DNA of 64,000 nt from an uncultured Gammaproteobacteria bacterium. GTDB taxonomy: Bacteria > Pseudomonadota > Gammaproteobacteria > UBA9214. The stretch spans positions 1 through 64,000 of the forward strand of contig CAVYZN010000005.1 in the NCBI GenBank assembly GCA_963773065.1, read 5' to 3'. The translations under genes were made by a program, and so were the position numbers. The notes under the pieces were generated by a model. It did not search any database. It saw only the letters and a list, made by a program, of their open reading frames with translations, and was not told where the DNA came from. Each line of letters starts with the position of its first letter. Within the stretch, counting starts at the first letter, position 1. Of this stretch, positions 1-64,000 are shown in pieces.

Positions 1-3000
1 CGACGCCTTCCCGATAGGTGATACCGCCCGTTGCGGTCATCAGGATATTGGGACTCTGGTCGGCGTATTCCTTGATCTGCACGTCGCGCGATTTATTCCG
101 GACCAGGTGGATATCGATCTTGTCGTACCGGATTTCCTTCATGTAGTTGACCAGCCGCGAGACGGCGCCCAGCCCGAACAGGCCGGTGGGAATATTCGAC
201 CCGCCCTCCCCCAATACCCCCGCGAAGCCGGAACTTGTATCAGGACCGCACTGTTCGGATTGAACGGGCGGAAGTCGCCATCGCGGCTTCGCAGGCGCAT
301 GTCGAAGTACAGGTTGTTGCGATACTGGGGCAGGTTGGGCGAGGCGCGAAGGCATCGAGACTAACATCGAAGAGCCCTTCCGCGCGCGGCGTGGAGCCGG
401 GGGATAAGTTCCCGGAAAAACTTGGCCAGGTCGAACCGCTCCACACCGGGCAAAAACTTCAGGCCGTAGGGTGTCTCGCCGGGGGTAAAGCTCATCGACC
501 CGTCGAGCGTCATCGGGCCCTCGTGGAAATGCGCCGCGAAACCGTCGAGTTCGAGTTTGTCGGGTAGCAGAGCGGCTTGGCCCTGGATGTCGCGGAACTC
601 GAGATAATCCGTGTAGAAGAGGCGATCGAGTTCAATTTCACCCGCGCGTCATAGTCGCTCGTGTCCCAGAAGGCGCGCGCATCCGGCTTGAGGTCGGGGC
701 CGGCTTCTCCTCTGCCTGCTCCGCCGGGTTCTCCGCGGCCGCCGGCTTTGTTTCCCCGGAGGGCGCGGCCAGCTGTTTTCCCCGCGATGGCGTTCAGCGT
801 GTTCAGGATGTCATTGAGATAGAACACCGTGCTGTCGATGGCGATATCCACGACCTTGTTGCTGCCGCCCTTGGGGCATACGCGGCCTTCACCTGGATAT
901 CACTGTCGCCGGACTTGCCCTGTTCCCTGAGGGGCGCCGGAGGGTGAACCCGCCATCGGGGGCAAGCCGCCCTCGACATCCAGTTCAAGCGTCCGCAGCG
1001 CCAGCTCTTTCTTGGCCTTTAAATCCTGGATCCGGGTGGTCGCGGTGAGCTTCCCGCTGGTATCCACCCACACGTTGCCATGAGCTTGCCGGCCGTCAGG
1101 GTGTGACCGGGCAGGATCGCGGCTGATCGAGGACTGCCGGCAATAATGCCAACAGATCGGCGTTCAGGGCGTCGCTACGACAACACCAGCGGCTTTCAGC
1201 GTCAGGTCGGCGCGCGCATCGAGGGCATGCGCTCCGCGGTCGCGATCGAAGGCGATGCTGAGCGCACTCAGATTTGCCTGCAAGGTATCGCCCTGCAGGG
1301 TCGTTTCCGAATCCACCGCCAGGGTGAACGGGTTCAGCATGGCTCCGGCCGTGTTGTTCACGGCGATTCCCGTTATCTTGAGGGGTTCGATGGTATCGAC
1401 AGTCAGGGACTTGCCATTCGAGACGAGCACGGCCTTGCCGGTTGCATCCGAGAAGGCAAGGCCCTTCGCCTTGAGTATTTTCGCAAACGGCTCCGGCGTC
1501 AGGTGCGCCAGCGTGAGCGTGACCTTGCCGGTGGTGCGGCCGAGTTCCGATTGCCTCCCGCCAAGCCGGGTGCGCACCCGCAGTTTCGAATCAGCCTGCA
1601 GCGACACACGCGGTTCCGGGCGGTATAGAAGAGACTGGCCGCAAGGCGATCGATATCAATCGCCGAATCGCCAAGCGCCAGGCTGTAATCCGCCTCCAGC
1701 CGCACCGGTGCATCGAACGCCGCCTGCAAAGCCGTGGCGATAAGCGGTTGCCGCGAAAGCGCCTGCACGTCGACGTTGAGGTGACCGTCGGTCACGAGGG
1801 GTTTATCCGCCGATGCCGGCAGCGTGATCTGGCCGCTGCCGGAAACCAGCCGCGCCCTGTGACTGGTAACGCCGAGATCCTGGTAGTCGATATGCGTGCC
1901 TTCCGGTGCGATGCGGACGGCGGGCCTTACGCTGATGCCGAGATCATCGAGCAGCGGGCCTTCAGGGCCGGTGACAGTGACATGACTGATTTCGACGGGC
2001 TTGCCCGAGGTAATGGTGGCCGCGCCCTTAGCGTCAGCGGCCAGAGTCAGATCCGCGCGGTAGAGCTTGCCTTTCAGCGTGGTCGCCGGCACGAAGGCGG
2101 AAAACCAGTCCAGTTGGATGTCGCTGATGGTGAGCGTGGCCAACTCGCCCGTGGTGTTCCCGAGTTTGCGGCCGGCCGGCGTGGTTTCCATGACGAGGGG
2201 TTGCAGCACTTGCAGCCGCAGCAACCGGGTCTTGTTCTCCAGAGACAGGCTGGCATCCAGTTTGTTCACGGTCACCAAGCCGGGTTGTTGCCGCAGGGAT
2301 GCCTGATAATCCAGGCTGAGATGCCGGGGCAGTGTTTCCCGGCCCGCCGGTTTGATGGCGAGAAAGTCCACCAGCCTGTGCAGATCCAGGTCGGCATTGG
2401 CTTGTGCGGTGATGTCACCGTGCGACTGCTTCGACAGCGGGATGGTGGAATCGAGGTCGGCGGTGGCCAGTGCGCCCTTGCCGGCATCGACCACCAGCTT
2501 TTTGAGTGAGACACTGAGCGCATCGCCGCGATAGGTCACGCTTGGCAGAACTGACAGATTGAGGCCCTCGATGAAGGCTGTATCCTGTTGCTTGACGGTG
2601 AGCCCCGTTACCTCCAGTGGTTTGACCGGTTTGATGTGGATCGCGGCGCTGGCATCGGTTGTCACCTCGAAGGCGGCTTTCAGGATTCCGTCCGTGATTT
2701 CGTAATCGGGCAGGAACACGCCAAACCAGGCCAGCGGCACCCCGGGCAGTTCAAATTCCAGCAGGGTGTTTTCCTGGTGGAGGAAAGCATCGATATCGTC
2801 CATGGGAACATGGAGTTCACCGGGAAGTCTCGATGCCAGGGGTTTATTGTTGGCGTCGTCGAACATGTCCGTATCCAGCGTCTCGACCCGCAACTGCTTG
2901 CCGGGCAGCAGCGACACACGGAAATTATTCCTAAGCCGCAACATTTCGGGGAGCCTCTTGTCGGCGTGGACCTCCCGGATATCCTTCATCTGCAGGTCGC

Positions 3001-4017
3001 TGGTGATTGTCATGTCGCCGGTCAGGCTTGCGCTATTGAACTTGAACTCCCCCGTCAGCACTTCTCCGGCTGGCGCTATGACGGTATCCCTGAGATAGGG
3101 CTGCACCAGCCGCTCATTCGCCGTGGCTCGGTAGCCGCCATCAAAACCACCGCTATTCCCGTCATAGGTGCCGTCGAGTTCCACGGCCGAGCGGTTCTCC
3201 CCTTTGCTGTCATCAAGCCGCAGTGCAAGGCGCAGCGCCTCGGGTGTGTAGTGCGGCCCCTCGCCGTCCTCCGGAGGCGGGGGCGCCTCCTGCTGAACGG
3301 CAGCCGCGTGTGCCGGTGTGACGGCCAGGTTCAGATTGACGCGCTCCGTCTCCGGCAGCGTCGCCAGCGTGGTCTGAATGGCGAGCGCGGTTTCCATTCT
3401 CGCGAAGCGCCCCCGCGTGAGCTGATCCAGAACTAGCCGGCCATCGACATCGATATGATCATCCTTGTTACCCGTGTCGAAGTGTAACGCGACAGTGATG
3501 GCGCCGTTTGTCTTAGGTTTGATTCCGCCGCCTGAGATACTTGCGGTCAGTGACCGTTTCCCGGGGAGGCGGACCGTGATATTGATCATCACGTCCCGCA
3601 GGGTGTAACCGAGTCCGTGTTGCAGTGAGGCCAGCACACCGGGAAAGGGACCACCGCTTTTAGACTCCGCGGATTCGGGCGGGTTGAACTTCTCCAGGTC
3701 GATGCTGACATCCTTGAGTGCGAGGGTCTTGATGTTGAGATTCAACAGGAGGAGTGACGACAGGCAGTACTTGAACGACCCTTCCTCGATCGAGAAATGA
3801 CCGCCCCGATACCCCACGGAAAGATGCTTCAGGTCCAGTGACCATGGCGTGAGATGGATGTAACCGATTTCCAGCGAATCGACCAGGGGACCGACGTGGT
3901 CGAGCAGCATTTTTTTCTGGAAGGCGGGGTGAAATACGACGGCAGACACAACACCCAGGATGAGTGCAAGGCCCGCGGCAGATAAAACCTGGGACGCTTC
4001 AGATCAGCAAGGCGCAT
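1..4017 (-). CDS. Large AsmA-like/beta-rich envelope protein (>1300 aa), split by several frameshifts; 3' end lies outside the window
   Basis: Consecutive minus-strand ORF pieces (3829-4017, 1499-3949, 1164-1607, 510-851 and an open frame to position 1) read as one protein. It has an N-terminal hydrophobic anchor followed by beta-strand-like sequence. The family call is an inference. Confidence 0.55.
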
Positions 4018-4193
4018 GCGGATTGCTATGCTTTTATCTTTCCTCTACCGATCGCGTAACTCACCCGCAAACCCGATAGCCGGGGAACCTTCTCCTCCCG
4101 ATGAGGAGTAGGGTTCCCGTGACACAGACTGCCTGCGCTCTCCGAATGACATCCAGTCCGAAACCGTGCATGGTCGTACCCGGTGCAAACCCG

Positions 4194-4761
4194 TCATTTC
4201 GGAGTATAGCTGAACTTCTGTCCGCCAATGCTGGCTTCATACATCAACCCGCCCTTGGCCACGGTAAAGACCGCCATGCCCTTGTGGTATTCTGCCCACC
4301 GTGGTCGCATCATGTTTACCGCCGCTGGCGCCGGCGGAACTCCCGGCGGTCGTGGCTCCGGCCGAAGCGCCCGCGGTGATCGCCACCGCCGATGCCTGGG
4401 CACCGAATTCGAAGTTGCCGCTGGTGAACTCATCGAAGGCGCGCTTATCCTCGAAGAAGACAATCTGGCTGTAGGCCTGTCCCCCCAATTGGAAACCCAC
4501 GCTCAACTGGGTCACCGAGGTGTCGCCGACGTAATTGCCCTTGGCGTAGACCCTGCCCTTGCCATAGGCCCCGCCAACGACCATGCCGCCCTTGCCGATG
4601 GTGGGAAACACGGCGTAGCCGTAACTCTTGGCGAAGAAAGTACCGCTCTCGCCGGCGTCCTTGAAGACCTTGATGGTGTCATCGTATTCGTCCGCCCAGG
4701 CCGGGGCGAAGGGTACGGCCAGCAGCAAGAAAACAAGAAAGGTATGTAATTGCAGTTTCAT
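4194..4761 (-). CDS. Secreted lipid-binding SYLF/YSC84-domain protein (frameshift near 4291)
   Basis: Signal peptide MKLQLHTFLVFLLLAVPFAPAWA and motifs YGYAVFPTIGKGG, SVGFQLGGQ. The C-terminus GLMYEASIGGQKFSY is in another frame. Confidence 0.85.
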
Positions 4762-4900
4762 GGGTATTTCTCCTTTGCCATTACACTCCCAGACATGGCA
4801 GGGAGGATTGTGAAGTCCTTCATGGTAGCTCTGATTAAGCCTGATAGGGGTCGAGAAGGGCTCGCGCCCTCCCCTCCCTCCGAACCGTGCGTGCGGTTCT

Positions 4901-6895
4901 GGTGAGTAGGTCGGTTCCTCCCGCCATGCCCGGACACTGTTTGTTTTCTCTGTTCCGCCTGGTTTCCCGGCGGTGCCACAATAGCGTGTCCACACAGCAG
5001 TACGTCCCCGACCCCTCGTAGAACCGGACAAGGTGCGTTACACCATCCGGCTCCCAGATTGAGTCATTCCGATCGGCTTAGGATAGAGGTTGTGAACAAT
5101 GCGTATACGCGGCAACACGCGTTCCAGCAATATCGGACGGAACCGCTTCCAAGGGATAGAACGGCGTTGACTACGCCGGTTGAGCCACTTGTACAGTAGG
5201 CGGCTCGCCGCCATGACGTAGCGACTCAACGCCCGGTAGTTGCCACTCACCCCATAGTAACGGATGTGCCCTTCAAGATGCCGCCGCACATAGTCCATCA
5301 TGGCCTTGCCACCGGCCATCCGTAGCCGGCACAGACGCTCGTTCAACTGCTTGAGTTTGCCATTGAACCGCTTCCGCTCAGTCTTGCGACCCACCACAAA
5401 GCGGCCGCGACGACTGCGACCGACGTAGTGGGTCAACCCCAGGAAGCTGAACGTCTGGGGACGACCTAGCCCATCCCGATGGCAATCCCTTTTCGCTTGC
5501 GTACCGAAACGCAGCACAGCCGTCTTGCTGGGCTCGACTTCCAGGTCAAAGGCAGCCACTCGCTCCCCCAATTCCCGGTGAAAGCGATGCGCCTCATCCT
5601 CGTGCTGAAAGCAGGCGATGAAGTCGTCGCAGTAGCGCACCAAAAAGGCTTTACCACGACAGGACTTCTTGTAACGCCGCTCGAACCACAGGTCCAGCAC
5701 GTAATGGAGGTAAATATTAGCCAATGCCGGTGATACCAACCCACCTTGTGGGGTCCCTTCATTCACCTCGTTGACCACCCCATCTTCCATTACCCCTGCC
5801 TTGAGAAACCGCTTCAGGATTCGCAGAACGTTCGGGTCTGCGATGCGGTGTTCCAGAAACCGTAGCAGGTGGGAATGCGAAACATGATCGAAGAAGCCTT
5901 TAATGTCGGCCTCTACCACCCACTGCGTGCGCTCGTTGGTAATGACCTCCGCCACTCGACGCAGCGCATCGTGCGCGCTGCGCCCGGGACGAAAACCAAA
6001 AGAGCAGTCCTGAAACTCCGGCTCCCATATCGCCTGCAGAATCAGACTCAGTCGATCCTGCACAATGCGATCCTCAAAACAAGGAATGCCCAGCGGACGA
6101 CGACGGCCATTCCCTTTCGGGATGTATACTCGCCGCACCGGCTGCGGCCGATAGCCCATTTGCCTCAGGCTACACGACAGCTCCGTTAGCCGGCTTTCCA
6201 GCCCTTCCGCATAGTCCACTTTCCTGATTCCATCCACTCCGGGCGCCTTCTTTCCATCTTGACGCCCGAAGCTGGCGTGCAACCCCTCCGGGTCGAACAG
6301 CAGCCCCATCAGGGCATTGAACCGCAACTGCGGTTCCGCACGCGCCTTCTCGGTGAAACGGATAAACTTCGTTGTCATGGTCACAGTCCGCTCAGTGTCG
6401 GGCCATGTTGCCCTTACCCGTTGTCTCAAACCGGTGCCCCTTTGCTCCACCCGCATTACCGGGCTTCATCGCTCGTATGGGCACCCCCGACTTCCGACCG
6501 CCACCGCCCTCTTCCTCGCTTGCTAGGCTTGTCCGAGGGTACGCAGATCCCTCTGCGCCGACTGTCGGATCTCCCTGGTTACCGCGCAATCGCCTTGTGA
6601 GGCTCGAAGCGACCTTAGATCCCGGGGCGTTCCCTGACACTTGCCTCTCACGCGTCAGGAACTGTTGCCTGCTGGGTGCAAGAACCCATCGGCCGATTCC
6701 AACGATGCCGTTTTCGGGACTCAACGTCTTCAGGGTCAGCATCACCTGTTACCTTTGCACCTCGCCTCCTTTCGTACCTACGCATCAATCAGCAAGTTAC
6801 CCCGCTGACTGCAAGGCTCAATACCGGGCCCGTGGCTAGCGGCTACCCGGGTGGGATTCGCACCCACTCGATTACGCGACCTTGCCAGGTCGCAT
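4901..6895 (-). mobile_element. Inner group II intron with intact RT (boundaries +/-1 nt)
   Basis: Starts ATGCGACC at about 6895. Has its own domain V (GAGCCGGATGGTG-TAACG-CACCTTGTCCGGTTC) near 5053-5021 and a long domain VI ending CCTACTCACC at about 4901. Confidence 0.85.
5038..6378 (-). CDS. ltrA: Group II intron reverse transcriptase/maturase, no endonuclease domain
   Basis: Motifs KAPGVDG, RRVYIPK, RPLGIP, SFGFRPGRS, DIKGFFD, GTPQGG, RYCDDF, FSFLG and an X domain. Start placed at MTTKF. Confidence 0.95.
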   Translation of the reverse strand: MTTKFIRFTEKARAEPQLRFNALMGLLFDPEGLHASFGRQDGKKAPGVDGIRKVDYAEGLESRLTELSCSLRQMGYRPQPVRRVYIPKGNGRRRPLGIPCFEDRIVQDRLSLILQAIWEPEFQDCSFGFRPGRSAHDALRRVAEVITNERTQWVVEADIKGFFDHVSHSHLLRFLEHRIADPNVLRILKRFLKAGVMEDGVVNEVNEGTPQGGLVSPALANIYLHYVLDLWFERRYKKSCRGKAFLVRYCDDFIACFQHEDEAHRFHRELGERVAAFDLEVEPSKTAVLRFGTQAKRDCHRDGLGRPQTFSFLGLTHYVGRSRRGRFVVGRKTERKRFNGKLKQLNERLCRLRMAGGKAMMDYVRRHLEGHIRYYGVSGNYRALSRYVMAASRLLYKWLNRRSQRRSIPWKRFRPILLERVLPRIRIVHNLYPKPIGMTQSGSRMV

Positions 6896-6927
6896 CCCCG
6901 CACCCGGCTCTCCAGTGGGTGGTTTCC

Positions 6928-7141
6928 TCATCGGGAGTGTCTCGCAGCCAGCCAGGCCGTATGTAGGGAGAACAGCCCGGCGTCCGCGAAGAAGGCATTG
7001 GGCCACTTTGTACCACTTGCCTCCTTCGACGCCGTTTACCAGCGCCGACACCATGCGCTCCGTCCAGAGAGAAGCTTCCACCCACGACCAGTCGCGGGGC
7101 TCTGCACCTTGTTTAGCCCTCGCGGGCACTGTCGATGCTAT
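6928..7141 (-). pseudogene. Remnant of the outer intron RT: N- and C-terminal stubs joined by a large internal deletion
   Basis: N-terminal WVEASLWTERMVSALVNGVEGGKWY is joined out of frame to C-terminal WPNAFFADAGLFSLHTAWLAARHSR*. All RT core motifs are missing. Confidence 0.8.
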
Positions 7142-7582
7142 CATTTGCTCCTCTCTGTCTTTCACGCTTCCACCTTCCTGCCCACCTTCCCTCGGCCTGG
7201 CTTTGCTAACCCGGCCTCTCGCGGCTTGCACCGCCTCGGTACTATGCGGGCTCTGACTCCTAACCCTCATCGCCCTGAGAATCAGGTCTCTCCGCTTAAG
7301 ACGCTTTGCCTTCCGAACATCCCGCCCCCAACCACGTCATGCGCCCGGACGTCGTTTTCACAGTCATCTCAACGCGTCCGGCGGGTTCCAGGCTTCGCCA
7401 TGAATGAGCAGGCTCGCCGCTACATGCCGCCGAATCGGGTTCGTCTGCCTGCGGGCTATTCTTTCGCCTTCGGTTGCTCACCACCCCGCCTCGCGGCGAC
7501 GCAGTTACCTTCGGCTACACAGGTTGTGACTTCCTATGACATGGACTTTCACCTTGTTAACAAAACGTCCTCACGGACGCAC

Positions 7583-7607
7583 TCATTCCCGCGAAAGCGG
7601 GAATGAC
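7583..7607. repeat. REP-like hairpin, target site of the outer intron
   Basis: TCATTCCCGC-GAAA-GCGGGAATGAC. A related copy GGATCCCCGCCTTCGCGGGATGAC lies at 9477-9500. Confidence 0.8.
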
Positions 7608-7831
7608 ATGTTCAGAGATCCCCGAAGTATTGAATTTGCATTTCATCCGGATGTAGTCTCTGAGTTGAGCGACAGTGAAACCCCTATCCCACCGGGAGAG
7701 GACCCGTGTGAGGGGGTCAATCATCAGCGCATTTTTTAGTCCCCCTCACTGCGGACCCTTCATGCCCCTAGCCCGGGTACTTCCGAAGGAAGTACCCGTG
7801 TTCAAGGACTCTGAACCCTTGATCCTGGATT

Positions 7832-8011
7832 TCATTTGCTGGTCTCTTCGCGGATCTTGTCACCCGTCTCCTCGATCTTATCGCCTGCTTTCTCAACCGA
7901 CTGGTCGACCTGTTTACCGGCGCGCTCTGCCGGTCCTTCCTTGGACTCGCAGCCGATAATGGCCGCACCCAGTAGCGTCACAAGTATGATCAATGCTGGC
8001 TTTACTTTCAT
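7832..8011 (-). CDS. Small lipoprotein, 59 aa (below the ORF-track cutoff)
   Basis: MKVKPALIILVTLLGAAIIG-CESKEGPAERAGKQVDQSVEKAGDKIEETGDKIREETSK*. Lipobox-like IIGC and an upstream GGAGG RBS. Confidence 0.8.
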   Translation of the reverse strand: MKVKPALIILVTLLGAAIIGCESKEGPAERAGKQVDQSVEKAGDKIEETGDKIREETSK

Positions 8012-8148
8012 GTCGGATCCTCCGTAGTGTCTGAGTGAAATGTTTCAACGGCGCCGCGGTCTGAATAGTTCGCTGACTCATCGGCGTCCGCTGACCCGCC
8101 AACGATGGTCTCCCTTCGTTGCTATAAATGCTAGTAGAAAAGGTAGAG

Positions 8149-8197
8149 AAAGTGACGGATTTATTTGCCGTGCGATAAATTATAAATCTGTCACCTT
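8149..8197. repeat. Short inverted repeat GTGAC(A/G)GATTTAT...ATAAATCTGTCAC
   Basis: 16-bp imperfect arms at 8149-8164 and 8182-8197. Confidence 0.6.
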
Positions 8198-8273
8198 TTT
8201 AATGTTGACCCTGCTGTGGTAAGTCATTCCTTCAAGATAGCTTCGTTGATGCGCCATAGTGTTGGTTGTTGAG

Positions 8274-8345
8274 CCGCAACGCCTAAGCTCACCGGACGTT
8301 GCGAGCGCTAGCGAGTCAACGTTCCGGTGGAGCGCGTGGTTGGAC
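8274..8345 (-). mobile_element. Integron attC site (72 bp)
   Basis: Layout R'' GTCCAAC, 5-nt spacer, L'' GCTCCAC, palindromic core, L' GTGAGC, 6-nt spacer, R' GTTGCGG. Extra base in L''. Starts immediately after the mrr stop codon. Confidence 0.85.
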
Positions 8346-9272
8346 CTAGGTTTCACCGAAGTAATCTGAATCTATCTTTTTGACCTCATAGGTTGCTACA
8401 GAAGTAACCCCTACACCGAAGTCAATCATCAGTCGGGCCAGCGCTTTTCCGTCAATAAGCACGATCTTCGAATCAATGCGGGAGACGTAATCTTGTGCTT
8501 CCTTCGAGAATTCCGACGTTGTAATGAAGATGCCCTTTCGTGCGCGTTGACCTTGAAGCGCGCCAGCGAACTTTTGTATCTCTGGTCGTCCGACTGTGGC
8601 ATCCCATCGCTTGGCTTGGATGTAGATGCTGTCCAGGCCCAGATGATCTTCCTTGATTACTCCGTCGATGCCTTCGTCACCGCTGCGACCGATCGCCTTA
8701 CCAGCATCCTTTCTGCTGCCGCCGTAGCCCATTTTCACGAGGAGTTCGACGACGATGTTTTCAAACAACGACGGATCAGAACCCTTGAGCGTCTGCAAAA
8801 GCTCGGCTGCGATCTCCGAGCGAAGACGCTCGTATGCGCTTTCAAGCGCTTCGTGAGGTGTTTGTCCTGGTGCTGCCTCCACCTCTATCAGACTTTGTGA
8901 CTCCTCATTCGCGTCTTTCTTTGTCCTGTACTTGCTCCAGAACTCCTGAAATTCGGGAAAGCGCTCCAAGTATTTGATGTTGATTTGGGGTGGCGCTTCT
9001 TTCAGCACAGCCTGTCCTCGCGCTGTGATTTGAAAAAAACCGCGCCGGGGATTTACGAGCAGCCCAGCCTGCTTCATGTACGAGCGCGCCCACCCGATGC
9101 GGTTGATTAGGACGGGCTGCTGTCCACTCGGTAAGAATTCATTTAACTCTTCATCTGTGAGCTTGAATTCCTGCGCCAAGTGCTGTGTGGCGTCCTTGAG
9201 CTGATGCTCCTTACCGTCGGCGGCGAACCGAAGTAGCGGCAGCATGCATGTCTGGAAATCAGGAATCGCCAT
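8346..9272 (-). CDS. mrr: Mrr type IV restriction endonuclease (gene cassette)
   Basis: Mrr_N region MAIPDFQTCMLPLL...NRIGWARSYMKQAGL. Catalytic GDEGIDG...YIQAKRW and GIFITTS. Lower GC than the flanks. Confidence 0.93.
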   Translation of the reverse strand: MAIPDFQTCMLPLLRFAADGKEHQLKDATQHLAQEFKLTDEELNEFLPSGQQPVLINRIGWARSYMKQAGLLVNPRRGFFQITARGQAVLKEAPPQINIKYLERFPEFQEFWSKYRTKKDANEESQSLIEVEAAPGQTPHEALESAYERLRSEIAAELLQTLKGSDPSLFENIVVELLVKMGYGGSRKDAGKAIGRSGDEGIDGVIKEDHLGLDSIYIQAKRWDATVGRPEIQKFAGALQGQRARKGIFITTSEFSKEAQDYVSRIDSKIVLIDGKALARLMIDFGVGVTSVATYEVKKIDSDYFGET

Positions 9273-9288
9273 GAATCCCCTCTCCTAG

Positions 9289-9325
9289 GTCCAACTATAA
9301 TTGGTGGACATAATTGTCCAGTTTA
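9289..9325 (-). other. Cassette 5' core site GTTGGAC; possible attI-like site
   Basis: GTTGGAC at 9295-9289 is the exact complement of attC R''. Upstream is AT-rich with no attC arms and a TGGACA-N4-TGTCCA palindrome. Confidence 0.5.
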
Positions 9326-9520
9326 AATCGGTCATTTGAGGTGCCTGAAAAATTCAGCTTACCTATTTTCAATGGCATAGTAGTTAATTGGGGAGCACAT
9401 TACATAATCCGCTGGAATAAGGGAATTCCTGCGTCGAAGCCCTCGCCTGCTCGACCGTGGGCATGACGATCAGACTGGATCCCCGCCTTCGCGGGATGAC
9501 GTGTCCTGAAATTTCATACA

Positions 9521-10024
9521 TCAACCCAACCCCGCCTCCTGAATCACCACCGGCGTTCCGACCGGCACACGGTCGAACAGGCGGATGACGTCGTCGTTGC
9601 GCATCTTCACGCAGCCGTGGGAGGACGGTACGCCCATGCGGTCCTCGTCGGGGCAGCCGTGGATGTAGATATAGCGGCGCATCGAGTCTACCTCGCCGAG
9701 ACGGTTGTACCCCGGCTCCTCGCCGCAGAGCCAGAGGATGCGGGTGAGGATCCAGTCGCGTTTCGGATATTGCCGTCTCAGCTCCGGGGTATAGAGTTCA
9801 CCCGTAGGCCGGCGGCTGATGAAGACGGTGTCGGGCGCACAGCCGGCGCCGATCTTGGCGCGGATGCGGTGCCGGCCGCGCGGGGTGCATTCGCTGTTGA
9901 TCATTTCACCCGGGCCGTTGCTGGCGGTTGCGACGGCGACGTCCATGATGACCCTGCCTGCTTCGATAAGCTGCAGGCGTTGTTCGTCGATGCTGACCTG
10001 GATGAGGAAGGGGTTGTTTTTCAT
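9521..10024 (-). CDS. L,D-transpeptidase (YkuD family)
   Basis: IYIHG...SHGCVKMRN catalytic motif and TPRG. Confidence 0.9.
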   Translation of the reverse strand: MKNNPFLIQVSIDEQRLQLIEAGRVIMDVAVATASNGPGEMINSECTPRGRHRIRAKIGAGCAPDTVFISRRPTGELYTPELRRQYPKRDWILTRILWLCGEEPGYNRLGEVDSMRRYIYIHGCPDEDRMGVPSSHGCVKMRNDDVIRLFDRVPVGTPVVIQEAGLG

Positions 10025-10087
10025 GCGGTGATTATACGGAAATCGGATCAAGGGAACGGCAGTTGTGTCTATCTATAAACACTATTT

Positions 10088-10168
10088 TCACCGCAGAGAC
10101 GCAAAGGACGCAGAGGAATTCCTGATAAAATTGAAAACATCTCTGCTTACTCTGCGCCTCTGCGGTGA
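10088..10168. repeat. TCACCGCA(G/A)AGACGCA inverted-repeat element, copy 1
   Basis: Arms TCACCGCAGAGACGCAAAG / CTCTGCGCCTCTGCGGTGA. Three more copies in the window. Confidence 0.8.
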
Positions 10169-11685
10169 GTACGTTTCTGTCGTGATTTGCGGTGGACGTC
10201 GCGCAGCGCGTCGTAGTTGCCGTCCGGGGCGAGGCGGTAGCCTTCGATGCCGGCGCGGGCGGCGAACACGTGGTCTTCATACCAGAGCGGCAGGTACGAC
10301 AGCACCTCCAGCAGCCGCGCCTGCACCTGGCGGTAACCATCCGCCTGCTCCTCCAGCGTCCCGCCCTGCTCCGCCCGGTCGATCAATTCATCCACCCGGG
10401 CATCCGCCAGCCAGCCGCGGTTGGCGCCTTCGGGTGGCAGCGAGGCGCTGTGAAAAGCGTAGCGAAAGATGTCCGGCGTCTTGATGCCCACCCAGGACAG
10501 GCTGTAGAGCTGGAAGCGGCCGGCCTTGATGTCGCCGTAGAAGGTGCCCCAGTCGTAGCTCCGCAGCTTCATGCGGATGCCGACCTCGGCGAGTTGCTGC
10601 TGGATGACGGTGGCGATGCGCACCCGCACCGGATCGGTCGAGGTCTTGTAGTCGAGTTCCAGCGGGTGGGCGGCGTCATAACCGGCCTGCGCCAGGAGGG
10701 TTCGCGCCGCTTCCGGATCATAGGGGAGCGCCGCGAGCGCGGGATTGCCCGCCCAGTGGTCCGGCGGCAGCAACGCCGCGGCGGGCGCGGCGGCGCCGGC
10801 CAATACATACTTTATGATCGCCGCGCGGTCGATCGCACAGGCGATGGCCCGGCGGATGCGGATATCACGGATGACCGGGTCCTGCAGGTTGAAACCGATA
10901 TAGGCGAAGTTGCTTCCCGGTCCGAAGCTCACTTCGATGCCGGACTGCCGTTGCAGGTAGCCGAGCAGTTCCGCCGGCAGGTCGTTCTGCAGGATATCCA
11001 CCTCCCCGCGCAGGAGTTTCAGCACCCGCACGGTCGGATCGACGATGCGCAGAAACTCGATGCGCTGCCCGTCGGCCAGGCGCAGGAGCCGCAGCCGCCC
11101 CGGTTCCGGCCAACTCTCGAAGCGGAACGGCCCGCTGCCGACGGGGTCGGTCTGGAACGGATGACCGGCGGCGATGCTGTCCGCCGGCACGATGCCGATG
11201 ACGAGATAGCCGGGAAACAGCGGGTCGGCGCGCTCCAGGAAGAAATCCAGGGTGTCGTCGTCCAGCACTTCGATGCGCCGGATGAGCCGCAGGGGTCCGC
11301 GGTGCGGCGAGGCGTGCGCCGGGTCGAGGATGTACGCGTAGGTCGCCGCGACGTCGCGGGCGGTGAGCGGCCGGCCATCGTGAAACGGCGGACGGTCGAG
11401 GGCGAGATGAAAGCGGTAATGATCACCTGCCAGGTGCTCCCAGGTCGCGAGCGCCGGCGCCGGGCGCGTGTGCTCGTCGAAATCGACCAGCCGCTGGTAG
11501 AGCAGCCGGTTGATGCGCGCCGAGGTGGCGTCAGTGGCAAAGCGCGGGTCGAGGTTAACCGGCTCGCTCGCGAGCCCGAAGCGGATGACGTCATCCGCCG
11601 GCCGGGTGCAGGCGGCAAGCGCCAGCAGGAACAGCGCCAGGCCGGCGGTTAACCTGACTTTCGCCACTCGGCATGTTGACAGCAT
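10147..11685 (-). CDS. Peptide/nickel ABC transporter substrate-binding lipoprotein; native start (13695) separated by IS1634
   Basis: SBP family 5 motifs NLDPR, FHDGRPLTARDV, PVGSGPF and lipobox LAAC. Confidence 0.88.
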   Translation of the reverse strand: MLSTCRVAKVRLTAGLALFLLALAACTRPADDVIRFGLASEPVNLDPRFATDATSARINRLLYQRLVDFDEHTRPAPALATWEHLAGDHYRFHLALDRPPFHDGRPLTARDVAATYAYILDPAHASPHRGPLRLIRRIEVLDDDTLDFFLERADPLFPGYLVIGIVPADSIAAGHPFQTDPVGSGPFRFESWPEPGRLRLLRLADGQRIEFLRIVDPTVRVLKLLRGEVDILQNDLPAELLGYLQRQSGIEVSFGPGSNFAYIGFNLQDPVIRDIRIRRAIACAIDRAAIIKYVLAGAAAPAAALLPPDHWAGNPALAALPYDPEAARTLLAQAGYDAAHPLELDYKTSTDPVRVRIATVIQQQLAEVGIRMKLRSYDWGTFYGDIKAGRFQLYSLSWVGIKTPDIFRYAFHSASLPPEGANRGWLADARVDELIDRAEQGGTLEEQADGYRQVQARLLEVLSYLPLWYEDHVFAARAGIEGYRLAPDGNYDALRDVHRKSRQKRTHRRGAE

Positions 11686-13675
11686 ATAAGTGCTTGATAT
11701 TGTAAGCAGGCACTCCCGAAGGTCTGTCCTACATTCGCGAACTTATTTTTGCGTCGCCTGCGTGCCGTACGCGGTAATGCGTGGCGGAGCTTGTGCCGGC
11801 AAACTCCAGTTCAGTTGCGCCAGGATGAGTTGTTGGTCCGCCTCGGGCTCGGTATAGCGGGTGAAGATCAATTCCCGTCCATCGGTGGTCGGAAAGTGCA
11901 CATCCAGCAGCTGGATGGCGGCGAGTTTGTCGAGTGCTTGCCGTGGTGTGAGCCCCGGTGCGCGCTGCTTGAGTTGGTGACTGAGCGTGACGTGCACGCA
12001 GTAGGCGAGAAAGCTCACAAAGATGTGCGCCTCGATGCGGTCCTCCCGTTGATGGAAGATCGGCCGGATGGACAGTTCGCTTTTCAGATTCTTGAATGCC
12101 GCTTCGACCTCCACCAGTTGCAAGTAGAACTGCCACAGTTGTGCCGGGTCGGTGGCGGTGAGGTTGGAGCGCAGCAGGTAGCGGCCCTCGCGCTTGCGCA
12201 CCGTGCGCAGCTTGGCGCGGTCGAGTTCGAAGTCGAAATCCGTGCGTTGCTTGCGGGTCTGTTTATCCGGCGCCGGTGGTAATCGCAGCGTAATCAGGCT
12301 GGCCGCTCGCCCCGCCAGGGCTTGCGCCGCGCCGAGTTTGGTGAGCAGGGTGTCGTAGCGCGGGCGCTGGCGTTGGAGCGCCTTCAAGCGTGCGAGGTAG
12401 CGCCGCAGGCGCTGTTGACGCATGGCGCGCTCCTTGTGCACACGCGACTGGCTCTTTACATACACGTAGAGATCATCGTCTTGTGGCAAGAGCTTGACCT
12501 GCACCTGATCACGCGCCTGCTGCCAGCTACAGGCCGCAAGCTCGGCCTCGAGTTGGTTCAGCCGCCCCTTGGGCGTCCCGACCAGGTACTGCGCACCGCG
12601 TTCACGCATCAGCGCCAGATGCGCTTCGGTTGGAATGCCGCGATCCATCACCCAGATCCGCCGCGCCTTGCCGTAGAGCGTCTCAATGCGTTCCAGAAAC
12701 TGCGGTAACGTCGTCGCATCCGCCGTGTTGCCCGAGAGCACCTCGTAGGTGAGCGGGAAGCCCTCCGGGGTGACAATCAGCGCAATCACCACCTGCACGC
12801 AATCCGGTCGATGATCACGCGAATACCCGTAACGGCGCTTGTCACCCTGGGGAAACGCCGGATCGCATTCGAAGTACGTGCTCGTCAAGTCGTAGAGCAG
12901 CACATCGAAGGAGGCGCCGAATAAATCCTGCCAACGCTGCTGCAAAAACACCTGCAGCGCGTCCTTGTGCTCCAGCAACTTGTCCAAGCACCGATACAAG
13001 GTGTCCTTCGCGGCCAGCGCGCTATCCCCTCCCAGCAGATCGCCCATTGCGCTGCGCTCGAACCACTCCCGATGCAGTCGCCACTCGCTACCCGGATCGA
13101 TCAGCCGATACGCCACCAGCACCATCAACACCTGATGCCAATCCGTGCCCTCGCGCGACTCCCCCAAGCGGGGCTGCCAGAACTCATCGAGCTTCAGTTG
13201 CTGCCACAACCGCACAAACGCCCAGCACGCGCCCCACTGCCGAGGACGATGCAAGCGGAATTCACCGAGCCGCACCTGCACACCGCACGCCGCGGCATGC
13301 GATGGTACTTTCACATCGTCGGGAAACAGCGCCAGCCTGTGTGTTTGCGCGCGCTCGTCCAGCGCTTCAATCTGCTTGATCCACGCCGCGCGCTGCGAAT
13401 CGTTGATCTCGCCCAGATACAAGATGTGCCGTTCAACCGTCCCGCGCGCTACTCGCCGCTTCTCCGCGATGCTGAAGTAGCGATGCTCCTTGCCGTCTTT
13501 GAATCGTCGATGACACTTCAGATACATGCATCAAGACTACCCACGCCCACGCACCTTGCAAGCACCAAGGTCTGTACCTGATCGGAATTCGCGATCGCCC
13601 TCCTTACACGTCAATGGCTTGCGCGAACGAAAACGCGCAAAATCGGCGAAAACATTCGCCAGTAGCGAAAGTCAG
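11654..13675 (-). mobile_element. IS1634-family insertion sequence, 2022 bp
   Basis: 15-bp terminal inverted repeats CTGACTTTCGC(C/T)ACT. 6-bp target duplication GTTAAC at 11648-11653 and 13676-13681. Confidence 0.92.
11743..13527 (-). CDS. IS1634-family DDE transposase
   Basis: Motifs LLYDLTSTYFE, GYSRDHRPDC, VMDRGI, VEAAFKNLKSELSIRPIFHQ. Confidence 0.93.
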   Translation of the reverse strand: MYLKCHRRFKDGKEHRYFSIAEKRRVARGTVERHILYLGEINDSQRAAWIKQIEALDERAQTHRLALFPDDVKVPSHAAACGVQVRLGEFRLHRPRQWGACWAFVRLWQQLKLDEFWQPRLGESREGTDWHQVLMVLVAYRLIDPGSEWRLHREWFERSAMGDLLGGDSALAAKDTLYRCLDKLLEHKDALQVFLQQRWQDLFGASFDVLLYDLTSTYFECDPAFPQGDKRRYGYSRDHRPDCVQVVIALIVTPEGFPLTYEVLSGNTADATTLPQFLERIETLYGKARRIWVMDRGIPTEAHLALMRERGAQYLVGTPKGRLNQLEAELAACSWQQARDQVQVKLLPQDDDLYVYVKSQSRVHKERAMRQQRLRRYLARLKALQRQRPRYDTLLTKLGAAQALAGRAASLITLRLPPAPDKQTRKQRTDFDFELDRAKLRTVRKREGRYLLRSNLTATDPAQLWQFYLQLVEVEAAFKNLKSELSIRPIFHQREDRIEAHIFVSFLAYCVHVTLSHQLKQRAPGLTPRQALDKLAAIQLLDVHFPTTDGRELIFTRYTEPEADQQLILAQLNWSLPAQAPPRITAYGTQATQK

Positions 13676-13708
13676 GTTAACAGGAGTCCTTTCATCAACA
13701 CCCATTTT

Positions 13709-13925
13709 TCACCGCAGAGACGCAAAGTTCGCAAAGGAAATCCTTAAGGAAGTCCTGAGTAATTCGTCATTGCGAGGAACAAGGTGACGAAGCAATCTCT
13801 AAGCGTCTGATTTTCGATCATGAGATTGCCGCGCTACGCTCGCAATGACAAATACATTTCAATTAATCAGAACTTCCTTAACAAAACAATTGAACATCTT
13901 TGCGTTCTCTGCGCCTCTGCGGTAA
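13709..13925. repeat. TCACCGCA repeat copy 2, containing a nested 130-bp MITE (13748-13877) that carries a GTCATTGCGAG palindrome
   Basis: Three nested inverted-repeat pairs. TTAA flanks the MITE on both sides. Confidence 0.8.
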
Positions 13926-13933
13926 ATTCATCT

Positions 13934-14407
13934 CTATCGGGTGCCCGGAACGGCGAGGTGTTTCATATCGATCAGCAGCCGCACCCGCAGCCGGCGAAAG
14001 CCGTCCTCGTCTAGCATGTCGGGCAGCAGCACAAGCCGGGCGGCGCGGCCGTCATCGCGGCGGAAATGCAGGATCACGAGCCACGGCTGCATGAACACGA
14101 AGGGGCGGAGCGACGCACCGGTTTCATCACCCGACCGCAGGGTCAGGCGCCAGTGGTTGCCGTCTTCCCAGACCAGCGCCTGGATCGCCTCGGGTTCGCG
14201 GCGCAACACCTCGCGGCGCCGGGAACGGAGCCAGGACAACACCACGCCAAGGGCGAGCGCGAAGCACGGCAACAGCGGCAGGCCGCAAAACGGCAACACG
14301 GCCAGCGCCGCGCCATGGCTCAGCGCGAGGAACATGCCCAGTCGAAGAGAGACGCCGGGTTCAAGGCGCAGCGGTGTAGCGTATTTCCTTGACAATGTCA
14401 GCGACAT
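13934..14407 (-). CDS. ygfX: YgfX-family membrane protein
   Basis: Two TM segments, C-terminal LLPDMLDEDGFRRLRVRL, downstream of sdhE. Confidence 0.8.
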   Translation of the reverse strand: MSLTLSRKYATPLRLEPGVSLRLGMFLALSHGAALAVLPFCGLPLLPCFALALGVVLSWLRSRRREVLRREPEAIQALVWEDGNHWRLTLRSGDETGASLRPFVFMQPWLVILHFRRDDGRAARLVLLPDMLDEDGFRRLRVRLLIDMKHLAVPGTR

Positions 14408-14630
14408 CCTTGTCTGCCGGGATCATGCGTCCCATCAACCATTCGAGCAGCACGGCGTCCGGATATTCCAGCAGCCGGGCGAAGCTGTCCCGTTCGTTGG
14501 CATCGAGCCGCGCGTAGCGGCGTTTGAGAAAACCGTTCAGCAGCACATCCAGTTCCCGCATGCCGCGCCGGCATTGCCAGGCCAGGCGGTTGCGATGATG
14601 CAGCGGGTTGTCCGTCATAGTGGAGGTCAT
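14361..14630 (-). CDS. sdhE: Succinate dehydrogenase flavin assembly factor
   Basis: WQCRRGMRELD motif. Confidence 0.92.
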   Translation of the reverse strand: MTSTMTDNPLHHRNRLAWQCRRGMRELDVLLNGFLKRRYARLDANERDSFARLLEYPDAVLLEWLMGRMIPADKDVADIVKEIRYTAAP

Positions 14631-14632
14631 GG

Positions 14633-15334
14633 TCAGGTCGAGCGCTTCAGCATCAGTTCCTTGATGCGGCCGATGGCGCGGGTCGGATTGAGACCCTTGG
14701 GACAGACCTCCACGCAGTTCATGATGGTGTGGCAGCGGAACAACTTGAAGGGGCCGTCGAGATCGGCGAGCCGCTCATCGGTCGCCTGGTCGCGGCTGTC
14801 GGCGAGGAACCGCCAGGACTGCAGCAGCGCGGCCGGCCCCAGGAACTTGTCCGGGTTCCACCAGTACGACGGGCAGGCGGTGGAACAGCAGGCGCACAGG
14901 ATGCATTCATACAGGCCGTCGAGCCGCTCGCGCTCCGCCGGGCTCTGGCGGCGTTCGACCTCGGGTTCCGGGTCGTGGTTGACGAGATAGGGCGTGACGG
15001 CGCGGTACTGGCGGTAGAACGGTTCGAGATCGACGACCAGATCGCGGATGACCGGCAGGCCCGGCAGGGGGCAAACCTCCACCGGGGTCTTCAATTCGGC
15101 GAGCGGCGTGATGCAGGCCAGTCCGTTGCGGCCGTTGATGTTCATGGCGTCGGAGCCGCACACGCCCTCGCCGCAGGAACGGCGGAAGGTGAGGCTTTCA
15201 TCCTGCGCCTTGAGCAGCAGCAGGGCATCGAGCAGCATCATGCCCGGCTTGATCAGCGCGTCATCGAGTTCCATGGCCTGCATGGATGGGGCCGTATCGT
15301 GTTCGGGGTGGTAGCGGTAGATAGAGAATTTCAT
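14633..15334 (-). CDS. sdhB: Succinate dehydrogenase iron-sulfur subunit
   Basis: RRSCGEGVCGSD, ECILCACCSTACPSYWWN, CHTIMNCVEVCPKG. Confidence 0.97.
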   Translation of the reverse strand: MKFSIYRYHPEHDTAPSMQAMELDDALIKPGMMLLDALLLLKAQDESLTFRRSCGEGVCGSDAMNINGRNGLACITPLAELKTPVEVCPLPGLPVIRDLVVDLEPFYRQYRAVTPYLVNHDPEPEVERRQSPAERERLDGLYECILCACCSTACPSYWWNPDKFLGPAALLQSWRFLADSRDQATDERLADLDGPFKLFRCHTIMNCVEVCPKGLNPTRAIGRIKELMLKRST

Positions 15335-15339
15335 GGGCG

Positions 15340-17103
15340 TCAATAGACCCGCTCCTTGGGCGGAAAGCTGTCCACGGTGATCGGCCGGGTGCGCACCGGC
15401 TTGTAGTCGACCGCATGAGTGTCCCGGTGATACAGGCTGTGGCGCAGCCAGTGCACGTCATCGCGTTGCGGGTAGTCGATGCGTGTGTGCGCCCCGCGGC
15501 TTTCGCGGCGCGCCAGGGCGGCGGCCACGGTGGCCAGCGCGCACTCCATGAGGTTCTCCAGTTCCATGGCCTCGATGCGCGCGGTGTTGAACACGCGGCT
15601 GTGATCCCTGAGCCGCACCCGCGTCAGGCGCTCCGCGAGCACGTTCACCTTGCGCAGGCCCTCGTGCAGCACCGCCTCGGTGCGGAACACGCCGCAGTCC
15701 GCCTCCATGACCTGCTGCAACTCGCCGCGCAGGGCATCCACCGATTCACCTTCGCCCTGCTGCTCCCAACGCGCCAGCCGCGCCCGGGCGGCATCCAGGC
15801 CGTCGGCCGGGAACGGCCGGTGATAGCGGTTTTCCCGCAGGAATTCGGCGATGTGGTTAGCCGCCGCCCGGCCGAAGACGATGATATCGAGCAGGGAGTT
15901 GCCGCCCAGGCGGTTGGCGCCGTGCACAGAAACGCAGGCGCATTCGCCGGCGGCGTACAGGCCCGGCACCGGCTCTTCGGGACCGTGCTTCTCCGGAACG
16001 ACCACCTGGCCGAAGCGGTTGGTCGGAATGCCCCCCATGGTGTAGTGGGCGGTCGGCGCCACCGGTATCGGGGATGTCGCCGGATCGAAGCCGAGGAAGG
16101 TTTTGACCATGTCGCAGATGCCGGGCAGGCGCTTGTGGATGGTCTCCGCCCCCAGGTGGTCGAGCTTGAGCAGGACGTGGTCCTGGCGTGGACCGCAGCC
16201 GCGCCCTTCGCGGATCTCGGTGGCGATGGCGCGGCTCACCACGTCCCGGCTGGCGAGATCCAGCGCATGCGGGGCATAGCGCTCCATGAAGCGTTCGCCC
16301 GCGGCGTTGACGAGGTAGCCGCCCTCCCCTCGCACGGCCTCGGAGATCAGCATGCCCTTGCCGGCGATCCCGGTCGGGTGGAACTGGAAGAATTCCATGT
16401 CCTGCAGCGGAATGCCGGCCCTCAGGGCCATCGCCATGCCATCGCCGGTGTTGATGAGCGCGTTGGTGTTGGTGCGGAACAATTGTCCGACCCCGCCGGT
16501 GGCGAGCAGCGTCGTCTTGGCCTCGATCAGCAGCAGCTCGCCGCTCGCGATGTCCATCGCCAGGGCGCCGAGCAGATAGCCCTCCGCGTCGCGGATCAGG
16601 TCGATGGCGAAGTACTCGTCGAAGAAATGCGTCTTGGCGCGGATGTTCTGCTGGTAGAGCGAATGCAGAATCGCATGCCCGGTGCGGTCCGCCGCCGCGC
16701 AGGTGCGCGCGGCCTGTTCCCCGCCGAAATTCATGCTCTGGCCGCCGAACTGGCGCTGGTAGATGCGGCCGTCGTCGAGCCGCGAGAACGGCACACCGAA
16801 ATGCTCCAGTTCATACACGGCCTGCGGCGCCGCGCGGCACATGTACTCGATGGCGTCCTGGTCGCCGAGGTAGTCGCTGCCCTTGACGGTGTCGAACATA
16901 TGCCAGTGCCAGTTGTCGGCGCGCACGTTGGCGAGCGCCGCGTTGACGCCGCCCTGGGCGGCCACCGTATGCGAGCGGGTCGGAAACACCTTGGAGACGA
17001 CCGCCACGCGCGCCTCGGCGCTGGCGAGTTGCAGCGCGGCGCGCAAGCCGCCGCCACCGGCGCCGATGATCAGGGTATCGAATCTGCGGCGGGCGATATC
17101 CAT
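15340..17103 (-). CDS. sdhA: Succinate dehydrogenase flavoprotein subunit
   Basis: GAGGGG, TRSHTVAAQGG, QFHPTG, HGANRLGGNSL. Confidence 0.97.
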   Translation of the reverse strand: MDIARRRFDTLIIGAGGGGLRAALQLASAEARVAVVSKVFPTRSHTVAAQGGVNAALANVRADNWHWHMFDTVKGSDYLGDQDAIEYMCRAAPQAVYELEHFGVPFSRLDDGRIYQRQFGGQSMNFGGEQAARTCAAADRTGHAILHSLYQQNIRAKTHFFDEYFAIDLIRDAEGYLLGALAMDIASGELLLIEAKTTLLATGGVGQLFRTNTNALINTGDGMAMALRAGIPLQDMEFFQFHPTGIAGKGMLISEAVRGEGGYLVNAAGERFMERYAPHALDLASRDVVSRAIATEIREGRGCGPRQDHVLLKLDHLGAETIHKRLPGICDMVKTFLGFDPATSPIPVAPTAHYTMGGIPTNRFGQVVVPEKHGPEEPVPGLYAAGECACVSVHGANRLGGNSLLDIIVFGRAAANHIAEFLRENRYHRPFPADGLDAARARLARWEQQGEGESVDALRGELQQVMEADCGVFRTEAVLHEGLRKVNVLAERLTRVRLRDHSRVFNTARIEAMELENLMECALATVAAALARRESRGAHTRIDYPQRDDVHWLRHSLYHRDTHAVDYKPVRTRPITVDSFPPKERVY

Positions 17104-17107
17104 GTAT

Positions 17108-17446
17108 CTACACCGCGGCGAGCAGCAGCGTCCGCATGGCCCAGAGACCACACGCGGCGAGCAGCACGCCGCTCAGCGAGAGCAGCAGCAGGCGCACCCC
17201 CAGATCGGGAACGTAATCGAGGATGATGTCGCGCACGCCGATCCAGCCGTGCAGCAGCAGCGCGAGGACGAAGCCGGCGCCGGCGATGCCCATGGATGGG
17301 TGTCCCAACCACGCGCGCCACTCGGCGTAGCCGTGGCCGTCGTGCCTCAGGAAATGGATGACGAGGTAAATCAGGAAGCCGGCCAGGTAGACCGCGCTCA
17401 GACGCTGCATGAGCCAGGCGCGCAGCCCGTGGGTGTGCCGGGTCAA
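17108..17446 (-). CDS. sdhD: Succinate dehydrogenase membrane anchor
   Basis: WLMQRLSA, HGWIGVRDIILDYV. TTG start overlaps the sdhC stop. Confidence 0.9.
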   Translation of the reverse strand: MTRHTHGLRAWLMQRLSAVYLAGFLIYLVIHFLRHDGHGYAEWRAWLGHPSMGIAGAGFVLALLLHGWIGVRDIILDYVPDLGVRLLLLSLSGVLLAACGLWAMRTLLLAAV

Positions 17447-17823
17447 ACGATCCACCCGATATAGGCCAGCACCAGCAGCAGCGCGAGCACGTTGACCGCC
17501 CAGGCAGATCGGCGCGCCGCTGTCCGCTCGACCCCTACCCCGATATCGATGAGGAGAAAACGCGCGCCGGCCAGCAGGTGATGGAGCAGCGACCAGGCGA
17601 TGACGACCGAGAGGAGCCGCACCCAGCCGAGGTGCAGCCATTCGACCGCGTTCGCATAACCTGCCGGATCGCGCAGCGATAGGTCCAGCCAGTAGACCAG
17701 CAGCGGAAACGACAGGAACAACAGCAGGCCCGAGAGGCGGTGCGCGATGGAGGTGACGGCGCCCACCGGGAAGCGAATCCGGAACAGATCGAGGAAGACG
17801 GGCGCTGATCGCTGACTTTGCAT
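17443..17823 (-). CDS. sdhC: Succinate dehydrogenase cytochrome b556 subunit
   Basis: PVFLDL...SIAHRLSG, HHLLAGARFLLID. Confidence 0.92.
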   Translation of the reverse strand: MQSQRSAPVFLDLFRIRFPVGAVTSIAHRLSGLLLFLSFPLLVYWLDLSLRDPAGYANAVEWLHLGWVRLLSVVIAWSLLHHLLAGARFLLIDIGVGVERTAARRSAWAVNVLALLLVLAYIGWIV

Positions 17824-17990
17824 GGGCGGCATCGATGGTGGCTGCTTTTATACCACTGCCATAAAGGGAACACCAGACACAGGGCGTCCACCGGATGAAT
17901 GGCTGACAGCCCGCGCGGGTTCAACTAGAATCTTCGTTCACACCCGATTGGCGCTTACTTAGGCGGTTCCACAATCGATGTCATTGAAAT

Positions 17991-18119
17991 GTAGGGTGGG
18001 TTAGCGTTTTTTGCGTAACCCACCAGGCGTTGCGTAGCAACACAACGCGTTTCTGTATTGAGTGCCTGTCGGCACAGTTGGCGGGTTACGGCACAAACAC
18101 CGTGCCTAACCCGCCCTAC
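17991..18119. repeat. GTAG-type REP doublet (BIME/REPIN-like)
   Basis: GTAGGGTGGGTTAGCG...CGTAACCCACC paired with GGCGGGTTACG...CTAACCCGCCCTAC. A degenerate relative lies at about 22498-22575. Confidence 0.75.
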
Positions 18120-18178
18120 ATCGATTGGGGAATCGCTTTGGTTATCTGTGAATCGTTCCTACCCGAAAAGGCCATGCG

Positions 18179-19225
18179 ATGAAGAACCACTGGAAAAACT
18201 TTCTCGGCGATGACGCCGGGGCCGAATTCGCGGGTGATATCGCGATGCATTACGGCAACCCGGAACGCGAGCTGGAAGTCGCCGTCACCGGCCTGGTGTT
18301 CGCCGATCTCGGCCACCTGGGGGTGATCTCCGTTCACGGCAAGGACGCCGCCGCCTTCCTGCAGGGCCAGTTCAGCAATGATGTCACCCAGGTGGATGAA
18401 GGCCACAGCCAGTTGAACGCCTATTGCACGCCGAAGGGACGAATCATCGGCCTGTTCCGCCTGTTCCGGCGCGGCGATACCTTCTACCTGCGTCTGCCGC
18501 TGGACACCCTCGAGACGGTGCTGCAGCGCCTGCGCCGCTATGTTCTGCGCGCCGACGTCACCCTGGAGGATGCCACGGATAACTTCATCCGCATCGGCGT
18601 CACGGGCAAGGACGCCGCGCAGGAACTGGCCGCCGCCATCGGCAGGCCGCCGGAGCAGGCGGACGGTGTGGTCCACACGCAAGACCTGTCGCTGCTGCGG
18701 GTGCCCGGCTTGCATCCCCGCTTCGAGGTCTATGTCTTGTCGTTCAAGGCCGCCAAAAGCCTCTGGGATACGCTGAACGTGCGCGGCGCGCCGGTCGGCC
18801 TGGCCGCCTGGGGGCTTACCGAGATCCAGGCCGGCCTGCCGAATGTCTATGCGAACACCGTCGAACTCTTCATTCCGCAGATGCTCAACCTGCAGCTCAT
18901 CGGCGGGGTGAATTTCCGCAAGGGCTGTTATCCCGGACAGGAGATCGTGGCGCGGACCCAGTACCTCGGCGCCCTCAAACGCCGAATGTACGCCGGCCGC
19001 GTGGCCGCGAATACCCCGCCACAACCGGGGGACGCCCTGTATGCCGCCGCCGACGGCGCTCAGGCGGCAGGCACAATCGTCGATGCCCAACCCCATCCCG
19101 ATGGCGGTTATGCCGTGCTCGCCGTGATCCCGATCAATGCGGCGGAATCAGGCGATCTGCACCTTGGGTCCGGCGAGGGTCCGGCGTTCACGCCCGGCTC
19201 GCTCCCCTACCCCTTCGCGGATTGA
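18179..19225 (+). CDS. ygfZ: Folate-binding Fe-S/tRNA-modifying protein YgfZ
   Basis: FLQGQFSNDV and KGCYPGQE signature. Confidence 0.93.
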   Translation: MKNHWKNFLGDDAGAEFAGDIAMHYGNPERELEVAVTGLVFADLGHLGVISVHGKDAAAFLQGQFSNDVTQVDEGHSQLNAYCTPKGRIIGLFRLFRRGDTFYLRLPLDTLETVLQRLRRYVLRADVTLEDATDNFIRIGVTGKDAAQELAAAIGRPPEQADGVVHTQDLSLLRVPGLHPRFEVYVLSFKAAKSLWDTLNVRGAPVGLAAWGLTEIQAGLPNVYANTVELFIPQMLNLQLIGGVNFRKGCYPGQEIVARTQYLGALKRRMYAGRVAANTPPQPGDALYAAADGAQAAGTIVDAQPHPDGGYAVLAVIPINAAESGDLHLGSGEGPAFTPGSLPYPFAD

Positions 19226-19339
19226 TCGGTCAGATAGCCCGGATACAGGCCCCAAGGGCCGTAATCCGTGTATACGACCCCCGAATAAATACCGACACCG
19301 CAAAGACGCACGATTGCAGGAGGTCGGCGCCGTCTGTTT

Positions 19340-19406
19340 GTAGGTTCGAATTCATTCGAACAAAAATATCAATGAAACCCCGTTGTGCGAATGAATTCGC
19401 ACCTAC
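19340..19406. repeat. GTAG-type REP doublet
   Basis: GTAGGTTCGAATTCATTCGAAC ... GTGCGAATGAATTCGCACCTAC. Confidence 0.75.
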
Positions 19407-19504
19407 GCATTCACGTGTGCCGCGGCCCTTCAGGGGCTGACATCTATTATCCGTCGCCTAAAGGCGAGGGGTTTACTGAACCCCTATCGTAGGACTCTAA
19501 ACTT

Positions 19505-20383
19505 TCATGGCTTGGAGTGCGGGTCCGGCGCCAGGCCAGGCGTTTCAACTGCGCTACGCGGAGAACTCTCCCACGCCACCATCGCACGTTTGCGAACCTG
19601 TCCCCAGCGGTAATCGCCGATCACGCCCGTCTCGCGAATCACGCGATGGCAGGGTATGAGGTAGGCCAAGGGATTGTGCCCCACCGCCGTCCCCACGGCG
19701 CGAGCGGCGGCGGGCTGATCGAGCGCCGCCGCCAGGCGAGCGTAGCTGACGAGCGTGCCCGGCTGCACCTGCAGCAACGCCCGCCATACCCGCACCTGAA
19801 ACGTCGTGCCTTTGACAAACGCCCGCAAGGCGGATCGCGCATGGCGGCGGGTCTGCCGCGCAAAGATCCCGCCGGCCAGCCGTGCCGCGTTGGCGTCGTC
19901 CCGGTGCAGCCGCGCCAGCGGCCAGTGCTCCTTAAGCGCGGCCAGTTCCGCCGCGGCGTCCCCGGCGTCGATGAAGGAGAGATGGCAAATGCCACGGGGG
20001 CTCTCGCCGAGCAAACACTGGCCGAAGGGACTGTCGGCGATGCCGGCGGAAATAGTCCAGCCCGCGCCGCCGGATTTCACTTCACCGGGCGAGGCCGCCT
20101 CCAGAATCACGCAGAGATCATGCAAGCGGCCCGGACCGGAGAGTCCCGAACCCAGGGCGGCATCGAGAACGCTCGTGCCCTTGCGCAGCAAGGCCTTCGC
20201 ATGGGCCAGCGTGAGGCACTGCAGAAAATCCTTGGGCGTGATGGCCGCCCAGACAGAGAACAGGCGGTGAAAGTGGAACGGACTCATGCCGGCGACTTCC
20301 GCCAGCGTGGCCAGGTCGGGTTGCTCGGCGTGGCACGCATCCAGATAGCGGATGACCAGCGCAATGCGCTCGTAATCGTTCAT
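19505..20383 (-). CDS. AraC-HTH / methylated-DNA-protein-cysteine methyltransferase (Ada-like, no Zn domain)
   Basis: SPFHFHRLF HTH, GTTFQVRVWRAL, IPCHRVI active site. Confidence 0.92.
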   Translation of the reverse strand: MNDYERIALVIRYLDACHAEQPDLATLAEVAGMSPFHFHRLFSVWAAITPKDFLQCLTLAHAKALLRKGTSVLDAALGSGLSGPGRLHDLCVILEAASPGEVKSGGAGWTISAGIADSPFGQCLLGESPRGICHLSFIDAGDAAAELAALKEHWPLARLHRDDANAARLAGGIFARQTRRHARSALRAFVKGTTFQVRVWRALLQVQPGTLVSYARLAAALDQPAAARAVGTAVGHNPLAYLIPCHRVIRETGVIGDYRWGQVRKRAMVAWESSPRSAVETPGLAPDPHSKP

Positions 20384-20597
20384 GAGTCCATACTGCCACG
20401 CAGGGGTTGGCGTTCCCACCCGATTCTTGCGGCGATTCAGATTTTTCCGAAAGCCACGACGAGGCAGGATAACGGTGAAACTATACCTGAACGATCCAGT
20501 GGTATTATCAATCGAGATAGGAAATCATGCGGAAGTATAATTAACCGGAACTCGCCATCCACCAAAGGGTCACACCAGTGCAAGCTCATTCACATTT

Positions 20598-21212
20598 ATG
20601 AGCGGAAAGGACATCATGAATCGATCCGGATTACTGGCAATTGGCGCCGGTGCCGTCTTCGTTATTACGGCGCTCGTGCTGGTTGCCGGGATAAACAATG
20701 ACTCAAACCGACAGGATGCTGCTGCCATGAACGGGAAACCAGTTGAGACGGCTACGACTCCGGGTGAGCAAACCGCTTACCGGAAACCCAGTGAAGAGGA
20801 GCTGCGGCAGCGCCTGACGCCGCTGCAATACGAGGTCACCCAGGAGGAAGGCACGGAACGGGCATTCAAAAATGAATACTGGGACAACCACCAGGAAGGC
20901 ATCTATGTCGATATCGTGTCCGGCGAGCCGTTGTTCAGCTCCCGGGACAAGTTCGACTCGGGCACGGGCTGGCCGAGTTTTACCCGGCCGATAGCGGAAA
21001 CGTCCATCGTCAACCACACGGACAGGCGGTTTTTCATGAAGCGCACCGAACTGCGCAGCCGCATGGCCGGCTCGCACCTGGGCCACGTGTTCGATGATGG
21101 TCCGCAGCCGACCGGGCAGCGATATTGCATCAACTCGGCTTCGCTGCGGTTCATTCCCAAGCAGGATCTGGAGAAAGAAGGCTACGGTGAGTACGTCAAG
21201 CTGTTTGAGTGA
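20598..21212 (+). CDS. msrB: Peptide-methionine (R)-S-oxide reductase with N-terminal membrane anchor/signal
   Basis: [24 protein letters not shown]. Confidence 0.95.
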
Positions 21213-21218
21213 CTGAAT

Positions 21219-21480
21219 AATAGCCACAGAAGCACACGGAATTACACGGAAAGTAAAAAAGTGAGAAGTGAAAAGTGAAAAGAAAAACCCTGCTGGCCAA
21301 TGAATCCACAGAATATTAGTAAATTGCCCGCTAGGCGGCATCGCGCGCAGTAAAGGTACTGCATTCCCATCCACTGCATTAGCGACTGCGCTTTCGACAT
21401 CCAAGCACCGGCACGACGTATTTTCACTTCTTACTTCTTACTTCTTACTTTTTTACTTTCCGTATGCTTCCGTGGCTATT
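21219..21480. repeat. Composite long inverted repeat (GCCACGGAAGCA arms plus heptamer AAGTRAG runs)
   Basis: Arms of about 60 nt around a spacer of about 135 nt, between convergent msrB and folD. Confidence 0.75.
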
Positions 21481-21517
21481 TGCCCGGAAGTAACTGCCTG
21501 CGTACCGGCAGGTTGCC

Positions 21518-22363
21518 TTAGCGCAGCGTCTGCTCCGCCGCCTCGACGGTCTGCTCGATCAGCGTGGCAATCGTCATCGGACCGACGCCGCCGGGTACCG
21601 GCGTGTAGGCGGCGCACCGGTCGATGACGGCGGCCAGTTCGATATCGCCCACACCGCCCGAATGATAGCCGGCGTCGACCACCACGGCGCCTTCGCGTAT
21701 CCAGGCGCCCTTGATAAATTCCGGCCGGCCGACGGCGCCGACGACGATCTCGGCCGCGCCGAGGATGGCGGCGAGGTCTTGGGTGCGCGAGTGACAGATG
21801 GTCACGGTGGCATCGGCGTTTAACAACATCATCGCCATCGGCTTGCCGAGGATGGGACTCCTGCCGACGACGACGGCGCGCCGCCCCTCGAGGGGAATTT
21901 CATAATGCGCCAGGAGTTTCATGATGCCGGCGGGTGTCGCCGATCCATAGGCCGGTTCCTGCATCGCCATCCTGCCGAAGCCTAGCGTGGTGACGCCGTC
22001 CACATCCTTCGAGAGCGCGATGGCATCGAAGCAGCGGCGTTCGTCGACGTGGGCCGGTACCGGATGCTGCAGCAGGATGCCGTGGACATCCGGGTTGGCG
22101 TTCAGCACGGCAATCCGGGCCAGCAGTTCCTCCGTGGTGGTGGCCTCGGGAAGATCGATGCGCAGGGAGTCCATGCCCACGCGCCGGCAGGCATTGCCTT
22201 TCATTCTGACATAGGTCTCGGAGGCGGGATCAGTGCCGACCAGCAGGGTCGCGAGGATGGGCGTACGCCCCTTCGATAGCGTCTTGATTCTTGCCACGCG
22301 CTCGGCAAGCCTCGCCTCCATCTGTTTCGAGAGTGATTTACCGTCGAGCACGGTCGCTGACAT
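21518..22363 (-). CDS. folD: Methylenetetrahydrofolate dehydrogenase/cyclohydrolase
   Basis: [26 protein letters not shown]. Confidence 0.96.
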
Positions 22364-22389
22364 GGGCGTTTCCTCTGAAAGAAATAAAC

Positions 22390-22474
22390 TCACCGCAAAG
22401 ACGCAAAGTTCGCGAAGAAACTTATTAACAAAAACAATTTAAACGGCTTTGCGTTCTTCGCGTCTTTGCGGTGA
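22390..22474. repeat. TCACCGCA repeat copy 3 (empty form)
   Basis: TCACCGCAAAGACGCAAAGTTCGC / GCGTTCTTCGCGTCTTTGCGGTGA. Confidence 0.8.
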
Positions 22475-22575
22475 TAATGTCGTTTATGGATGGACACTAG
22501 GTCAGGTTAGCCCGAGGACGCAACCCAACATGACGTCACTTTTAGTCGGGTTACGTCACAAACGCGCCCGACCCA

Positions 22576-23763
22576 TTACGACTGTGCGGCATAGACCGCC
22601 CGCGCCGCCTCGACCGCGACACCCGAGGCAATCGGCGCCTTCATGCCGGTGAGCACCGCATCGAGCGCGCCGAGGCAGAACAGGACATTGGTGCGGTTGC
22701 TGGCGTAACCCATGAGGCCGATGCGCCAGATCTTGCCGGCCATGGCGCCCAGCCCGGCGCCGATCTCGAGGTTGTATTCGTTGAGCAGCGCGCCGCGCAC
22801 GGCGGCCTCGTCCACACCCGCGGGAACGGAAACCGCATTGAGCTGCGGCAGGCGCTGGCCTTCCGGCACCACGAATGCAAGGCCCATGGCCTCGATGCCG
22901 GCCTTGAGCGCCTCGTGGTTGCGCCGGTGGCGCGCCCAGGAATTTTCGATGCCCTCTTCCTTGAGGATCACCAGCGCCTCGTGCAGGGCATAGAGCGTAT
23001 TGACCGGCGCGGTGTGGTGATAAGTGCGTTTGCCGCCCCCGCCCCAGTAACCGAGCACCAGGTTGAGGTCCAGGAACCAGCTTTGCACCCGGTGCTTGCG
23101 CGTGGTGATCACGTCGAGGGCGCGCTGGTTGAAGGTGACCGGCGACAGGCCGGGCACGCAGGACAGGCATTTCTGGGTGCCGGAGTACACCGCATCCAGC
23201 CCCCAGTCATCGACCTCGAGCGGCGAACCGGCGAGCGAGGTGACCGCATCCACGATGGTCAGGCAGCCATGGCGACGGGCGATCTCCGCGAGCGTTTTCG
23301 CATCCGAAATGGCGCCGGTCGAGGTCTCGGCATGCACGAAGGCCAGGATTTTCGCCTCCGGGTTGGCCTTGAGCGCGGCCTCGGCCTTGTCGGGGTTAAC
23401 GGCTACGCCCCAGGCGTCCTCGACCAGGATGGCGGTGCCGCCGCAGCGTTCGACATTCTCCTTCATGCGCGCGCCGAAGACGCCGTTCTGGCAGACGACG
23501 ACCTTGTCACCCGGCTGCACCAGGTTGACGAAACAGGTCTCCATGCCCGCCGATCCGGGAGCCGATACCGGCATGGTCAGTTGATTGCCGGTCTTGAAGG
23601 CGTAGCGCAGCAGTTCCTTCACCTCGTCCATCATGGCGACGAACACCGGGTCGAGGTGGCCGATGGTCGGGCGTGACATCGCCTCCAGGATGCGCGGATT
23701 GACATCGGAGGGGCCCGGCCCCATCAGCGTGCGCACCGGGGGATGGAAGGATGGAATGCTCAT
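22576..23763 (-). CDS. Alanine-glyoxylate/serine-pyruvate aminotransferase (class V PLP)
   Basis: LMGPGPS, VHAETSTG, VDAVTSL, SGTQKCL. Confidence 0.93.
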   Translation of the reverse strand: MSIPSFHPPVRTLMGPGPSDVNPRILEAMSRPTIGHLDPVFVAMMDEVKELLRYAFKTGNQLTMPVSAPGSAGMETCFVNLVQPGDKVVVCQNGVFGARMKENVERCGGTAILVEDAWGVAVNPDKAEAALKANPEAKILAFVHAETSTGAISDAKTLAEIARRHGCLTIVDAVTSLAGSPLEVDDWGLDAVYSGTQKCLSCVPGLSPVTFNQRALDVITTRKHRVQSWFLDLNLVLGYWGGGGKRTYHHTAPVNTLYALHEALVILKEEGIENSWARHRRNHEALKAGIEAMGLAFVVPEGQRLPQLNAVSVPAGVDEAAVRGALLNEYNLEIGAGLGAMAGKIWRIGLMGYASNRTNVLFCLGALDAVLTGMKAPIASGVAVEAARAVYAAQS

Positions 23764-23886
23764 GCGTGCCTCTGGTTCCTGAATATCAGTGGTTCGACAA
23801 ATGAAAGTGGCGCAGTTTATCACGGTGCGCACGGCATGCCCTACCCCGCGAGCCGGCACGCGCCGGCCGGGAAGCAGCCGGATTTT

Positions 23887-25938
23887 TCAGGGACTATCCG
23901 GCAGCGGAGCCGAGTCCTGGCGGGTGTCTTGCGCCGGGTACAGGAAGCAGCGCACCCGGTGCTCCTCGGTGCCGGACTCCGCGGGATAGTTTTCACGGCA
24001 CTCCGGCATGGCGCTGGGGCAGCGCGGATGAAAATGGCAACCCCGCGGCGGGTTCGCCGGGGACGGCAACTCCCCTTCCAGACGGATCACCCGGCGCTCA
24101 CCGCCGGCCTCGATCCGCGGCACGGCGGACAGCAGCGCCTGGGTGTAGGGATGGCGGGGACTCTCCAGCACCGCGTCGACCGGACCTTCCTCGACGATGC
24201 GCCCCAGGTACATGACCGCCACGCGGTCGGCAAGATAGGCCACCACCGACAGGTTGTGGGTGATGAACAGATAGGACAGGCCGAGCCGGTTCTGCAGTTC
24301 CTTGAGCAGGTTCAGGATCTGGGCCTGCACGGAGACATCCAGCGCGCTGGTGGGTTCGTCGCAGATCACCAGGCGCGGAACGACGGCCAGGGCGCGGGCG
24401 ATGCAGATCCGCTGGCGTTGCCCGCCGGAGAATTCGTGCGGGTAACGCCGCACATGCTCCGCGGACAATCCCACCTGGCTGAACAACGCCTCGACGCGCC
24501 GGCGCCGTTCCGCCCTCGACCTGACGATGCCCTGGGCGATCATGCCCTCTTCCACGATGTCGCCGACCCGCATGCGTGGATTCATGGAGGAATACGGGTC
24601 CTGGAAGATGAATTGAAAATCGCAACGGCGCCGGCGCAGCCACTCGCCCGTGAGGTTCGTCAACTCGATACCATCGAAGCGGACGCTGCCAGCCGTGGGT
24701 CGGATCAGTTGCAGAATGCCCTTGCCCACCGTGGTCTTGCCGCAGCCGGACTCGCCCACCAGTGCCAGGGTGCGTCCCCGCGGAACGGCGAGGGAGACAC
24801 CGTCCACGGCATGGACGTGGCCGACCACGCGCTTGAATACGCCGCGGTGTATCGGAAAGTGTACCTTCAGGTCGTTCACGACCAGCAGCGTGCCGCCGGC
24901 CGCCGCCGTGATGCCCTCATGCCGTTGCGGCGACCGGTCCGAGGCAACGGCCGCGGGTGCGCTTACCGTGGGATCCGCCAGGTGACAGCGCACGTGATGC
25001 CGCTCCGTTCCCAGGTTCCAGGACGGGACATGGCTGCGGCAGTAGTCCCAGGCACGGTCACAGCGATCGGCGAAGCGGCAGCCGCTGAATTCGTGATCGA
25101 GATGCGGCACGAATCCCGGGATGGTCGAAAGGGCATGATCGCGCTTGCCGACCTCCGGCAGCGATTCGAACAGCCGCAGGCTGTAGGGATGCTGCGCCCC
25201 GGTATAGAAGCGGTTACGCGTGGCCTCCTCCATCAGTTGACCGGCATACATCACGGCGACGCGATCGGCCATGCCCGCCACGATGCCCAGATCATGGCTG
25301 ATCAGCAGGATGGCCATGTGGGTGTCGCGCTGCAGTCGCTGCAGCAGTTCCAGCACCTGCGCCTGGATGGTGACATCGAGCGCCGTGGTGGGCTCGTCGG
25401 CGATCAGCAGGTCCGGTTCGCCGGCGAGCGCGATCGCGATCATGACGCGCTGCTTCATGCCGCCGGAGAGCTGGTGCGGATACTCGGCATGGCGGCGTTT
25501 GACATCCGGTATGCCCACCGCATCGAGCAGTTCCAGCACGCGCTCGCGGGCGGCGCGGCCCTTCAGGCGGTGATGCTGCCGCAGCGTCTCGCCGATCTGG
25601 TCGCCGATGGTCAGCACCGGGTTGAGCGAGGTCATCGGTTCCTGGAAAATCATGGCGATGCGCCGGCCGCGCACGCGGCGCATCTCGATTTCCGGCAACG
25701 CGGTCAGATCCTGGCCGTCGAGAAACACATGGCCGCCGATGATGCGCCCGGCCGGTTGCGGCAGGAGGCGCAGCATGGCCAGCGCGGTCATGGATTTGCC
25801 GCAGCCGGACTCGCCCAGCAGCGCGAAGGTCTCGCCCCGGTTGATCTCGAAGCTGACGCCATCGACGGGACGGACGGCCCTCTCTCCGCTGCCGATACGC
25901 ACCTCGAGGTTTTCCAGTCTGATCAATGGCTGCGACAT
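23887..25938 (-). CDS. Oligopeptide ABC transporter, fused double ATP-binding protein
   Basis: Two GESGCGK Walker A motifs, LSGG/FSGG signatures, oligo_HPY tails. Confidence 0.95.
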   Translation of the reverse strand: MSQPLIRLENLEVRIGSGERAVRPVDGVSFEINRGETFALLGESGCGKSMTALAMLRLLPQPAGRIIGGHVFLDGQDLTALPEIEMRRVRGRRIAMIFQEPMTSLNPVLTIGDQIGETLRQHHRLKGRAARERVLELLDAVGIPDVKRRHAEYPHQLSGGMKQRVMIAIALAGEPDLLIADEPTTALDVTIQAQVLELLQRLQRDTHMAILLISHDLGIVAGMADRVAVMYAGQLMEEATRNRFYTGAQHPYSLRLFESLPEVGKRDHALSTIPGFVPHLDHEFSGCRFADRCDRAWDYCRSHVPSWNLGTERHHVRCHLADPTVSAPAAVASDRSPQRHEGITAAAGGTLLVVNDLKVHFPIHRGVFKRVVGHVHAVDGVSLAVPRGRTLALVGESGCGKTTVGKGILQLIRPTAGSVRFDGIELTNLTGEWLRRRRCDFQFIFQDPYSSMNPRMRVGDIVEEGMIAQGIVRSRAERRRRVEALFSQVGLSAEHVRRYPHEFSGGQRQRICIARALAVVPRLVICDEPTSALDVSVQAQILNLLKELQNRLGLSYLFITHNLSVVAYLADRVAVMYLGRIVEEGPVDAVLESPRHPYTQALLSAVPRIEAGGERRVIRLEGELPSPANPPRGCHFHPRCPSAMPECRENYPAESGTEEHRVRCFLYPAQDTRQDSAPLPDSP

Positions 25939-25963
25939 GGTGTGGGTGTCCGAATTAGAAATC

Positions 25964-26102
25964 TCACCGCAAAGACGCAGAGCACGCGGAGAAGATCAGA
26001 ATCATAATGACTTCATAAACCGTATACGCCCGGCTGCACCTGCGTCCCGGAACTTTTGTTTGACAAAATCTTCACTCTGCGTCCTCTGCGTCTCTGCGGT
26101 GA
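25964..26102. repeat. TCACCGCA repeat copy 4
   Basis: Same arms with a longer spacer. Confidence 0.8.
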
Positions 26103-26116
26103 ATTGATTGCATTTT

Positions 26117-27526
26117 TCAGCGCTGGCGCAGGCGCGGATCGAAGGCATCGCGCACGGCGTCCGAGAACAGGTTCGCCGCCAGCACCAGCGTGAACATGAA
26201 CAGGAAGGCCGACAGCAGCGACCACCACACCACGGGTTCGCGCGCCATCTCCAGGCGGGCGCCGTTGATCATGTTGCCCCAACTGTTCATGGTGGGATCG
26301 ACGCCGACGCCCACGTAGGAAAGCACCGCCTCCGCCAGCACCAGGCCGCTGAAATCCAGCACCACCGTGATCAGCACGATGTGCATGACGTTGGGCAGGA
26401 TATGCCTCGCGATGATCCTGGCGTGCGAGGCACCATAGCTGACGGCCGCCTGGATGTATTCCGACTCGCGCAGCTTGAGCGCCTCGCCACGCAGCAGCCG
26501 GCACAGGCCGGTCCAACTGGTGATGCCGAGAATGATACACAGAAACAGCAGCCGGATATCGGCCCGCTCCACGCTCGTTTCGAACTGATCGGGATGGTTG
26601 GCGATGTAGACCTGGAGCATCAGTATGGCCGCCGCGATCAGCAGCACATGCGGGATGGAGTTGAGCGTGGTGTAGAGATACTGGATCGCATCGTCGATCC
26701 AACCGCGTGCATAACCGGCCAGGATCCCCAAGAGGATGGCGAACGGCAGCATGACCAGCGTGGTCAGGGTGCCGATCACCAGCCCCGTGCGGATGCTTTT
26801 CAGAGTCTGGTAGAACACGTCCTGGCCCACTTTGTCGGTGCCAAAGACGTGATAGGCCGCGGCAAAGTTGACTGCCAGGAAGAACAGCAGCAACAGGACG
26901 CTCATGGTGTTCCATATGACTCGCCAGGGCGCCGCGGTGCGATCCGCCACGATGGCGCGCAGGGCGGCGCGATACGGTTGGCGGCGGCGGCGTGAGAGCC
27001 GGTATGCCATCAGCACCAGCAGCAGCGCTCTGGCCACCACGGCTTCGAGCAGCGCCCGCCCGGCGCGCCGCAGCACATCCGGCCGGAAATCTCCGGCGGG
27101 ATCCCGCAACTGCCGTCCCCCGTACTCGAGCCGCGGGTATTCCCGGGTCTGGGCGCCATTGGCCCGTCGCACGGCTTCCTTCGTAAACAGATGCGTCGCC
27201 AGCGGCGCCGAGTAGGTTTTTTCGGTCTGCGTGCGCACCGGGCCGAGGAGGTAATCCAGCGCGCTCAGCACCTCGGCGGCATAATGCACCTCGCCGCCTC
27301 CGCCGTTGTCCTGCAGCGCCAGCCGGTAGTGGAGCGAATCCAGCAGACCGATCAGTACGTAGGCCAGCAGGATCACCGCCGAGGCCGAGGCCAGCCGGCG
27401 GGAAAACACCCGCGTCCAGGGGTCTCGCAGGTACGGTTTGCGGCGTGCGTAAAGGATGAACGCCAGCACCACGGCCACCAGGATATAGAGCAACGCATCC
27501 GTCCACAGGACCACCGGCCTGATCAT
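26117..27526 (-). CDS. Peptide ABC transporter permease (OppC-like)
   Basis: FGTDKVGQDV, EYIQAA...HILPN. Confidence 0.93.
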   Translation of the reverse strand: MIRPVVLWTDALLYILVAVVLAFILYARRKPYLRDPWTRVFSRRLASASAVILLAYVLIGLLDSLHYRLALQDNGGGGEVHYAAEVLSALDYLLGPVRTQTEKTYSAPLATHLFTKEAVRRANGAQTREYPRLEYGGRQLRDPAGDFRPDVLRRAGRALLEAVVARALLLVLMAYRLSRRRRQPYRAALRAIVADRTAAPWRVIWNTMSVLLLLFFLAVNFAAAYHVFGTDKVGQDVFYQTLKSIRTGLVIGTLTTLVMLPFAILLGILAGYARGWIDDAIQYLYTTLNSIPHVLLIAAAILMLQVYIANHPDQFETSVERADIRLLFLCIILGITSWTGLCRLLRGEALKLRESEYIQAAVSYGASHARIIARHILPNVMHIVLITVVLDFSGLVLAEAVLSYVGVGVDPTMNSWGNMINGARLEMAREPVVWWSLLSAFLFMFTLVLAANLFSDAVRDAFDPRLRQR

Positions 27527-28503
27527 GTCAGCCGCACTCGAGGATCGACCACGGTGTAGGTGATGTCCACCAGGATCAGCCCGATGATGTAGAGCACCGA
27601 GCCGAGGAACACCATGGCGCGCACGATGGCGAAATCCTGGCGGTTGATGGCATCTATGGTGTAACTGCCCAGTCCGGGGATGGCGAAGAACGATTCCAGC
27701 AGCAGGCTGCCCATGAACAGGATGGGCAGGATGACGACCACGCCGGTCACGATCGGCACCAGGGCATTCCTGAGGACGTGGCGGAACATAACGCTGGCTT
27801 CGGTGAGTCCCTTGGCGCGGGCGGTGCGCACGAAATCCTTGCCGGCCTCTTCCAGGAAAAAGGAGCGGTACAGGCGCGAGCCCGAGCCGATGCCGCTCAC
27901 CATCCCGATAATCACCGGCAGCACCAGGAACTTGAATGCGTTGTCAAGGCCGGTGTCGTACCCGGAGATCGGCATCAGACGCAGCAGCTTCCCCAGCAGG
28001 AACTGGCCGCCAATGATGTAGAACATGGCCGAGACGGACATCAGGATCACGCACAGGACGACGCCGGAGACATCGACATAGCTGCCCCGGAAAAAGGCCA
28101 TGAGCATGGCGAAGGTGATCTCGATGAACACTCCCACCAACAGGACCGGGATGGCGATCGCCAGGCTAGGCAGCATGCGCTCGCGGATATCGCGACCGAT
28201 GTCCCGGTCATCATCCGAGCGCCCAAAATCAAACGCAAACAGCCGCACCGACTTCTCGAAGAAGACGGTGTCGGTCAGCCTGGCGGATGCGCTCGCGGCC
28301 GCGTTGTAGAGCAGCGGCTTGTCGTAGCCGCGCTCCGCCTTCCAGTTTTCGATGGCCTGCGGCGTGACGCGCTTGACGCCAAGATGCAGGCGGGCCATGT
28401 CGTCCGGCGAGTTGACCACGAAAAACAGGTAAAAGGTCAGCAGGTTCACTCCGATCAGTATCGGGATGGCATAAGCGATGCGTCTGACGAGATAGGCGAA
28501 CAT
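27523..28503 (-). CDS. Peptide ABC transporter permease (OppB-like)
   Basis: MFAYLVRR, VRTARAKGL, VDPRVRL. Confidence 0.93.
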   Translation of the reverse strand: MFAYLVRRIAYAIPILIGVNLLTFYLFFVVNSPDDMARLHLGVKRVTPQAIENWKAERGYDKPLLYNAAASASARLTDTVFFEKSVRLFAFDFGRSDDDRDIGRDIRERMLPSLAIAIPVLLVGVFIEITFAMLMAFFRGSYVDVSGVVLCVILMSVSAMFYIIGGQFLLGKLLRLMPISGYDTGLDNAFKFLVLPVIIGMVSGIGSGSRLYRSFFLEEAGKDFVRTARAKGLTEASVMFRHVLRNALVPIVTGVVVILPILFMGSLLLESFFAIPGLGSYTIDAINRQDFAIVRAMVFLGSVLYIIGLILVDITYTVVDPRVRLT

Positions 28504-30830
28504 CAGCGTCCGGACCGCAAGGCCGGCCGATGCTGGCGGCGCCGGTAACCGACAAAGGCCGGCAGCACGACCAGCAGGATCAGAACGAGGAACAGGATGA
28601 CCGGCCAGAGTACCGGCCGGTTCCACCCGGCCTGCAACGCGGCGCGCCGGGCGGGATCGATGCGGCGGTATTTGAGGGCATTGTTGGCCATCAGATTCGG
28701 TTTGAAATTCCGGTACCAGACATGATTCAGGCTGAACTGCTTGGGATGGTAGCCCCACAGCCAGGGCGCATCCTGGCGCGCAATGCCCACCATGCGGTCG
28801 ATGAGGGCCTGGCGCCGCTGACCGTTTTCCAGGTTCTTCATGCGATCGAACAGGCGGTCGAACTTCGCATTGCGGTAATTGGAGGCGTTTTCGCCGCCGT
28901 GTTCTAACTTGCCGTTGGGTCCGTAGAGCAGAAACAGGAAATTTTCCGGGTCCGGATAATCGGCATTCCAGCCCCACTGGTAGATCTGCGCCGCGCCCTT
29001 GAGCATCTTTTCCTGGAACCGGTTGTAGTCGGTGCCGCGCACGACGAGCTGTATATCGAGTTTCGCGAACTGCTTATGCATCCAGTCGAGCCGCGCCTTG
29101 TCATCGGGCCCGGTGGCCGTGGTGTCGAAATAGAGGACCAGCGGCTTGCCGGTCCTGATGTCGCGGCCCTCGGGATAGCCCGCCTCGGCCAGCAGGCGGC
29201 GCGCGACTTCGATGGGTTTGCGCCGCGGGCCGTCCGGGGTCAGATCGTAGACAGCCGTATCGACACCGGCATCGCCTTCCACGAAACCAAAGATCCCGGG
29301 AGGGATGGGGCTCTGCGCGGGCAGGCCCCGTCCGTTGAGGAAGATGGAGATGTACTCCTCGAAATCGACGGCGATGGCGATCGCCTGGCGCAGCTTGCGG
29401 GCCTGTTCGGAATAGCCGCCCACCACCGGGTCCAGCATGTTGAAGCCGGTGTAATAGATGGAGGCGGCGACGGCGGTCTGCAACTCGATGCCCTGTTCGC
29501 CCATCGCCTCGGTCAGTGATACCTCGCCACCGGCGCCGACGCGGATGGCCTGGTCGAAACTGTCCGAGCTGATGCCGGAGGTATCGTAGTAGCCCTGCAG
29601 AAACTTGGTCCAGTAGGGTATGTCCTCCTTCTCCAGACTGAAGATGACCCGGTCGATAAACGGCAACGGCTTGCCGGCATCATCGAGCAGACCCTGCTCC
29701 CGGTCGCCGGGTTCGCCCTCGCTCGGGTAGCTCTCTCCGTGGAAGTTCGGGTTTCTGACCAGCACCATCTGGCGATTGGGGTTGTTGACCGTCAGCATGT
29801 AAGGCCCGGTGCCGACCGGGAACCAGTCGAGCGTGATATTGCGTTCCTTCATGCCCGGCTGGCTGTAGAAGCGGTCCGCCTCGTACGGCACCGGGGCGAA
29901 GAACGGCATCGCCAGCCAGTAGAGCAGTTGCGGATATTTCCCGCGCAGCGTGATGCGGTAGGTGTAGCGGTCGATGGCGCGCGCACCCTCCAGCGGGTAG
30001 TCGCGCAGATCCAGGTAGCCATTGTCATCACCGGGTAGTGCGTCAGCGGCCGCTTGCAGCGTCTTGGCGTAGTCGCCCAATCCGACGATGTAATCGCTCA
30101 TCAGCCCCAGAATCGGTGAGTGCAGGCGCGGATGCGCCAGGCGCTTGATCTGGTAGACGTAGTCCTCGGCCACCAGTTCCCGCGTGCCGGTTCCCGTGAA
30201 GTCACCCAGCGTGGCGATGCCGTCAAGATCCCGCGCGGTGAGCGTCTGGTAACGGTACGCGCCGTCCTCGTCCCGGGCAAAGGCCGGATGCGGCTGATAG
30301 TAAATGTCCGGTTTGATATGAATGTCATAGACGCTGTAGGCGATGGCATCGCCGGCGGCCGTATCCGGCAAGCGTTTGCCGGCCGCATCGAGATAATACG
30401 GCTGCGGGACGGCGCTCGCCGTCAGTGGAATCAGTTCATAGGGGCGCTTCAGGTAATGGTATTGCAGGGGCGGTTCGTAGATCTGGCCGGTGAATTCGAC
30501 CTCGTTCGAACTGTAGGACTGCGCCGGGTCGAGGTGATTGGGGCGTTCCTGAAACGAGGCGAAGAGTATGTTTTCGCGGGCTTGAGTCGCGGGATAGGGC
30601 CGGTTCCAGGGTTCGTCACCGCAGGCGGCTACCATCAGCGCCACGATTACCGTTAGGACGGCAGCCCGCAGCGGCGCGTTCACCCGGAAATGCAAACCGC
30701 AGGCAAACCGGCCCGGCAACACGCCCTCCCGTACGCTGTGCAAGCGGTTAGAACGACCGGGGCGGGATGCATGGACGGGATCACTTGGCATGGGGTCTGA
30801 ATTATAATGGGGTCTGATTATATCGGTCAC
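28503..30830 (-). CDS. Peptide ABC transporter substrate-binding protein (start uncertain)
   Basis: HLDPAQSYS, PVGTGPY, WNADYPDPENF, lipobox-like VAAC and a C-terminal TM segment. Confidence 0.9.
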   Translation of the reverse strand: MTDIIRPHYNSDPMPSDPVHASRPGRSNRLHSVREGVLPGRFACGLHFRVNAPLRAAVLTVIVALMVAACGDEPWNRPYPATQARENILFASFQERPNHLDPAQSYSSNEVEFTGQIYEPPLQYHYLKRPYELIPLTASAVPQPYYLDAAGKRLPDTAAGDAIAYSVYDIHIKPDIYYQPHPAFARDEDGAYRYQTLTARDLDGIATLGDFTGTGTRELVAEDYVYQIKRLAHPRLHSPILGLMSDYIVGLGDYAKTLQAAADALPGDDNGYLDLRDYPLEGARAIDRYTYRITLRGKYPQLLYWLAMPFFAPVPYEADRFYSQPGMKERNITLDWFPVGTGPYMLTVNNPNRQMVLVRNPNFHGESYPSEGEPGDREQGLLDDAGKPLPFIDRVIFSLEKEDIPYWTKFLQGYYDTSGISSDSFDQAIRVGAGGEVSLTEAMGEQGIELQTAVAASIYYTGFNMLDPVVGGYSEQARKLRQAIAIAVDFEEYISIFLNGRGLPAQSPIPPGIFGFVEGDAGVDTAVYDLTPDGPRRKPIEVARRLLAEAGYPEGRDIRTGKPLVLYFDTTATGPDDKARLDWMHKQFAKLDIQLVVRGTDYNRFQEKMLKGAAQIYQWGWNADYPDPENFLFLLYGPNGKLEHGGENASNYRNAKFDRLFDRMKNLENGQRRQALIDRMVGIARQDAPWLWGYHPKQFSLNHVWYRNFKPNLMANNALKYRRIDPARRAALQAGWNRPVLWPVILFLVLILLVVLPAFVGYRRRQHRPALRSGR

Positions 30831-30871
30831 TCCCGCGGTATTCCTACCCTGATTCGCCGGCCCGAGACTGA

Positions 30872-31048
30872 GAGCCAGTGAAAATATCGCCAGCCTGCTG
30901 CGAACGTCGCTTTGCGGCTGCGGCGGCGTTGCGCCACGCGAAAACTTCGGTCATTTGGCTCGCCAAACTCCCTTGTTTTCGCGCAGCGCGCCTTGCCTCG
31001 CACGCAAATCGACGCCCTCGCGACGACCGTCGATATTTGCACAGGCTC
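30872..31048. mobile_element. MITE, 177 bp, IS5-like ends
   Basis: 18-bp terminal inverted repeats GAGCC(A/T)GTG(A/C)AAATATCG. TGA is duplicated on both sides. Confidence 0.7.
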
Positions 31049-31165
31049 TGAGACTTCCCGTAACCGGCGTTTTCCGGTACCTTAGCGGGCCTGCATTATT
31101 CGGGTCATCCGTGACAACCGCTGCGGATGGCGTCCTGTCCAGACAGCAGACTCTAGGGAACGGCT

Positions 31166-31951
31166 ATGGGATTCTTGAACGGCAAACGCGCGCTGATCGT
31201 CGGCCTCGCCAGCAACCGCTCCATCGCCTGGGGCATCGCCCAGGCCATGCACCGCGAGGGCGCCACACTCGCCTTTACCTACCAGAACGACAAGCTGGCC
31301 GGCCGGGTCGAGAAAATGGCCGCCGAATGCCAGTCGTCCATCTGCATACCCTGCGATGTCGGCAGCGATGAGGAAATCGCCGCCGCCTTTAACGCGCTCG
31401 GCGGCCACTGGGATGGCCTGGACATCATCGTGCACTCGGTCGCGTATGCGCCGGCCGAACAGCTCGATGGCGATTATCTCGACTGCATCACGCGCGAAGG
31501 GTTTCGTATCGCGCACGACATCAGTTCCTACAGTTTCGCCGCCCTGGCCAAGGCGGGAAGAGGCATGATGCAGGGCCGCAACGGCGCCCTGCTGACGCTG
31601 AGCTACCTCGGCGCGGTGAAGACCGTCCCCAATTACAATGTCATGGGCCTGGCGAAGGCCAGTCTCGAAGCCAATGTCCGCTACCTGGCGCAAAGCTTCG
31701 GGCCGTTGGGCATCCGCGTCAACGCCATCTCCGCCGGTCCGATACGCACGCTCGCGGCCTCCGGTATCAGTAATTTCCGCAAGATGTTGGAACAGTTTGC
31801 CGGCACGGCGCCGTTGCGCCGCAACGTCACCATCGAGGACGTGGGCAATGCGGCCGCCTTCCTGTGTTCGGATCTGGCCGCCGGCATCACCGGTGAAATC
31901 ACCTATGTGGACGGTGGTTACAATATCGTCGGCATGGGACCGATCGAGTAG
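31166..31951 (+). CDS. fabI: Enoyl-ACP reductase
   Basis: [33 protein letters not shown]. Confidence 0.97.
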
Positions 31952-32080
31952 TACCCGGCGGGCATCTTCTCCCGTATCCCGTTTATCTCCCGCTACCGCC
32001 GATCAACACCGCGCCACTGGAATCACTAGCCCGCATTTCAGTCTGATCTCTTGAGGACCGGCCGATGCTTCGTACCGACC

Positions 32081-33998
32081 TCAGTCTGACTGTTGTTCGG
32101 GTATGATGATCGTCGCGCGCTTCTTCAGTTCATTGGTGAACGCGGCCACTTCCGCGTCGCCCTGAATCCGGCTCAGTTCCTGTCTGGCCTTCATCTGATC
32201 GGCTTCCGACAGGCTGGAAATATCACCATCCTTGATTTCATCCAGCACCAGCAGGACATAGTCGCCCGAATCAAGGACGAAACCGGCCGTGGAGGCTTCC
32301 CTGTCCGTCACCGATGGCAGCAGGAAGGCCTCGGTGATGATGGTCTTTGCGGGCTCCGCGGCATTCCGGCCGAGCAATCCTGGTGACTTGACCTCCAGAC
32401 CCTGAGCCTTGGCAATCTCGGCCAATGGCGTTCCGGACTTCAGTTCCTTTAGCAAGCCATCGCCATGGGCGCGGGTGAGATCACGCGCCTTCATGGCGCG
32501 CACCCCAGCCAGTACCTTATCCCGGACGCTTTCAAGCGGCTGTTTGTTTGCCGCCTCGTGCTCCAGAATGCGCAGCACCATCAGGTGGTTGTCTCCGAGT
32601 TCAATCGGCTCGCTGTTGTTTCCGGTTTCGAGGACCTCATCCCGGAATGCGGCACCGACTACCATCTCATTCTGCCCGATACCCGGGCCGCCAGCTCGCG
32701 TCAGCCAGTCGCTGGTCTGCACTTCGAGCCCAAGGGCATCAGCCGCGCCCTGGAGTGTATCCGGTTGTTCAAACGCCTTGTTCGCCAGGGTTTCAGATTT
32801 CTCGTAGAAAAGATCATTGCGTTCCTGTGCATGATATTCCTTTACGAGTTCATCCCTAACCTCTTCAAACGGCCTGGTGACCTGCGGTTTGATGTCGGTG
32901 ACCTCGATGATGTGGAACCCGAACGGTGACCTGATAATGGCGCTGCGCCCGCCCTTCTCAAGCGCGAATGCCGCCGTCTCGAACTCCGGCGTCATCAAAC
33001 CCCGGCCTAAAAAGCCCAGGTCGCCGCCCTTGCCCGCGGAACCCGGATCATCCGATGCTTCCTTGGCCAGCTTTTCAAAGGATTCCCCTTTCTCCAGACG
33101 GGCCAGGATGGACTCGGCCTTGGCGCGGGCTTTCTGCACCGCCTCCTCACCTGCATCGGGTGGCAGGCTGATGAGGATGTGCCGGGCCCGGCGTTCTTCC
33201 GGCGTTACATAGCGTTCCGCGTGCTCATTGTAGAGTGCGCGCAGCGCCTCATCGTCGGCCTCACCGGTAACCTGCAGCTCGTCGGCCTTCAGTTCGATGT
33301 ACTGTATCCTGACCCGTTCGGGTGTCATGAAGTCACTCGCATGGGCCGCGTAATACTGTTCTATATCACTGTCGCTGACTTCCACCCGTGAGGCGAACTG
33401 CGCCACCGGCAATTCGAGATAACTGAAACGACGCTGCTGGGTCTGTAGCCGGTAGATCTTTTCCAGATCCTGACGCGATACCCCTGCCGTCTGCACGATG
33501 CCGTTGATGATCTGGTTGGCCATGAGTTCACGCGACAGGCGCCACTCGAACTCCGCCGGCGCCATCCCCTGCAGCTGCAAAACCTGCCGGTATTTCTCTA
33601 CGGAAAATTTGCCGCTGTCATCCTTGAAGGCCGGCACCGCATTGATCTGCGCGGCGACCATTTGTTTACTGACGGCATAACCATCGGCATCCGCTTGCTG
33701 CAGCAGCAACTGTTCACGGATGATTTCCTGGAGCGCGCTTTTTTTCAGAGCTTGCTCATCGAGCATGGCCGGGTTGATATGCCTCGCCCATGAGGTTCTG
33801 CATGCGGTTACGCATCTGTTGGTAGGCGCGCTGGTATTCGGGAATGGTAATCTCCACGCCATTGACATCTGCCGCGTAGGTTTTCGCATTGCTGGTGAAG
33901 TACGAGTTCAACCCGAAAAAGGCAAATGCAATGAAGAGGGCGCCCAGCAGAAGCCAGCCTACCAAGCCCATGACGCGGTCGCGGATCGCCATTAACAT
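32081..33998 (-). CDS. ppiD: Peptidyl-prolyl isomerase D (SurA N-terminal + parvulin), frameshift near 33778
   Basis: MLMAIRD N-terminal TM, ARHILI, GGDLG, FGFHII, downstream of hupB/tRNAs. Confidence 0.9.
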
Positions 33999-34041
33999 AG
34001 ATCAATCTCTCGGAACGTTACAGAATAGTCGTTAACAAACT

Positions 34042-34075
34042 AAAAAAGAAAAGGGCACCACTTGGCGCCCTTTCT
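34042..34075 (-). terminator. Rho-independent terminator after tRNA-Asp
   Basis: GC stem AAGGGCACCA/TGGCGCCCTT followed by a U-run on the minus strand. Confidence 0.7.
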
Positions 34076-34085
34076 GTTTACCTAT

Positions 34086-34162
34086 TGGCGGAGTGGACGG
34101 GACTCGAACCCGCGACCCCCGGCGTGACAGGCCGGTATTCTAACCAGCTGAACTACCACTCC
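34086..34162 (-). tRNA. tRNA-Asp(GTC)
   Basis: Cloverleaf, GTTCGA T-loop, CCA end. Confidence 0.96.
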
Positions 34163-34169
34163 ATGTCCA

Positions 34170-34245
34170 TGGTGGGTGCTGAGGGGATCGAACCCCCGAC
34201 ATTCGCCTTGTAAGGGCGACGCTCTCCCATCTGAGCTAAGCACCC
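34170..34245 (-). tRNA. tRNA-Val(TAC)
   Basis: Anticodon loop CTTACAA, CCA end. Confidence 0.96.
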
Positions 34246-34254
34246 GAAGGCGCG

Positions 34255-34527
34255 TTAGTTTACGGCATCCTTCAAGGCTTTTCCAGCCTTGAATCCCGGG
34301 GTCTTCGATGCCTTGATATTGATTGTTTCGCCGGTTTGCGGGTTGCGTCCGGTGCGGGCGGCGCGTTCCCGGACCGAAAAAGTTCCGAAACCGACGATGG
34401 CTACCTGATCCCCATTGCGCAGCGCCTTGCTGATGCTGTCCAGTACGGCATCGGTTACGCGTGTAGCATCCGCCTTGGATAAATCCGCTTCACTGGCAAC
34501 GGCTTCAATCAATTCAGATTTATTCAT
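34255..34527 (-). CDS. hupB: DNA-binding protein HU beta
   Basis: MNKSELI, GFGTF, GRNPQTG. Confidence 0.96.
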
Positions 34528-34649
34528 ATCTTGGTCCTCAAGAATTGGTTTTATAGTTAACAGCACGATCAATCATGAATGCAGTGAGTATCAGTACCTG
34601 GAATACCAAGTGATACGAGCGCGCGTATTAAAGCATAGATAGACGACAC

Positions 34650-34690
34650 AAAAAACCGCCGGCTGGTCAACGCTACCAGTCCGGCGGGTT
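34650..34690 (-). terminator. Terminator after lon
   Basis: CCGCCGG...CCGGCGG stem with a U-tract on the minus strand. Confidence 0.65.
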
Positions 34691-34710
34691 ATTCTATCAG
34701 TCAGGAAAGA

Positions 34711-37149
34711 TTAATGTGCCCGTATGGGTTTGTTCTTGCCGGCTACCTTTTCTTTTTCCTTTTCCTTGACAGCCTTTCGTTCCTCCCCCTTGGCGGCGTC
34801 CTCCGTCAACGGTACCGGATGATGCTGCAAGGCAACCTGCAGAACTTCGTCGATCCATTTCAACGGACGTATATCCAGTTTGTCCTTTACATTCTTCGGG
34901 ATGTCGGCGAGGTCCTTGCGGTTTTCTTCCGGAATCAGAACGATGGAAATACCGCCACGATGCGCCGCCAGCAGTTTCTCCTTCAGTCCGCCAATCGGCA
35001 AAACTTCGCCCCGCAACGTGATTTCACCGGTCATGGCAACATCGGCACGCACCGGTATGTTCGTCAGAGATGAAACCAGTGCCGTGCACATCCCCACACC
35101 CGCACTTGGCCCATCCTTTGGTGTCGCGCCCTCCGGCACATGGATGTGGATGTCGTACTTCTGGTGGAAATCCGGGTCGATTCCCAGCAAGGCCGCGCGG
35201 CTGCGCACGACGGTTGTCGCCGCCTGGATGGATTCCTGCATCACCTCGCCGAGCTGACCGGTATGGATCATCTTGCCCTTGCCTGGGACTATGGCCGACT
35301 CAATCGTCAGCAATTCACCACCGACCTCGGTCCAGGCAAGTCCGGTTACCTGCCCGACCTGATCACGTTCTTCCGCACGGCCATAGCGGAAACGCTTGAC
35401 GCCAAGGTATCTGTCAATGTTCCGCGGTGTGACCGTGAGCTTCTGGTCATGTTGTTTCATGACCAGTTCCTTGACCACCTTGCGGCAGATCTTGGAAATC
35501 TCCCGCTCGAGATTACGCACGCCTGCTTCCCGTGTGTAGTAGCGGATGATGTCGCGAATGGCATTCTCGCTGATCAGCAGTTCATCCTCCTTGAGTCCAT
35601 TGCTCCTGATCTGTTTGGGCAGCAGGTAACGCATGGCGATATTGATTTTCTCATCTTCGGTATAGCCGGGAATCCGGATGACCTCCATGCGATCCAGCAA
35701 GGGTCCGGGGATATTCATGGTGTTTGCCGTGGCCACGAACATCACGTCCGAAAGATCGAAGTCGACTTCCAGGTAATGATCATTAAAGGCGTGATTCTGC
35801 TCGGGGTCCAGGACCTCCAGCAATGCCGATGACGGATCACCGCGGAAGTCCATGGACATCTTGTCCAGTTCATCCAGCAGGAACAGCGGGTTGCGCACAC
35901 CGACCTTGGAGAGATTCTGCACGATCTTGCCCGGCAGCGAACCGATGTAGGTACGGCGATGACCGCGGATTTCGGCCTCGTCCCGAACGCCGCCAAGCGA
36001 CATGCGGGTGAATTTGCGGTTGGTGGCGCGGGCAATGGAACGTCCCAGCGAGGTCTTGCCGACACCGGGCGGTCCCACGAGACAGAGTATCGGACCCTTC
36101 AGCTTCTTGACGCGCTGCTGAACGGCCAGATACTCGAGGATCCTTTCCTTGACCTTCTCCAGACCATAGTGATCTTCCTCGAGTACGGCTTCGGCTGTCG
36201 CGAGATCATGGCGGATCTTGGAGCGCTTTTTCCATGGTACGCTGACCAGCCAGTCGATATAGTTCCTGACCACGGTGGCCTCGGCGGACATCGGCGACAT
36301 CATCTTCAGTTTATTCAGCTCCGATGATGCCTTGTCCTTGGCTTCCTTGCTCATGCCGGCCTTCTCGATCTTGTGCTGGAGCTCCTCCAGTTCGTTGGGG
36401 GCATCCTCCATTTCACCCAGTTCCTTCTGGATGGCTTTCATCTGCTCATTCAGATAGTACTCGCGCTGGCTCTTCTCCATCTGCTGCTTGACGCGGCCGC
36501 GGATCCGCTTCTCTATCTGCATGATGTCGATTTCGCCCTCGATCAGCCCCATCAGGCGTTCCAGACGTTCACGGCTGCTTTCAATCTCGAGTATCCGCTG
36601 CTTTTCATCCAGCTTCAGCGACATATGCGCCGCGATGGTATCCGCGAGGCGGCCGGGTTCGTCGATACCCGACAAGGATGTGAGAATCTCGGGCGGGACC
36701 TTCTTGTTCAGCTTTACATACTGGTCGAACATCGCCAGCAAGGAACGCGTGAGCACGCCAAGCTCCTTTTCCTTGTCTTCATCCGATGAGGCAAGAATCT
36801 GGATGTTGGCGGTAAAGAATGCCTCCACGGATTCAAAGGATGTGATGCGCGCACGCTCCACGCCCTCCACCAGCACCTTCACCGTGCCATCGGGCAGTTT
36901 CAGTAACTGAAGAATCGTGGACAATGTGCCTATTTCATGGATGTCATCGACCGAAGGGTCGTCAATCTCGGCGTTTTTCTGGGCGACCAGCAATATCTTC
37001 TTGTCTTCCTGCATGGCGGTGTCGAGCGCATTGATCGATTTCTCCCGTCCCACAAAAAGCGGGATGACCATGTGCGGATAGACGACAACGTCCCTTAACG
37101 GCAAGACTGGTATTGCACCCGTGGCGGTATCTGTCATTTCAGTCTCCAT
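34711..37149 (-). CDS. lon: ATP-dependent protease La
   Basis: [26 protein letters not shown]. Confidence 0.98.
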
Positions 37150-37282
37150 CCATTCCTGTTGAATGTGTAATTACCAGGTACATCAGCGATTTTACGTCAG
37201 AAATTCGTAACGCCAATCCTCCAAGCCCAGGTGCCTTGCCTGTCGGTATGCGGTATGACATTAGTATTGCTCAATTGATCCA

Positions 37283-37311
37283 ATATGGGGGGCCGATTGC
37301 AATACTTCAAC
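37283..37311 (-). promoter_or_regulatory. Sigma-32 (RpoH) promoter of lon
   Basis: Minus strand GTTGAA ... CCCCATAT matches the heat-shock consensus. Confidence 0.7.
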
Positions 37312-37416
37312 CATTCAATTTTGACGTGTGATTATTAATAGGCAATGAGCGTGCCAGCCTGGCGGCTGGACGACATGAAAATATCAACTTACTGGTTTAT
37401 ATAGGAAATAGACAAA

Positions 37417-38688
37417 CTACTCGGAAACTGCCAGCGATTCCGAAGCGTCAAAAATCATGTACGGTTTTGATATACCCTGGATAACACTATCATCGATGAC
37501 CACTTTCCTGACGTTTTCCATCGAGGGCAAGTCATACATCGTATCGAGCAGCACTTGCTCGAGGATGGTGCGCAGACCCCGGGCACCGGTTTTCCTGACC
37601 ATGGCCTTGCGTGCAACGGAGCGCAGCGCGTCATCTCTGAACTCGAGTTCGCAGCCCTCCATTTGAAACAGTTTTGCATACTGTTTGGTCAGGGCATTCT
37701 TCGGTTCGGTCAGAATCTGAATGAGCGCCTGTTCATCGAGTTCCTCCAGTGTGGCCACCACCGGCAATCGGCCGACAAATTCCGGGATGAGGCCGTATTT
37801 GATCAGATCTTCCGGTTCCACGTCATAGAGTATCTCACCCAGGTTAATATTCAGATCCTTGCTCTTAACCTCGGCAGCGAAGCCAATGCCGCCTTTCTCC
37901 GAACGGCTGCGGATGATCTTTTCCAGCCCGGAAAATGCACCCCCGACGATAAAGAGTATGTTCGTGGTATCCACCTGCAAAAATTCCTGTTGCGGATGCT
38001 TGCGACCGCCTTGCGGGGGGACCGAGGCAATCGTGCCCTCGATCAGTTTGAGCAGCGCCTGTTGCACGCCTTCACCGGATACGTCGCGGGTGATGGAGGG
38101 GTTGTCCGACTTGCGTGAAATCTTGTCGATTTCATCGATATAGACAATGCCGGTTTGTGCCTTGTCAACATCGTAGTCACATTTTTGCAGGAGTTTCTGG
38201 ATGATGTTCTCGACATCCTCACCGACATAACCGGCTTCCGTCAGGGTGGTGGCATCCGCTATGGTGAACGGGACATTCAGCAGCCGTGCCAGGGTCTCGG
38301 CAAGCAGAGTCTTGCCTGAGCCGGTTGGCCCTATGAGCAGAATATTGCTTTTGGAAAGCTCAACGCCGTCCTTCTTGCTTGCGGCGTCGAGACGCTTGTA
38401 GTGGTTGTAGACGGCAACGGAGAGCACCTTCTTGGCACGCTCCTGCCCGATGACATATTCGTTGAGGACGTCATTGATTTCCTGTGGCTTAGGCAGCTTG
38501 TTTCCACCGCCGGAGGATTTCTCCTGCATTTCCTCACGAATAATGTCGTTACACAGTTCGACACACTCGTCACAGACGAAAACCGAGGGTCCAGCGATTA
38601 GTTTACGTACTTCATGTTGGCTTTTGCCGCAGAAGGAGCAGTAGAGGAGCTTTCCATCATCGCCCTTACCGTCTCTGTCGTTGTTCAT
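37417..38688 (-). CDS. clpX: Clp protease ATP-binding subunit
   Basis: CSFCGK zinc finger, GPTGSGKT. Confidence 0.98.
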
Positions 38689-38890
38689 ACTCAAACCCTC
38701 ACATTTATCACCTAGGCCCTGCTACCTGTTTTTTAACACTCTTCTTCATTATGAATCAACTCATTCTACGTCTTATTGTAGATGTATTACCGGCGGATAT
38801 TCAGGTTTTTCCTCACGGTAAACTTATCACAGGTTGCCGTTGTAACGTTGTACGACGTTCGGTTGCAGGATCTTCCCGTTACGGCCAGGG

Positions 38891-39529
38891 CTATTGCGGC
38901 GCCTGGCGAACCGCCAGTATTTCATCGATCAGGCCGTATTCCTTGGCTTCCTTGGCTCCCATGAAGTTGTCCCGCTCGGTGTCCTGCCTGATCTTTTCCA
39001 GTGTCTGTCCGGTGTGCTTGGATAGGATCATGTTGAGTTTCTCACGAATCAGCAGGATTTCCCGCGCGTGGATGTCAATATCCGTTGCCTGGCCCTGGAA
39101 TCCGCCAAGCGGCTGATGAATCATCATGCGCGAATGCGGCAGACATACCCGTTTACCCTTGGCCCCGCCCGCCAGCAATAAGGCGCCCATGCTGGCGGCC
39201 TGACCGACACACATGGTGCTGACCGCTGGTTTGACAAATTGCATGGTGTCGTAGATTGCCAACCCGGCCGTTACCGAACCGCCCGGGGAATTGATGTAGA
39301 GGTGGATATCCTTGTCCGGGTTTTCCGATTCCAAGAACAGCAGCTGGGCAACGACGACATTGGCCATGTAATCCTCCACCGGCCCCACCACAAACACTAC
39401 CCGTTCCTTGAGCAGCCGTGAGTAAATGTCGTAGGCCCGTTCACCGCGTGCGGTCTGCTCTATGACGATCGGTACAAGATTCAATGCCCTGGTATCGGAT
39501 GCGCCACCCATGAATTTGCTATCGGTCAT
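38891..39529 (-). CDS. clpP: Clp protease proteolytic subunit
   Basis: [27 protein letters not shown]. Confidence 0.98.
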
Positions 39530-39535
39530 CGATTC

Positions 39536-40825
39536 TTATCCTTTAGTTTGCTTGGCTGCTTCGACTAAGGCGTCAAATGTTGTCGGTGTATTCGCCACCT
39601 GGATACCTGAATACTCCAGCATCCAGTCGACCACCTGTTCTTCTATGACGGCTGACTGGACATTGCTCAGCATCTCCTGGTTGCCATAGTACCATTGAAC
39701 CACTTCCTCGGGCTTTTCATAGGAGGCGGCAATGGTTTCGATAGTTTCGCGCACCCGGTCAGGATCGATCTGGATCCGGTTCTGCTTGACGATCGCGGTG
39801 ACTAACACCCCCAGTTTGACCCGGCGTTCGGCATTTGCCTGTAGCTCGAAGCTATTTGCAGTCTGTGTCGTTTGTTGTGCCCGCAGACGGGCCGTCTCAT
39901 CATCTATCAGGCTGCGTGGAACATCGACCGGGTTCCTCTCAAGCAGCCCCGAAAAAACCTGGTCTTTCACATTGGACTTGATGAGCTGTTTCAGCTCTCT
40001 CTGCATGTTGGCGGTAACCTCTTCCTTGAGACCCGCAAGCCCCTTTTCCGCGACTCCGAAGGCGCGCGCAAACTCGTCATCGAGTTCCGGCAAGACCATT
40101 TCCGATACCGTGTGAAGTTTGACCCTGAACTCGGCATCCTTGCCTGCAACCTCCCGGGAAGGATAGTCAGCGGGAAATGTCACCCGCAACGTTTTTTCAT
40201 CGCCGGCACCTGCCCCGATAAGCTGCTCTTCAAAACCACGCATCATAGTGTTTGATCCTATGACAACCGGCATTTTCTCAGCGTTACTTCCTGGGAAGGC
40301 ATTGCCCGCAATGGTTCCTTTAAAATCGATAACAATCTGGTCATCGGTTTGCGCCTTGCGATCCACCGTCTTCCAGGTAACCCGTTGTTTGCGCAACTTC
40401 TCCAACATGGCCGTAACATCCGCTTCGCCAATCTCGACGACGGGGCGGAAGATCTTAAATCCGTAATCTATCGGGGCCGCCAGTTCCGGAAATACCTCAA
40501 AGGTTGCCACGTATTCCAGCGGCTCTCCCGGGAGCGATTCCACGGGGTCGATTTTCGGCGCGGCGGCAGGTCGCAGACTCTCCTGTGTCAGCGCTTCCTG
40601 CAATGTTGCGCCGATGACCCGTTGTACTACCTCCTGACGCACCTGTTTACCGTATTTTTTCTCAATGACACTGAGCGGTACCTTGCCGGGGCGGAATCCG
40701 TCAAGCCGGACGGTACCTTTCATTGACTGGAGCCGGGAATCAACCTCGTGGTCGATACGCTCGGCAGGCACATGAACCGTCATGCGACGTTCGAGTCCGC
40801 CCCTCTTTTCAACCGAAACTTGCAT
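39536..40825 (-). CDS. tig: Trigger factor
   Basis: GFRPGKVP motif and position upstream of clpP. Confidence 0.96.
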   Translation of the reverse strand: MQVSVEKRGGLERRMTVHVPAERIDHEVDSRLQSMKGTVRLDGFRPGKVPLSVIEKKYGKQVRQEVVQRVIGATLQEALTQESLRPAAAPKIDPVESLPGEPLEYVATFEVFPELAAPIDYGFKIFRPVVEIGEADVTAMLEKLRKQRVTWKTVDRKAQTDDQIVIDFKGTIAGNAFPGSNAEKMPVVIGSNTMMRGFEEQLIGAGAGDEKTLRVTFPADYPSREVAGKDAEFRVKLHTVSEMVLPELDDEFARAFGVAEKGLAGLKEEVTANMQRELKQLIKSNVKDQVFSGLLERNPVDVPRSLIDDETARLRAQQTTQTANSFELQANAERRVKLGVLVTAIVKQNRIQIDPDRVRETIETIAASYEKPEEVVQWYYGNQEMLSNVQSAVIEEQVVDWMLEYSGIQVANTPTTFDALVEAAKQTKG

Positions 40826-40917
40826 CAAATCACCTCGATAAATAATAACCCGTCATCCGGCCTGGCTTTATGACGATAAGCAACTGTAATAATATCGCTG
40901 TTCTTTGTTACCTGGAT

Positions 40918-41002
40918 TGGTGCGAAAGGAGAGGCTCGAACTCTCACGGGTTACCCCACTGGCACCTAAAACCAGCGCGTCTACCGATTCCGCCACTTTC
41001 GC
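40918..41002 (-). tRNA. tRNA-Leu(TAG)
   Basis: 85 nt with variable arm, CCA end. Confidence 0.95.
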
Positions 41003-41128
41003 CGCTTGTGCTAATTACCGTTTGCCGGTTCTGGCAAGACCGGATAATGCAAATAAGTATAACGGCTTGTCGTCACAGATCGCACCTGGGTTTTTTACCT
41101 CGCCGCCCCGGGAAAACAGGTGCCATGG

Positions 41129-41492
41129 CAGGCGCATCGCTCTCGCTCCGCCGCTTACGGCATCCTCGGTAACTGCTCCTGCGTTACCCTACCTCCTGCA
41201 TCCCTGCAGTCGTGCCTTCCGCGACACTTGCACCTCCCTGTGCATCGGTCGCTACGGGCATACTACCCTCCCGCGACACTCGCACATCCCTGTGCATCGT
41301 CCCTGCGCTTCGCGATGATGGACAGGACGTCCGAATGTCGCGGAGCATAGGACGTGCGAGAGCGACTGTACCTACATCCCTGTGGGCGCATCGCTCCCGC
41401 GCTTCCCTGCGCTCCGCGATGTACCTACATCCCTTACGGCGCATCGCTCCCGCGCCTCCCTGCGCTTCGCGATGTACCTACATCCCTGTAGG
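41129..41492. repeat. Repeat mosaic with 53-bp tandem units (41367, 41420, partial at 41473)
   Basis: Unit TGTACCTACATCCCT...GCGCATCGCTCCCGCGC(T/C)TCCCTGCGCT(C/T)CGCGA, plus recurring CATCCCTG motifs. Confidence 0.8.
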
Positions 41493-41529
41493 CAAAAAAA
41501 TGCCCGCGCAATGCACAGGCATCCTGGTC

Positions 41530-41605
41530 TGGTGGGCCGTGTAGGAATCGAACCTACAACCAATGGATTAAGAGTCCACTGCTCTACCAATTGAGCTAAC
41601 GACCC
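41530..41605 (-). tRNA. tRNA-Lys(CTT)
   Basis: Anticodon loop CTCTTAA, CCA end. Confidence 0.95.
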
Positions 41606-41687
41606 GAAAGCCGGTATTGGATCACACAGGCAGGAGGGGTTCAAGTTTGAAGTCGGCTACCACCCAGCGTGGGCAAGGACGGAAAAA

Positions 41688-41764
41688 TGGGGTGGACGAT
41701 GGGACTCGAACCCACGACGACTGGAATCACAATCCAGGACTCTACCAACTGAGCTACGTCCACC
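41688..41764 (-). tRNA. tRNA-His(GTG)
   Basis: Anticodon loop TTGTGAT, CCA end. Confidence 0.95.
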
Positions 41765-41807
41765 ATCGAGCTGTTATCGCACGGCACTCACTCGGCACGG
41801 GCTGATT

Positions 41808-41884
41808 TGGCGCGCCCGGCAGGGCTCGAACCTGCAACCGTCGGCTTAGAAGGCCGGTGCTCTATCCGGTTGAGCTACGGGCGC
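41808..41884 (-). tRNA. tRNA-Arg(TCT)
   Basis: Anticodon loop CTTCTAA, CCA end. Confidence 0.95.
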
Positions 41885-41931
41885 CAGTCCCTTTGCCCGG
41901 TCCCCGCGACTTGCTGCGCCCCAGCAAAGAC

Positions 41932-42008
41932 TGGTCGGGGTAGAGGGATTTGAACCCCCGACATCCTGCTCCCAAAGCAGGCGCGCTACCAGACTGCGCT
42001 ATACCCCG
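41932..42008 (-). tRNA. tRNA-Pro(TGG)
   Basis: Anticodon loop TTTGGGA, CCA end. Confidence 0.95.
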
Positions 42009-42147
42009 TTGTAACGATGCATACACGAAGCCATGCCGGACCTTATCGTCCTTGCTGAGCGTCGTTATGGTACGTGCAACCCCAATAGGCGTCAATTAGC
42101 GCCTGTGTATGCCGCGCGCGGGCGATGCCCGCGGGAATTCCCGGAGA

Positions 42148-43549
42148 TTATTTGCGGCGCCAGCGGGTGCCCTCCGCCCCGTCTTCGAGTACGATGCCCT
42201 GCGCATCCAGCGCATCCCGGATCCGGTCTGCCTCGGCCCAGTTTCTGGCTTCCCTGGCACGGATACGCTGCGCAACCAGGGCATCAATATCGGTTTCGGT
42301 TAACGCCGCCGCGGCACCCGCGCCGGCATGATGCCTGGAGGAAGGCCGCGGGCTCGGCCTGCAGCAATCCGAGTAGGCCCCCCAGCTCGCGCAGGCAGCC
42401 GGCCAGTGCCGCTGCCCTGTCTGTGTCCGTTTCCCTGTTTCTGTTGATTTCCTTTGCGATTTCAAAAAGTACCGCAAGGGCTTCCGGTGTGTTGAAATCG
42501 TCATTCATGGCCCGGTGAAAACTGTCCGCAAAGTCCCCCCGGGACGACGTTCCCCTGCCGGGCGCAAGGCCGCGCAGCGCCGTGTAGAGGCGCGTCAACG
42601 CCGCCCTGGCGTTATCCAAATTCTCCTGCGAATAATCGAGCGGACTACGGTAGTGGCTGGCAAGGATGAAGTAGCGCACCTCCTCGGCGCGGTAGCGCTG
42701 CAGGATTTCCCTGACCGTGAAGAAATTGCCCAATGACTTGGACATCTTCTCCTCATCCACCTTGACGAAGCCGTTGTGCATCCAGTAATTGACGAATGGT
42801 TCGCCGTTAGCCGCTTCCGACTGGGCAATCTCGTTCTCATGGTGCGGAAACTTGAGATCCATGCCGCCGCCGTGGATATCGAAATGGGCGCCGAGACAAC
42901 CGGTTGACATGGCGGAACACTCGATATGCCAACCCGGCCGGCCATTGCCCCAGGGTGAACTCCAACTGGGTTCTCCCGGCTTGGCCGCCTTCCAGAGCAC
43001 GAAATCAAGCGGATCCTCCTTGGCCTCGTCGACGGCCACCCGCTCGCCGGCGCGTAAATCTTCCAGCTTCTTGCCCGACAAGCGTCCGTAATTCTTGAAA
43101 CGGCTGACGTCGTAATAGACGTCACCGTTGTTACCCGAATAGGCATAACCCTTCTCCATCAGGGTTTTGATCATGACGAGGATTTCATCCATCGATGCGG
43201 TGGCGCGCGGTTCCAAGTCCGGATCCAGTACGCCCAGCGCGGCGGCGTCTTCGTGCATGATGGCGATGAAGCGCGCGGTGAGGTCCTGTATCCGTTCACC
43301 GTTTTCATGGGCGCGCTTGATGATCTTGTCGTCGATATCGGTGATGTTGCGCACATAGGTCACTTCATACCCGAGATGGCGCAGGTAGCGGGTCACGATA
43401 TCAAACACCACCATGACCCGCGCATGACCCAGATGACAGTAGTCATAGACCGTCATACCGCAAACGTACATGCGAACCTTGCCCTCCTCGATGGGGACAA
43501 AGGTTTCCTTGTTGCCGCTCAGGCTGTTGTAGATCTTGATGACTTGCAT
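42148..43549 (-). CDS. cysS: Cysteine-tRNA ligase (frameshift near 42332)
   Basis: [27 protein letters not shown]. The C-terminus WAEADRIRD is in another frame. Confidence 0.96.
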
Positions 43550-43692
43550 CGAAGTGGACGGCTACGGATTCGGGGACCGATGGGCGCGGCCATGGTAGCG
43601 GAAAGCACGGCGGGAATCATCCCCGCGGGCTTGTAAAGGCGGCCAAAGATTATATGATTGCCCGACTACTGACTGCTAACCGGGAGTATGAA

Positions 43693-44289
43693 ATGAAACG
43701 CGTATCCGCAATGTTCCTGTCCGTCATGCTGGGTTTTATGCCGGCTGCCGGATTTTCATCTGAGAATTCTTCAAAAGGAGTAGGCCTCGTGACCGTTCGC
43801 ATGGAAACTAGCAAAGGGGTAATCACACTGGAACTGGATGGAGACAAGGCGCCGGAGACGGTGGCCAACTTTGTGGCTTACGCCAAATCCGGCTTCTACG
43901 ACGGCACGATTTTCCATCGCGTTATACCCGGCTTCATGATTCAGGGTGGCGGCTTCACCACCGACATGAAGCAGAAGGCGACCCGGTCTTCGGTCAAGAA
44001 CGAAGCCGGCAACGGGCTGAAGAATGCCACCGGTACGATCGCCATGGCCCGCACCAGCGATCCGCATTCGGCCACTGCCCAGTTCTTCATCAATGTCAAG
44101 GATAACGGCTTCCTCGACCATTCCACGCCGACACCGCAAGGCTGGGGCTATTGCGTGTTCGGCAAGGTGACAGATGGCATGGATGTGGTGCATGCCATCG
44201 AACACGTCCAGACCGGTAACCGTGCCGGTTTCCAGGACGTCCCGCTTTCGGAAGTTGTCATCAACAAGGTGACTGTCGAGGGGAATTGA
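43693..44289 (+). CDS. Cyclophilin-type peptidyl-prolyl isomerase (PpiA/PpiB) with N-terminal signal-like segment
   Basis: [23 protein letters not shown]. Sits at the usual ppiB position between cysS and lpxH. Confidence 0.93.
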
Positions 44290-44306
44290 CACGACGCCCT
44301 GGCGAC

Positions 44307-45035
44307 ATGACGAGCACCCTGTTCGTCTCCGACCTGCATCTCGATGCATCACGGCCGGAGATCACGCGGCTGTTTCTTGATTTTCTCGGGACACGCGGCC
44401 GGGAGGCCGATGCCGTCTACATCCTCGGCGACCTGTTCGAGGCGTGGATCGGGGATGATGACGATGCTCCCCTGAGCAATGCGGTCATGGACGGCCTGCG
44501 CGCCTGTGTTGATTCCGGCACGCCGGTGCATGTCATGCAGGGCAACCGGGATTTCCTGATCGGGGCGCAGTTCGCCGTCCGGACCGGTTGCCGGCTGCTC
44601 GGCGACCCGGCGCGAATCGATCTCTGCGGCTCACCCACGTTGCTTATGCATGGTGACACCCTGTGCACGGATGACGCGGAGTACCTGGCATTTCGCGCCG
44701 AGGTCCGCGATCCCCGCTGGCAACAGGCATTTCTGCGGCAATCCACGGAAACGCGCCGCAAAATCGCCCGGGATCTGCGCGCCACCAGCCGAACCCGCGT
44801 TGCGGAAAAACCCGAAACCATACGGGACGTCAATCAGGAAACGGTGGTCCGGGTGATGACCGAGCACGGCGTTCAGCAACTGATCCATGGGCATACTCAT
44901 CGCCCGGCGATTCATGAGATCGAAGTGGCAGGCAGACCCGCCCGGCGGATCGTGCTCGGGGACTGGTACCGGCAGGGCAGCCTGCTGGAATGCACGCCGC
45001 AAGGGTGCCGGTTACGGGGCATCATGCCCGCCTGA
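44307..45035 (+). CDS. lpxH: UDP-2,3-diacylglucosamine hydrolase
   Basis: SDLHL, GDLFEAWIGDD, GNRDF, HGHTH, LGDW. Confidence 0.95.
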   Translation: MTSTLFVSDLHLDASRPEITRLFLDFLGTRGREADAVYILGDLFEAWIGDDDDAPLSNAVMDGLRACVDSGTPVHVMQGNRDFLIGAQFAVRTGCRLLGDPARIDLCGSPTLLMHGDTLCTDDAEYLAFRAEVRDPRWQQAFLRQSTETRRKIARDLRATSRTRVAEKPETIRDVNQETVVRVMTEHGVQQLIHGHTHRPAIHEIEVAGRPARRIVLGDWYRQGSLLECTPQGCRLRGIMPA

Positions 45036-45114
45036 GGCCGCAGGCCGTGCAGAACGTAAGGCATGGGAACGCCGTCATCGCGTGTTCCGTTCCACCTGGC
45101 TTTGCCTGGTTAGT

Positions 45115-46375
45115 CTATCCCTGGGAACCAGCCCGGCCGGCATTCAGAGCGATGACCATATCCGTAACGTTGGTGCCGGTCGGCCCGGTGGTGATGAGGT
45201 CGCCACTCGCCGCGAGAAAACTCCCGGCATCGGCGGCTTGCAGGCACTGCAGCGCATCCAGACCGCCGGCCGTTCCACGGGCAACCGTCTTTGGGTCCAC
45301 CACGGCGCCGGCCGCAGCGGTTGGCCCATCCGTGCCATCCGTGCCGGCGGCCAGCAAGACGAGCGTGTCATGTTGCTGCATCCGCGTGGCGGCAGAGAGC
45401 GCCAGGCTCTGGCAACGCCCGCCCCGGCCGGGCCGTGCGGGCAGTCTGACGGTGGTTTCCCCGCCCCACAGATAAATACCGGGGGGCTTGTCCGCCAAAT
45501 ATTCAACGATCGCCCGGCCCGCCTGCACGGCGTCGCCGGCAAGTCTGGATGCAACGATGCTTGCCGGGTAATGCAGACGCCGGGCATGAGCGGCGGCCGC
45601 CTCCAGCGCATCTTCAAGCCGGGCGATTATGTAATGACCCACCGGCTTGAAACAGGCCGCATCGGGTTCGCCGGTTACCCCAAATTGAACCACAAGCGCC
45701 GTAAGCCACGGCGGCAGTTGGGAGGTATCCGGCGGTTTTGCAGCGGCTGGATACAGCAATCCGGATCCGATCAGCGCGGGGTCGTCACCGCCCACATCGG
45801 AAATCATGAGGGCACGGGTGTTTCTGCCTTCCAGCCATCTCGCCAGGCGGCCGCCCTTGATGCAGGAAAGCGCTTGCCGGATCCGGTTGATCTGCACCGA
45901 TCGGCAGACCGCTGCCGAGCAGCCAGTGATTCACCTGCTGCAGCGTGGCGAGCGTCATGCCGGCCGGCGGCACTTCGACCAGGCTCGAGGTGCCGCCCGA
46001 GATAAGGAACAGCAGTTCGGCATCGCCCGGGGCAGTTTCCAGAAAGCGGAGCAGGGCATCACCGGCGGCAAGACTGCCGCGATCCGGTATCGGGTGACCG
46101 GCTTCGAGGCAGGTGAAACGGCGATCATTCGCCAGATTGTCATCCGTATGTCCCGGTTTTGATACGACCAGAGCGCGCCGCAGCCGATCACCCAGGACAT
46201 CCACGGCACCGGCCGCCATCGCGCCCGCGGCTTTTCCCGTGGCGACCAGGAACACCGGGCGTGTCGGCGGATGCACCGACAGAAAAGCGGCCGTGCGGCG
46301 ACGGCCATCGACGGCCTGCAGGGCAGACGCGAAGATCGCCCGCAGGTCAGCGCGCGCCACCTCGAATGAGTTCAT
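45115..46375 (-). CDS. Glycerate 2-kinase type (DUF4147/MOFRL), frameshift near 45897
   Basis: GKAA, AGHPIPD, ISGGTSSL, IKGGRL, GGETTV, TGPTGTNVTD. Confidence 0.9.
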
Positions 46376-46488
46376 GCGGGTGCGTGTGTGCTGGAAGGGA
46401 ATAAAGCCTCGATCGGGCACGACGCCGCCATCAGCGCGAGGCTTCGTCGCACGCCAGTCGTCGCCGGTACCGGGATTCCATAAGCGCC

Positions 46489-47682
46489 TCAGCGGCGAAT
46501 GGCTGCGAACCCCCGGGCAAGGTCGGCTTGCAGGTCGGTGACGGACTCCAGACCGACCGCGAGCCGTATCAAGCCATCCGAGATCCCGGCCGTCGCGCGT
46601 TGTTCCGGCGTCAGACGGCCATGAGTCGTCGTGGCCGGGTGTGTGATCGTGCTCTTGGCATCCCCCAGATTGGCGGTAATGGAAAACACCCGGGTGGCGT
46701 CGATCATGGCCCAGGCGTTTTCCTTCCCGCCCTTCACCTCAAAGGAAACGATACCCCCGAATCCCCGCTGCTGGCGGGCGGCGAGTGCGTGCTGCGGGTG
46801 TGATTCAAGCCCGGGATGATAGACACGCGCCACCTCCGCTTGTTGTTCAAGCCACCTGGCCAGCACCAGCGCGCCGGCGCTGTGGGCCTGCATCCGTAGC
46901 GACAGCGTCTCCAGCCCTTTGAGGAAAACCCAGGCATTGAACGGGCTCATGGTCGGACCCGCCGTGCGCAGGAAACCGTAGACCTCCTTGCCGACACGCT
47001 CGGTGTCGCCGACCACCGCCCCGCCGATGCACCGGCCCTGCCCGTCCAGATACTTGGTGGCCGAGTGGATGACGATATCGGCGCCTAGTTCCAGGGGCCG
47101 CTGCAGGGCCGGCGTACAGAAGCAGTTGTCCACGGCCAGGAGACAGCCCCTGGCGTGCGCGAGATCCGCCAGCCGGCGGATATCGGCCAGTTCCATGAGC
47201 GGGTTGGAGGGCGTTTCGATGAACAACAGCCGGGTTTCCGGCCGTATCGCCTCCGCCCATGCGTTCAGGTCCGCCAGCGGCACGAAGGTGGTAGCAATAC
47301 CGAACTTTGCCAGATACGTGGTAAACAGGACCGTGGTCGTGCCGAAGATGCTGCGCGAGGAAACAATATGGTCGCCGCCCTTGAGCAGACCGGCGCAGGT
47401 CGAGAAGATGGCCGCCATGCCCGAGGCGGTCGCCACACAGCAGGCACCGCCTTCCAGGGACGCCAGCCGCTGCTCGAAGGTGCGCACCGTCGGGTTGGTG
47501 AAACGGGAATAGATATTGCCGGGCTGTTCGCCGGAGAAGCGCGCCGCCGCCTCGGCCGCACTGGCGAAGACATAGCTCGAGGTCGGGAATATCGCCTCCG
47601 CGTGTTCACCTTCGTGGGTACGCTGCTGGCCGGCGCGAACCGCCCTGGTCTCGAAGGCCAGATCGTCATTTGCTGTCGACAT
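46489..47682 (-). CDS. metZ: O-succinylhomoserine sulfhydrylase
   Basis: YSRFTNPT, HSATKYLDGQGR, downstream of purF. Confidence 0.93.
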   Translation of the reverse strand: MSTANDDLAFETRAVRAGQQRTHEGEHAEAIFPTSSYVFASAAEAAARFSGEQPGNIYSRFTNPTVRTFEQRLASLEGGACCVATASGMAAIFSTCAGLLKGGDHIVSSRSIFGTTTVLFTTYLAKFGIATTFVPLADLNAWAEAIRPETRLLFIETPSNPLMELADIRRLADLAHARGCLLAVDNCFCTPALQRPLELGADIVIHSATKYLDGQGRCIGGAVVGDTERVGKEVYGFLRTAGPTMSPFNAWVFLKGLETLSLRMQAHSAGALVLARWLEQQAEVARVYHPGLESHPQHALAARQQRGFGGIVSFEVKGGKENAWAMIDATRVFSITANLGDAKSTITHPATTTHGRLTPEQRATAGISDGLIRLAVGLESVTDLQADLARGFAAIRR

Positions 47683-47701
47683 GTCAACGGCGAATCCGCT
47701 C

Positions 47702-49213
47702 TCAGGCGGTATTGTGCAGATCGATGACCTCGTCCTCGTTGTCACGCCGCTCCTTCTTGGCGGCGTCACTCCGGCTGGTCTGCAGGTCACTGAGGTAGTC
47801 AACCCCGATATCGCCGGTAATGTACTCGCCGGTGAAGACCGAGGCGTCGAAGCGTTCGATCGACGGGTTACCCTTCGCGACGGCATCGATCAGATCATCG
47901 AGATCCTGGTAGATTAGCCAGTCGGCCCCGATGGCACGGCACACCTCCTCCTCGCTGCGGGCGTGTGCAATCAGCTCGTCACTGGCCGGCATGTCGATCC
48001 CGTAGACGTTCGGATAGCGCACCGGCGGCGCGGCGGATGCAAAATACACCTTGCGGGCACCGGCATCCCGCGCCATCTGGATGATTTCCAACGATGTCGT
48101 TCCGCGCACCACCGAATCGTCAACCAGCATCACGTTCTTGCCCCTGAATTCCAGATCGATGGCATTCAGTTTCTGGCGCACCGACTTCGTGCGCTGCTGC
48201 TGTCCCGGCATGATGAAGGTCCTGCCGATGTAGCGATTCTTGATAAAACCCTCGCGATAGGTAAGACCGAGGTGATTGGCCAGCTGCAGCGCCGAGGTTC
48301 GACTGGTATCCGGGATTGGAATAACCACGTCGATATCATGATCGGGGCGCACGCGCTGGATTTTCTTGGCCAGCTTTTCCCCCATTCTCAGGCGCGCCTT
48401 GTAGACGGAGACGTTGTCGATGATGGAATCCGGCCGCGCCAGGTAGACATACTCGAAAATACAGGGTGACTTGATGGTTTTTGCAGCGCACTGGCGGGTA
48501 TGGATGCGGCCCTGCATATCGAAAAAGACCGCCTCACCCGGTTCAACGTCGCGCAGCAGTTCAAATCCCAGCGCATCCAGGGCCACACTCTCGGATGCCG
48601 CCATGTACTCGGTGCCCTGCGCCGTTTGCCGTTTGCCAAACACGAGCGGGCGGATACCGAAGGGGTCGCGGAAAGCAAGCACACCATAGCCGGTAATCAT
48701 GGCAACGGCGGCATAGGCGCCCTGGCAGCGTTTGTGGACGCCGGCAACGGCAGCGAAAACGTCATCCAGTTCCATGCGCAGCTTGCCCCGCTTTTGCAAC
48801 TCGTGGGCAACGACGTTCAGCAGGACTTCGGAGTCCGAATCGGTATTGATCTGACGCAAGTCTTCCTGAAACACTTCCTGCTTCAGCTTGTTGGCGTTGG
48901 TGAGATTGCCGTTGTGAGCGAGGCAGATGCCGTAGGGGGAATTGACATAAAACGGCTGCGCCTCGGCGGAACTTTCGCAACCCGCCGTCGGATAGCGCAC
49001 GTGACCGATACCCATGTTGCCGTGCAGATGAAGCATGTGCCGGGTATGGAAGACATCACGCACCAGGCCATTGTCCTTGCGCAAATACAGGCGGCCGCCA
49101 TCACAAGTCATGATACCCGCCGCATCCTGGCCCCGGTGCTGCAGTACGGTCAGACCATCATAGATCGACTGGTTAACCGGGCCGTAAGCAACAATGCCTA
49201 TGATGCCGCACAT
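47702..49213 (-). CDS. purF: Amidophosphoribosyltransferase
   Basis: [25 protein letters not shown]. Confidence 0.98.
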
Positions 49214-49247
49214 GGCCGACTCTCAGTTACCATAGACATGGGATCAG

Positions 49248-49739
49248 TTAGACGTACGAAATGTTGTCCGAGATTTCCTTGGGTAGATAACCGCGCACCC
49301 ACATCGCAAAGTCTTGGAAATATTTCAGCAACTGGGAATCCTGCCACCAATGATCATGCGGCAAGGGTGTCAGGCCGGCGAGCAGAACCAGGATGGCGAC
49401 GATGACGGCCCCGCGAACCATTCCGAACACCACACCGAGCATCCGGTCGGTACCGGCCAGCCCGGTTTTAGCCACCAGCTTGCTCGCCAGGTAATTGACG
49501 GCCGCTCCAAGCAGCAGGACGGTGATGAACAGGATGCTGAAGGCGAGAATTTTCTGGAGTGAGGGCTCCGATATCCATTTCGCCAGAACGGCAGCCACAT
49601 CTTCATAGAAGATCATGGCGATCCAGAGAGCCACCAGCCATGAGGCAAGCGCCAATGCCTCCTTGATAAAACCGCGGAAGAGACTCAACACCGCTGACAA
49701 GACAATCAGCGCGACTATCGCAATATCAATCCAGGCCAT
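49248..49739 (-). CDS. cvpA: CvpA-family membrane protein
   Basis: RGFIKEAL, DRMLG, upstream of purF. Confidence 0.93.
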   Translation of the reverse strand: MAWIDIAIVALIVLSAVLSLFRGFIKEALALASWLVALWIAMIFYEDVAAVLAKWISEPSLQKILAFSILFITVLLLGAAVNYLASKLVAKTGLAGTDRMLGVVFGMVRGAVIVAILVLLAGLTPLPHDHWWQDSQLLKYFQDFAMWVRGYLPKEISDNISYV

Positions 49740-49862
49740 TACTGAATGTTCCTCGAACTGTACGGGCCGCTACGGAAAAGCCCATTGACTTTACATAAGA
49801 AATCCGGAAGTCGGGTATTCTAGCAGACATGCGAAGACAGTCGCCATGTAAAATCGCGGCGA

Positions 49863-50486
49863 TTATCCCTTGTTCTGCAACACCATGGCCTTGAGCTTCT
49901 GCTCACGCGCCAGTTTGTCGCGCAGCTTATCCGCTGCGCCACGGTCTTTCATCGGTCCAATCAATACCCGGTAGGCATGCCCATCTGCGCTTTTTACATC
50001 CTGCAGAAAAGCCTGATAGCCTGATTTCTTCAAACGGTCGCGCAGACTCCGGGCGTTGGGTTGCTGGCTGAAACTGCCCGCCTGAACAATCCAACCACCC
50101 CCAGGTGAGGCAGGCGCGGGCGCGGCCTTGGGCGGGGTTTCCGGCGACGGCTTCACGACGGCCGGCGGGACTACCGCCGCTTTGACGGGTTCGGCTTGTG
50201 TGGCGGGGGGTTCGGGTTCCGTGACGGAGGGTTCGGGTATCGCCGATGCCTCTTGCTCCGTTACGCTGGCAGCCGGCGCCTCGGTAGGTACGGTAGGTTC
50301 GGCCGGTTCCGCGGGCACCGGCAGTTCCACCTCCGTCTGATAGTCTATCGTCGGGGGCGGCGGCATGTCCTGGGTGCGGGGTGACAATTTATCATCCGGT
50401 CCCTCCAGTATCATGGGAATGAAGATAACTGCCAGGGAAATAAGGACGATGGCGCCAATCAGCCTTTGTTTCAGCATCTGATCCAT
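49863..50486 (-). CDS. dedD: SPOR-domain cell division protein
   Basis: LKQRLIGA TM segment, Pro-rich linker, WIVQAGSF SPOR domain. Confidence 0.88.
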   Translation of the reverse strand: MDQMLKQRLIGAIVLISLAVIFIPMILEGPDDKLSPRTQDMPPPPTIDYQTEVELPVPAEPAEPTVPTEAPAASVTEQEASAIPEPSVTEPEPPATQAEPVKAAVVPPAVVKPSPETPPKAAPAPASPGGGWIVQAGSFSQQPNARSLRDRLKKSGYQAFLQDVKSADGHAYRVLIGPMKDRGAADKLRDKLAREQKLKAMVLQNKG

Positions 50487-50538
50487 TGTCTCCTCGCATT
50501 GAATAACCCGTAATCCGGCCATTGCCGTGCCGGTGTGA

Positions 50539-51816
50539 CTATACCTTACCTGCCATTGCGGCTGCTACGGTATGAAACGAACCGCACACGACGATTCTGT
50601 CACCCTCCACGGCGTTGTCCCTGGCCCGTCGACTGGCGAGGTGCACATCCTCGCAGCGATCCACCTTTTCCTCTGGCGCCAGACCGCGCATCCGCTGATA
50701 TAGCTCATCAGCCGACAATCCGCGCGCATTATCCAGGCCGGCCAGGTACCAGTGGTCAACCCCGGATGCCAGCTCGGCCACGAACCCGCCGACATCCTTG
50801 TCTGCAAGCATCCCCAGGACGAGATGCGTTCGACCCTTGCGGGGGAACAGTCTGAGCACCTCGGCCAGACACCTTGCGCCATGGGGATTGTGGGCAACGT
50901 CAAGGATTATTTCCACCACTCCCGGGATGATCTGGCATCGACCCGGCAGTGCCACGTTCTCCAAGCCCCTACAGACCGCCGTCTCGCCGACAGGCAGACG
51001 TTCCCGCAACAATTCCAGCGCCATCAGCGCCCCGGAAGCATTCGCAAGCTGATGCGGCCCGATCAACGCCGGCAGCGGCAATCTGGCGTAGCGCCGTGAC
51101 GGTCCGCTCCAGCACCACGAGTCTTTACTCAACACATAGGTGAATTGTTCGCCGAGTCCATACCACGGCGCGCCGATTTCCCTGGCGGACTGCACCAGGC
51201 TTGCCGGAGGCGAAATCTCGCAGCTGACCGCAGGCCGCCCGTGGCGAAAAATCCCCGCCTTTTCCTGCGCAATGGACTCGCGGTCCGCGCCCAGCCATTG
51301 TACGTGATCAATCCCGATGGAGGTCACCATGGCGACATCCGGGTCAACGATATTGACGGCATCCAGCCGGCCGCCCAAGCCCACCTCCAGCAGGGCGACA
51401 TCGAGGGACGCGTCGGTAAACAGCCGCAAGGCCGCCAAGGTGCCGAATTCAAAATAGGACAATGACGTTGCCGCGCGCCGTTCATCCACTTCCTGGAATG
51501 CAACGCACAGACTGTCATCGTCAATGTCCTTGCCGTCGATGCGAATGCGCTCGTTGTAGCGCAGCAGATGGGGCGAGGTATAACTGCCGACCCGGTAACC
51601 GGCGGCCAGCAGCATGGCCTCGATCATGGCCACGCTGGAACCTTTGCCGTTGGTGCCGCCCACGGTGATGACGGTGCGCCCGGGACGTTGTACTCCCATC
51701 CGCGCGGCGACGCCGGCAACCCTGGCAAGACCCAGATCGATTTTCAGCGGATGCAATGTCTCCTGCCACTGCAACCATTCCGCCAGTGTCTTGAATCGCG
51801 GCATACGTGTCGGCAA
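50539..51816 (-). CDS. folC: Dihydrofolate/folylpolyglutamate synthase
   Basis: GTNGKGS, EVGLGGRLDA, DVAHNP. Confidence 0.96.
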   Translation of the reverse strand: MPTRMPRFKTLAEWLQWQETLHPLKIDLGLARVAGVAARMGVQRPGRTVITVGGTNGKGSSVAMIEAMLLAAGYRVGSYTSPHLLRYNERIRIDGKDIDDDSLCVAFQEVDERRAATSLSYFEFGTLAALRLFTDASLDVALLEVGLGGRLDAVNIVDPDVAMVTSIGIDHVQWLGADRESIAQEKAGIFRHGRPAVSCEISPPASLVQSAREIGAPWYGLGEQFTYVLSKDSWCWSGPSRRYARLPLPALIGPHQLANASGALMALELLRERLPVGETAVCRGLENVALPGRCQIIPGVVEIILDVAHNPHGARCLAEVLRLFPRKGRTHLVLGMLADKDVGGFVAELASGVDHWYLAGLDNARGLSADELYQRMRGLAPEEKVDRCEDVHLASRRARDNAVEGDRIVVCGSFHTVAAAMAGKV

Positions 51817-51931
51817 GCGGATATTGACGAATATCAGTACGGGAAGAAGCGCCCTGCGTGTAACCCAGGCGAAGCGCGGCGGCCGGTGCGGGTATCAGTC
51901 AGCGGGCAAGTCCGCCCTCGGGTCGCAGGAT

Positions 51932-52819
51932 TCAGGCATCGGGCAGGGCTTCGGGCACGGCCGGCGCCGGCTGGCCTGTCAGGATCCGCAGCAGGCTTAC
52001 GATTCTATCGCGCATTTCACGCCGGTCGATGATCATGTCGATCGCGCCATGCTCAAGCAGAAATTCACTGCGCTGAAACCCTTCCGGCAGCGTTTCACGC
52101 ACGGTTTGTTCGATAACGCGCGGTCCGGCAAATCCGATCAGCGCCTTGGGTTCGGCAATATTGACATCGCCCAGCATGGCGAAGCTCGCCGAAACGCCGC
52201 CCATAGTCGGATCCGTCAGCACGGAGACGTAGGGAACGCCGGCTGCCGCGAGCCGCGTCAGGGCCGCACTGGTTTTCGCCATCTGCATGAGTGCGAACAG
52301 GGCTTCCTGCATGCGGGCGCCGCCGCTGGCCGAGAAACAGACAAAGGGAATTTTATGCTCAAGACTGGTATTGACGGCGCGCACGAGACGTTCACCTACG
52401 ACGGCGCCCATGGAGCCGCCCATGAAGCGAAACTCGAAGGCGGCAGCCACCATGGGCAACCCCTCGACCGTCCCGCGCATCGCCACCAGAGCATCCGTTT
52501 CACCGGTGAGCTTCTGCGCGGCATTCAGGCGGTCGCGGTATTTCTTGCTGTCCCTGAATTTGAGCACATCGACAGGCTCAAGCCCGGCGCCGATTTCCGC
52601 GGTCGTGCCGTCATCGAAGAACATCTCCAGCCGCCGCCGTGCCCAGATGCGCATGTGGTGGCTGCACTTCGGGCAGACGTCACAATTGCGTTCCAGTTCC
52701 GAGCGGTACAGGACGGCGCCGCAGCCGTCGCACCGTATCCACAGACCCTCCGGCACCGTCCGTTTGTTCCCGCCGACGGTGCGGATTTTGGATGGCATCA
52801 GTTTCCGAAACCAGCTCAT
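51932..52819 (-). CDS. accD: Acetyl-CoA carboxylase carboxyltransferase beta
   Basis: CxxC zinc ribbon, [21 protein letters not shown]. Confidence 0.97.
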
Positions 52820-52870
52820 AGCCTGAATTTTACAATGTTCACGGTAGGATATTTAATAGTCTGGCGTCTG

Positions 52871-53702
52871 TTAATTGCCGACCCTGTCCCGCACGGCCTG
52901 TTGGTCAATGGCGGCGCGCATGGCGGAGAGTGTTTCCGCCAGCACGGGGGCGATGGCCTCGGGTTGCTCAACCAGGGTGGCTATTTTTGCAACCAGGGCG
53001 CTGCCGACCACCACCGCATCCGCAATCCGGGCAATCTGCGCGGCCGCGGCGGGGTCGCGGATGCCGAAACCCACACCCACGGGCAATCCCGTGTAGTGGC
53101 GGATCTCCTCGAGTTTGCCGGCAACCGAGTTTCACATCCAGGCGATTGGCCCCGGTCACACCCTTGAACGAAACGTAGTAGACAAACCCGCTCGCCGCAC
53201 GGCACACCGTTTGAATGCGTGACGGGCTGCTGGTCGGGGCGAGCAGGAAAATGGCATCCAGGCCCTGATCGTGCAGTGCCGCCGCGAGACCGGCGCCTTC
53301 CTCGGGCGGCATATCCACCGTCAGCACACCGTCAACGCCGGCGACCGCGGCGGCTGCGGCAAAGTCCTGATAGCCCCAGACCTCGATCGGGTTGAGATAG
53401 CCCATGAGCACTATCGGTGTGGCGTCGTCCCGGCGGCGGAACTCCCTGACCATGTCGAGCACATCATGCAGGCTGATATGATGCACCAGGGCACGTTCAC
53501 AGGCGGCCTGGATCACCGGTCCATCCGCCATGGGATCGGAAAATGGTACGCCGATCTCGACGATATCGGCCCCCGCCTGCACCAGGGCGTGCAGCAGTGG
53601 CACGGTCACCTCCGGGCGGGGATCGCCGGCCGTCACATACGGGATCAACGCCTTGCGCTGCTGTGCGCGCAGCTTTTGAAAGCGGGCCTCGATGCGGCTC
53701 AT
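52871..53702 (-). CDS. trpA: Tryptophan synthase alpha (frameshift near 53131)
   Basis: [22 protein letters not shown] and VVGSA are in a second frame. Confidence 0.95.
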
Positions 53703-54928
53703 ACCACGATGCCCTCGAGATCCGCCACGGTATGGATGTCCTTGTCGCCGCGACCGGACAGATTCACCACGATAATGCTATCGGAGTCCATGCCGGCCGC
53801 GAGCCTGGCGGCATAGGCCAATGCGTGACTCGATTCCAGCGCGGGTATGATGCCCTCCGTCCGGGTCAGTTGATGAAAGGCCGTCAGGGCTTCGCGGTCG
53901 GTGATAGTGGCGTAGCGGGCCCGCCCGCTGTCCTTCAACCAAGCGTGTTCCGGGCCAACGCCGGGGTAGTCGAGTCCGGCCGAGATGGAGTGGGTTTCGA
54001 GTATCTGTCCATCCTTGTCCTCCATCAGGTAGGTCCGGTTCCCGTGCAGGACACCGGGCCTGCCGGCACACAGTGGAGCGGCATGGCGGCCCGTTTCGAT
54101 GCCGTCCCCGCCGGCTTCGACACCATGGAGCGCAACTCCCGTATCGTTCAGGAAAGGATAGAACAGACCAATGGCATTGGAGCCGCCGCCGACACAGGCG
54201 ACCAGCGCATCGGGGAGGCGGCCGGTCCGCTCCAGCACCTGGGCGCGGGCTTCGCGCCCGATAACCGCCTGAAAATCCCGCACCATCACGGGATAGGGAT
54301 GCGGCCCGGCCACGGTGCCGATGATGTAGAACGTGGTGTCGACATTGGTAACCCAGTCGCGCAACGCCTCGTTGAGCGCGTCCTTGAGGGTTTTCGAGCC
54401 GGACTTGACCGCCACCACCTCCGCTCCCAGCAGGCGCATGCGATAGACATTGATCGACTGACGCCTGATGTCCTCGGCACCCATGTAGACCACGCACTCC
54501 ATGCCGAGTCGGGCCGCAACCGTTGCGCTGGCCACGCCATGCTGCCCCGCCCCGGTTTCGGCGATGATGCGCTTCTTGCCCATGCGTTTCGCCAGCAGGG
54601 CCTGCCCGACCGTGTTGTTGATCTTGTGGGCACCGGTATGGTTGAGGTCTTCCCGCTTGAGGTAGATGCGCGCTCCACCGATCTCTCTGCTCAGGCGTTC
54701 GGCGAAATAAAGCGGCGAGGGTCGTCCGACATAGTGCGCGAGGTCCGCATCCAGCTCCGCAAGAAACTCCGGGTCCTTGAGGTAACGCCGATAGGCGGCG
54801 GTCAATTCATCCAGGGGCAGCATGAGAGTTTCCGCAACGAATTGGCCGCCATAGGGTCCGAAGTGACCCGCCTCATCCGGAAGCAAGGCAGCGGTCGCGC
54901 CGGCTTCAGTCGTCTGTATCTGTGTCAC
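53699..54928 (-). CDS. trpB: Tryptophan synthase beta
   Basis: [28 protein letters not shown]. Confidence 0.98.
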
Positions 54929-55541
54929 CGCCTCTTACCCCTTTCATGAAGGCCGAGATCATGTCGGCCGATTTGATGCCTTTGCTGCTTTCCACCCCGC
55001 TGCTGACATCGACGGCGTACGGTCTGACCTGCCTGATGGCCGCTCCGACATTGGCCGCCGTCAGTCCCCCCGCGAGTATGACGGGTAGCGGCAGGTTTTT
55101 TGGTACCTGTGCCCAATCAAACGCCTCACCGCCCCCGCCATGGGTTTGCGGCTGCCACGCATCCAGCAGGATACCGCTGGCATCGGGGTAGGCCGCGACC
55201 TGCGCACGCAGATCAGTGTCCGGCTTCATGGCGACTGACTTGATGAAAGGCAGGCCGTAGCAGTTGCAATCATCATTTACCTCATGGCCGTGAAACTGCA
55301 GCAGGCCCAGCGGAATGTTCTCGAGTACAGCCTGTATTGATGAGGGTGATGCGTTGACAAACAGGCCGACCACCGTGACAAAGGGCGCAACGGCAGCCGT
55401 TATCCGCCAGGCCAGATCCAGCGTCACAAGGCGCGGGCTTTCCTCGAAGAAGACCAGCCCAATCGCATCGACGCCGTGCTCGACGGCGCTGCGCGCATCC
55501 TCGACGCGGGTGATGCCGCAAATTTTAACGCGGGTTCGCAT
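54906..55541 (-). CDS. trpF: Phosphoribosylanthranilate isomerase
   Basis: [21 protein letters not shown]. Confidence 0.96.
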
Positions 55542-55628
55542 GATCAGGCCATAGTGGATTATTGTCAGGCTTCTCGCCAGTCAGGTTGCAAGCGTAACAG
55601 AAACCCGTGGTATGGCGTGATTACCGGG

Positions 55629-56411
55629 TTAACGACCGTACTCCGGCAGCCAGCCACGATGGGGGATGGCAAACCGCTCGGGATAGTGAATACAGACCAG
55701 GTATAACCCCGCTGCCGAGGCGGTTATGCCGCCCACCGCGCGATCCCTTGCCTCCAGCACCTGTTTGACCCAGTCGGGTGATGTCTCGCCACGGCCGGTG
55801 GTGATCAATACACCGGCAATGCAGCGCACCATATGATGCAGGAAAGCGTTCGCCACCACATCGATATAGATAAAATCGCCGCAACGGCTGACCTCGAGTG
55901 AATAAACCGTTCTGACCGGATGCCTCGCCTGGCAGGCGAGGGCGCGAAACGAGGTAAAATCATGTTCGCCGAGCAGGTGGGTTGCGGCCTGCCGCATGCG
56001 GGCCTCGTCGAGTTCGGCGTGGACCCAACAGACCCGGTGCCTGAGCTGGGCCGAGGGATGGGGTCTGTTGAGGATCACGTAACGGTAGTGGCGCCGGCGT
56101 GCCGAAAAGCGCGCATGGAAGGTGTCATCCATTTCCCTGGCCCACTGAATGCGGATATCCAGGGGCATATTGGCGTTGCCGCCGCGAATCCAGGCCTTTT
56201 CCTCGCGAACCGCTTCGGTATCGATATGGACTACCTGCTCGATGGCGTGTACGCCCGTATCGGTACGGCCTGCACAGACCGTGGTGAGATCTTGGTCGGC
56301 GACCCGGGAGAGAGCCTCTTCCAGGCAGCCCTGCACGCTGCGGCCGGTCCGCTGGCGCTGCCAGCCGCAAAAGTCCGTACCGTCATACTCAACACCCAAG
56401 GCAATGCGCAT
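55629..56411 (-). CDS. truA: tRNA pseudouridine(38-40) synthase
   Basis: AGRTDTGVHA, FHARFSA, FLHHMVR. Confidence 0.97.
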   Translation of the reverse strand: MRIALGVEYDGTDFCGWQRQRTGRSVQGCLEEALSRVADQDLTTVCAGRTDTGVHAIEQVVHIDTEAVREEKAWIRGGNANMPLDIRIQWAREMDDTFHARFSARRRHYRYVILNRPHPSAQLRHRVCWVHAELDEARMRQAATHLLGEHDFTSFRALACQARHPVRTVYSLEVSRCGDFIYIDVVANAFLHHMVRCIAGVLITTGRGETSPDWVKQVLEARDRAVGGITASAAGLYLVCIHYPERFAIPHRGWLPEYGR

Positions 56412-56639
56412 ATGCGGCCTGGAATTTCAGGTACGTGAATTCTGTACGTGTGGCACGGACGGTTGGGACGAAGGGATACCGGGCAGATACACAACAGCCA
56501 CCTGACGGCCGTCGATAGTGTCATGATGCCATCCTGCACTGCCGACACAAAGAAGCCGGACCGGATCATGAACCGCAGCGGGCTGCCGTTACCAGTGACC
56601 CCTGACTATGGTAGTGTCGTCTTCAGCCTGCCGCACGGC

Positions 56640-58895
56640 TCAGGCAAGCCGTGAAATCAGGTTTTCCGCCTCGATCTTCTGATCGTCATTTCCTTCCTCA
56701 AGCACCTCTTTCAGGATGCCCCGGGCTCCGTCGGGATCACCCATGTCCATATAGGCGCGCGCGAGATCAAGCTTGGTGCCTATTTCATCGCTGCTGTCCA
56801 GCAGTCCTTCGGCGAGGGATCCTTCCTCTTGGTTGAGATCCAGTGCATCGAGATTGAAATCGACGTTTTCAGCATAATCGCCGGTTCCCTTCACGCCGCC
56901 TTCGTAATCAAGCCCGATGTCGTTGCCGGCGGGATTTCCAGCGGCGGGACTTTCCTCCATGCCGGTGAGGTCCATACCAAATTCCACGTCGCTTTCCTGA
57001 ACCGCGCGCAGCGTTATGGCCGCCTGGTATAAGGGGTTGGCGGGTGAAAGTTCGTAACCCATGCCGGCAACCCTGCGCCAATCGGGATCACTCTCGCCGA
57101 CCGTTTCGCGGAACACGGCCGCCTGGGCGTCGAAAGCGGCGGTATTGCCGGCGGCGTGATAGATCTCCAACAGTTTGATCTTGAGATCACGGCGATTGGG
57201 GTTGCCGTGCAAGGCGTTCTTGATGACGTCCTCCGCCTGTTGCACCCGCCCGTAGGCGATAAACACATCCGCTTCCGTCAATGGATCGCTCGCATCATCA
57301 CCCTGTAATGGTCCCATGTCATCGGCGGAGAAATCGCTGAACAGCGTGTCGTCACTGACGGCAACACGGTGCCTGACAGGCGGCTCATCATTACGCGCGG
57401 CAGACATCTGACTCGCGAGCGTTGGCTCCTCATTGAATATGTCCTCCGTTTTGCGCTGCCGGGTTGACGCCCACAGGAATCCGCCCAGGATCATTGCGAC
57501 CAGTACGCCCAGTCCGGCGAGTACCGGATTGTCCAACAGACGATCGACAATCCCTTTGGGTTTGCCGTCATCGCGGCCATTTGCAGCGGGAGTCGTCCTG
57601 GCCAGCGTTTCCCCCGACGCCGCCATCTGGTCACTTGCCGGTGCTTGCGCCTCGGATGAAGTCTCCTCTGCCGTATTGGCTGAAGGTGTCTGATTTTGCG
57701 TCGCGAGCCTGTTCTGCAGGTTCGCCAGTTGTTCGTCTTTCAGTTCAATCAGGCGTTGCATGCTGGTGACCTGTTCTTCCAGTTTGCTGACACGGGATTG
57801 CAATTCCTGCGACTGTGCGCGACCCGCCTCTGCCTCTTCGGTTGCGAGTGACAACTGCTGGAGCAGTGCTTGCGAGTCCGGCGCCTGCGCCGCACCGCTT
57901 GCAGGTACACCGGGAGCAACGGCCCCTTTGATGGTCTCGTCCTCAGGTGCGACCAACTGCAGGCGGGACTCCACTGCAGGCTCGGCTTTGGGCTCGGTGG
58001 CGGTTTCGGTTTCGGGCTCGGGGGCGGAAGCCGGCTGTCCTTTCGGCGCCATTTCGGGTGCTCTCGCCTGCTCTGTAGGACGTTCAGCGCCGCGGCCCTG
58101 TTGCCATTCGGTATATTGACGGCTGGCTTCACGTCGCGCGGCGGATTGGTCCAGCGACAGAATCTCGTCTCGCTGGGGAATCTGCAGGGTCACGCCGGCC
58201 TTCATATTGTTGATGTTGTTGTTGACAAAGGCATCCGGGTTCGCGCGCTGCAGGGCGAGCATCATCTGCTGAATGCTGATATCACCGCCGGGACGAACGC
58301 GCTTCGCAATATCCCAGAGAGTCTCGCTGCGTTTCACCGGACCATAATTATCGGCACCCCCAGAGGCGATTACCGGGGCGGGCGCAACGGTTGCCGGCCT
58401 CGCCGCCGGTACTCTGGCGAGAGGCGGGGCCTGCACGGCTTCGGGGGGCGGCGCCTGTCTGACTAAAGGGGCTCGCGGAGCCGGCGGAATTGCCGGCATT
58501 GTGACCGGCGGATCGACAAGCAGCGTATATTGCCTGAGCAATCGGCCCTTGCTCCAGGTCGCCTCGATCAGGAAATCCAGATAAGGTTCGCGCACAGGCT
58601 GCCGGGTGGTAATGCGGATGACCGGCTTGCCGCCCGGAAGCTGCTCAACATTGAATTGAAAGTCCTCCAGAATGGCCGGCCGGGAGACTCCCAGTTTGTC
58701 AAAGGATTCCCTGGATGCGATGGTGACCTTGAGTTCTTGAAGTTCCTCCTTGCTCGCCGAGGTAAGCTCGACATCGGCACTTAACGGGTCGTTCAATGTG
58801 GAGTGGATTTCGATGTCGCCGAGTCCGATCGCCAGAACATTCGAGCTTGCCGTCAAATACAGCATGGCCGCTGCGACTACTGCCTTTCTAAACAT
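56640..58895 (-). CDS. fimV: FimV/HubP polar landmark protein
   Basis: IGLGDIEIHSTLNDPL N-terminus, LysM-like ETLWDIA, C-terminal TKLDLARAYMDMGD. Confidence 0.93.
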   Translation of the reverse strand: MFRKAVVAAAMLYLTASSNVLAIGLGDIEIHSTLNDPLSADVELTSASKEELQELKVTIASRESFDKLGVSRPAILEDFQFNVEQLPGGKPVIRITTRQPVREPYLDFLIEATWSKGRLLRQYTLLVDPPVTMPAIPPAPRAPLVRQAPPPEAVQAPPLARVPAARPATVAPAPVIASGGADNYGPVKRSETLWDIAKRVRPGGDISIQQMMLALQRANPDAFVNNNINNMKAGVTLQIPQRDEILSLDQSAARREASRQYTEWQQGRGAERPTEQARAPEMAPKGQPASAPEPETETATEPKAEPAVESRLQLVAPEDETIKGAVAPGVPASGAAQAPDSQALLQQLSLATEEAEAGRAQSQELQSRVSKLEEQVTSMQRLIELKDEQLANLQNRLATQNQTPSANTAEETSSEAQAPASDQMAASGETLARTTPAANGRDDGKPKGIVDRLLDNPVLAGLGVLVAMILGGFLWASTRQRKTEDIFNEEPTLASQMSAARNDEPPVRHRVAVSDDTLFSDFSADDMGPLQGDDASDPLTEADVFIAYGRVQQAEDVIKNALHGNPNRRDLKIKLLEIYHAAGNTAAFDAQAAVFRETVGESDPDWRRVAGMGYELSPANPLYQAAITLRAVQESDVEFGMDLTGMEESPAAGNPAGNDIGLDYEGGVKGTGDYAENVDFNLDALDLNQEEGSLAEGLLDSSDEIGTKLDLARAYMDMGDPDGARGILKEVLEEGNDDQKIEAENLISRLA

Positions 58896-58992
58896 ACCGA
58901 TCACCTCTGTTGGACAGTCTCTGAAGGCGCGCGCCGTAACTCCCTGACCAGCCAACCTGGCAGGCCAGGGAACCAATCCTGCGAACTATAAC

Positions 58993-60016
58993 TTACAAGT
59001 AATCTTTCACCAAGATTTCAGCAATCTGGATGCTGTTGAGGGCCGCACCTTTGCGCACGTTATCGGCGACGACCCACAGGTCTAAACCTCTCGGATGCGA
59101 GATGTCTTCCCGGATCCTGCCGACGTAGACCGGGTCATGATTGGCCGCCTCCGTAACCGCTGTCGGATAACCGCCGTCCCGGCGTTCATCGATCACCACG
59201 ACGCCGGGGGCGTGCTCAAGCAAGTTGCGAGCCTGCTCGGCGCTGATCTTATCCCGCGTCTCGATATGGACGGCCTCGGAGTGACCGTAGAACACCGGCA
59301 CCCTGACCGTAGTCGGATTGACCATGATCGTATCGTCTTCCATGATCTTCCTGGTTTCCCAGACCATCTTCATCTCTTCCTTGGTATACCCGTTCTCCTG
59401 GAACACGTCGATGTGCGGCAATACGTTGAAGGCGATCTGCTTCGGATAGACTTCCGCCTTGATGGAATTGCCGTTCAGCAGATTCGCCGTCTGGCCCGCG
59501 AGTTCCTCGATGGCTTCCTTGCCGGTACCCGATACCGCCTGATAGGTACAGACATTGATGCGTGTGATACCAACCGCATCATGGATCGGCTTCAGCGCCA
59601 CCAGCATCTGGATGGTGGAGCAGTTCGGGTTCGCTATGATGCCGTGGTTGGTGTAATGCTTGATCGCCCAAGGATTCACCTCCGGAACCACCAGCGGAAT
59701 ATCGTCCTGGTAACGGAACTGGGAGGTATTGTCGATGACGACGCAGCCAGCCTTCGCCGGCAAGCGGTGCGTACTTTTCCGAAATGGAGGCCCCGGCGGA
59801 GAAAAGCCCGATCTGTACCCGGGAAAAATCAAAGCTGCTCAAATCCTGAACGGTGAGCATCTTTTTACCAAAGGGTACCTTCTTGCCGGCGGAGCGTTCG
59901 CTTGCCAGGGCATAGACATTGTTGACCGGAAAATTCCTTTCCGCGAGGATTCCCAGCATCGCCTCGCCGACTGCACCGGTTGCTCCCACGACTGCCACAT
60001 CAAATTTACGTGTCAT
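58993..60016 (-). CDS. asd: Aspartate-semialdehyde dehydrogenase (frameshift near 59758)
   Basis: VVGATGAVG, IANPNCSTIQ, DNVRKGAALN. Confidence 0.96.
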
Positions 60017-60075
60017 TTTCTCGACTACCCGTTAACTGAACCCGTACAAGCGGGCGGATTGATATCAAAGCTTGG

Positions 60076-61164
60076 TCATGCGCCGGCCCGCAGCGCGGCT
60101 GCCACCGCATCGCCCATCTCCCGGGTCCCGACGGTTCGCATTCCCGTGGATGCAATATCCGCTGTCCGCAGACCGGCATCGAGGACCTTGCCAACAGCCT
60201 GCTCGATACGCCCGGCAAGCGCCGGCTCATCCAGACTGTAGCGCAGCATCATGGCCACTGACAGTATCGTGGCAAGCGGATTGGCGATGCCCCGGCCAGC
60301 GATGTCAGGCGCCGAACCGTGGATGGGCTCGTACATCCCCTTGCCGCGACTGTTTAGCGAAGCCGATGGCAGCATACCGATGGATCCCGTCAGCATGGCG
60401 GCCGCGTCCGAGAGTATATCCCCGAACATGTTGGTCGTTACCATGACATCGAACTGTTTGGGTCTGCGCACCAGTTGCATGGCGGCATTATCCACGTACA
60501 TGTGGCTCAATTCGACATCGCCGTATTCCGCTTTACCCAGATGCGTGATGACCTGACGCCACAGTTCGGTGGATTCCAGCACATTGGCCTTATCCACGGA
60601 GCACAGGCGATGCGAGCGCCGGCGCGCGATTTCGAAGGCGCAGCGACCGATGCGTTCGATCTCCGACTCGCTGTAGATTAATGTGTTGAAACCTTCGCGT
60701 TGTCCGTCCGCCCGGGTGCGGATACCGCGCGGCGTTCCGAAATAGATCCCGCCCGTAAGCTCGCGCACGATCATGATATCCAGACCGCTGACGATCTCGG
60801 GTTTCAGGGTCGAGGCCGCGATGAGCTGTGGATAGAGTATGGCCGGCCTCAGGTTGGCGAACAGTTCGAGCCCCGCACGCAGGCCGAGCAGTCCCTGCTC
60901 GGGACGCAAGTGACGTTCCAGCCCATCCCATTTGGGACCTCCCACCGAACCCAGCAGAACGGCATCGGCCGCCCTCGCCAGTTGCAGCGTCGCCGCCGGC
61001 AGCGGGTGGCCGGCTGCATCATAACCGGCCCCGCCGACGGGCGCGTGTTCGCGCTCAAGCGACAGTCCGAATTCCGCCTGCAGACAGGTCAGAACCTTTT
61101 CCGCTTCGGCAATAATTTCCGGGCCAATTCCGTCACCGGGAAGAATGGCTATTTTATATGTCAT
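60076..61164 (-). CDS. leuB: 3-isopropylmalate dehydrogenase
   Basis: [25 protein letters not shown]. Confidence 0.97.
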
Positions 61165-61192
61165 ATAAATCAGTTACAGACAATCACTCGGA

Positions 61193-61834
61193 TCAGTCGT
61201 CAAATAACCAGGGCGCTTCCCGGCGGCGCTTATCCTCGTAACGGCGGATGGCGTCGGCATGCTGCAAGGTCAGGCCGATATCATCCAGGCCATGAATCAG
61301 GCAATTCTTGCGAAAAGGGTCAACCGCGAACTCGATGACTTCCCGTTGTGGAGTGGTGATGCGCTGCGCCGGCAGGTCAACGGTCAGCGTGTAACCGGCG
61401 GTTACCGCAACGCCCTGGAAGAGACGTTCCACGGCGGCGGCCTCCAGCATGATCGGCAGCACCCCGTTCTTGAAGCAGTTATTGAAGAAGATATCCGCAA
61501 AGCTTGACGCGATCACTACCCGGAATCCCTGATCGAGCAATGCCCATACCGCATGTTCGCGCGACGACCCGCAACCAAAATTTTGCCGAGCGAGGAGAAT
61601 GGTCGCGTTGCGGTAGCGTGGTTGATTGAGAACGAAGTCAGGATTCACCGCCCGGGTGCTGTTATCCATGCCCGGCTCGCCATGATCCAGGTAACGCCAT
61701 TCATCAAACAGGTTTGGTCCAAAGCCCGTGCGCCGTATCGACTTGAGAAACTGTTTGGGAATGATGGCATCGGTATCGACATTAGCCCGATCCAGCGGCA
61801 GCACCAGTCCCGTCAGCGTCGTGAATTTTTCCAT
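61193..61834 (-). CDS. leuD: 3-isopropylmalate dehydratase small subunit
   Basis: [24 protein letters not shown]. Confidence 0.97.
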
Positions 61835-61839
61835 GGCCG

Positions 61840-63252
61840 TTACCCGCCCACCCGCGTGCGCACATCCACAAAATGCCCGGCCACCGCGGCGGCGGCGGCC
61901 ATCGCCGGGCTGACGAGGTGGGTGCGTCCGCCCGGTCCCTGGCGCCCTTCGAAATTCCGGTTCGACGTGGACGCGCAGCGTTCGCCGGGCGCCAGCCGAT
62001 CGGCGTTCATGGCCAGACACATGGAACAACCCGGTTCCCGCCATTCGAAACCGGCCGCCCGGAAGACGCGGTCCAGACCTTCGGCCTCGGCCTGTTGCTT
62101 GACCAGACCCGAGCCGGGGACCACCAATGCCTGTTTGATGCTTGCCGCCACCTTTTGTCCCTTGACCACGGCGGCCGCGACCCGCAGATCCTCGATTCGG
62201 GCATTGGTGCAGGAGCCGATAAACACATGATCCGGCCTGATGGCGCTGATCGGCATCCCCGGCTGCAGACCCATGTAGGCCAGCGCCTTGCGCATCCCTT
62301 CGCGTTTGACGGGATTGGCTTCCCGCTCGGGGTCGGGTACGACGCCGTCAACCGGGGCCACCATCTCGGGTGACGTGCCCCAGGTCACCTGCGGAACGAG
62401 GGCGGCGCCGTCGAGTGTGATCAATTGATCAAATTCGGCTTCCTCATCGCTCTTGAGGTCGGTCCAGGCGGCGACTGCCGCGTCCCACAGTCTCCCGACA
62501 GGCGCATAGGGACGGCCGGCAAGGTAATCAACGGTCGCGCCATCGACGGCGATCAGGCCGGCGCGCGCCCCGCCCTCGATGGCCATGTTGCACACCGTCA
62601 TACGTCCCTCCATGGACAGGGAACGGATGGCCGATCCGGAGAATTCGATGGCAAACCCGGTTCCGCCTGCGGTCCCGATACGGCCGATGATCGCCAGTAT
62701 CACGTCCTTGGCGGATACCCCGGTCATCAACCGGCCATCGACCCGAATCTGCATATTGGCGGATTTTTTCTGGATCAGGCACTGCGTCGCCAGCACGTGT
62801 TCGACCTCTGACGTGCCGATGCCGAAAGCCAGGGCGCCAAACGCCCCGTGGGTCGATGTGTGGGAATCGCCGCAGACGACGGTCATGCCCGGCAGGGTGG
62901 CGCCCTGCTCCGGGCCGATGACGTGCACGATCCCCTGACGCGGGTCATGCATGGAAAATTCGGTGATGCCGAAATCCGTACAGTTGCGATCCAGCGTCTC
63001 TACCTGTAGGCGCGACACCGGGTCGGCAATGCCCGCCGCGCGCGCCGTCGTCGGAACGTTGTGATCGGGAACGGCAAGGATGGACCGTGCCCGCCACGGC
63101 CGTCGGCCAGCCAGACGCAATCCCTCGAAGGCCTGGGGCGAGGTGACCTCGTGTACCAGATGCCGGTCGATATACAACAACGCCGTGCCGTCCCCGTCCT
63201 GCCGGACGAGGTGCGATTCCCAGAGTTTGTCGTAAAGGGTTTTACCGGGCAT
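61840..63252 (-). CDS. leuC: 3-isopropylmalate dehydratase large subunit
   Basis: [36 protein letters not shown]. Confidence 0.98.
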
Positions 63253-63334
63253 TAGAGCGAGTTCCGACATCCGCAGACTTCAGACGGGGGATTATATCGG
63301 ATGGTGACAGCGAAAACAGGACTCGCGCACCCGG

Positions 63335-64000
63335 CTAATAATCATCCTTGATGCCCCGATAGGCCACGCCCAGGGCGGTGAGGCTGGCCACGGCGGCCAG
63401 CAGAAACATCGCCTCGGGTCCAATACCCTTCCAGAGGTAACCGCTGGCGAGGCTGCCGGCCGCACCGCCGGCGCCGAAACTCAGGCTGCTGTAAAGCGCC
63501 TGACCACGTCCCTGATGTGAACCGATAAACAGCAGATGGACCAGGTAAATCGACACGGCATGGTAAAGACCGAAGCTGACCGCATGCAGGGTCTGGGCCA
63601 GTCCGATGAGACTGACATGGCCAGGAAAAACGGCAATCACCAGCCAACGCAGGGAAGTAAGGCCGGCGGCAATCAACAGCAGTTGGCGCGCGCCGAAGCG
63701 CGGCAGCAGCCGCGGCATGAGCAGGAAAATGCCGATCTCGGCGATAACCCCCAGTGCCCAGAGTTGGCCGATCAGCGTGCGCGAATAACCGAAGTTCTCG
63801 AGGTAAATGGTAAAGAAGGTGTAATAGGGACCGTGGCTGGCCTGCATCAGGAAACATACACCGAAGAAGGAAACCACCATCGGCCGTCTGATCACCTGGC
63901 GCAGTGACTCCTGCTCCAGTTTCAGATGACCGGCCGCGGATTCCGGCACGGCAAGGCTGCTCAGCCAGATGGCGAAGAACAGGGCCAGCAGTATTCCAGG
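63335..64000 (-). CDS. MFS transporter (HcaT/MFS_1-like), 5' end outside the window
   Basis: SHGPYYTFFTIYL, GQLWALGVIAE, multiple TM segments. Confidence 0.85.
   Translation of the reverse strand, partial: PGILLALFFAIWLSSLAVPESAAGHLKLEQESLRQVIRRPMVVSFFGVCFLMQASHGPYYTFFTIYLENFGYSRTLIGQLWALGVIAEIGIFLLMPRLLPRFGARQLLLIAAGLTSLRWLVIAVFPGHVSLIGLAQTLHAVSFGLYHAVSIYLVHLLFIGSHQGRGQALYSSLSFGAGGAAGSLASGYLWKGIGPEAMFLLAAVASLTALGVAYRGIKDDY

Follow-up and report, generated by a model that had tools for sequence, protein, structure and literature searches.

A twintron in which an intact retroelement occupies the domain V apical loop of an outer group II intron

The window, a 64,000-nucleotide stretch of contig CAVYZN010000005.1 from an uncultured gammaproteobacterium, carries a group II twintron at an intergenic locus, with all of its features on the minus strand (Table 1). 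An ORF-deleted outer intron lies immediately behind a hairpin landing motif, and an intact retroelement with its own RT/maturase gene sits in the apical loop of the outer domain V. This arrangement had been proposed from the letters of the window alone (the sequence-only reading), and it is borne out by the anatomy of both introns, by Rfam matches and by uninterrupted homologues.

Table 1. Features of the twintron locus, in positions of the window
Feature	Coordinates	Strand	Basis or remark
Hairpin (9-bp stem, 4-nt loop) plus one A; landing motif of the outer intron	7584..7605	-	sequence
Whole twintron = outer group II intron, GTGCG to ...CCCCTAT	4844..7582	-	ORF-deleted derivative
Outer intron, domains I-IV core	7301..7500	-	RF02001 group-II-D1D4-3, 42.4 bits, gathering 32, full model 1-170
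Outer RT/maturase gene remnant	6911..7146	-	alignment blocks against C10
Outer domain V, 5′ half, 14 nt, GAGCCGGGTGCGGG	6897..6910	-	final six bases UGCGGG = IBS1 of the inner intron
Inner group II intron, 1996 nt, GAUGCG to CUACUCACC	4901..6896	-	EBS1/IBS1 register, uninterrupted homologues
Inner domains I-IV core	6610..6860	-	RF02005 group-II-D1D4-6, 114.9 bits, gathering 49, full-length model match
Inner EBS1, CUUGCA	6677..6682	-	intron positions 215-220; positions 3-8 of an 8-nt hairpin loop
Inner RT/maturase gene, 446 aa, intact, no endonuclease domain	5038..6378	-	ORF and profiles
Inner domain V	5020..5053	-	alignment to RF00029 and plastid D5 models
Inner domain VI	4901..5017	-	RF00029 alignment; internal extension of ~95 nt; bulged A 7 nt from the 3′ end
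Outer domain V, 3′ half, 19 nt, AGAACCGCACGCACGGTTC	4882..4900	-	first A = +1 base of the inner target
Outer domain VI and 3′ end	4844..4881	-	one difference from the C10 homologue

The outer intron opens with a GUGYG-type 5′ end, GTGCG at 7582, positioned directly 3′ of the hairpin (7605–7584) and one A. Two full-length relatives of this intron reside on contig C10 of the same genome, both preceded by the same hairpin, and the hairpin plus GA lies upstream of the intron in all three copies. The motif ATTCCCGCNNNNGCGGGAAT occurs at 14 genomic places and at none in a reversed control, and three of these places are followed by a member of the outer-intron family. Landing directly after a dispersed hairpin is IIC-like behaviour, as IIC introns are described as targeting sites just downstream of terminator-like stem-loops (PMC4424553); the IIC-like label rests on the landing site, the Rfam D1D4 families not being mapped to classes.

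Alignment with the full-length C10 copies yields three blocks of 74–86% identity and reveals a truncated RT gene. Specifically, the N-terminal ~45 codons (ATG 7146 to about 7009) and the C-terminal end from about 6945 are kept, the latter in a frame that differs from that of the N-terminal part, while ~1.1 kb of the gene between them is missing. The limits of the two remnant blocks are query positions 363–574 and 638–686, corresponding to C10 19073–19296 and 20454–20502. The C10 counterpart is an intact RT ORF of 448 aa, and a Pfam search with the outer remnant ORF (6872–7270) returned no match.

The inner segment had been credited with its own 5′ end, RT, domain V and domain VI, and the RF02005 match, the 446-aa ORF, the domain V at 5053–5020 and the domain VI behind it agree with this. 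The encoded protein scores 121.9 bits against RVT_1 and 340.8 bits against TIGR04416 (cut-off 300), and its stop codon falls in the loop of the inner domain V. RF00029 aligns to 5055–4901, where domain V is well formed and a bulged A lies at −7, but the score of 32.8 bits stays below the gathering score of 40 because of the ~95-nt insertion in domain VI; relatives of the inner intron conserve both this extension and the 3′ end CUACUCNCC. The 5′ end, GAUGCG, departs from GUGYG in that G1 is kept and one extra base follows. Among the relatives, the 5′ ends read GUGCG, GUUGCG, GCAGCG or GUCGCG, and non-canonical 5′ ends are described in active introns such as TeI4h (PMC2882425).

The boundaries of the inner intron are set by the EBS1/IBS1 register together with the uninterrupted homologues. 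The sequence-only reading had placed this segment at 4901–6895; its end at 4901 stands, while its 5′ end moves by one base to 6896. With the inner intron spanning 6896–4901, the restored outer domain V is 33 nt long, the length found in the C10 copies, and the inner intron separates the first loop base of the domain V hairpin from the second, a position in the apical loop that leaves the catalytic triad and the 2-nt bulge untouched. When the two halves from the window are rejoined in a script, 89 of 100 positions match the C10 sequence, only two of the differences lying inside domains V/VI, and the rejoined domain V folds at −20.4 kcal/mol compared with −20.6 kcal/mol for C10. The rejoined stem contains a G·A mismatch at position 7.

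Membership of the split domain V/VI in the outer intron was judged from the uninterrupted C10 homologue as a natural control, which is contiguous across domains V/VI and scores 57.4 bits against Rfam Intron_gpII. Together with the two differences noted above, this supports the proposal that the rejoined domains belong to the intron whose GTGCG end lies at 7582. In the native sequence from 4400 to 8000, the sole Intron_gpII match is the 32.8-bit match of the inner intron, and the split outer domain V goes undetected by Rfam even at E up to 10, as the same reading had predicted. A second complete twintron, locus L010, contains two D1D4-6 matches (113.9 and 122.8 bits), and its host intron has an empty counterpart on contig C11 of the genome that holds the window. 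There, domain V is uninterrupted (Intron_gpII, 42.3 bits, gathering 40), and the flanks of the L010 insert are identical to it from −24 to +25. Precise removal of the inner intron restores the outer intron, with empty counterparts in hand for two host introns (C10 and C11). Circularly permuted introns (PMC8637638) were considered and dropped, the domain order being normal once the inner intron is removed.

It is extremely improbable that this architecture arose in assembly from repeated intron copies that were wrongly joined. Such an error is conceivable, as the assembly has 33 contigs and 6.3% contamination and the inner intron forms an exact repeat of 2 kb, and among the contigs of four public runs (X1, X2, X3 and the RNA run X19), none bridges either junction by at least 31 nt on both sides. 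Nevertheless, a chimeric join would not put the halves of one 33-nt hairpin around the repeat, and the same architecture recurs at L010, which comes from an independent assembly with long contigs, and on four metagenome contigs that show a junction. The 5′ junction is also crossed by short contigs from X1 and X19, with overlaps of 12 and 17 nt.

The inner EBS1 engages the six bases that precede the intron, UGCGGG, which comprise the 5′ strand of the domain V upper helix and the first loop base. All six positions pair, through four Watson–Crick and two G·U pairs. Across the 52 family loci in which the EBS1 hairpin was found, loop positions 3–8 pair with all six preintron bases in 43, and this complete pairing extends across at least 10 different target words, a pattern of covariation; the nine failures include L033 and L100, each of which was mis-registered by one base by the regular expression. 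Within the same family, L124 is a head-to-tail intron pair. EBS1 is complementary to its target in all seven domain V loci with a visible 5′ flank, and at L090, where the target reads UGUGGG, the matching EBS1 is CCCACA. The EBS1 in the window differs from that of a second copy in the genome, on contig C32 (CUUGCA versus CCCGCA), by two C-to-U changes at 6681 and 6680, which weaken pairing to its own site while retaining six pairs, two of them as G·U. A scan of intron positions 120–330 at 41 loci for hexamers complementary to exon positions −7 to −16 gave no consistent EBS2/IBS2 for domain V targets. In another subgroup only, a motif near position 159 pairs with GGGUCA.

Eight loci carry an insertion at the same domain V position, in hosts of different kinds. 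Besides the window, one lies in the same genome, one in another genome and five on metagenome contigs, which may not represent independent organisms; the group consists of the window, C32, L010, L090, L091, L093 and L094, with L092 included by its 3′ flank only. Wherever the flanks of these other copies are visible, they resemble domain V at the same position. A 5′ flank is visible at seven loci and in each case ends in a sequence resembling the domain V 5′ strand, ...CCGGRUGCGGG (with UGUGGG in L090). A 3′ flank is likewise visible at seven loci; each starts with A, and six read ARAWCYGCAYG; the exception is L090, of which only 9 nt are visible. The RTs group accordingly: in a quick tree, the eight rows stand on one side of a branch with an SH-aLRT of 91, and the seven rows without L093 are supported at 99. 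About nine rows of this tree (for example L013, L022, L036 and L125) are based on a wrong longest ORF and have very long branches; these rows were kept and fall outside the domain V group. The description of the inner element as a parasite of another intron is strengthened both by the complementarity of its EBS1 to the domain V 5′ strand and by the position of its closest relatives at the same site.

The hosts vary in type and in completeness. Rfam assigns D1D4-3 to the host in the window and D1D4-6 to those of L010 and C11. The flanks of L091 and L093 form a poor lower domain V helix (6/9 pairs, counted by eye), and only fragments of host introns remain at C32 and L094. Homology between the 5′ flank of C32 and the L010/C11 host intron stops after about 8 nt, so this copy adjoins only a 3′ remnant, and the sequence upstream of L094 retains only a weakly matching remnant of GIIM (E = 0.0045, short of the cut-off). 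At two of the eight loci, the window and L010, the insert is surrounded by a host intron that is complete and recognisable, a proportion that would suit a one-off ectopic insertion that struck domain V by chance and involved no specialised lineage. Such an accident is very improbable given that the visible flanks are domain V-like at one position on both sides, that EBS1 is complementary in all seven loci and covaries in L090, that the eight RTs group together and that the host introns differ.

Rather than a single chance event, the twintron is very probably the genuine product of site-specific retrohoming by a lineage that retargeted its EBS1 to UGCGGG in domain V. On the pairing and flank evidence, the lineage seems to land by preference in the domain V hairpin that other introns conserve. 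Domain V is the most conserved sequence common to all group II introns. It would constitute a safe and portable target, being a conserved sequence present in many copies that the cell can do without. In the proposed sequence of events, the inner intron RNP would reverse-splice into DNA at UGCGGG/A and, lacking an endonuclease, would be copied from a replication-fork primer, while the outer element would have lost most of its own RT gene after landing. Because the target is read by ordinary EBS1 pairing, almost every group II intron whose domain V has a suitable upper stem is a potential site, which would explain the invasion of different host intron kinds.

Over 1996 bases, the second inner-intron copy in the genome (G000:C32:189813-191808) departs from the copy in the window at just two, a sign of recent copying. 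The genome also contains three matching target sites that stand empty (two on C10 and one on C11), so homing appears to be inefficient, recent or no longer active. A search for an orthologous empty site in 53 other family genomes gave weak matches in two only, both to the conserved 3′ region.

These observations bear on the question of whether the twintron is still alive. The insertion could be real while the outer intron is dead and the inner copy in the window no longer splices or moves, a reading that we consider rather unlikely but deserving of weight. It draws on the internal deletion of about 1.1 kb in the outer RT gene, the G·A mismatch at position 7 of domain V, the two C-to-U changes in EBS1 and the three unoccupied sites. 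The intergenic location adds to this, as it implies no selection on the outer intron, and bacterial twintrons are summarised in reviews as intergenic and without effect on gene expression (PMC4424553). On the other side, the inner ORF is intact, the near-identity to the C32 copy speaks for recent copying, and both EBS1 changes retain six pairs. Two loose contig ends, of 14 and 10 nt, show an uninterrupted domain V and, being single contigs, give a weak hint; the 10-nt end, from a marsh metagenome, likewise carries G at position 7, which means that this base is not necessarily a sign of decay. Intact maturases are, moreover, present on C10 in the same genome.

For a twintron that still functions, ordered two-step splicing with the inner intron removed first, as the sequence-only reading proposed, would be a sound expectation. 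The terminal loop of domain V docks into domain I. Until the inner intron is excised, the outer ribozyme in the transcript would be without a continuous domain V and its docking loop, and the outer intron, if still working, would need both prior excision of the inner intron and a maturase supplied in trans from the C10 copies. The ordered-splicing idea follows the general twintron rule (Zimmerly & Semper 2015, PMC4424553). Since the twintron is intergenic, no host gene depends on the splicing order. The loss of ~1.1 kb of the outer RT, the G·A mismatch, the intergenic place and the insertion in a loop lower the functional weight of the locus. Among the contigs of the four public runs (22 runs are listed), no 6897/4900 joint was found, and in the contigs of the RNA run X19 neither transcription nor splicing is seen; the joints listed in the public-run contigs have short sides (21–43 nt) and derive from relatives.

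Alternatively, the outer intron might fold and splice with the inner intron still inside, in which case no order would be enforced. The insertion lies in a loop, away from the catalytic triad and the bulge, and pairing between the two domain V strands remains feasible; in plant mitochondrial twintrons, the outer intron is described as splicing without removal of the inner one (PMC7049729). Those plant cases are, however, insertions in the structurally tolerant domain IV (as given in the same source), whereas in the window the terminal loop of domain V is destroyed and its two strands stand 2 kb apart, which makes splicing around the insert improbable.

Taken with inner-first splicing, the retrohoming reading permits a further, more tentative step, towards which we lean slightly on the side of doubt. 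The group may constitute an active clade of specialised hyperparasites that home into the domain V apical loop across unrelated intron classes, with EBS1 tracking UGCGGG/UGUGGG. Introns invaded in this manner would need prior excision of the invader for their catalysis, and the clade could silence competing introns or hitch-hike on them. If this is true, standard domain V/VI pipelines would systematically miss invaded introns. The authors of one pipeline describe it as missing the outer introns of twintrons (PMC8919778), and surveys that rely on an intact domain V/VI cannot see the outer member, so ORF-less and invaded introns are probably undercounted. The genome itself, with two occupied and three empty sites and two natural EBS1 variants two bases apart, offers a simple test system, which could address how target choice evolves in retroelements and whether one ribozyme can be made conditional on the excision of another.

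An insertion in domain V has a reported organellar precedent. Copertino and Hallick are said to have described, in 1991, a twintron in the chloroplast psbF gene of Euglena gracilis with its insertion in domain V. That case reportedly concerns a degenerate, non-mobile intron in a protein gene and stands as a single case rather than a homing lineage, and we know of no description of EBS1-based domain V targeting for it. Among bacteria, the twintron of Trichodesmium erythraeum is comparable in being a group II twintron, and its sequential splicing was demonstrated in vivo (Pfreundt & Hess 2015, PMC4649490). There, the inner intron occupies host domain I within a protein-coding gene, whereas in the window it occupies domain V at an intergenic locus. 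In the literature consulted, no bacterial twintron insertion placed in domain V was found, and supplements may list such cases. The introns reported in 2010 (PMC2882425) resemble the present system in that ORF-less introns are served in trans by related RTs; as that source presents them, the inner introns are ORF-less and lie in domain IV, whereas in the window the RT is encoded by the inner intron, the ORF-less partner is the outer one and the insertion lies in domain V.

The closest parallel is provided by introns of the M.a.I5 type. M.a.I5, UA.I3, P.l.I2 and B.th.I3 are described as B-like, endonuclease-less introns, and M.a.I5-type introns home into the RYADD-coding motif of RT genes that belong to other group II introns or to a retron-like element (Tourasse & Kolsto 2008, PMC2504315); nested introns of Methanosarcina are also reviewed (PMC4424553). 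As in that type, an En-minus lineage base-pairs to the catalytic motif that other retroelements conserve most strongly and thereby generates twintrons, and the host introns serve as a 'perpetual homing site'. The likeness lies in En-minus homing and does not imply membership of the B-like class. Judged against intron-homing lineages of the M. acetivorans / T. elongatus type, the present family displays repeated insertion at the same conserved intron site, at eight loci, and differs in its target, which is the domain V apical loop rather than the host RT ORF or domain IV. In the M.a.I5 type, the inner intron enters RT active-site codons in domain IV, whereas here it enters the loop of the ribozyme's domain V, so that insertion splits an RNA active site rather than a protein gene. 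Introns that home into other introns are already known, though not at the domain V site: the known bacterial and archaeal cases target an RT gene or domain IV, and the present lineage instead enters the hairpin that forms the active site of the ribozyme itself.

The sequence-only reading placed one group II intron within another's domain V, and this architecture holds: the element contains two domain I-IV cores, an intact inner reverse transcriptase (RT) gene and a split hairpin, arranged as in the table below and located in an intergenic region. The second core is a much stronger Rfam match than the first, and the inner RT passes the NCBIfam group II RT/maturase model at 340.8 bits (cut-off 300). 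In a permissive Rfam scan of the native sequence between 4400 and 8000, the single domain V/VI match belongs to the inner element, falling under the gathering score because its domain VI holds an insertion of about 95 nt. The same scan returns no match for the outer intron's domain V, as expected if that domain is split. Seven tRNA genes, unrelated to the twintron, lie elsewhere in the window in two minus-strand clusters (34089-34245 and 40921-42008).

Features of the twintron and their supporting evidence
Feature	Position	Strand	Evidence or remark
Hairpin, 9 bp	7605-7584	minus	one A separates it from the outer intron 5' end
Outer intron 5' end, GTGCG	start 7582	minus	read from sequence
Outer intron domains I-IV core	7500-7301	minus	Rfam RF02001, 42.4 bits (gathering 32)
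RT gene remains	between the two domains I-IV cores	minus	
Inner intron domains I-IV core	6860-6610	minus	Rfam RF02005, 114.9 bits
Inner intron RT gene, intact, 446 aa	6378-5038	minus	3' of the second core
Inner intron domain V/VI	5055-4901	minus	permissive Rfam scan, 32.8 bits (gathering 40)

On contig C10 of the same genome (33 contigs, 3.84 Mb) lie two full-length introns related to the outer one, arranged in tandem and matching it at 74-86% identity in three blocks, preceded by the same hairpin and encoding an intact 448-aa RT/maturase. Their domain V/VI is uninterrupted, scoring 57.4 bits for Intron_gpII, and provides a natural control for the rejoined halves in the window. When rejoined in silico, these halves agree with the C10 stretch at 89 of 100 positions, with just two differences inside domains V/VI, and the restored domain V folds equivalently (-20.4 vs -20.6 kcal/mol), with one mismatched pair. 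Together, the split outer domain V, its uninterrupted C10 homologues and this identity confirm the twintron initially proposed. Judged from alignment block boundaries, the outer intron is an ORF-less derivative: relative to C10, about 1.1 kb of its RT gene is missing, as are about 75 nt at a point further upstream. The two C10 copies (C10:18613-23200; loci L005, L008 and L009) are apparently identical and stand 2634 nt apart; about 370 nt downstream of the tandem are five evenly spaced CRISPR-DR32-like repeats (33.9-36.5 bits, under the gathering score of 48).

The landing hairpin of the outer intron is a dispersed 20-nt palindrome, ATTCCCGC-N4-GCGGGAAT, present at 14 places in the genome (C8:238843, C27:108401 and C32:92677 included), while the reversed control has none. 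The outer-type intron family follows three of these sites, leaving 11 as empty potential landing sites. In landing directly after such a hairpin, the outer intron behaves like class C introns (PMC4424553).

The boundaries of the inner intron are set by its exon-binding site 1 (EBS1), which pairs with the six exon bases before the intron (IBS1). Of the relatives detected by protein-guided scans, 564 came from genome contigs and 578 from metagenome contigs, and the best 80 of each set were kept. Most of these begin with GTGCG, and where the apparent start is TTGCG, ATGCG, CAGCG or TCGCG, a G always directly precedes it. EBS1 occupies positions 3-8 of a hairpin loop that is 8 nt long and lies near intron position 213; with the intron starting at that G, it forms all six pairs in 43 of the 52 loci whose hairpin was located by pattern, across at least 10 different target words, and two of the other nine are one-base mis-registrations by the search pattern. 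This register defines an inner intron of 1996 nt (6896-4901, GAUGCG...CUACUCACC) with UGCGGG as IBS1, and restores a domain V of 33 nt, the same as in C10; the 4901 end first assigned to the inner segment thus stands, and the other shifts by one base from 6895 to 6896. The 3' end motif CUACUCNCC and a large domain VI are conserved family-wide. No EBS2/IBS2 pairing with the domain V target was found.

Other arrangements occur in the family. In locus L115 (300-700), an intron starting GATGCGACATGG at 385 lies 85 nt into domain I of a related intron (start 300), forming a further twintron in which EBS1 CAAGGC matches host GCCTTG. In L124 (1200-1235), two family introns abut in the same orientation, with GTGCGG of the second immediately after the 3' end ...GGCTTACTCTCC of the first, and this junction shows no EBS1 pairing. 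Many relatives with GGGGACA or GGGGTCA as their target carry, within the 40 nt before the intron, two or three short tandem repeats with 7-19 nt units ending in the target word (L033, L037, L041, L106, L112, L145 and L051), so that the target looks like the terminus of a repeat array.

The inner intron's IBS1 comprises the 5' strand of the domain V upper helix and the first loop base, with the second loop base at +1. Among the kept relatives, the eight closest RTs are those of the window, contig C32 of the same genome, L010 from another genome (87% identity) and the metagenome contigs L090 (93%), L091 (91%), L092 (86%), L094 (85%) and L093 (74%). At all seven visible 5' junctions the intron directly follows a domain V 5'-strand-like sequence, which ends in UGCGGG in six; in L090 it ends in UGUGGG, and the L090 EBS1 has changed to match. 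All seven visible 3' junctions continue into a domain V 3'-strand-like sequence. L010 is a second complete twintron (two RF02005 matches, 113.9 and 122.8 bits), whose ORF-less host differs in Rfam type from that of the window. An empty counterpart of this host on contig C11 of the window's genome (RF02005, 91.2 bits) has an uninterrupted domain V/VI (42.3 bits, gathering 40), and from -24 to +25 its flanks match those of the L010 insertion without a difference. A quick maximum-likelihood tree built from 71 RT rows puts all eight on one side of a branch with SH-aLRT 91, and the seven other than L093 reach 99. From these sequence comparisons we conclude that the inner intron belongs to a lineage homing into domain V rather than representing a chance landing, which adds a clade whose EBS1 targets other group II introns at their catalytic hairpin. 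The suggested parasitism of one intron on another gains support from this complementarity and from the relatives at the same site in different hosts. A whole host intron is visible solely in the window and L010. L094 retains only a maturase remnant ahead of domain V, and L091 and L093, with poor lower-helix pairing between their two flanks, have decayed or recombined hosts. Three unoccupied sites in the window's genome match the target word, two on C10 and one on C11.

The C32 copy (L002, 1500-3495), also 1996 nt, differs from the window copy at exactly two adjacent C/T positions, both within EBS1 (window 6680-6681, L002 1715-1716): CUUGCA in the window and CCCGCA in C32. Pairing of the window copy with its own site therefore includes two G.U pairs. 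The changes may reflect chance, deamination or a step to a new target. On its 3' side (L002 1400-3560), the C32 copy retains only a 3' remnant of about 55 nt (domain V 3' half and domain VI) of a C11/L010-type host, beside a repeat-protein gene; on its 5' side, repetitive, autotransporter-like coding sequence directly adjoins, with only about 8 nt domain V-like. This half-host could stem from a deletion, from copying of a whole twintron with truncation at its 5' end, or from the outer 3' splice site having been used.

Sequence comparison demonstrates the junctions, the EBS1 pairing rule with its covariation, single-site recurrence across hosts, the empty counterparts and the intact RT. By analogy with the established behaviour of endonuclease-less group II introns (PMC4424553; PMC2504315), excised intron RNA with its RT would reverse-splice into DNA at UGCGGG|A, and the inserted intron would be copied from a replication-fork primer. 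Domain V is conserved, multicopy, host-carried between genomes and irrelevant to cell fitness, and would therefore offer a safe harbour. By the usual twintron logic, the transcript would contain no continuous domain V for the outer ribozyme before inner excision; among the public-run contigs compared, none spans a junction adequately. The outer intron lacks an ORF, has a mismatch at one pair of domain V and lies between genes. The ordered splicing proposed in the sequence-only reading, should it occur, would probably have no consequence for the host.

In the main texts of openly available papers, we found no bacterial domain V insertion and no domain V-targeting lineage. The Euglena psbF twintron reportedly has an interrupted domain V. 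One survey notes that its own pipeline, which relies on domain V, fails to detect outer introns of twintrons (PMC8919778). Twintrons and introns homing into other introns are already described in bacteria and archaea. F3 introns of Thermosynechococcus sit where the ORFs of F1 introns begin (PMC2882425), and in the Trichodesmium twintron the inner intron is located in domain I and splicing is sequential (PMC4649490). Introns of Methanosarcina and their B-like relatives home into the RT genes of other introns, at the RYADD-coding motif (PMC2504315; PMC4424553), whereas the target of the present lineage is the domain V hairpin.

Follow-up and report, generated by a model that had tools for sequence, protein, structure and literature searches.

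The window analysed here, a stretch of 64,000 nucleotides from an uncultured Gammaproteobacteria bacterium, holds a group II intron inserted in the domain V (D5) of another group II intron, and this raises the question of whether such nesting is an accident or the outcome of a targeting strategy directed at introns. Group II introns are usually treated as genome parasites; in the case described here, the lineage of the inner intron seems to parasitise introns themselves.

Anatomy of the nested introns

The inner element is a group II intron encoding a reverse transcriptase (RT), which extends from 6896 to 4901 on the minus strand (1996 nt, GAUGCG...CUCACC). Its boundaries were defined by comparing empty and occupied sites and by loose ends. 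Comparison of the empty site at C11:115761 with the occupied site of L010, identical in their flanks, places the first base of the inserted unit at G6896, and in two 10-letter loose ends from other metagenomes 6897 is joined directly to 4900, being consistent with empty D5 sites. The initial annotation of this DNA had set the insertion point between 6896 and the intron, one base away from its true place, as according to the empty sites G6896 belongs to the intron. Within these limits, the following features were found:

6610-6860, minus: domain I (Rfam RF02005 group-II-D1D4-6, 114.9 bits, gathering score 49)
5038-6378, minus: reverse transcriptase/maturase of 446 aa, with a YCDD motif
5020-5053, minus: domain V of the inner intron itself, GAGCCGGAUGGUGUAACGCACCUUGUCCGGUUC, which contains an AGC triad and overlaps the stop codon of the RT gene
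4901-5016, minus: domain VI (D6), unusually long, from the Rfam alignment

The RT matches NCBIfam TIGR04416 with 340.8 bits (cut-off 300), RVT_1 is its sole Pfam match (E 4.5e-35), and no endonuclease domain was detected in the Pfam search. This RT/maturase ORF lies in domain IV, as in mobile group II introns. The best plasmid match to the RT obtained by tblastn is 47% identical and annotated only as ltrA. At the 3' end of the intron, the apex of its own D5 (GGUGUAACGCACC) is without the target sequence described below, and the bulged A of domain VI is 4907, seven bases from the 3' end. The long insert in D6, which is conserved in a subset of the relatives, explains why the RF00029 match (5055-4901, 32.8 bits, E 6e-4) stays under the gathering score of 40. 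Also, the termini GAUGCG and ...CUCACC depart from the consensus (5' GUGYG, 3' AY). Among the relatives, whose ends were read with an nhmmer profile and directly, simple regexes having missed the diverged copies, the 5' ends are GUGCG, GUUGCG, GUCGCG or GCAGCG, and the non-canonical 5' end of the inner intron is read as a one-base insertion variant, which would not be a ground for exclusion. Starts at GUGCG 6903 or 6864 were ruled out by alignment of the 5' ends and by the empty-site comparisons.

The surrounding element has lost its ORF and presents the following organization:

7583-7606, minus: hairpin abutting the outer intron upstream, TCATTCCCGC-TTTC-GCGGGAATGA
4844-7582, minus: outer group II intron, ORF-deleted, 743 nt minus the insert, with 5' GTGCG at 7582
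7301-7500, minus: domain I-IV match (Rfam RF02001 group-II-D1D4-3, 42.4 bits, gathering score 32)
6872-7270, minus: ORF of 132 aa from the ORF list, a remnant of the outer intron RT gene, with no Pfam family
6897-6910, minus: 5' half of the outer domain V, GAGCCGGGUGCGGG, its final six bases (6902-6897) being IBS1
4882-4900, minus: 3' half of the outer domain V, AGAACCGCACGCACGGUUC, with A4900 as IBS3
4844-4881, minus: outer domain VI, matching the D6 of the relatives on C10

The 5' end of the outer intron was aligned with two ORF-containing relatives on C10 (76% identical), which carry about 1.2 kb of extra sequence at the position of the 132-aa ORF, and its 3' end (4844) was taken from the RF00029 end in the relative L009 (57.4 bits) together with the point of divergence of L008 and L009. 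When 6910-6897 and 4900-4882 are rejoined, a domain V hairpin of -20.6 kcal/mol is obtained, identical in shape to the uninterrupted D5 of the C10 relatives (-20.8 kcal/mol). The locus is a twintron, the flanks of the inner intron rejoining into the outer D5 and both D1 and D6 of the outer intron being present. Moreover, the hairpin at its upstream border is identical in all three copies of this outer intron type, with the intron directly after it; this recalls the insertion of group IIC introns after hairpins, a link that by analogy would concern the outer intron.

Exon recognition through EBS1 and EBS3

Two elements of domain I of the inner intron pair with its exons:

6673-6688, minus: EBS1 stem-loop, with EBS1 (CUUGCA) at 6682-6677, from covariation with the 5' exon
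6617, minus: EBS3 (U), whose partner A4900 opens the 3' exon

The hairpin UGGGU-UCUUGC-ACCCA, recognised in the initial annotation at 6688-6673 of the minus strand within a predicted domain I, is exact and falls in the variable terminal hairpin loop of the RF02005 match. Its loop had been paired with GCGGGG (6901-6896), and although the count of three Watson-Crick and three G-U pairs was correct, the true register is one base off: EBS1 CUUGCA (6682-6677) pairs with IBS1 UGCGGG (6902-6897) by four Watson-Crick and two G-U pairs. A lone match of 6 nt would be weak; the by-eye assignment of this loop to EBS1 is validated by covariation across 52 related introns, in which 19 of the 24 distinct IBS1/EBS1 combinations pair 6/6 (mean 5.54), whereas mismatched partners (n = 510 controls) do so in 4.5% of the cases (mean 2.61). 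A compensatory pair occurs even within the clade that targets D5, the UGUGGG of L090 being accompanied by CCCACA. For EBS3, the alignment column is complementary to position +1 of the 3' exon in 40 of the 43 introns compared; of the remaining three, two are G-U. Thus, both EBS1-IBS1 (about 6 bp) and EBS3-IBS3 pairings are found in the inner intron, as in IIB-type exon recognition. No covarying block for EBS2-IBS2 was found across the related introns, and the target positions -7 to -12 vary. UGACCC in domain I (about 6726-6731), considered as EBS2 for GGGUCA-type exons, was rejected, this motif being family-wide whatever the exon.

Projected on the target, EBS1 pairs with the 5' strand of the D5 upper helix and the first loop base, and the partner of EBS3 is the next D5 loop base, A, the intron sitting exactly between both partners.

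Insertion sites of the clade and abundance of targets

Halves of a domain V are present on every visible flank in 12 of the 13 copies of the RT clade of the inner intron, copies that come from only eight sources, namely five metagenome contigs, one further MAG and two genomes belonging to a single genus. The insertion point is identical in all of them, UGCGG G/ARAW CYGCA (the slash marks the insertion), with GGG at -1 to -3 in every observed target. This agrees with the earlier proposal of a programmed targeting strategy behind the nesting, as opposed to chance. Both flanks are present and rejoin to a D5 hairpin in six of the 13 copies (window, L010, L178, L179, L180 and L181). In four more (L090, L092, L093 and the partial copy L181 380-602), a contig end limits the usable D5 flank to one side, and L091 and L095 carry a D5 half on either side, the two halves being mismatched. 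The thirteenth copy, on C32, has domain V on its 3' flank only, the 5' flank being protein-coding and ending in UUGCGGG, so the intron either can land outside a D5 or has recombined. In L091, L095 and C32 the lower helices of the two flanks are mismatched, which fits assembly chimeras or recombination and makes these copies weaker as independent events. Regarding L181, introns are nested there at multiple levels, and the upper helix of the D5 of its both-flank copy is degenerate.

The outer introns across which this single insertion site recurs are diverged and of at least three types. For example, the outer intron of the window is of the RF02001 type, those of L010 and of the empty site on C11 are ORF-less and of the RF02005 type, and those of G009 encode an RT and are matched by no Rfam D1-D4 model; L178 and L180 have their outer intron type in common. 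Copies of the inner intron are nearly identical: the second copy of the own genome (C32:189813-191808) differs from the window copy at 2 of 1996 bases, and the three copies of G009 have identical RTs and different flanks, which would support recent mobility of the inner intron.

Outside the clade, the relatives occupy other sites, to which the EBS1 of each is matched, and a D5-type 5' exon is found in none of the 42 other rows of the RT tree. Insertion of homologues at unrelated sites had been named in the initial annotation as what would speak against an intron specialised in other introns; such sites are indeed occupied by the distant relatives, but the clade copies are all at one D5 position. 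In the RT tree, the D5-targeting introns form two subclades with an SH-aLRT support of 100 each, and D5 targeting needs one label change, a value as low being reached in 0 of 500 shuffles; this is a quick IQ-TREE version, in which the branch joining both D5 subclades has a support of only 69.

With respect to the supply of targets, of the 401 genomes sampled from the class 30 contain the target apex TGCGGGARAWCYGCAYG, with one match for the reversed control, and 22 of 30 target-apex loci examined are D5 hairpins. The UGCGGG-ARAW-CYGCA D5 apex is common to introns with at least nine different lower helices, and the breadth of D5 targets stems from the target itself, an apex shared by many introns. 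The own genome contains 777 TGCGGGA sites, only about five of them within a D5, and three perfect empty targets are still unfilled in it. The occupied junction is present in only one of the 401 sampled genomes, the window's own. A generic D5 regex run on the own genome gave 74 mostly spurious matches, which were kept out of the results. Among the contigs from sequencing runs (four runs, short pieces), those of one RNA library cover only parts of domain I of the inner intron and the 5' junction, reaching 6912, and could derive from DNA; the contig across this junction could be precursor RNA or DNA.

Putative mechanism and relation to known systems

Based on these data, the inner element is very probably an autonomous group II intron with IIB-type recognition and an endonuclease-less RT, which belongs to a small lineage homing to the D5 apex of other introns. 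A particle of intron and RT would reverse-splice into a DNA copy of D5 and the RT would then copy it. Introns that lack an endonuclease use priming from replication, and given that no endonuclease domain was detected, priming would probably proceed in this way here. In RNA, the inner intron would splice first and restore the outer D5, so that the outer intron would be able to splice. The payoff would be a safe and self-renewing target within selfish DNA, without cost to the cell, and one that is multicopy and hard for the host intron to mutate. Since its own D5 apex is without the target site, self-invasion is not expected. On the other hand, seven paired bases cannot account for the restriction to D5, and an extra determinant is therefore likely, the candidates being the D5 DNA hairpin or contacts of the RT. 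A more extended and rather doubtful reading is that of a hyperparasitic lineage with an obligate D5-apex niche across intron classes, recognising 7 bp plus the D5 DNA hairpin and with an actively diversifying EBS1. In that case, the in-loop, structure-assisted target mode would be new and distinct from that of group IIC introns, and the CC>UU change in the EBS1 of the window copy may widen or shift the D5 variants that can be invaded.

The restriction to D5 could also be the result of purging, if the 7-base motif TGCGGG/A were recognised anywhere, without D5-specific recognition, and the D5 copies persisted as neutral whereas the others were lost. The pairings found, EBS1 (6 nt) and EBS3 (1 nt) with no EBS2, and the coding 5' flank of the C32 copy ending in UUGCGGG are compatible with this. 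However, although only about five of the 777 sites of the own genome are in a D5, D5 sequence borders 12 of the 13 copies on every visible flank; tolerance would also be expected for non-coding sites outside introns, none of which is seen among the copies; and the D5 half kept at the 3' side of the C32 copy fits recombination between two copies, which leaves purging as an unlikely explanation. It is similarly improbable that the U-rich EBS1 (UCUUGC in the register first given, CUUGCA in the true one) is an adaptation tolerating A or G, by which the intron would be a generalist for the D5 of many introns, as the initial annotation had suggested. CUUGCA could pair with UGC[AG][AG]G, of which the own genome has 2591 sites followed by A, versus 777 strict ones. 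Moreover, the two own copies differ solely within EBS1, at two positions, which is unlikely for random substitutions, and a single U at the matching place recurs in the CUCGCA of the L095 and G009 copies. Nonetheless, EBS1 in the clade relatives is CCCGCA (four introns), CUCGCA (five) or CCCACA (one, matched to UGUGGG), the ancestral state being C-rich, and CUUGCA is private to the window copy, CC>UU being its sole difference from the sister copy on C32. This copy occupies an ordinary UGCGGG site, the observed targets all read GGG without any A at -2 or -3, and the tandem CC>TT may equally be simple damage or drift.

Movement of whole twintrons as one unit, the recurrent D5 context being inherited from a single ancient accident, is much harder to sustain. 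Composite mobility of twintrons is discussed for Thermosynechococcus elongatus (PMC2882425), and L178 and L180 have one outer intron type, but the outer introns differ in Rfam type, in D5 lower helices and in D6, the inner copies are nearly identical (2/1996 differences between the window and C32 copies), and empty sites with matching flanks exist. An isolated accidental nesting, in which 6 nt happen to be complementary, is refuted: one wobble-containing match of this length is often expected by chance, but neither the covariation over 24 combinations nor domain V sequence on at least one flank in 13 of 13 clade copies would be.

In homing to the D5 apex, the lineage would use the element that a host intron can least afford to change, a logic like that of homing endonucleases at conserved sites of essential genes. 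The target would be harmless to the cell, and it would multiply whenever the host intron spreads. Related introns of the family have been retargeted to at least 10 different sites via six loop bases and one EBS3 base, and the lineage offers a natural setting in which the evolution of target specificity can be studied; the question of whether 7 bp and a DNA hairpin give site specificity bears on targetron design. Also, the outer introns of twintrons like this one will escape intron-finding pipelines that look for an uninterrupted D5, and one published pipeline reports the outer intron of nested introns as undetectable (PMC8919778).

Homing into other introns is already known. For a bacterial intron lineage aimed at the domain V apex, no report was found in the literature searched, with subscription-only papers outside its scope and prior description possible. 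In the chloroplast psbF twintron of Euglena gracilis, domain V of the external intron houses the internal one. As in the window, one group II intron interrupts the domain V of another and inner-first splicing is needed; however, psbF is one locus of an organelle, whose introns are degenerate and ORF-less, whereas the window contains a member of a mobile RT-encoding lineage found repeatedly at one D5 position. For archaeal nested introns, the targets are reportedly intron ORFs, to judge by the title of Dai and Zimmerly 2003, and Methanosarcina acetivorans would differ from the window lineage in this respect. Nested introns of M. acetivorans show repeated site-specific homing, multi-level nesting and recombination deletion between copies, according to PMC4424553, features resembled here by the multi-level nesting of L181 and the hybrid flanks of C32. 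A bacterial twintron with demonstrated sequential splicing is described for Trichodesmium (PMC4649490); the locus in the window is also a bacterial twintron, its splicing order being predicted from sequence, but the inner intron of Trichodesmium is in domain I of its host and a single case inside a gene, whereas the window lineage is in domain V.

A different type of likeness is observed with group IIC introns, which insert after terminator or attC hairpins (PMC4424553 and PMC12584367). An endonuclease-less RT, a short target pairing and a GC-rich DNA hairpin at the target are features common to both. Nevertheless, IIC introns insert downstream of the hairpin with an EBS1 pairing of 3-4 bp, whereas in the window lineage the insertion is within the terminal loop and the 6-bp pairing involves one strand of the stem, and hairpin recognition as in IIC is for this lineage a candidate. 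Finally, in T. elongatus, the F3 introns (TeI3) home into a conserved site of the F1 introns (TeI4), and the authors read this homing as a proliferation strategy (PMC2882425). Both systems have a homing site inside other group II introns, with identical inner copies and diverged outer ones. However, the T. elongatus site falls in domain IV, where it separates the first two ATGs of the RT ORF, and its inner introns, close relatives of the outer ones, have no ORF and use the outer RT. In the window lineage, the site is the apex of domain V, the inner intron encodes an RT itself and the outer introns belong to several types unrelated to one another.

The nested introns and their boundaries

A complete second group II intron sits between the two halves of the outer domain V (D5) in the window, and all features of this twintron lie on the minus strand:

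7606-7583 (-), hairpin TCATTCCCGC-TTTC-GCGGGAATGA, directly before the outer intron 5' end
7582-4844 (-), outer group II intron, 5' end GTGCG at 7582
6910-6897 (-), 5' half of the split outer D5, GAGCCGGGUGCGGG
6378-5038 (-), RT/maturase ORF of the inner intron, 446 aa (TIGR04416, 340.8 bits)
5053-5020 (-), the inner intron's own D5, overlapping the RT stop codon
4907 (-), bulged A of the long inner domain VI (D6)
4900-4882 (-), 3' half of the split outer D5, AGAACCGCACGCACGGUUC, followed by domain VI

The outer intron matches RF02001 of Rfam (7500-7301, 42.4 bits); most of its RT gene is gone, and the 132-aa ORF that is left matches no Pfam family. Two relatives in the same genome, on contig C10, are 76% identical and ORF-containing, and have the same hairpin upstream and an unbroken D5 (GAGCCGUGUGCGGGAGAACCGCACGCACGGUUC). 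They stand in tandem at C10:18617-23180 (G000, the window's own genome), spaced by about 2.6 kb, and the D5 target of each is unoccupied. The inner intron matches RF02005 (6860-6610, 114.9 bits), its RF00029 score of 32.8 bits being under the gathering score of 40. Because RVT_1 is the sole Pfam domain in its RT, no endonuclease domain was detected by the Pfam search.

The boundaries come from an empty site on contig C11 of the window's genome, within an ORF-less RF02005-type intron (...GAACCGGAUGCGGG^AAAACUGCACGUCCGGGUC, where ^ marks the insertion point), whose flanks are identical to those of L010, a MAG locus occupied by a copy of the inner intron with an RT 87% identical to that of the window. 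This comparison gives G-AUGCG...CUCACC as the inserted unit and 6896-4901 (1996 nt) as the inner intron in the window, which puts the insertion point of the initial annotation too far 3' by one base. These boundaries agree with two 10-letter loose ends from other metagenomes, where 6897 is joined directly to 4900.

Across the family, the intron 5' ends (6896-6891 in the window) are GUGCG, GUUGCG, GAUGCG, GUCGCG or GCAGCG, with a base inserted behind the G1 of the GUGYG consensus, and the 3' ends are ...CUC(A/U)CC rather than AY. The inner D6 has an insert of about 85 nt (4925-5000; conserved core ..UUGUGGCACCGCCGGGAAACCAGGCGG..AACAGAGAA.AC.AAC..), present in roughly half of the aligned relatives, the rest having a short D6. 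Three metagenomes and one RNA-library run also show a depth over 4930-5004 well above that of the remaining intron. Seven tRNA genes elsewhere in the window, in two clusters (34089-34245 and 40921-42008 (-)), are unrelated to the twintron.

Exon recognition by the inner intron

RT relatives are encoded in 568 of 601 candidate stretches from genome contigs and 580 of 598 from metagenome contigs, and the best 80 of each were retained. Intron 5' ends were placed with an nhmmer profile (112 hits) and the loop homologous to the 6688-6673 hairpin was extracted; in 52 introns the loop string was 15 nt long and the 5' exon was available for 8 nt or more. Among their 24 distinct IBS1/EBS1 combinations, 19 pair at 6/6 positions (mean 5.54), whereas mismatched partners average 2.61 and reach 6/6 in 4.5% of 510. 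The matched pairs include GGGACA/UGUCCC, GGGUCA/UGACCC, CCAUUU/AAAUGG, GUCUUG/CAAGAC, CCGGAG/CUCCGG, GCCUUG/CAAGGC, UGCGGG/CCCGCA and UGUGGG/CCCACA. The five exceptions are L126 (an intron in tandem behind another), L113 (an artefact, the loop having come from a nested inner intron) and three at 5/6. This covariation with the 5' exon identifies the loop as EBS1, as the initial annotation had proposed; its observation of this hairpin and of the nesting in D5 is confirmed. In the common register, exon base -1 pairs with loop position 6, and the window then pairs EBS1 CUUGCA (6682-6677) with IBS1 UGCGGG (6902-6897) through four Watson-Crick and two G-U pairs.

Moreover, in 40 of 43 introns a single domain I column is complementary to base +1 of the 3' exon (U:A 20, G:C 6, C:G 14), and two of the other three have G-U. 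In the window, this EBS3-IBS3 pair is U6617 with A4900, of the IIB type. No EBS2 was found.

Domain V as the probable target

A quick IQ-TREE phylogeny (52 RT rows) resolves the introns whose exon is UG(C/U)GGG into two subclades, each with support of 100, which are joined by a branch with support of 69. One label change suffices for these introns, a value as low being reached in 0 of 500 shuffles, and a 5' exon of D5 type is absent from all 42 rows outside the clade. Four copies from G009, a genome of the same genus, and a partial copy (L181 380-602) bring the clade to 13 copies, where the insertion always directly follows base 1 of the loop (UGCGG G^ARAW CYGCA).

Flanks of the clade copies
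Both flanks rejoin to a full D5 hairpin on folding: window, L010, L178, L179, L180
Both flanks rejoin to a D5 weakened by a degenerate upper helix: L181
D5 halves on each side with mismatched lower helices (chimeric assembly or recombination): L091, L095
D5 half usable on a single side, contig ends: L090, L092, L093, partial copy in L181
Hybrid, coding 5' flank ending UUGCGGG and 3' flank of D5 3' half plus D6: copy on contig C32 of the window's genome

The rejoined hairpins have a lower helix of 8-9 bp, a 2-nt bulge, an upper helix of 5 bp and a 5-nt loop. The outer introns are of RF02001 type in the window and ORF-less RF02005 type at L010 and C11, while those of G009 encode an RT and are undetected by every Rfam D1-D4 model; L181 has several nesting levels. 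Since the clade copies share one D5 site in differing outer introns, the earlier suggestion that the nesting is programmed targeting is supported at the level of the lineage, as far as sequence comparison indicates.

The C32 copy (L002, C32:188307-193319 in G000, intron at 1507-3502) lies between a 308-aa repeat-protein ORF ending ...GGTLAPGVAPNTTSIAG and a D5 3' half with D6, and an outer domain I is missing on the upstream side. This suggests either a deletion by recombination of two copies or a join made in assembly. The C32 copy differs from the window copy at two adjacent positions in 1996 nt (TT in the window at 6681 and 6680, CC at C32 190028-190029), and it is striking that both fall inside the 6-nt EBS1. 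The difference may reflect selection for a change in targeting, RNA damage in an exposed loop that reverse transcription then fixed, or chance. The relatives have EBS1 CCCGCA (4), CUCGCA (5) or CCCACA (1) and every target observed has GGG at -1 to -3; thus, the window UU is a private, derived change. It keeps pairing through wobble and does not explain the range of the lineage; the proposal that a U-rich loop makes the intron a generalist on many D5s is not supported.

In a sample of 401 genomes of the class, 30 contain TGCGGGARAWCYGCAYG, the empty-target pattern (three of the 30 unpublished), the reversed control giving one match. Of 30 loci, one from each genome, 22 form D5 hairpins in which 7/8 or more of the lower-helix pairs are present (two from unpublished genomes) and eight are not D5. 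The AGC triad is present in 21 of the 22, which have at least nine different lower helices, so the apex is common to many otherwise diverged introns. The target is absent from the inner intron's own D5 apex (GGUGUAAC...). The occupied junction was found in the window's genome alone among the same 401, and the lineage is therefore rare.

The window's genome has 777 TGCGGGA sites, only about five of them within a D5, and seven paired bases are therefore insufficient for the D5 restriction. Selection purging other insertions could account for this, although an extra determinant, either the DNA hairpin or RT contacts, is favoured. A perfect 15-nt target apex (TGCGGGAAAACTGCA) is unoccupied at C11:243869-243885 (G000; L171 ~869), in apparently coding sequence outside any D5.

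Other insertion sites and known twintrons

Other clades of the family have other strongly conserved insertion sites (L011, L012, L040, L119, L123; L025-L028, L118; many GGGGACA/GGGGTCA loci). One is GGGGTCACCATTT^..AGCTGACCCC, resembling the loop of an inverted repeat, and another is GGGGTCAGGTCTTG^; upstream of the GGGG(A/T)CA^ sites this motif is often repeated in short tandem arrays (L023, L036, L045, L052, L111, L114). Nesting also takes other forms: at L113 (301-1050) an ORF-less member sits in domain I of another, its EBS1 CAAGGC fitting GCCUUG; at L126 (~1222) one intron lies directly past the 3' end of another; and L181 (380-1532) has three nesting levels, one insertion being within an RT ORF.

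The Euglena psbF twintron reportedly has an interrupted domain V. No description of a bacterial lineage homing into domain V was found in the accessible literature searched. In the Trichodesmium twintron (PMC4649490), the inner intron is in domain I, whereas that of the window is in domain V. Introns homing into other introns are described for M. acetivorans in a review (PMC4424553).
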